Shown here: piece by piece, positions 1 through 4,271 of the stretch
Layout: every line of letters starts with the position of its first letter
How positions within the stretch are numbered: the first letter of the stretch is position 1
DNA from: a virus
Taxonomy: Duplodnaviria; Heunggongvirae; Uroviricota; Caudoviricetes
Strand: one strand, 5' to 3'
IMG/VR virus record: IMGVR_UViG_2648501149_000003
Length of the DNA: 4,271 bases
Made by a program: the position numbers and the translations under genes
The notes under the pieces: model-generated
Databases searched by the model: none
Told to the model about the DNA's origin: nothing
The model's input: the letters and a program-made list of their open reading frames with translations, nothing else

Positions 1-336
1 GCTGATTTGAGTCGCTACAGTGGCACGGTGGTTAACCGTCCGACGTTTTTTGCTTTTGCAAAAGGCGCGGGTGTGATGGGGGAAGCAGGACCTGAAGCCA
101 TTCTGCCACTGCGTCGTGGTGCTGACGGTAAGCTGGGGGTTGTGGCGGATATTGGTGGTTCAGGTATGGCGATGTTTGCCCCGCAGTACAACATCGAGAT
201 CAATAACGATGGCACGAACGGGCAGATAGGTCCGGCTGCCCTGAAGGTGGTTTATGACCTTGGGAAAAAAGCGGCAGCGGACTTTATGCAACAGCAGGCC
301 CGTGATGGTGGTCGGTTAAGTGGAGCATATCGGTAA
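1..336 (+). CDS. H: Tail tape-measure protein H, C-terminal ~111 codons (5'-truncated by window edge)
   Basis: Frame 1 is open from base 1 to TAA at 334-336; the ORF-track TTG at 7 is not the real start. The translation (VVNRPTFFAFAKGAGVMGEAGPEAILPLRRGADGKLGVVADIGG...QQQARDGGRLSGAYR) is recognisable as the C-terminus of lambda-type gpH, and it lies directly upstream of M as in lambda. Stop overlaps the M start (TAATG). Confidence 0.82.
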   Translation, partial: ADLSRYSGTVVNRPTFFAFAKGAGVMGEAGPEAILPLRRGADGKLGVVADIGGSGMAMFAPQYNIEINNDGTNGQIGPAALKVVYDLGKKAAADFMQQQARDGGRLSGAYR

Positions 337-665
337 TGGAGACGTTTCACTGGAAAGTGCGCCCGGATATGAATGTGGTATCAGAGCCGAAAGTGGTGAC
401 AGTGAAGCTGGGCGATGGTTATGAACAGCGTCGTGCGGCGGGACTGAATAACCAGTTGTCGACTTACAGCGTGACGATACGTGTTCGTAAATGTGAACAC
501 CCATCTTTAAAAGCCTTTCTGGAACGGCACGGTGGCGTCCGCGCATTTCAGTGGACGCCACCTTATGACTGGAAGCCGATCAGGGTGGTTTGTCGTAAAT
601 GGTCGGCAAGCGTGGGGGCGCTGTGGGTAACCATAACGGCAGATTTTGAACAGGTCGTGGCATAG
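336..665 (+). CDS. M: Minor tail protein M (tail tip assembly), 109 aa
   Basis: ATG at 336 overlaps the H stop (TAATG), with GGAG at 321-324 upstream. The 109-aa product (METFHWKVRPDMNVV...TPPYDWKPIRVVCRKWSASV...ADFEQVVA) matches the gpM family in length and sequence and sits between H and L. Confidence 0.88.
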   Translation: METFHWKVRPDMNVVSEPKVVTVKLGDGYEQRRAAGLNNQLSTYSVTIRVRKCEHPSLKAFLERHGGVRAFQWTPPYDWKPIRVVCRKWSASVGALWVTITADFEQVVA

Positions 666-669
666 GAGG
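664..669 (+). promoter_or_regulatory. Shine-Dalgarno (AGGAGG) for L, overlapping the M stop codon
   Basis: AGGAGG lies 5 nt upstream of ATG 675; the M stop TAG at 663-665 overlaps it. Confidence 0.7.
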
Positions 670-674
670 CTCTG

Positions 675-1373
675 ATGCAGGATATTCCACAGGAAACACA
701 TCATGAGACGACACGCCTCACTCAGTTAGCCCAGGTGGTGCTCTGGGAAATCGATCTGACAGAGGTCGGTGGTGAACGTTATTTTTTCTGTAATGAGCAG
801 AACGAAAAAGGTGAGCCGGTTACCTGGCAGGGGCGGCAGTATCAGGCATACCCCATTCAGGGGACGGGATTTGAACTGAACGGCAAGGGCAGTGCTGCCC
901 GTCCGACACTGACGGTTTCTAACCTGCACGGAATGGTCACCGGGATGGCGGAAGACCTGCAGAGTCTGGTCGGCGGAACGGTGGTCAGGCGTAAGGTTTA
1001 CGCCCGTTTTCTGGATGCGGTGAACTTCGTCAACGGAAACAGCGACGCCGATCCGGAGCAGGAGGTGATCAGCCGCTGGCGCATCGAGCAGTGCAGCGAA
1101 CTGAGCGCGGTCAGTGCCTCCTTTGTACTGTCCACACCGACGGAAACGGACGGCGCTGTTTTTCCGGGGCGCATCATGCTGGCCAACACCTGCACCTGGA
1201 CCTATCGCGGTGATGAGTGCGGTTATAACGGTCCGGCTGTCGCGGATGAATATGACCAGCCGACGTCCGATATCACGAAAGATAAATGCAGCAAATGCCT
1301 GAGTGGCTGTAAGTTTCGCAATAACGTCGGCAACTTTGGCGGCTTCCTTTCCATTAACAAACTTTCGCAGTAA
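675..1373 (+). CDS. L: Minor tail protein L (tail tip protein), 232 aa, with C-terminal Cys cluster
   Basis: ATG at 675 is preceded by AGGAGG at 664-669 (5-nt spacer). The 232-aa product (MQDIPQETHHETTRLTQLAQVVLWEIDLTEVGGERYFFCNEQNEKGEPVTWQGRQYQ...) matches lambda gpL in length and sequence, including C-terminal cysteines C173, C182, C205, C208 and C212. Confidence 0.92.
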   Translation: MQDIPQETHHETTRLTQLAQVVLWEIDLTEVGGERYFFCNEQNEKGEPVTWQGRQYQAYPIQGTGFELNGKGSAARPTLTVSNLHGMVTGMAEDLQSLVGGTVVRRKVYARFLDAVNFVNGNSDADPEQEVISRWRIEQCSELSAVSASFVLSTPTETDGAVFPGRIMLANTCTWTYRGDECGYNGPAVADEYDQPTSDITKDKCSKCLSGCKFRNNVGNFGGFLSINKLSQ

Positions 1374-1378
1374 ATCCC

Positions 1379-2122
1379 ATGACACAGACAGAATCAGCGA
1401 TTCTGGCGCACGCCCGGCGATGTGCGCCAGCGGAGTCGTGTGGCTTCGTGGTGAGAACGCCGGAAGGGGAAAGATATTTTCCCTGCGTGAATATCTCCGG
1501 TGAGCCGGAGGCGTATTTCCGGATGTCGCCGGATGACTGGCTGCAGGCAACACTGCACGGTCAGATTGTGGCGCTGGTCCACAGTCACCCCGGTGGTCTG
1601 CCCTGTCTGAGTGAAGCCGACCGGCGGCTGCAGGTGCAGAGTGATTTGCCGTGGTGGCTGGTCTGCCGGGGGGCGATTCACAAGTTCCGCTGTGTGCCGC
1701 ATCTCACCGGGCGGCGCTTTGAGCACGGGGTGACGGACTGTTACACACTGTTCCGGGATGCTTACCATCTGGCGGGAATTGAGATGCCTGATTTTTATCG
1801 TGAGGATGACTGGTGGCGTCACGGTCAGAATCTCTATCTGGATAATCTGGAGGCAACGGGGCTGTATCAGGTTCCGTTGTCAGCGGCGCAGCCGGGCGAT
1901 GTGCTGCTGTGCTGTTTTGGTTCATCGGTGCCGAATCATGCCGCCATTTACTGTGGTGACGGCGAGCTGCTGCACCATATTCCTGAACAACTGAGCAAAC
2001 GAGAGAGGTATACCGACAAATGGCAGCGACGCACACACTCCCTCTGGCGTCACCGGGCATGGCACGCATCTGCCTTTACGGGGATTTGCAACGATTTGGC
2101 CGCCGCATCGACCTTCGTGTGA
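1379..2122 (+). CDS. K: Tail tip assembly protein K: N-terminal MPN/JAMM (JAB) domain plus C-terminal NlpC/P60 (C40) peptidase-like domain, 247 aa. An alternative internal start at 1523 would give a 199-aa form.
   Basis: ORF 1379-2122. JAMM motif H68-x-H70-x7-S78-x2-D81 (HSHPGGLPCLSEAD, nt 1580-1621) with upstream Glu in AESCG (E19, nt 1433-1435). NlpC/P60-like Cys in VTDCYTLF (C121) and His in PNHAAIY (H187). The internal ATG at 1523 has GGAGG at 1507-1511, whereas ATG 1379 has no obvious SD and lies 5 nt after the L stop. Confidence 0.85.
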   Translation: MTQTESAILAHARRCAPAESCGFVVRTPEGERYFPCVNISGEPEAYFRMSPDDWLQATLHGQIVALVHSHPGGLPCLSEADRRLQVQSDLPWWLVCRGAIHKFRCVPHLTGRRFEHGVTDCYTLFRDAYHLAGIEMPDFYREDDWWRHGQNLYLDNLEATGLYQVPLSAAQPGDVLLCCFGSSVPNHAAIYCGDGELLHHIPEQLSKRERYTDKWQRRTHSLWRHRAWHASAFTGICNDLAAASTFV

Positions 2123-2667
2123 AAACGGGGGCCGAAGCCATCCGGGCGCTGGCCACACAGATCCCGGCGTTTCGTCAGAAACTGAACAACGGCTGGTATC
2201 AGGTACGCATTGCCGGGCGTGATGCAGGCGAAAACGAATTATCAGCCCGTCTTAATGAGCCGCTGGAAAATGGTGCCGTGATCCACATCGTGCCGCGTCT
2301 GGCGGGAGCCAAAAGTAGCGGTGTATTTCAGGCGGTGCTGGGGGCGGCGTTGATTGCGACGGCAAGCTGGAACCCGGTGGGCTGGCTGGGTGCCGCGGCT
2401 GTATCGGGCATGTATGCGGCAGGGGCCAGTATGATCCTGGGCGGTGTGGCGCAGATGCTGGCACCGAAAGCCAGGACCCCAACAACAACCAGCACAGATA
2501 ACGGCAAACAGAACACCTATTTCTCATCACTGGATAACATGGTTGCCCAGGGCAATGTTCTGCCTGTTCTGTACGGTGAAATGCGTGTGGGGTCACGGGT
2601 AATTTCGCAGGAAATCAGCACGGCAGACGAAGGGGACGGTGGTCAAATCGTGGTGATTGGTCGCTGA
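2020..2667 (+). CDS. I: Tail tip assembly protein I (ubiquitin-like N-terminal domain; Gly/Ala-rich hydrophobic middle), 215 aa
   Basis: ATG at 2020 with AGAGG at 2004-2008 upstream. It overlaps the 3' end of K by 103 nt in a different frame, as in lambda. The product begins MAATHTLPLASPGMARICLYGDLQRFGRRIDLRVKTGAEAIRALA and ends KQNTYFSSLDNMVAQGNVLPVLYGEMRVGSRVISQEISTADEGDGGQIVVIGR, as in lambda gpI. Confidence 0.88.
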   Translation: MAATHTLPLASPGMARICLYGDLQRFGRRIDLRVKTGAEAIRALATQIPAFRQKLNNGWYQVRIAGRDAGENELSARLNEPLENGAVIHIVPRLAGAKSSGVFQAVLGAALIATASWNPVGWLGAAAVSGMYAAGASMILGGVAQMLAPKARTPTTTSTDNGKQNTYFSSLDNMVAQGNVLPVLYGEMRVGSRVISQEISTADEGDGGQIVVIGR

Positions 2668-2685
2668 TGCAAAATGTTTTATGTG

Positions 2686-2710
2686 AAACCGCCTGCGGGC
2701 GGTTTTGTCG
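2686..2710 (+). terminator. Terminator-like GC-rich hairpin with U-rich tail in the I-J intergenic region (possible partial terminator or mRNA stability element)
   Basis: Inverted repeat AAACCGCC (2686-2693) / GGCGGTTT (2698-2705) around a TGCG loop, followed by TTTTGTCGTTT. It lies 19 nt after the I stop and before the J SD. Confidence 0.35.
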
Positions 2711-2727
2711 TTTATGGAGCGTGAGGA

Positions 2728-4271
2728 ATGGGTAAAGGCAGCAGTAAGGGGCATACCCCGCGCGAAGCGAAGGACAACCTGAAGTCCACGCAGTTGCTGA
2801 GTGTGATTGATGCCATCAGCGAAGGGCCGGTTGAAGGTCCGGTGGATGGCTTAAAAAGCGTGCTGCTGAACAGTACGCCGGTGCTGGACAGTGAGGGGAA
2901 TACCAACATCTCCGGTGTCACGGTGGTGTTCCGGGCAGGTGAGCAGGAGCAGACTCCGCCGGAGGGGTTTGAATCCTCCGGCTCCGAGACGGTGCTGGGT
3001 ACGGAAGTGAAATATGACACGCCGATCACCCGCACCATCACGTCGGCAAACATCGACCGTCTGCGCTTTACCTTCGGTGTACAGGCACTGGTGGAAACCA
3101 CCTCAAAGGGAGACAGGAATCCGTCGGAAGTTCGCCTGCTGGTTCAGATACAGCGTAACGGTGGCTGGGTGACGGAAAAAGACATCACCATTAAGGGCAA
3201 AACCACCTCGCAGTATCTGGCCTCGGTGGTGGTGGATAACCTGCCGCCGCGCCCGTTCAATATCCGGATGCGCAGGATGACGCCGGACAGCACCACAGAC
3301 CAGCTGCAGAACAAAACGCTCTGGTCGTCATACACCGAAATCATCGATGTGAAACAGTGCTACCCGAACACGGCACTGGTCGGCGTGCAGGTGGACTCGG
3401 AGCAGTTCGGCAGCCAGCAGGTGAGCCGTAATTATCATCTGCGCGGACGCATTCTGCAGGTGCCGTCGAACTATAACCCGCAGACGCGACAATACAGCGG
3501 TATCTGGGACGGAACGTTTAAACCAGCATACAGCAACAACATGGCCTGGTGTCTGTGGGATATGCTGACCCACCCGCGCTACGGCATGGGGAAACGTCTT
3601 GGTGCAGCGGATGTGGACAAATGGGCGCTGTATGTCATCGGCCAGAACTGCGACCAGTCAGTGCCGGACGGCTCTGGCGGCACGGAGCCGCGCATCACCT
3701 GTAATGCGTACCTGACCACACAGCGCAAGGCGTGGGATGTGCTCAGTGATTTCTGCTCGGCGATGCGCTGTATGCCGGTATGGAACGGGCAGACGCTGAC
3801 GTTCGTGCAGGACCGACCATCAGATAAGGTGTGGACCTATAACCGCAGTAATGTGGTGATGCCGGATGATGGCGCGCCGTTCCGCTACAGCTTCAGCGCC
3901 CTGAAGGACCGCCATAATGCCGTTGAGGTGAACTGGATTGACCCGAACAACGGCTGGGAGACGGCGACAGAGCTTGTGGAGGACACGCAGGCCATTGCCC
4001 GTTATGGTCGTAATGTCACGAAGATGGATGCCTTTGGCTGTACCAGTCGGGGGCAGGCACACCGCGCCGGGCTGTGGCTGATTAAAACAGAACTGCTGGA
4101 AACGCAGACCGTGGATTTCAGCGTCGGCGCAGAAGGGCTTCGCCATGTACCGGGCGATGTTATTGAAATCTGTGATGATGACTATGCCGGTATCAGCACC
4201 GGTGGTCGTGTGCTGGCGGTGAACAGCCAGACCCGGACGCTGACGCTCGACCGTGAAATCACGCTGCCATC
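2728..4271 (+). CDS. J: Host specificity / central tail fibre protein J, N-terminal ~514 codons (3'-truncated by window edge)
   Basis: ATG at 2728 with GGAG at 2716-2719 (8-nt spacer). Frame 1 is open to the window end with no stop. The translation begins MGKGSSKGHTPREAKDNLKSTQLLSVIDAISEGPVEGPVDGLKSVLLNSTPVLD and continues ...NKTLWSSYTEIIDVKQCYPNTALVGVQVDSEQFGSQQVSRNYHLRGRILQVPSNYNPQTRQYSGIWDG..., recognisable as the lambda gpJ N-terminal region. The ORF track omits it only because it has no stop in the window. Confidence 0.92.
   Translation, partial: MGKGSSKGHTPREAKDNLKSTQLLSVIDAISEGPVEGPVDGLKSVLLNSTPVLDSEGNTNISGVTVVFRAGEQEQTPPEGFESSGSETVLGTEVKYDTPITRTITSANIDRLRFTFGVQALVETTSKGDRNPSEVRLLVQIQRNGGWVTEKDITIKGKTTSQYLASVVVDNLPPRPFNIRMRRMTPDSTTDQLQNKTLWSSYTEIIDVKQCYPNTALVGVQVDSEQFGSQQVSRNYHLRGRILQVPSNYNPQTRQYSGIWDGTFKPAYSNNMAWCLWDMLTHPRYGMGKRLGAADVDKWALYVIGQNCDQSVPDGSGGTEPRITCNAYLTTQRKAWDVLSDFCSAMRCMPVWNGQTLTFVQDRPSDKVWTYNRSNVVMPDDGAPFRYSFSALKDRHNAVEVNWIDPNNGWETATELVEDTQAIARYGRNVTKMDAFGCTSRGQAHRAGLWLIKTELLETQTVDFSVGAEGLRHVPGDVIEICDDDYAGISTGGRVLAVNSQTRTLTLDREITLP

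Follow-up and report, generated by a model that had tools for sequence, protein, structure and literature searches.

The stretch between positions 1191 and 1310 encodes, with a probability that we put at roughly 0.93, the metal-binding core of a lambda-type tail tip protein L, in which Cys173, Cys182, Cys205 and Cys212 would hold a [4Fe-4S] cluster that most likely acts as a structural cross-brace for tip assembly. The gpL-type iron-sulfur cluster is already published biology (2013, and later several cryo-EM structures). Since the L copy described here hardly differs from lambda gpL in its metal-binding domain, the finding restates that biology, and its value lies mainly in a correct annotation and in a sharper definition of the site, with C173, C182, C205 and C212 as ligands and C208 outside it.

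The window analyzed, that is, the whole stretch of 4271 bases, carries a lambdoid tail-tip module on the plus strand, as determined from the ORF list and Pfam matches:

1-336, plus strand: 3' end of the tape-measure gene (H), from the ORF list and Pfam
336-665, plus strand: gene M, distal tail protein and partner of L in the tip complex (PF05939 at 135.7 bits; lambda gene order)
675-1373, plus strand: gene L, tail tip protein L (baseplate hub protein 1), 232 aa (ORF list, PF05100, TIGR01600)
[quoted passage not shown]
2020-2667, plus strand: gene I, tail tip assembly protein I (PF06805 on residues 14-97; start as in PGAP)
2728-4271, plus strand: 5' part of gene J, central fibre/hub protein (PF24801, FNIII-A_GpJ; PF13550, Phage-tail_3)

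When the Pfam matches of the neighbouring ORFs were compared, the order H-M-L-K-I-J was the same as in phage lambda and in PGAP prophage annotations, with L lying between M and K-I-J. The module is that of a lambdoid prophage. From end to end, the DNA of the window shares 96.5% identity with phages such as Tritos, mEp460 and cdtI, and the best identity to an E. coli prophage was 97.3%. Of 5426 complete E. coli genomes, 4586 had some match to the window, at a median of 3 places per genome with any match. The window is the entire 4271-bp contig JHSC01000067.1 of the draft assembly GCA_001265795.1, and this contig is probably a fragment left by an assembly break inside a multi-copy lambdoid tail module.

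An Rfam scan of the whole window gave no match at gathering thresholds, and scanning for promoters and terminators yielded no more hits than shuffled sequence did, with nothing relevant in the cysteine-cluster region. An antisense ORF of 275 aa (726-1553, minus strand), which extends over the greater part of L into the beginning of K, matched nothing in Pfam at E up to 0.1 and is most likely a shadow ORF of a GC-rich coding region.

L starts at an ATG with AGGAGG upstream at 665-670 and ends at a TAA stop codon at 1371-1373. At the M-L junction (663-735) the two genes are separated by a 9-nt spacer that contains the end of the AGGAGG site, whereas in lambda the M stop and the L start overlap by one base. 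Against the Pfam family PF05100 (cut-off 25) the protein scored 331.8 bits, with all 206 profile positions covered, and against the NCBIfam equivalog TIGR01600 (cut-off 70.75) it scored 328.4 bits, so that it lies above the curated family thresholds at full length. A phmmer comparison with lambda gpL extended end to end over residues 1-232 (E = 1.1e-147). Lambda gpL has the same length (232 aa), 93% amino-acid identity to L and, in a codon-by-codon comparison, 90.8% nucleotide identity; the lambda gpL entries in the PDB matching L at 93% are 8iyk (chain 8iyk_L), 8iyl, 8k35, 8xcg and 9e7m. The flanking genes are also the same, and all seven cysteines of L sit at identical positions in lambda gpL. 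By every criterion that can be tested on sequence, L qualifies as a true lambda-type gpL.

The two proteins differ by 17 substitutions. All but one of them fall within residues 1-124, and 8 lie in residues 5-20, among them C12T, by which C12 of lambda is lost. The C-terminal domain equals that of lambda gpL except for S185N, and the metal site is untouched by any difference. At position 185 the column is variable: T, H, N, S and A are each frequent there, and N occurs in 33 homologues. In residues 154-232 there were 10 synonymous changes and 1 replacement (S185N) relative to lambda, and in residues 1-153 there were 21 synonymous changes and 16 replacements. L is under purifying selection in comparison with lambda.

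It is conceivable that the site exists in the sequence without being used, in which case the window would belong to a defective prophage remnant and neither a tail tip nor a cluster would be made from it. Many lambdoid E. coli prophages are cryptic, a complete E. coli genome has a median of 3 lambdoid tail modules, and the window forms a contig of its own. However, none of the five complete and two partial ORFs of the window is disrupted, all have the full length of their families, and the excess of synonymous changes in the domain (10 to 1) points to a protein kept under selection. The databases also contain L variants that are frameshifted or fused, but they look different from this L. We consider an idle copy unlikely; this L is probably expressed.

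L has cysteines at residues 39, 140, 173 (NTCTW), 182 (DECGY) and 205, 208 and 212 (KCSKCLSGC). A preliminary description of this DNA had proposed an iron-sulfur site at 1191-1310, a span that runs exactly from the C173 codon through the C212 codon, on account of five cysteines in the last 60 residues; five of the seven do lie there, and the other two fall within the first 172 residues. If 7 cysteines are placed at random in 232 positions, the probability of at least 5 in the last 60 is 0.014, and that of any 5 within 40 residues is 0.043. The clustering by itself is only modestly unusual, and the significance of the cluster comes from conservation and not from clustering statistics.

Conservation was determined in 263 homologues from two database searches, the seven cysteine columns being mapped by phmmer alignments. 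The site was also compared with PA0638 of the Pseudomonas aeruginosa F-type pyocin (PDB 25vf, chain 7), a component of a bacteriocin and not of a phage, which is homologous to L over residues 19-224 (E = 1e-40) and whose cluster ligands align by phmmer with C173, C182, C205 and C212 of L. The domain and its cysteines are as follows:

1134-1370, plus strand: C-terminal iron-binding ([4Fe-4S]) domain of L, residues 154-232, with limits taken from lambda gpL (PMC10721106)
1191-1193, plus strand: Cys173, codon TGC, proposed cluster ligand 1; ligand in lambda, aligned with C165 of PA0638; conserved, Cys in 65/66 homologues below 45% identity and in 137/141 relatives at 60% identity or above
1218-1220, plus strand: Cys182, codon TGC, proposed cluster ligand 2; ligand in lambda, aligned with C178 of PA0638; conserved, Cys in 66/66 homologues below 45% and in 138/141 relatives at 60% or above
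1287-1289, plus strand: Cys205, codon TGC, proposed cluster ligand 3; ligand in lambda, aligned with C201 of PA0638; conserved, Cys in 66/66 homologues below 45% and in 140/141 relatives at 60% or above
1296-1298, plus strand: Cys208, codon TGC, non-ligand, specific to the lambda clade; Arg in PA0638; not conserved in distant homologues, Cys in 1/66 below 45% (usually R, T, S or K) and in 138/141 relatives at 60% or above
1308-1310, plus strand: Cys212, codon TGT, proposed cluster ligand 4; ligand in lambda, aligned with C208 of PA0638; conserved, Cys in 66/66 homologues below 45% and in 138/141 relatives at 60% or above
Cys39, outside the domain: Cys in 14/66 homologues below 45% (mostly His) and in 96/105 relatives at 60% or above that cover the column
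Cys140, outside the domain: Cys in 0/66 homologues below 45% and in 71/132 relatives at 60% or above that cover the column

The few close relatives that depart from Cys in a ligand column resemble frameshifted or fused gene products. Independently, 31 full-length homologues at 33-50% identity were aligned with MAFFT, and only 11 columns were invariant (G53, P77, G100, D114, L152, C173, Y177, C182, D203, C205 and C212), and the four proposed ligands account for 4 of these 11. W175, R178 and R215 were nearly invariant in the homologues. The conserved pattern reads C-x-W-x-Y-R-x3-C, about 20 residues, and D-x-C-x6-C-x2-R. The alignment of gpL homologues, by which the preliminary description had proposed to recognize four invariant cysteines, thus singled out C173, C182, C205 and C212, kept in 65-66 of the 66 distant homologues, and the lack of conservation that it had named as evidence against the site was not seen in these four. 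Its statement that the ligand set is fully present holds in a narrower form, since all four lambda ligands are found at identical positions in L. The motif C205-x2-C208-x3-C212 is likewise there in its residues, but C208 as a ligand did not stand, being Cys in only 1 of 66 distant homologues and a non-ligand in the lambda structure.

The fold of L was predicted with AF2 on the same 31-sequence alignment. The model showed a beta-rich N-terminal domain with pLDDT of about 96 and a C-terminal domain that is mostly coil, almost without regular secondary structure, with block-mean pLDDT of 42-89. The model holds no cofactor, and the low-confidence C-terminal domain was left out of any Cys-Cys geometry. 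A poorly ordered C-terminal domain in the model is as expected for a small domain whose fold would depend on a cofactor. The best Foldseek matches of the model were 8iyk_L, T1 9l9p_J and the hub proteins of Chi, JBD30, RcGTA and T5. The AF2 model and the Foldseek matches together gave the two domains of the family, an N-terminal tail-tube-like hub domain I and a small C-terminal iron-binding domain.

Published structures place the cluster on the same residues. In the lambda cryo-EM map, density modelled as an iron-sulfur cluster is surrounded by Cys173, Cys182, Cys205 and Cys212 (PMC10721106), and lambda gpL and its homologues carry an oxygen-sensitive [4Fe-4S]2+ cluster according to the biochemistry of Tam et al. 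2013 (J Mol Biol 425:2450), as cited in PMC10721106. In the F-pyocin, PA0638 coordinates a [4Fe-4S] cluster through C165, C178, C201 and C208; it differs from L in having Arg at the position of C208 of L and four extra residues, with another Cys among them, inserted behind the first ligand. Cluster density was also seen by cryo-EM in T1 gp36, and the RcGTA hub protein has four conserved cysteines on an Fe-S cluster. T1 gp36 (PDB 9l9p_J) and the Rhodobacter capsulatus GTA hub (6tba) consist, as does L, of a hub domain I with a tail-tube-like fold and a four-Cys iron-binding domain, although they are distant from L (13-23% identity in structural alignments) and the RcGTA hub, unlike L, carries an inserted oligosaccharide-binding domain. 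The baseplate hubs T5 pb3 and DT57C were also recovered by the fold search with L; in these, one large polypeptide does the job of L and J. Some relatives of gpL, LSH1 among them, are without these cysteines altogether, which indicates that the cluster is dispensable for some hubs of the gpL type.

The general claim of the preliminary description, that the gpL family holds an Fe-S cluster through conserved C-terminal cysteines, is therefore backed both by the lambda structure and by the invariance of the residues in distant homologues. Its further proposal that this tail tip likely carries a metal cluster is supported by the 93% identity of L to lambda gpL and by a domain that differs from it at S185N only. 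By analogy with what is published for lambda, N15, RcGTA, T1 and the F-pyocin, the site in L would be occupied by [4Fe-4S] and the cluster would be needed for activity.

Tam et al., in 2013, are said to have found that Cys-to-Ser or Cys-to-Ala changes at the four ligands of lambda gpL abolish tail assembly or biological activity. In the mechanism that we favour, C173, C182, C205 and C212 would hold one [4Fe-4S] cluster per L subunit, and hence three per tail tip. The cluster would most likely be a structural cross-brace tying together the segments CxWxYRxxxC and DxCx6CxxR, so that a small domain poor in regular secondary structure could fold and pack against gpJ on the outside of the gpJ/gpL cone, a packing that would be needed for tail-tip assembly. 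In lambda, gpJ and gpL are described as a trimer forming a trimeric cone, with the iron-binding domain on its outer surface (PMC10721106). On receptor binding the domain would move rigidly with the neighbouring hub domains as the tip opens; in lambda, when LamB is bound and the tip opens, the 4Fe-4S domain, HDII, HDIII and HDII-ins1 rotate together as one rigid body (PMC11101478). The authors of the F-pyocin structure proposed that the cluster is a 'molecular pin' at the PA0638/PA0641 interface, and a similar structural pin may be its role in L. Since the lambda authors state that the function of the cluster 'remains to be characterized' (PMC10721106), it may also have a redox or sensing role.

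C208 is confined to the lambda clade, and in the lambda structure it does not serve as a ligand; in the mechanism above it would be a nearby non-ligand cysteine. It could instead be a functional addition of that clade, either as a spare or exchangeable ligand or as a thiol that protects or reloads a surface-exposed, oxygen-sensitive cluster. Such a role appears improbable, and if true, lambda-type tips would have gained a redox-responsive element missing in other gpL-type hubs. Also improbable is the idea that all five clustered cysteines matter, with C208 as a ligand or an exchangeable fifth one, able for instance to change places with C205 or C212 while the cluster is loaded or oxidized or as the tip opens. 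The position of C208 between two ligands and its retention in 138/141 relatives at 60% identity or above agree with this, but that retention may merely reflect the low divergence of the whole domain. Against it, R, T, S or K replace C208 in nearly all distant homologues, PA0638 has Arg there and still binds its cluster through the other four cysteines, and the lambda structure names only C173, C182, C205 and C212 as surrounding the cluster (PMC10721106). A five-ligand site was rejected on conservation and on the published structures.

A Cys4 site could also bind a single metal ion such as zinc, in the manner of a zinc knuckle, in place of an iron-sulfur cluster. Four-Cys sites in small domains poor in secondary structure often bind zinc, the C-terminal domain is coil-rich in the AF2 model of L, and the two kinds of site cannot be distinguished by sequence alone. 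On the other hand, cryo-EM papers describe cluster density in lambda gpL (PMC10721106), the RcGTA hub, T1 gp36 and F-pyocin PA0638, the biochemistry cited for gpL and its homologues is that of an oxygen-sensitive [4Fe-4S]2+ cluster, and the domain of L differs from that of lambda gpL at one residue only. Zinc in L is thus very improbable, and was rejected on conservation and on the published structures. The cysteines could finally be clustered by chance or form disulfides, for which only the clustering probabilities given above speak; with four positions invariant down to 33% identity while neighbouring cysteines vary, and with tails assembling in the reducing cytoplasm, which counts against disulfides in L, this can practically be dismissed, and disulfides were rejected on conservation and the published structures. 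The reading of C173, C182, C205 and C212 as ligands of a [4Fe-4S] cluster is preferred over each of these.

Several further observations concern homologues of L and the neighbouring genes. About 25 of the 150 representative gpL homologues listed carry an insertion of 150-410 residues near query residue 120, in the loop VNGNSDADPEQ, with the four-Cys domain kept, and in other homologues the L-like part is at the C-terminus of proteins of 1170-2258 aa. These proteins (P0200-P0263, P0192, P0207 and P0230), all from outside the window, may be hubs with inserted or fused domains or may be gene-call fusions.

Gene K is here an ORF of 247 aa with the JAB match starting from residue 3, and PGAP also gives 247 aa in a 97% identical prophage, whereas in the lambda reference (NC_001416) K is annotated with 199 aa and a start at 14276. 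An upstream ATG of lambda at 14133 opens a frame with nearly the same first 45 K residues (R26S only), which then goes out of frame. The regions compared were 1379-2122 of the window (G1513) and 14133-14276 of lambda NC_001416 (L001 1434-1577). Lambda is without one G in K (GAGGCGTAT in the window, GAGGC-TAT in lambda), and the lambda K frame is lost after about 45 residues because of this missing G. There are two explanations: a 1-nt error or deletion in K of the lambda reference sequence, or a K protein in laboratory lambda that is truncated at its N-terminus and has an incomplete JAB domain.

Two starts were called for gene I, one at 2119 (2119-2667, 182 aa; L003) and one at the ATG at 2020 (215 aa), which is that of PGAP and lambda. 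In the long form the Lambda_tail_I match spans residues 14-97, so that a start at 2119 would remove part of this domain. The long form overlaps K by 103 nt, and at 215 aa it compares with 223 aa in lambda. In the 60-nt spacer between I and J, inside the late operon and just past the I stop, there is a perfect hairpin at 2684-2709 (GAAACCGCC-TGCG-GGCGGTTTT) followed by GTCGTTT. The hairpin was absent from the list given by the terminator scan; nevertheless it looks like a terminator, and the 71-nt fold had a minimum free energy of -22.5 kcal/mol (z = -2.4).

What the first reader, a model, noticed from the sequence alone, without database searches (positions are those of the whole stretch)
1379..2122. 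K encodes a fused JAMM/MPN + NlpC/P60 protein, and the catalytic-motif Glu lies upstream of the short start
The sequence shows a complete JAMM signature: E19 in AESCG, then H68-S-H70-x7-S78-x2-D81, about 49 residues downstream, which is the usual spacing in MPN+ metalloproteases. It is followed by an NlpC/P60-like Cys/His set (C121 in DCYTLF, H187 in NHAAIY, H199/H200). The internal ATG at 1523 (M49), which has the better SD (GGAGG 1507-1511), would give a 199-aa product, the length I recall for the lambda K annotation. That product would lack E19 and the first strands of the MPN fold. Either the 247-aa form from ATG 1379 is the real product (translationally coupled to L, no SD), or both forms are made. 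The 48 upstream codons are in frame and free of stops immediately after L, which favours the long form.
Basis: partly seen in the sequence, partly recalled or inferred. Interest (0 to 1): 0.55.

Follow-up and report, generated by a model that had tools for sequence, protein, structure and literature searches.

The report
Lambda-type tail protein K, full length
This is an ordinary lambda-type tail-assembly gene K. Its real product is the 247-residue two-protease protein, and the textbook 199-residue version comes from one missing G in the 1982 lambda reference sequence.

Summary
ORF 1379-2122 encodes a 247-aa protein with an N-terminal JAMM/MPN+ (Prok-JAB) domain (E19, H68-S-H70, S78, D81) and a C-terminal NlpC/P60 domain (C121, H187, H199). 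The window is the M-L-K-I-J tail-tip module of a lambdoid (pro)phage.

The long form is the real gene:
- ATG 1379 is the only in-frame start upstream of E19 and lies 5 nt after the L stop.
- Codons 1-48 are under purifying selection.
- E19 is kept in 100 of 106 sequences at 32-79% identity, whereas M49 is kept in only 16.
- Only the long form passes Pfam's JAB threshold.
- An AlphaFold model (pLDDT 96.9) matches archaeal JAMM1 over about 109 columns.

The 199-aa lambda K annotation has a simple cause. J02459/NC_001416 lack one G after position 14266, 10 nt upstream of the annotated ATG. Every resequenced lambda checked that is not tied to the reference has that G and encodes the same 247-aa protein.

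The domain fusion was published between 2003 and 2006, and automatic annotation already calls the 247-aa form. The finding is therefore right but not new. Its practical value is a correction of the lambda reference. It also points to the intact JAB domain as the likely, still untested, protease that removes the ubiquitin-like N-domain of protein I.

The parts
1371..1373 (+). Stop codon (TAA) of gene L, 5 nt upstream of the K start
   Evidence: Phage_tail_L, E=1.6e-99. In distant relatives the L stop abuts or overlaps the K ATG.
1379..2122 (+). [quoted passage not shown]
   Evidence: It is 234/247 identical to the corrected lambda K. The same 744-nt CDS is annotated in mEp460 RefSeq and by PGAP in E. 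coli.
1379..1693 (+). JAMM/MPN+ (Prok-JAB) metalloprotease domain, residues 1-105
   Evidence: Pfam PF14464 matches residues 3-98. PDB 2kks aligns to residues 7-105. The AF2 model places H3-15, E21-27 and E30-36 inside the first 48 residues. Foldseek aligns 106-109 columns to PfJAMM1 5ld9/5lda.
1433..1435 (+). Codon of E19, the JAMM catalytic Glu (P-x-E-x-C-G motif)
   Evidence: Conserved in 100/106 sequences. Aligned to the Glu of NEACG in 2kks.
1580..1621 (+). H68-S-H70-x7-S78-x2-D81, the zinc-ligand part of the JAMM motif
   Evidence: Conservation: H68 102/106, H70 101/106, S78 95 (+7 Thr), D81 102/106.
1513..1513 (+). The G (in GGAGGCGTATTTCC) whose counterpart is missing from the lambda reference after J02459 position 14266
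   Evidence: Alignment of the window, lambda reference, mEp460 and lambda-identical contigs. ORF reconstruction. MutaMouse lambda-gt10 variant table.
1507..1525 (+). SD-like GGAGG (1507-1511) plus internal ATG 1523 (M49): the start that the 199-aa lambda annotation uses
   Evidence: Not conserved: codon 49 is CTG in L023 and ATC in L028, the GGAGG is absent in Citrobacter loci, and Met occurs in only 16/106 sequences.
1709..2050 (+). NlpC/P60 (C40) cysteine peptidase domain, residues 111-224, with C121 (1739-1741), H187 (1937-1939) and H199 (1973-1975)
   Evidence: Pfam PF00877 matches the full profile 1-105/105. Conservation: C121 100/106, H187 101/106, H199 101/106. Foldseek matches to MepS/Spr, LytE and Acd autolysins.
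2020..2122 (+). K/I overlap: the last 34 K codons are also read in the I frame
   Evidence: Synonymous change in K is depressed here (pS 0.156 against 0.30). An overlap is also present in distant loci (58 nt).
2020..2667 (+). Gene I, the likely substrate: an N-terminal ubiquitin-like domain (Pfam residues 14-97 = 2059-2310) ending in a conserved VPxxxG[AS] (G96 = 2305-2307), then hydrophobic Gly-rich segments and the C-terminal plug domain
   Evidence: Pfam Lambda_tail_I, E=4.2e-24. Alignment of I homologues. Coordinates. Ub-like assignment from PMC1779556.

Best explanation
Gene K of a lambdoid (pro)phage tail-tip module is translated from ATG 1379, immediately after gene L, probably by termination-reinitiation coupling. 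The product is a 247-aa non-structural assembly enzyme with two intact peptidase domains: an N-terminal zinc JAMM/MPN+ (JAB) isopeptidase-type domain that needs residues 1-48, including the catalytic E19, and a C-terminal NlpC/P60 cysteine peptidase. The 199-aa K of the lambda reference is an annotation artefact. J02459 lacks one G after position 14266, which splits the ORF and left the next ATG (M49) as the only usable start. The inferred mechanism is that the JAB domain recognises the ubiquitin-like N-terminal domain of the neighbouring protein I and cuts after its conserved C-terminal Gly (VPRLAG|A). This releases the C-terminal part of I that stays in the tail tip as the plug. K itself leaves the particle. 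The gene boundaries, domain integrity, conservation and reference error are shown here. The coupling, the substrate and the cleavage site are inferred. The confidence given applies to the shown parts (long form real, reference artefact); the K-cleaves-I step alone I put at about 0.5.
For: Start and domains: ATG 1379 is the only in-frame start codon between the upstream stop and E19. The long form scores 50.5 bits on Prok-JAB, the short form 21.7 bits, below the cut-off of 25. PDB 2kks aligns to residues 7-105 with E19 on its motif Glu.
Conservation: in an alignment of K with 105 cluster representatives (32-79% identity), E19 is kept in 100/106 sequences, H68 in 102, H70 in 101, D81 in 102, C121 in 100, H187 in 101 and H199 in 101. 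M49 is kept in only 16 (Ile in 65). Predicted N-termini lie a median of 20 residues before E19.
Selection: codons 1-48 have pN/pS 0.40. Against E. albertii the values are pS 0.46 and pN 0.04.
Gene spacing: the K start abuts or overlaps the L stop in lineages at 45-50% identity.
Structure: the AF2 model has pLDDT 96.9 and pTM 0.91, with a helix and two strands inside residues 1-48. Foldseek aligns 106-109 columns to PfJAMM1 +/- SAMP2 (TMt 0.67) and matches the C-domain to MepS/LytE.
Reference error: the lambda reference ORF from ATG 14133 is frameshifted at 14266 and stops after 76 codons. Adding the G gives 247 aa, identical to five resequenced lambda derivatives. Lambda-gt10 in MutaMouse shows 14266 C>CG (PMC6760142). 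At least 30 phage records, including LC730321, PV340536, KT232076, DE3 and the imm21/imm434 hybrids, carry the G.
Mechanism: K was predicted to process I by Iyer et al. (PMC1779556). gpK is absent from virions by mass spectrometry, and only gpI residues 135-223 are seen (PMC10721106; PMC12617516). In F-pyocin the I homologue loses its N-domain before tip-tube joining, the protease is unknown, and the K homologue is essential and absent from particles (bioRxiv 10.64898/2026.02.24.707460). I homologues share VPxxxG[AS] at the end of the Ub-like domain.
Against: There is no direct protein-level evidence here for the N-terminus (no N-terminal sequence, intact mass or initiation profiling). ATG 1379 has no recognisable Shine-Dalgarno sequence, while ATG 1523 has GGAGG 11 nt upstream, so some internal initiation cannot be excluded. 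Homologue N-termini come from gene callers, not experiments. Two non-reference records (OR474059, OR974322) also lack the G. OR974322 has reference-identical gene coordinates and looks reference-guided. OR474059 was not examined. The K-cleaves-I step has never been shown biochemically. The missing density of the gpI N-domain could reflect flexibility. The F-pyocin authors saw the isolated N-region removed by unknown host proteases in E. coli. The role of the NlpC/P60 domain is unassigned.
Confidence: 0.85

Rival explanations
1. Two products are made from one gene: the 247-aa protein from ATG 1379 and a 199-aa protein from the internal ATG 1523, driven by the GGAGG at 1507-1511. The short form would be an NlpC/P60 enzyme with a crippled JAB remnant.
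For: GGAGG lies 11 nt upstream of ATG 1523, and there is no SD before ATG 1379. ATG plus GGAGG are present in most close lambda-clade relatives. Some gene callers pick this start: there are 199-aa clusters with thousands of members.
Against: Codon 49 is CTG in E. ruysiae L023 and ATC in E. albertii L028, both with intact long ORFs. The GGAGG is just the codons Pro-Glu-Ala (CCG GAG GCG) and is lost in Citrobacter. Met49 occurs in only 16/106 diverse sequences. The short form fails the JAB threshold and lacks the catalytic Glu. The historical reason for this start is the reference frameshift, not an experiment.
Confidence: 0.1
2. The missing G in J02459 is a real mutation of the sequenced lambda stock, so classical laboratory lambda really makes only a 199-aa K and the JAB domain is dispensable.
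For: The reference and two other records lack the G. The annotated short ORF has a plausible SD.
Against: All lambda derivatives checked that are not tied to the reference carry the G: lambda-gt10, DE3, imm21/imm434 hybrids, K-12 lysogens, and more than 10 control-DNA contaminant contigs. OR974322 copies the reference coordinates exactly. The JAB motif is under strong conservation across the family. The site is a G/C-rich run (GGAGGCG), which from general knowledge is prone to band compression on 1982 sequencing gels.
Confidence: 0.05
3. K is mainly a cell-wall hydrolase. The NlpC/P60 domain would cut peptidoglycan during infection, as virion-associated tail lysins do, and the JAB domain would be accessory.
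For: The C-domain matches D,L-endopeptidases MepS/Spr, LytE and Acd. There is a weak match to TIGR02219 'putative phage cell wall peptidase' (26.8 bits).
Against: gpK was not detected in lambda virions by mass spectrometry or cryo-EM, and the F-pyocin homologue is absent from particles, so it cannot act at the cell wall during entry. The TIGR02219 score is far below its cut-off of 81.9. K mutants are tail-assembly defective (stated in PMC12617516).
Confidence: 0.05

Closest known systems
Bacteriophage lambda gpK (tail tip assembly protein K; J02459 14276..14875 as annotated)
   Same: Same gene in the same M-L-K-I-J module. It is 234/247 identical to lambda K once the reference is corrected. 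It has the same JAB + NlpC/P60 architecture as described by Ambroggio 2004 and Iyer 2006.
   Different: The reference annotation is 199 aa because of the missing G at 14266. The window has an intact 247-aa ORF. The 13 substitutions include none at motif residues.
Archaeal and bacterial stand-alone JAMM/MPN+ enzymes (PfJAMM1 5ld9/5lda, AfJAMM, DSY2949 2kks, Deinococcus DRJAMM)
   Same: Same fold and the same E...HxH...S..D motif. These enzymes cut after the C-terminal Gly of ubiquitin-like proteins. DRJAMM cleaves a MoaD-MoaE fusion (abstract of PMC8832034), which parallels the proposed cut of the Ub-like domain from protein I.
   Different: K is fused to a second peptidase and is encoded in a phage tail operon. 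Its substrate is untested.
NlpC/P60 D,L-endopeptidases (E. coli MepS/Spr, B. subtilis LytE, C. difficile Acd)
   Same: Papain-like fold and a Cys-His-His triad (C121/H187/H199). Foldseek TMt is 0.6-0.68.
   Different: K has no signal peptide context or cell-wall-binding domains and is a cytoplasmic assembly factor absent from virions. A peptidoglycan substrate is unlikely.
F-pyocin PA0639 / PA0640 (homologues of gpK / gpI)
   Same: The K homologue is essential for tip assembly and absent from the mature particle. The I homologue loses its N-terminal domain before tip-tube joining.
   Different: It is a tailocin, not a phage. I did not examine the PA0639 sequence, so its domain content was not checked here.

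Membership tests
JAMM/MPN+ (Pfam Prok-JAB PF14464) | Profile match above the curated threshold over most of the domain | tested here: met
   The 247-aa form scores 50.5 bits against a cut-off of 25, profile positions 3-103/114. The 199-aa form scores 21.7 bits and fails.
JAMM/MPN+ (Pfam Prok-JAB PF14464) | E-x(n)-H-S/T-H-x7-S-x2-D motif complete | tested here: met
   E19, H68-S-H70, S78 and D81 are present and conserved in 95-102 of 106 sequences.
JAMM/MPN+ (Pfam Prok-JAB PF14464) | MPN fold, with the N-terminal helix and strands carrying the Glu | tested here: met
   AF2 pLDDT is 96.9. 106-109 aligned columns to PfJAMM1 (129-130 aa), TMt 0.66-0.68.
JAMM/MPN+ (Pfam Prok-JAB PF14464) | Zinc binding and (iso)peptidase activity | not testable with these tools
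   Needs biochemistry.
NlpC/P60 (Pfam PF00877, MEROPS C40) | Profile match above threshold and the Cys-His-His/polar triad | tested here: met
   48.3 bits against a cut-off of 23, full profile 1-105/105. C121, H187 and H199 are conserved in 100-101 of 106 sequences. Fold matches to MepS/LytE.
Lambda tail tip assembly protein K (gpK/TAPK) | Position between L and I in the tail-tip operon, overlapping I | tested here: met
   M, L, I and J were identified by Pfam and ORF order. The 103-nt K/I overlap matches lambda.
Lambda tail tip assembly protein K (gpK/TAPK) | High sequence identity to lambda K | tested here: met
   234/247 identical to the corrected lambda K. phrog_30 E=8e-158.
Lambda tail tip assembly protein K (gpK/TAPK) | Required for tail assembly but absent from the virion | not testable with these tools
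   Known for lambda and F-pyocin from the literature only.
199-aa 'short K' isoform as a conserved gene product | Internal start codon and SD conserved among relatives | tested here: not met
   Codon 49 is CTG or ATC in close relatives, the SD-like sequence is lost in Citrobacter, and Met occurs in 16/106 sequences.
Phage cell wall peptidase TIGR02219 (GTA-type NlpC/P60) | Score above the NCBIfam cut-off | tested here: not met
   26.8 bits against a cut-off of 81.9.

The most novel reading that the evidence does not exclude
The intact JAB domain of K, which only the 247-aa form has, is the long-sought protease of the tail-tip 'proteolytic checkpoint'. It would act like a deubiquitinase on protein I, cutting after the Gly that ends its ubiquitin-like N-domain so that the C-terminal plug can engage the tape measure and the tip can join the tube. 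The 199-aa annotation in the reference may have hidden this, because constructs built from it would lack the catalytic Glu. This idea was predicted in 2006 but has never been tested.
Probability: 0.5. Interest if true: 0.6.

Novelty: already known. Interest (0 to 1): 0.33.

Why it matters
Lambda is the reference phage, and its K entry (199 aa) is still used in papers (for example PMC7291167) and copied into new records (OM418625 and DE3). A construct made from that annotation would lack 48 residues of the JAB domain, including the catalytic Glu. It could therefore give false-negative results in assays for gpI processing or tail-tip maturation, a step whose protease is explicitly listed as unknown in recent F-pyocin work. 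The gene is also very common: matches occur in 4374 of 5426 complete E. coli genomes. Correcting the reference sequence (+G after 14266) and the K start (14133) is a small curation point with practical use. It is not a new biological kind.

Tried and rejected
(1) I folded the 199-aa form with the same alignment to see whether the JAB remnant loses confidence. It did not (pLDDT 96.4 against 96.9). AlphaFold does not penalise a missing part of a domain, so the test says nothing.
(2) Model coordinates are not exposed, so the distance from E19 to H68/H70/D81 could not be measured. I relied on the alignment length to JAMM1 and on sequence alignments instead.
(3) The BFVD fold search gave only generic JAB or NlpC/P60 phage proteins.
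(4) Literature searches found no paper stating that lambda K is 247 aa or linking the 14266 insertion to K. The only hit for '14266' was a variant table in the MutaMouse genome paper. A search with 'JAMM' was swamped by radio-jamming papers. The lambda ribosome-profiling paper and the Casjens & Hendrix review are not held.
(5) I considered folding a natural K-I fusion (P0029) to look for docking of the I tail in the JAB site. I dropped this because no contacts or PAE are returned.
(6) NCBIfam gave only sub-threshold hits.

Full report
**What is in the window.** The 4271-nt window holds, all on the + strand:
- the end of a tape-measure gene
- M (336-665)
- L (675-1373)
- a 247-aa ORF (1379-2122)
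- I (2020-2667)
- the start of J

These were identified from ORF order and Pfam (Phage_min_tail, Phage_tail_L E=1.6e-99, Lambda_tail_I E=4.2e-24). The K region is 96% identical in DNA to phage mEp460 and 99% identical to prophages in E. coli chromosomes. Matches occur in 4374 of 5426 complete E. coli genomes. It is an ordinary lambdoid tail-tip module.

**Check of the observation.** The SD-like GGAGG is at 1507-1511 and the internal ATG is at 1523. Pfam finds Prok-JAB (residues 3-98, 50.5 bits, cut-off 25) and NLPC_P60 (residues 111-224, 48.3 bits, cut-off 23) in the 247-aa form. In the 199-aa form the JAB match drops to 21.7 bits, below the cut-off, and covers only the last third of the profile. 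The best sequence match in the PDB, the JAB-like protein 2kks, aligns to residues 7-105 and puts E19 on the Glu of its P-x-E-x-C-G motif.

**Which start is real.**
- ATG 1379 is the only in-frame start codon between the upstream stop (1355-1357) and E19. A protein containing the catalytic Glu must therefore start there.
- I aligned K with 105 cluster representatives drawn from an exhaustive HMMER scan (32-79% identity, median 38%). Conservation was E19 100/106, H68 102, H70 101, S78 95 (+7 Thr), D81 102, C121 100, H187 101 and H199 101.
- In the same alignment M49 is Met in only 16 sequences and Ile in 65. Predicted N-termini lie a median of 20 residues before the Glu.
- Among 14 nucleotide-level relatives, codons 1-48 have pN/pS 0.40, against 0.21 for codons 49-213. 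Against E. albertii the values are pS 0.46 and pN 0.04, so the region is protein-coding.
- Codon 49 is CTG in an E. ruysiae prophage and ATC in E. albertii. The GGAGG is the codons Pro-Glu-Ala (CCG GAG GCG) and is lost in Citrobacter.
- In lineages at 45-50% identity the K ATG overlaps or abuts the L stop (for example TGATG). This fits translational coupling and explains the lack of an SD. The coupling itself is an inference.

**Structure.** An AlphaFold2 model built on an 89-sequence alignment has pLDDT 96.9 and pTM 0.91. Residues 1-48 form a helix (3-15) and two strands (21-27, 30-36). Foldseek against the PDB aligns 106-109 columns to Pyrococcus JAMM1, free and bound to the ubiquitin-like SAMP2 (5ld9/5lda, TMt 0.66-0.68). 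It also matches 2kks, CSN5, AMSH and Rpn11. The JAB region of K is only about 105 residues long, so an alignment of that length must include the first 48 residues. The C-terminal domain matches MepS/Spr, LytE and Acd NlpC/P60 endopeptidases. No solved chain covers both domains.

**Why lambda K is annotated as 199 aa.** While collecting homologous loci I found that the stop-to-stop ORF holding K in NC_001416/J02459 is only 205 codons. Contigs otherwise identical to lambda have the full ORF.

An alignment shows a single difference at this site. The reference reads GGAGGC-TATTTCC, while the window, mEp460 and the lambda-identical contigs read GGAGGCGTATTTCC. The missing G follows reference position 14266, 10 nt upstream of the annotated ATG 14276. 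In the reference, the ATG at 14133 (5 nt after L) opens an ORF that shifts frame there and stops after 76 codons. Inserting the G gives a 247-aa protein identical to that of five resequenced lambda derivatives.

The G is present in at least 30 phage records, including LC730321 (48,503 bp), PV340536, KT232076, DE3, lambda imm21/imm434, HK629 and HK630. It is also present in lambda-gt10 integrated in MutaMouse, listed as '14266 C>CG' (PMC6760142). Only J02459, its RefSeq copy, OR474059 and OR974322 lack it. OR974322 has reference-identical gene coordinates and looks reference-guided.

The simplest reading is a base-calling error in the 1982 sequence. A private mutation of the sequenced stock is not excluded.

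Annotation is now inconsistent across records:
- 199 aa in the reference, DE3 and lambda imm21
- 211 aa in KT232076
- 247 aa in mEp460, PV340536 and PGAP-annotated E. coli

In the large protein collection the 247-aa clusters dominate, but several 199-aa clusters with thousands of members exist.

**What is already known.** The JAMM motif of lambda K was listed by Ambroggio et al. (PMC300881), using the 199-aa entry AAA96551. Iyer, Burroughs and Aravind (PMC1779556) described TAPK as JAB + NlpC/P60 and the neighbouring TAPI as carrying a ubiquitin-like domain ending in a conserved Gly. They proposed that K processes I. The architecture is therefore not new, and the 247-aa gene model is already in RefSeq for near-identical phages. 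I found no paper that links the 14266 insertion to the K start, and at least one review still works with 199 residues (PMC7291167).

**Likely mechanism.** gpK is required for tail assembly. It was not found in virions by mass spectrometry or cryo-EM (PMC10721106 and PMC12617516). In virions only gpI residues 134/135-222/223 are resolved, forming the plug that holds the C-terminus of the tape measure.

In F-pyocin the gpI homologue PA0640 loses its N-terminal domain before the tip joins the tube, and the protease is unknown. The gpK homologue PA0639 is essential and absent from particles.

I homologues from the window, lambda, Citrobacter and five distant enterobacterial loci share VPxxxG[AS] at the end of the ubiquitin-like domain, followed by hydrophobic Gly-rich segments. 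In the window this Gly is G96, at 2305-2307.

I therefore favour the 2006 proposal. The JAB domain would cut I after that Gly, as JAMM enzymes cut after the C-terminal Gly of SAMP or MoaD-type proteins. The precedent is DRJAMM cleaving MoaD-MoaE (abstract of PMC8832034). This step is inferred, not shown. The NlpC/P60 domain has an intact, conserved triad, but its substrate is open.

**Verdict.** The feature is a known gene with a known architecture. The added value is the explanation of the 199-aa annotation as a one-base error in the lambda reference, and the consequence for experiments on gpK.

Noticed in passing
window 2020-2122 (I start region); L001, L061, L064: Gene I has its own start ambiguity. 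Lambda annotates the first ATG (window 2020; 103-nt overlap with K). PGAP, mEp460 and PV340536 use the GTG overlapping the K stop (window 2119), which removes the first strands of the ubiquitin-like domain (the Pfam match starts at residue 14). The second ATG (2059, MARICLYGDL) aligns with the N-terminal Met of distant I homologues (MLIFRFAG).
   Followed up: partly
window 2020-2122; loci L043-L051: The K/I out-of-frame overlap is conserved across distant lineages: 103 nt in the lambda clade and 58 nt in relatives at 47-49% identity. Synonymous change in the K frame is depressed there (pS 0.156 against 0.30).
   Followed up: partly
L007-L018, L025, L027, L029-L031, L034, L036, L037, L039, L040, L042, L055, L056, L058, L059 (genome-contig hits): Many assemblies of unrelated taxa (Pseudomonas, Shewanella, Chromatium, Paenibacillus, Bradyrhizobium, Streptomyces, MAGs) contain low-coverage contigs, some about 48.4-48.5 kb, that are lambda or near-lambda DNA. 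These are almost certainly control-DNA contamination. The contigs that cover the site carry the +G at 14266.
   Followed up: no
P0012, P0029, P0094, P0117, P0021, P0003, P0005: Singleton database proteins fuse K to I or to L, or carry internal duplications of K segments. They look like frameshifted or degenerate prophage copies or assembly errors, not real fusion proteins.
   Followed up: partly
lambda reference position 137/138 (not in the window): The MutaMouse lambda-gt10 variant table also lists 137 AG>A together with 14266 C>CG. This may be a second error in the reference sequence.
   Followed up: no

What the first reader, a model, noticed from the sequence alone, without database searches (positions are those of the whole stretch)
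2020..2667. I (ubiquitin-like) next to K (JAB + NlpC/P60): a candidate ubiquitin-like processing pair in tail tip assembly
The N-terminal ~90 residues of I (MAATHTLPLASPGMARICLYGDLQRFGRRIDLRVKTGAEAIRALATQIPAFRQKLNNGWYQVRIAGRD...AVIHIVPR) have the length and pattern expected of a beta-grasp/ubiquitin-like domain. This is followed by a strongly hydrophobic Gly/Ala-rich segment (SGVFQAVLGAALIATASWNPVGWLGAAAVSGMYAAGASMILGGVAQMLAP, about nt 2311-2470) resembling a glycine-zipper or membrane-inserting element, then a conserved C-terminal tail. Comparative genomics of prokaryotic ubiquitin-like systems (Iyer, Burroughs and Aravind) noted the lambda I-like Ub-fold protein paired with a JAB-containing K-like protein. 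The mechanism is still poorly defined experimentally, so this is the least-understood part of an otherwise classical module.
Basis: partly seen in the sequence, partly recalled or inferred. Interest (0 to 1): 0.45.

Follow-up and report, generated by a model that had tools for sequence, protein, structure and literature searches.

The report
Lambda tail-tip genes K and I
This is the ordinary lambda-type phage tail gene I, whose ubiquitin-like front end is reportedly cut off by the neighbouring K protease so that the rest can plug the tail tip, a pairing predicted in 2006 and since largely worked out.

Summary
Window 2020-2667 is a 215-aa ORF, 82% identical to phage lambda gpI (PDB 8iyk, E=1.5e-105). 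It lies between K (1379-2122, Prok-JAB + NlpC/P60) and J in a canonical H-M-L-K-I-J tail-tip module.

Residues 14-97 match Pfam Lambda_tail_I. In an AlphaFold2 model they fold as a beta-grasp whose structural neighbours are only MoaD, CysO, Urm1, ubiquitin and SUMO. The next ~50 residues are uncharged and Gly/Ala-rich, but the glycine-zipper spacing is no more than composition predicts. K keeps a complete JAMM motif and an NlpC/P60 Cys-His-His triad across eight divergent phages.

Iyer, Burroughs and Aravind proposed in 2006 that the K JAB domain cleaves the ubiquitin-like domain off I. Cryo-EM work from 2023-2025 shows only gpI residues about 101/135-223 in the virion, as a trimeric plug under the tape-measure C-terminus. 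K is absent from the virion. [quoted passage not shown]

My one addition is a predicted cleavage site, G96-A97|K98 (nt 2305-2313). This corresponds to the terminal Gly-Gly of ThiS/MoaD.

The module occurs in 4586 of 5426 complete E. coli genomes. Already known; low interest.

The parts
1..336 (+). 3' end of tape-measure gene H (C-terminal about 111 codons). In lambda this C-terminus forms the coiled coil that sits on the gpI plug.
   Evidence: Annotated as tape measure protein in 96.5%-identical phages. The gpH 818-849 contact with gpI comes from PMC10721106 and PMC12617516.
336..665 (+). Gene M, distal tail protein.
   Evidence: Pfam Phage_min_tail, E=1e-39.
675..1373 (+). Gene L, tail tip hub protein.
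   Evidence: Pfam Phage_tail_L, E=1.6e-99.
1379..2122 (+). Gene K, 247 aa, a non-virion tail-tip assembly peptidase with two domains.
   Evidence: ORF. Pfam Prok-JAB plus NLPC_P60. The 247-aa form is the common one in databases. gpK is absent from virions (PMC10721106).
1385..1672 (+). K JAB/JAMM metalloprotease domain (aa 3-98). Catalytic motif: E19 (nt 1433-1435), H68 (1580-1582), H70 (1586-1588), S78 (1610-1612), D81 (1619-1621).
   Evidence: All five residues are invariant in 8 phages sharing 26-46% identity and in 51 of 52 close relatives. AF2 pLDDT exceeds 90 for most of the domain. The best fold matches are PfJAMM1-SAMP2 (5lda), Rpn11, CSN5 and AMSH. Profile hits to 2kks, 2kcq and 5lda.
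1709..2050 (+). K NlpC/P60 papain-like cysteine peptidase domain (aa 111-224). Triad: C121 (nt 1739-1741), H187 (1937-1939), H199 (1973-1975).
   Evidence: Pfam E=1.1e-12. The triad is invariant across 8 divergent phages. Profile hits to MepS/Spr, LytE and CwlO.
2020..2122 (+). 103-nt K/I overlap. I is read in the -1 frame relative to K. An SD-like GAGAGAGG lies at 2001-2008.
   Evidence: Read directly from the sequence. The overlap is 98% conserved at nucleotide level against lambda.
2020..2667 (+). Gene I, 215 aa plus stop, the ortholog of lambda gpI (tail tip plug / insertion protein).
   Evidence: PDB 8iyk_I, E=1.5e-105, aligned end to end. 82% identity to lambda-type gpI. PHROG 32 'tail assembly protein', E=4e-83.
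2059..2310 (+). I ubiquitin-like beta-grasp domain (aa 14-97), of the ThiS/MoaD type.
   Evidence: Pfam PF06805. AF2 plus Foldseek. Profile hits to ThiS/MoaD-family chains.
2305..2313 (+). Predicted processing site G96-A97|K98, within the family motif P-x-x-x-G-[AS]-K-x-G-G.
   Evidence: Among 89 sequences at or below 50% identity: G96 87/89, A/S97 81/89, K98 67/89, G101 83/89. Profile alignments put G96 at the penultimate residue of ThiS/MoaD/CysO chains: 4n6e 89/90, 2m19 105/106, 2g1e 89/90, 3dwg 92/93. The exact bond is inferred, not shown.
2311..2469 (+). Uncharged Gly/Ala-rich hydrophobic segment (aa 98-150), corresponding to helices H1/H2 of gpI. The conserved core is G135-A-S-M-x-L-G-G-V-x-Q-M-L-x-P149. 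This copy is 8 aa shorter than lambda's.
   Evidence: Composition and hydropathy, family statistics, conservation, indel against lambda. Helices 102-117 and 119-134 appear in a low-confidence part of the model. The H1/H2 description is from PMC11101478.
2470..2664 (+). I C-terminal plug and beta-strand region (aa 151-215), which in lambda threads through gpJ hub domains by beta-augmentation.
   Evidence: Residues 131-214 are about 90% identical to the modelled lambda chains 9e7m Ia/Ic (E about 1e-43). Structural role from PMC10721106 and PMC11101478.
2728..4271 (+). 5' part of gene J (central tail fibre / hub), the docking partner of I.
   Evidence: Pfam FNIII-A_GpJ and Phage-tail_3.

Best explanation
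Window 2020-2667 encodes the ortholog of lambda gpI, made as a three-part precursor.

(a) An N-terminal ThiS/MoaD-like ubiquitin-fold domain (aa 14-97) ends in the conserved small-residue pair G96-A97.
(b) Two uncharged Gly/Ala-rich helices follow (aa about 101-150).
(c) A C-terminal plug and beta-strand region completes the protein (aa 151-215).

Proposed mechanism. During tail-tip assembly, (c) docks onto the J trimer by beta-sheet augmentation. The helices in (b) pack in the lumen around the C-terminal coiled coil of tape measure H. Once I is engaged, the JAMM zinc-protease domain of the upstream protein K (E19, H68, H70, S78, D81) recognises the Ubl and cuts it off at or next to G96-A97|K98. 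This works like a deubiquitinase acting on a linear fusion and serves as an assembly checkpoint. K and the free Ubl are not incorporated. The remaining fragment of about 118 aa stays in the virion as a trimeric plug. When J binds its receptor the hub opens, the plug separates, and the hydrophobic helices leave the lumen, probably inserting into the outer membrane ahead of H and the DNA.

Status of each step. Shown here: the domain identities, the folds, the conserved active sites and the conserved site motif. Taken from the literature on lambda: the virion location of the C-terminal part, the absence of K, and the report of K-dependent cleavage. Inferred: the exact scissile bond, transfer of all of this from lambda to the 82%-identical copy here, the Ubl acting as a solubilising or chaperoning handle for the hydrophobic helices, and membrane insertion.
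For: - Identity with gpI: E=1.5e-105 over the full length, in the conserved gene order M-L-K-I-J.
- Beta-grasp: Pfam match. AF2 plus Foldseek return only Ubl-type folds, top hit MoaD at TM 0.74.
- Site motif: conserved across a family with 5022 cluster representatives at 50% identity and E<=1e-3. G96 aligns to the penultimate Gly of ThiS/MoaD/CysO.
- K active sites: the JAMM motif and the NlpC/P60 triad are invariant across 8 phages sharing 26-46% identity. The closest structure to the K JAB domain is a JAMM enzyme bound to its Ubl substrate (5lda). The best NCBIfam JAB hit is desampylase, though below its cut-off.
- Persistence of the pairing: it survives when K is split into separate JAB and NlpC genes (mEp506) and when other genes intervene (Vibrio phage Her).
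- Literature: Iyer et al. 2006 predicted JAB cleavage at the Ubl C-terminal Gly (PMC1779556). Cryo-EM sees only gpI 135-223 or 101-223. Virion mass spectrometry found no gpK and a single gpI peptide covering 9.87%. That coverage equals the 22-aa C-terminal tryptic peptide, by my arithmetic. The F-pyocin homolog PA0640 is likewise visible only from residue 127. The conference summary reports that gpK cleaves the Ubl of gpI after tail-tip engagement (PMC12908700).
Against: - The only experimental statement of cleavage that I could find is a one-paragraph meeting summary. No paper with data turned up in four searches.
- Absence of the N-terminus from cryo-EM maps could also mean disorder, which is how the structural papers treat it.
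- My stand-in for co-folding gave no confident docking of the Ubl tail. This was an AF2 model of a database K-I fusion, P0417. Residues 308-311, equal to I 95-98, have pLDDT below 50. The tool returns no coordinates or PAE, so this test is inconclusive.
- The full-length I model is poor (mean pLDDT 48.9).
- This copy has S100 where most relatives have G100.
- Nothing here says which of K's two peptidase domains does the cutting.
Confidence: 0.85

Rival explanations
1. The ubiquitin-like domain is not removed. Full-length I sits in the virion with a flexible, invisible N-terminal domain that acts later, during infection. Ge et al. speculated it might be the missing peptidoglycan-cleaving activity.
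For: The cryo-EM papers describe the N-terminus simply as unresolved. PMC11101478 speculates on an enzymatic role. SEQRES of 8iyk lists all 223 residues.
Against: The domain is a ThiS/MoaD-type beta-grasp with no hydrolase features. Three copies of a 10-kDa domain would have to fit in an already filled lumen. Virion mass spectrometry gave one gpI peptide although the N-terminal domain is rich in tryptic sites (my inference). A meeting report states that cleavage occurs.
Confidence: 0.06
2. The K JAB domain is chiefly a counter-defence deubiquitinase. It would strip host Bil-type ubiquitin-like conjugates off the central tail fibre J, and its adjacency to I would be secondary.
For: Hor et al. 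raise exactly this speculation for DUB domains in siphophage tail assembly proteins (bioRxiv 10.1101/2023.09.04.556158). The fold of the K JAB domain is that of isopeptidases such as Rpn11, CSN5 and AMSH.
Against: K is essential for lambda tail assembly in hosts without Bil (established lambda genetics; restated in PMC12617516). The JAB-Ubl gene linkage is conserved across very diverse phages. A cognate Ubl substrate with a conserved G-[AS]-K site is encoded next door. The two roles are not mutually exclusive.
Confidence: 0.05
3. The NlpC/P60 cysteine peptidase domain of K, not the JAB domain, cuts I. The JAB domain would only bind the Ubl as a recognition module.
For: [quoted passage not shown] The Cys-His-His triad is invariant.
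Against: The full JAMM zinc and catalytic motif is also invariant, which argues for JAB activity rather than mere binding. JAMM enzymes are the known Ubl-C-terminal peptidases. The meeting summary attributes the activity to the 'deubiquitinating domain'.
Confidence: 0.05
4. K is a virion-associated or entry-associated peptidoglycan hydrolase, the usual role of NlpC/P60, and I is an unrelated neighbour.
For: NCBI annotates K as a C40 family peptidase. The best profile hits for the C-terminal half are murein endopeptidases MepS, LytE and CwlO.
Against: gpK is not detected in virions by mass spectrometry or cryo-EM. Lambda virions contain no such enzyme according to PMC12617516. This reading does not explain the JAB domain or the linked Ubl.
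Confidence: 0.03

Closest known systems
Bacteriophage lambda gpI (tail tip assembly / insertion / plug protein; PDB 8iyk, 8iyl, 8k35, 8xcg, 9e7m) and gpK
   Same: The gene order, K/I overlap, domain architecture and sequence are the same. I is 82% identical overall, and the overlap region is 98% identical at nucleotide level. The closest whole-window relatives are phages Tritos, PhiR47_1, mEp460 and cdtI at 96.2-96.5% nucleotide identity.
   Different: The hydrophobic H1-H2 segment is 8 residues shorter and substituted. S100 replaces G100. K is an intact 247-aa ORF here, whereas the lambda reference record annotates 199 aa because of a 1-nt difference.
TAPI/TAPK pair of Iyer, Burroughs and Aravind 2006 (Genome Biol 7:R60)
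   Same: This is exactly that system: a ThiS/MoaD-like Ubl with a conserved C-terminal Gly, a Gly-rich linker, a TAPI-C domain, an adjacent JAB + NlpC/P60 protein, and then J.
   Different: There is no architectural difference. [quoted passage not shown]
ThiS / MoaD / CysO sulfur-carrier Ubls and archaeal SAMPs with JAMM desampylases (e.g. PfJAMM1-SAMP2, 5lda)
   Same: They share the beta-grasp fold, a C-terminal small-residue pair aligned to Gly-Gly, and a partner JAMM protease of the same fold.
   Different: The window contains no E1-like adenylating enzyme and shows no sign of conjugation or sulfur chemistry. The Ubl here is a cis-fused N-terminal pro-domain of a structural protein, so the protease would act on a linear peptide bond.
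Phage T5 pb3 plug domain and F-type pyocin tip plug PA0640 / PyoF9 (THIP)
   Same: All form a trimeric plug closing the tail tip lumen beneath the tape-measure C-terminus. Hydrophobic helices are proposed to enter the outer membrane.
   Different: In T5 the plug is an insertion within the hub protein rather than a separate Ubl-tagged gene product.

Membership tests
Lambda gpI / TAPI family (Pfam PF06805 + TAPI-C) | N-terminal domain matches PF06805 above its gathering score | tested here: met
   85.2 bits against a cut-off of 23.8, E=4.2e-24, aa 14-97.
Lambda gpI / TAPI family (Pfam PF06805 + TAPI-C) | Full-length homology to lambda gpI, including the C-terminal region modelled in virions | tested here: met
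   8iyk_I E=1.5e-105 over residues 1-215. 9e7m chains E about 1e-43 over residues 131-214.
Lambda gpI / TAPI family (Pfam PF06805 + TAPI-C) | Conserved Gly at the end of the beta-grasp, followed by a Gly-rich low-complexity hydrophobic linker | tested here: met
   G96 is conserved in 87/89 diverse representatives and G101 in 83/89. The linker is 49% G+A+S and uncharged inside.
Lambda gpI / TAPI family (Pfam PF06805 + TAPI-C) | Gene lies between a JAB/NlpC K-like gene and the J central fibre gene | tested here: met
   K 1379-2122, I 2020-2667, J 2728 onward.
Lambda gpI / TAPI family (Pfam PF06805 + TAPI-C) | C-terminal part forms a trimeric plug in the tail tip lumen; the Ubl is removed by K | not testable with these tools
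   Known only from lambda cryo-EM and a meeting report. My fused-chain AF2 model was inconclusive.
JAMM/MPN+ (JAB) metalloproteases (K N-terminal domain) | E ... H-x-H ... S-x-x-D zinc and catalytic motif | tested here: met
   E19, H68, H70, S78 and D81 are present and invariant in 8 divergent phage K proteins.
JAMM/MPN+ (JAB) metalloproteases (K N-terminal domain) | MPN fold | tested here: met
   AF2 pLDDT exceeds 90 over most of aa 1-100. Foldseek top hits are PfJAMM1, Rpn11, CSN5, AMSH and BRCC36, with probability 1.00. Pfam Prok-JAB scores 50.5 bits against a cut-off of 25.
JAMM/MPN+ (JAB) metalloproteases (K N-terminal domain) | Zinc-dependent peptidase or isopeptidase activity on a Ubl C-terminus | not testable with these tools
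   Needs biochemistry. It is reported for gpK only in a meeting summary.
NlpC/P60 (C40) papain-like peptidases (K C-terminal domain) | Pfam match and a Cys-His-His/polar catalytic triad | tested here: met
   PF00877 scores 48.3 bits against a cut-off of 23. C121, H187 and H199 are invariant. Profile hits to MepS, LytE and CwlO.
ThiS/MoaD sulfur-carrier or conjugatable Ubl systems | Beta-grasp fold | tested here: met
   Foldseek: MoaD 1fm0_D TM 0.74, CysO, Urm1.
ThiS/MoaD sulfur-carrier or conjugatable Ubl systems | Free C-terminal Gly-Gly and a linked E1-like adenylating enzyme | tested here: not met
   G96-A97 is followed by 118 more residues. No E1/ThiF-like ORF exists in the window. I therefore do not file it as a conjugation or sulfur-transfer system, only as a Ubl-fold pro-domain with a JAMM partner.
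Glycine-zipper membrane motifs (GxxxGxxxG) | Periodic Gly or small residues at i, i+4, i+8 beyond compositional expectation | tested here: not met
   GxxxG count is 0 in aa 98-150. Small3 motifs number 7 against a shuffle mean of 5.0 (sd 2.1), and 22% of shuffles reach 7 or more. Lambda gpI behaves the same way.

The most novel reading that the evidence does not exclude
The second peptidase domain of K (NlpC/P60, C121/H187/H199) is as strictly conserved as the JAB domain, yet no substrate has been assigned to it. It could be the long-sought protease that cuts tape measure gpH to gpH* plus gpHC in its glycine-rich C-terminal region, inside the same tail-tip complex where K acts on I. PMC12617516 states that the catalyst of that cleavage is unknown. 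A weaker variant is that the K JAB domain also strips host Bil-type Ubl conjugates from J.
Probability: 0.1. Interest if true: 0.6.

Novelty: already known. Interest (0 to 1): 0.15.

Why it matters
The K/I pair is a clean prokaryotic example of ubiquitin-fold and JAMM logic used as an assembly checkpoint. A removable Ubl handle sits on a hydrophobic plug protein that later helps open the tail and may breach the outer membrane. That matters for phage biology and for the evolutionary prehistory of ubiquitin signalling.

This window adds nothing new to the picture. It is one more copy of a module present in about 85% of complete E. coli genomes. The residual value is practical:
- a predicted scissile site that can be tested (G96-A97|K98);
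- the unassigned role of the NlpC/P60 domain;
- an annotation warning that the classical 199-aa lambda K lacks the N-terminal third of its JAB domain.

Tried and rejected
1. Co-folding K with I. No multimer tool is available. As a stand-in I modelled P0417, a 428-aa database K-I fusion, with a block MSA. The JAB and NlpC domains came out confident. The Ubl tail (residues 308-311) stayed below pLDDT 50, and no coordinates or PAE are returned, so this neither supports nor refutes docking.

2. Full-length I model. Mean pLDDT was 48.9, and only the Ubl part was usable. The MSA was limited to two clades, lambda-like and T1-like, because each search returns only its best 120 hits.

3. Glycine zipper. 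Rejected by a shuffle test.

4. Programmed frameshift joining K to I in the 103-nt overlap. I considered this because several K-I fusion proteins exist in databases. All eight K-I fusions listed and all but two of the nine listed are represented by a single sequence; P0400 and P0461 have two, and each comes from one contig. P0417 joins the frames at a CACACAC run (window 2032-2038), and P0482 changes frame more than once. I read these as assembly or sequencing errors, not biology. PHROG profiles 28576 and 35166 do show that such fused calls recur.

5. Searching for a full paper on gpK cleavage of gpI. Four searches found only the meeting summary.

6. Direct sequence link from the Ubl domain to ThiS/MoaD. 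Profile E-values are weak (0.1-1.7), so I use them only for alignment register. The fold assignment rests.
Full report
**What is in the window.** The 4271-base window is a canonical lambdoid tail-tip module on the + strand. It holds the 3' end of tape-measure gene H (1-336), M (336-665), L (675-1373), K (1379-2122), I (2020-2667) and the 5' part of J (2728 onward). Pfam assigns Phage_min_tail to M, Phage_tail_L to L, Prok-JAB plus NLPC_P60 to K, Lambda_tail_I to I, and FNIII-A_GpJ plus Phage-tail_3 to J. All matches are far above the gathering scores. The DNA is 96.2-96.5% identical over its whole length to phages Tritos, PhiR47_1, mEp460 and cdtI. Related copies occur in 4586 of 5426 complete E. 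coli genomes, with a median of three places per genome. This is one of the commonest prophage modules known.

**Checking the observation.**
- The protein aligns end to end with lambda gpI as deposited in cryo-EM entries 8iyk, 8iyl, 8k35 and 8xcg (E=1.5e-105). It is 82% identical to lambda-type gpI and differs mainly by an 8-residue shorter, substituted hydrophobic stretch.
- An AlphaFold2 model of the full protein is poor overall (mean pLDDT 48.9). It is moderately confident (62-72) for residues 11-95, with the order strand-strand-helix-strand-helix-strand.
- Foldseek against the PDB returns nothing but ubiquitin-superfamily beta-grasps. The top hits are MoaD (1fm0_D, TM 0.74, rmsd 2.6 A over 87 columns), CysO and Urm1, followed by ubiquitin, SUMO and NEDD8.
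- The following segment (aa 98-150, nt 2311-2469) is 49% Gly+Ala+Ser and has charges only at its two ends. In 88 representatives at 50% identity or less, the equivalent stretch has a median of zero charged residues and varies from 41 to 60 residues.
- The segment does not show glycine-zipper periodicity beyond what its composition gives. Its Kyte-Doolittle peaks (about 1.4) are modest.

**The partner, K.**
- The 247-aa ORF carries a complete JAMM motif (E19, H68-S-H70, S78-x-x-D81) and an NlpC/P60 triad (C121, H187, H199).
- All of these residues are invariant in an alignment with K proteins from Burkholderia, Ralstonia, Moraxella, Vibrio, Salmonella, Klebsiella and T1-like Escherichia phages that share only 26-46% identity. 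In 51 closer relatives each is kept in at least 50 of the 52 aligned sequences (H187 itself was checked only).
- In an AF2 model the JAB domain has pLDDT above 90 for most of its length.
- Its best structural matches are Pyrococcus JAMM1 bound to the ubiquitin-like SAMP2 (5lda), followed by Rpn11, CSN5, AMSH and BRCC36.
- A K profile also finds the NlpC/P60 murein endopeptidases MepS, LytE and CwlO with its C-terminal half.

**Family-wide anatomy of I.**
- A profile search of 1.84 billion cluster representatives finds 5022 relatives at E<=1e-3.
- In 88 full-length representatives the most conserved positions cluster at three places:
  - the end of the beta-grasp and what follows it: P92 88/89, G96 87/89, A/S97 81/89, K98 67/89, G101 83/89, G108 89/89;
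  - the second hydrophobic helix: G135 88/89, G141-G142, Q145-M-L, P149;
  - the C-terminal region: F168, N173, G178, P182, Y185-G186, G191.
- A profile of the Ubl domain alone picks up ThiS/MoaD-family chains in the PDB only weakly (E 0.1-1.7). It always does so in the same register, with G96 aligned to the penultimate residue of 4n6e_B, 2m19_A, 2g1e_A and 3dwg_C.
- On that basis G96-A97 corresponds to the terminal Gly-Gly of the sulfur-carrier Ubls. The predicted scissile bond is A97|K98 (nt 2305-2313). This is an inference. Cleavage after G96 or at G100/G101 is not excluded.

**What is already known.**
- Iyer, Burroughs and Aravind (2006) identified the Ubl domain of 'TAPI', its conserved C-terminal glycine, the glycine-rich linker and the TAPI-C domain. 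They also described the flanking TAPK (JAB + NlpC/P60) and TAPJ genes, and proposed that the JAB domain releases the Ubl by cutting at that glycine (PMC1779556).
- Cryo-EM of lambda then showed a gpI trimer (residues 135-223) in the tail-tip lumen. It supports the C-terminal coiled coil of gpH and is tied to gpJ by three beta-augmentations. gpK was not detected by mass spectrometry (PMC10721106).
- A second study resolved gpI from residue 101 in the closed state and from residue 167 after LamB binding. [quoted passage not shown]
- Ur-lambda gave the same picture (PMC12617516). So did F-type pyocins, where the homolog is visible only from residue 127 and the authors raise proteolysis as a possibility.
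- A summary of an October 2025 plenary by A. [quoted passage not shown] I found no full paper.
- The virion mass spectrometry table lists one gpI peptide with 9.87% coverage. That equals 22 of 223 residues, the length of the C-terminal tryptic peptide. This is my arithmetic, and it is consistent with the N-terminal domain being absent.

**Mechanism.** I is a precursor whose Ubl pro-domain is removed by the K JAMM domain once the C-terminal part has docked on J. The cleaved product is the lumen plug. Its hydrophobic helices are released on receptor binding. The steps I could show, and those taken from the literature or inferred, are separated in the Best explanation section. Open points are the exact bond, the purpose of the Ubl (a solubilising handle for the hydrophobic helices, or a pure checkpoint), and the substrate of the equally conserved NlpC/P60 domain. 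Rival readings are:
- an uncleaved, disordered N-terminus;
- an anti-Bil deubiquitinase role for K;
- cleavage by the NlpC/P60 domain;
- K acting as a muralytic entry enzyme.
All four are less well supported, and their probabilities are given in the Rival explanations section.

**What did not work.** A fused-chain AF2 model of a database K-I fusion did not dock the Ubl tail confidently, and the tool gives no coordinates, so co-folding remains untested. The K-I fusion proteins in the databases look like frame errors within the overlap, not evidence for programmed frameshifting.

**Verdict.** Interest is low.

Noticed in passing
window 1379-1525 (difference at about nt 1513); lambda NC_001416 14133-14276: The lambda reference record annotates K as 199 aa, starting MSPEDW. 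That form lacks the first 48 residues of the JAB domain, including the catalytic Glu. Here, and in most database copies, K is 247 aa. The lambda record differs by a single missing base (GAGGC-TATTTCC against GAGGCGTATTTCC) that puts the N-terminal codons out of frame. This is either an error in the reference sequence or a lab-strain frameshift. PhiR47_1 copies the short annotation.
   Followed up: partly
window 2020-2122, especially the CACACAC run at 2032-2038: Databases hold K-I fusion proteins, nearly all represented by a single sequence on one contig (P0417 428 aa, P0008, P0046, P0505, P0482). They join the two frames inside the 103-nt overlap. P0417 does so at the CA repeat. PHROGs 28576 and 35166 are built from such fusions. 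These are most likely assembly errors.
   Followed up: partly
window 2020, 2059 and 2086: The start of I is annotated inconsistently. ATG 2020 (as in lambda) has an SD-like GAGAGAGG 11 nt upstream. Many PGAP records and most distant homologs start at the equivalent of M14 (ATG 2059). PhiR47_1 annotates a TTG at 2086, which would delete beta-strand 1. The 13-residue N-terminal extension MAATHTLPLASPG is specific to the lambda clade.
   Followed up: partly
L002 (phage mEp506) 1458-3097; L004 (Vibrio phage Her) 83-3103: In mEp506 K is split into separate JAB (129 aa) and NlpC/P60 (106 aa) genes, and a YebO-like small gene is inserted before I. All three are annotated as hypothetical. In Vibrio phage Her, K and I are separated by about 1.7 kb that includes two reverse-strand genes and a zinc-ribbon ORF. 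The JAB-Ubl pairing survives both rearrangements.
   Followed up: partly
window 2674-2722 (core stem 2685-2706): The I-J intergenic region folds into a strong hairpin, AAACCGCC-UGCG-GGCGGUUU extended by outer pairs. Its energy is -21 kcal/mol, with z=-2.5 against shuffles, and it is followed by a U-rich stretch just upstream of the J start. The consensus terminator scan did not flag it. Its function (attenuator, RNA stability element, or none) was not examined.
   Followed up: no
window 2260-2620 (I aa 82-201): The C-terminal two-thirds of I also matches positions 157-276 of PHROG 31, 'central tail fiber J' (E=3.8e-07). This agrees with the 2006 report that some prophages fuse I to J.
   Followed up: no
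window 2317-2319 (I S100): This copy has Ser at position 100. Lambda and 45 of 89 diverse relatives have Gly there, giving the K-x-G-G motif, while G101 is kept. Any effect on processing is unknown.
   Followed up: no
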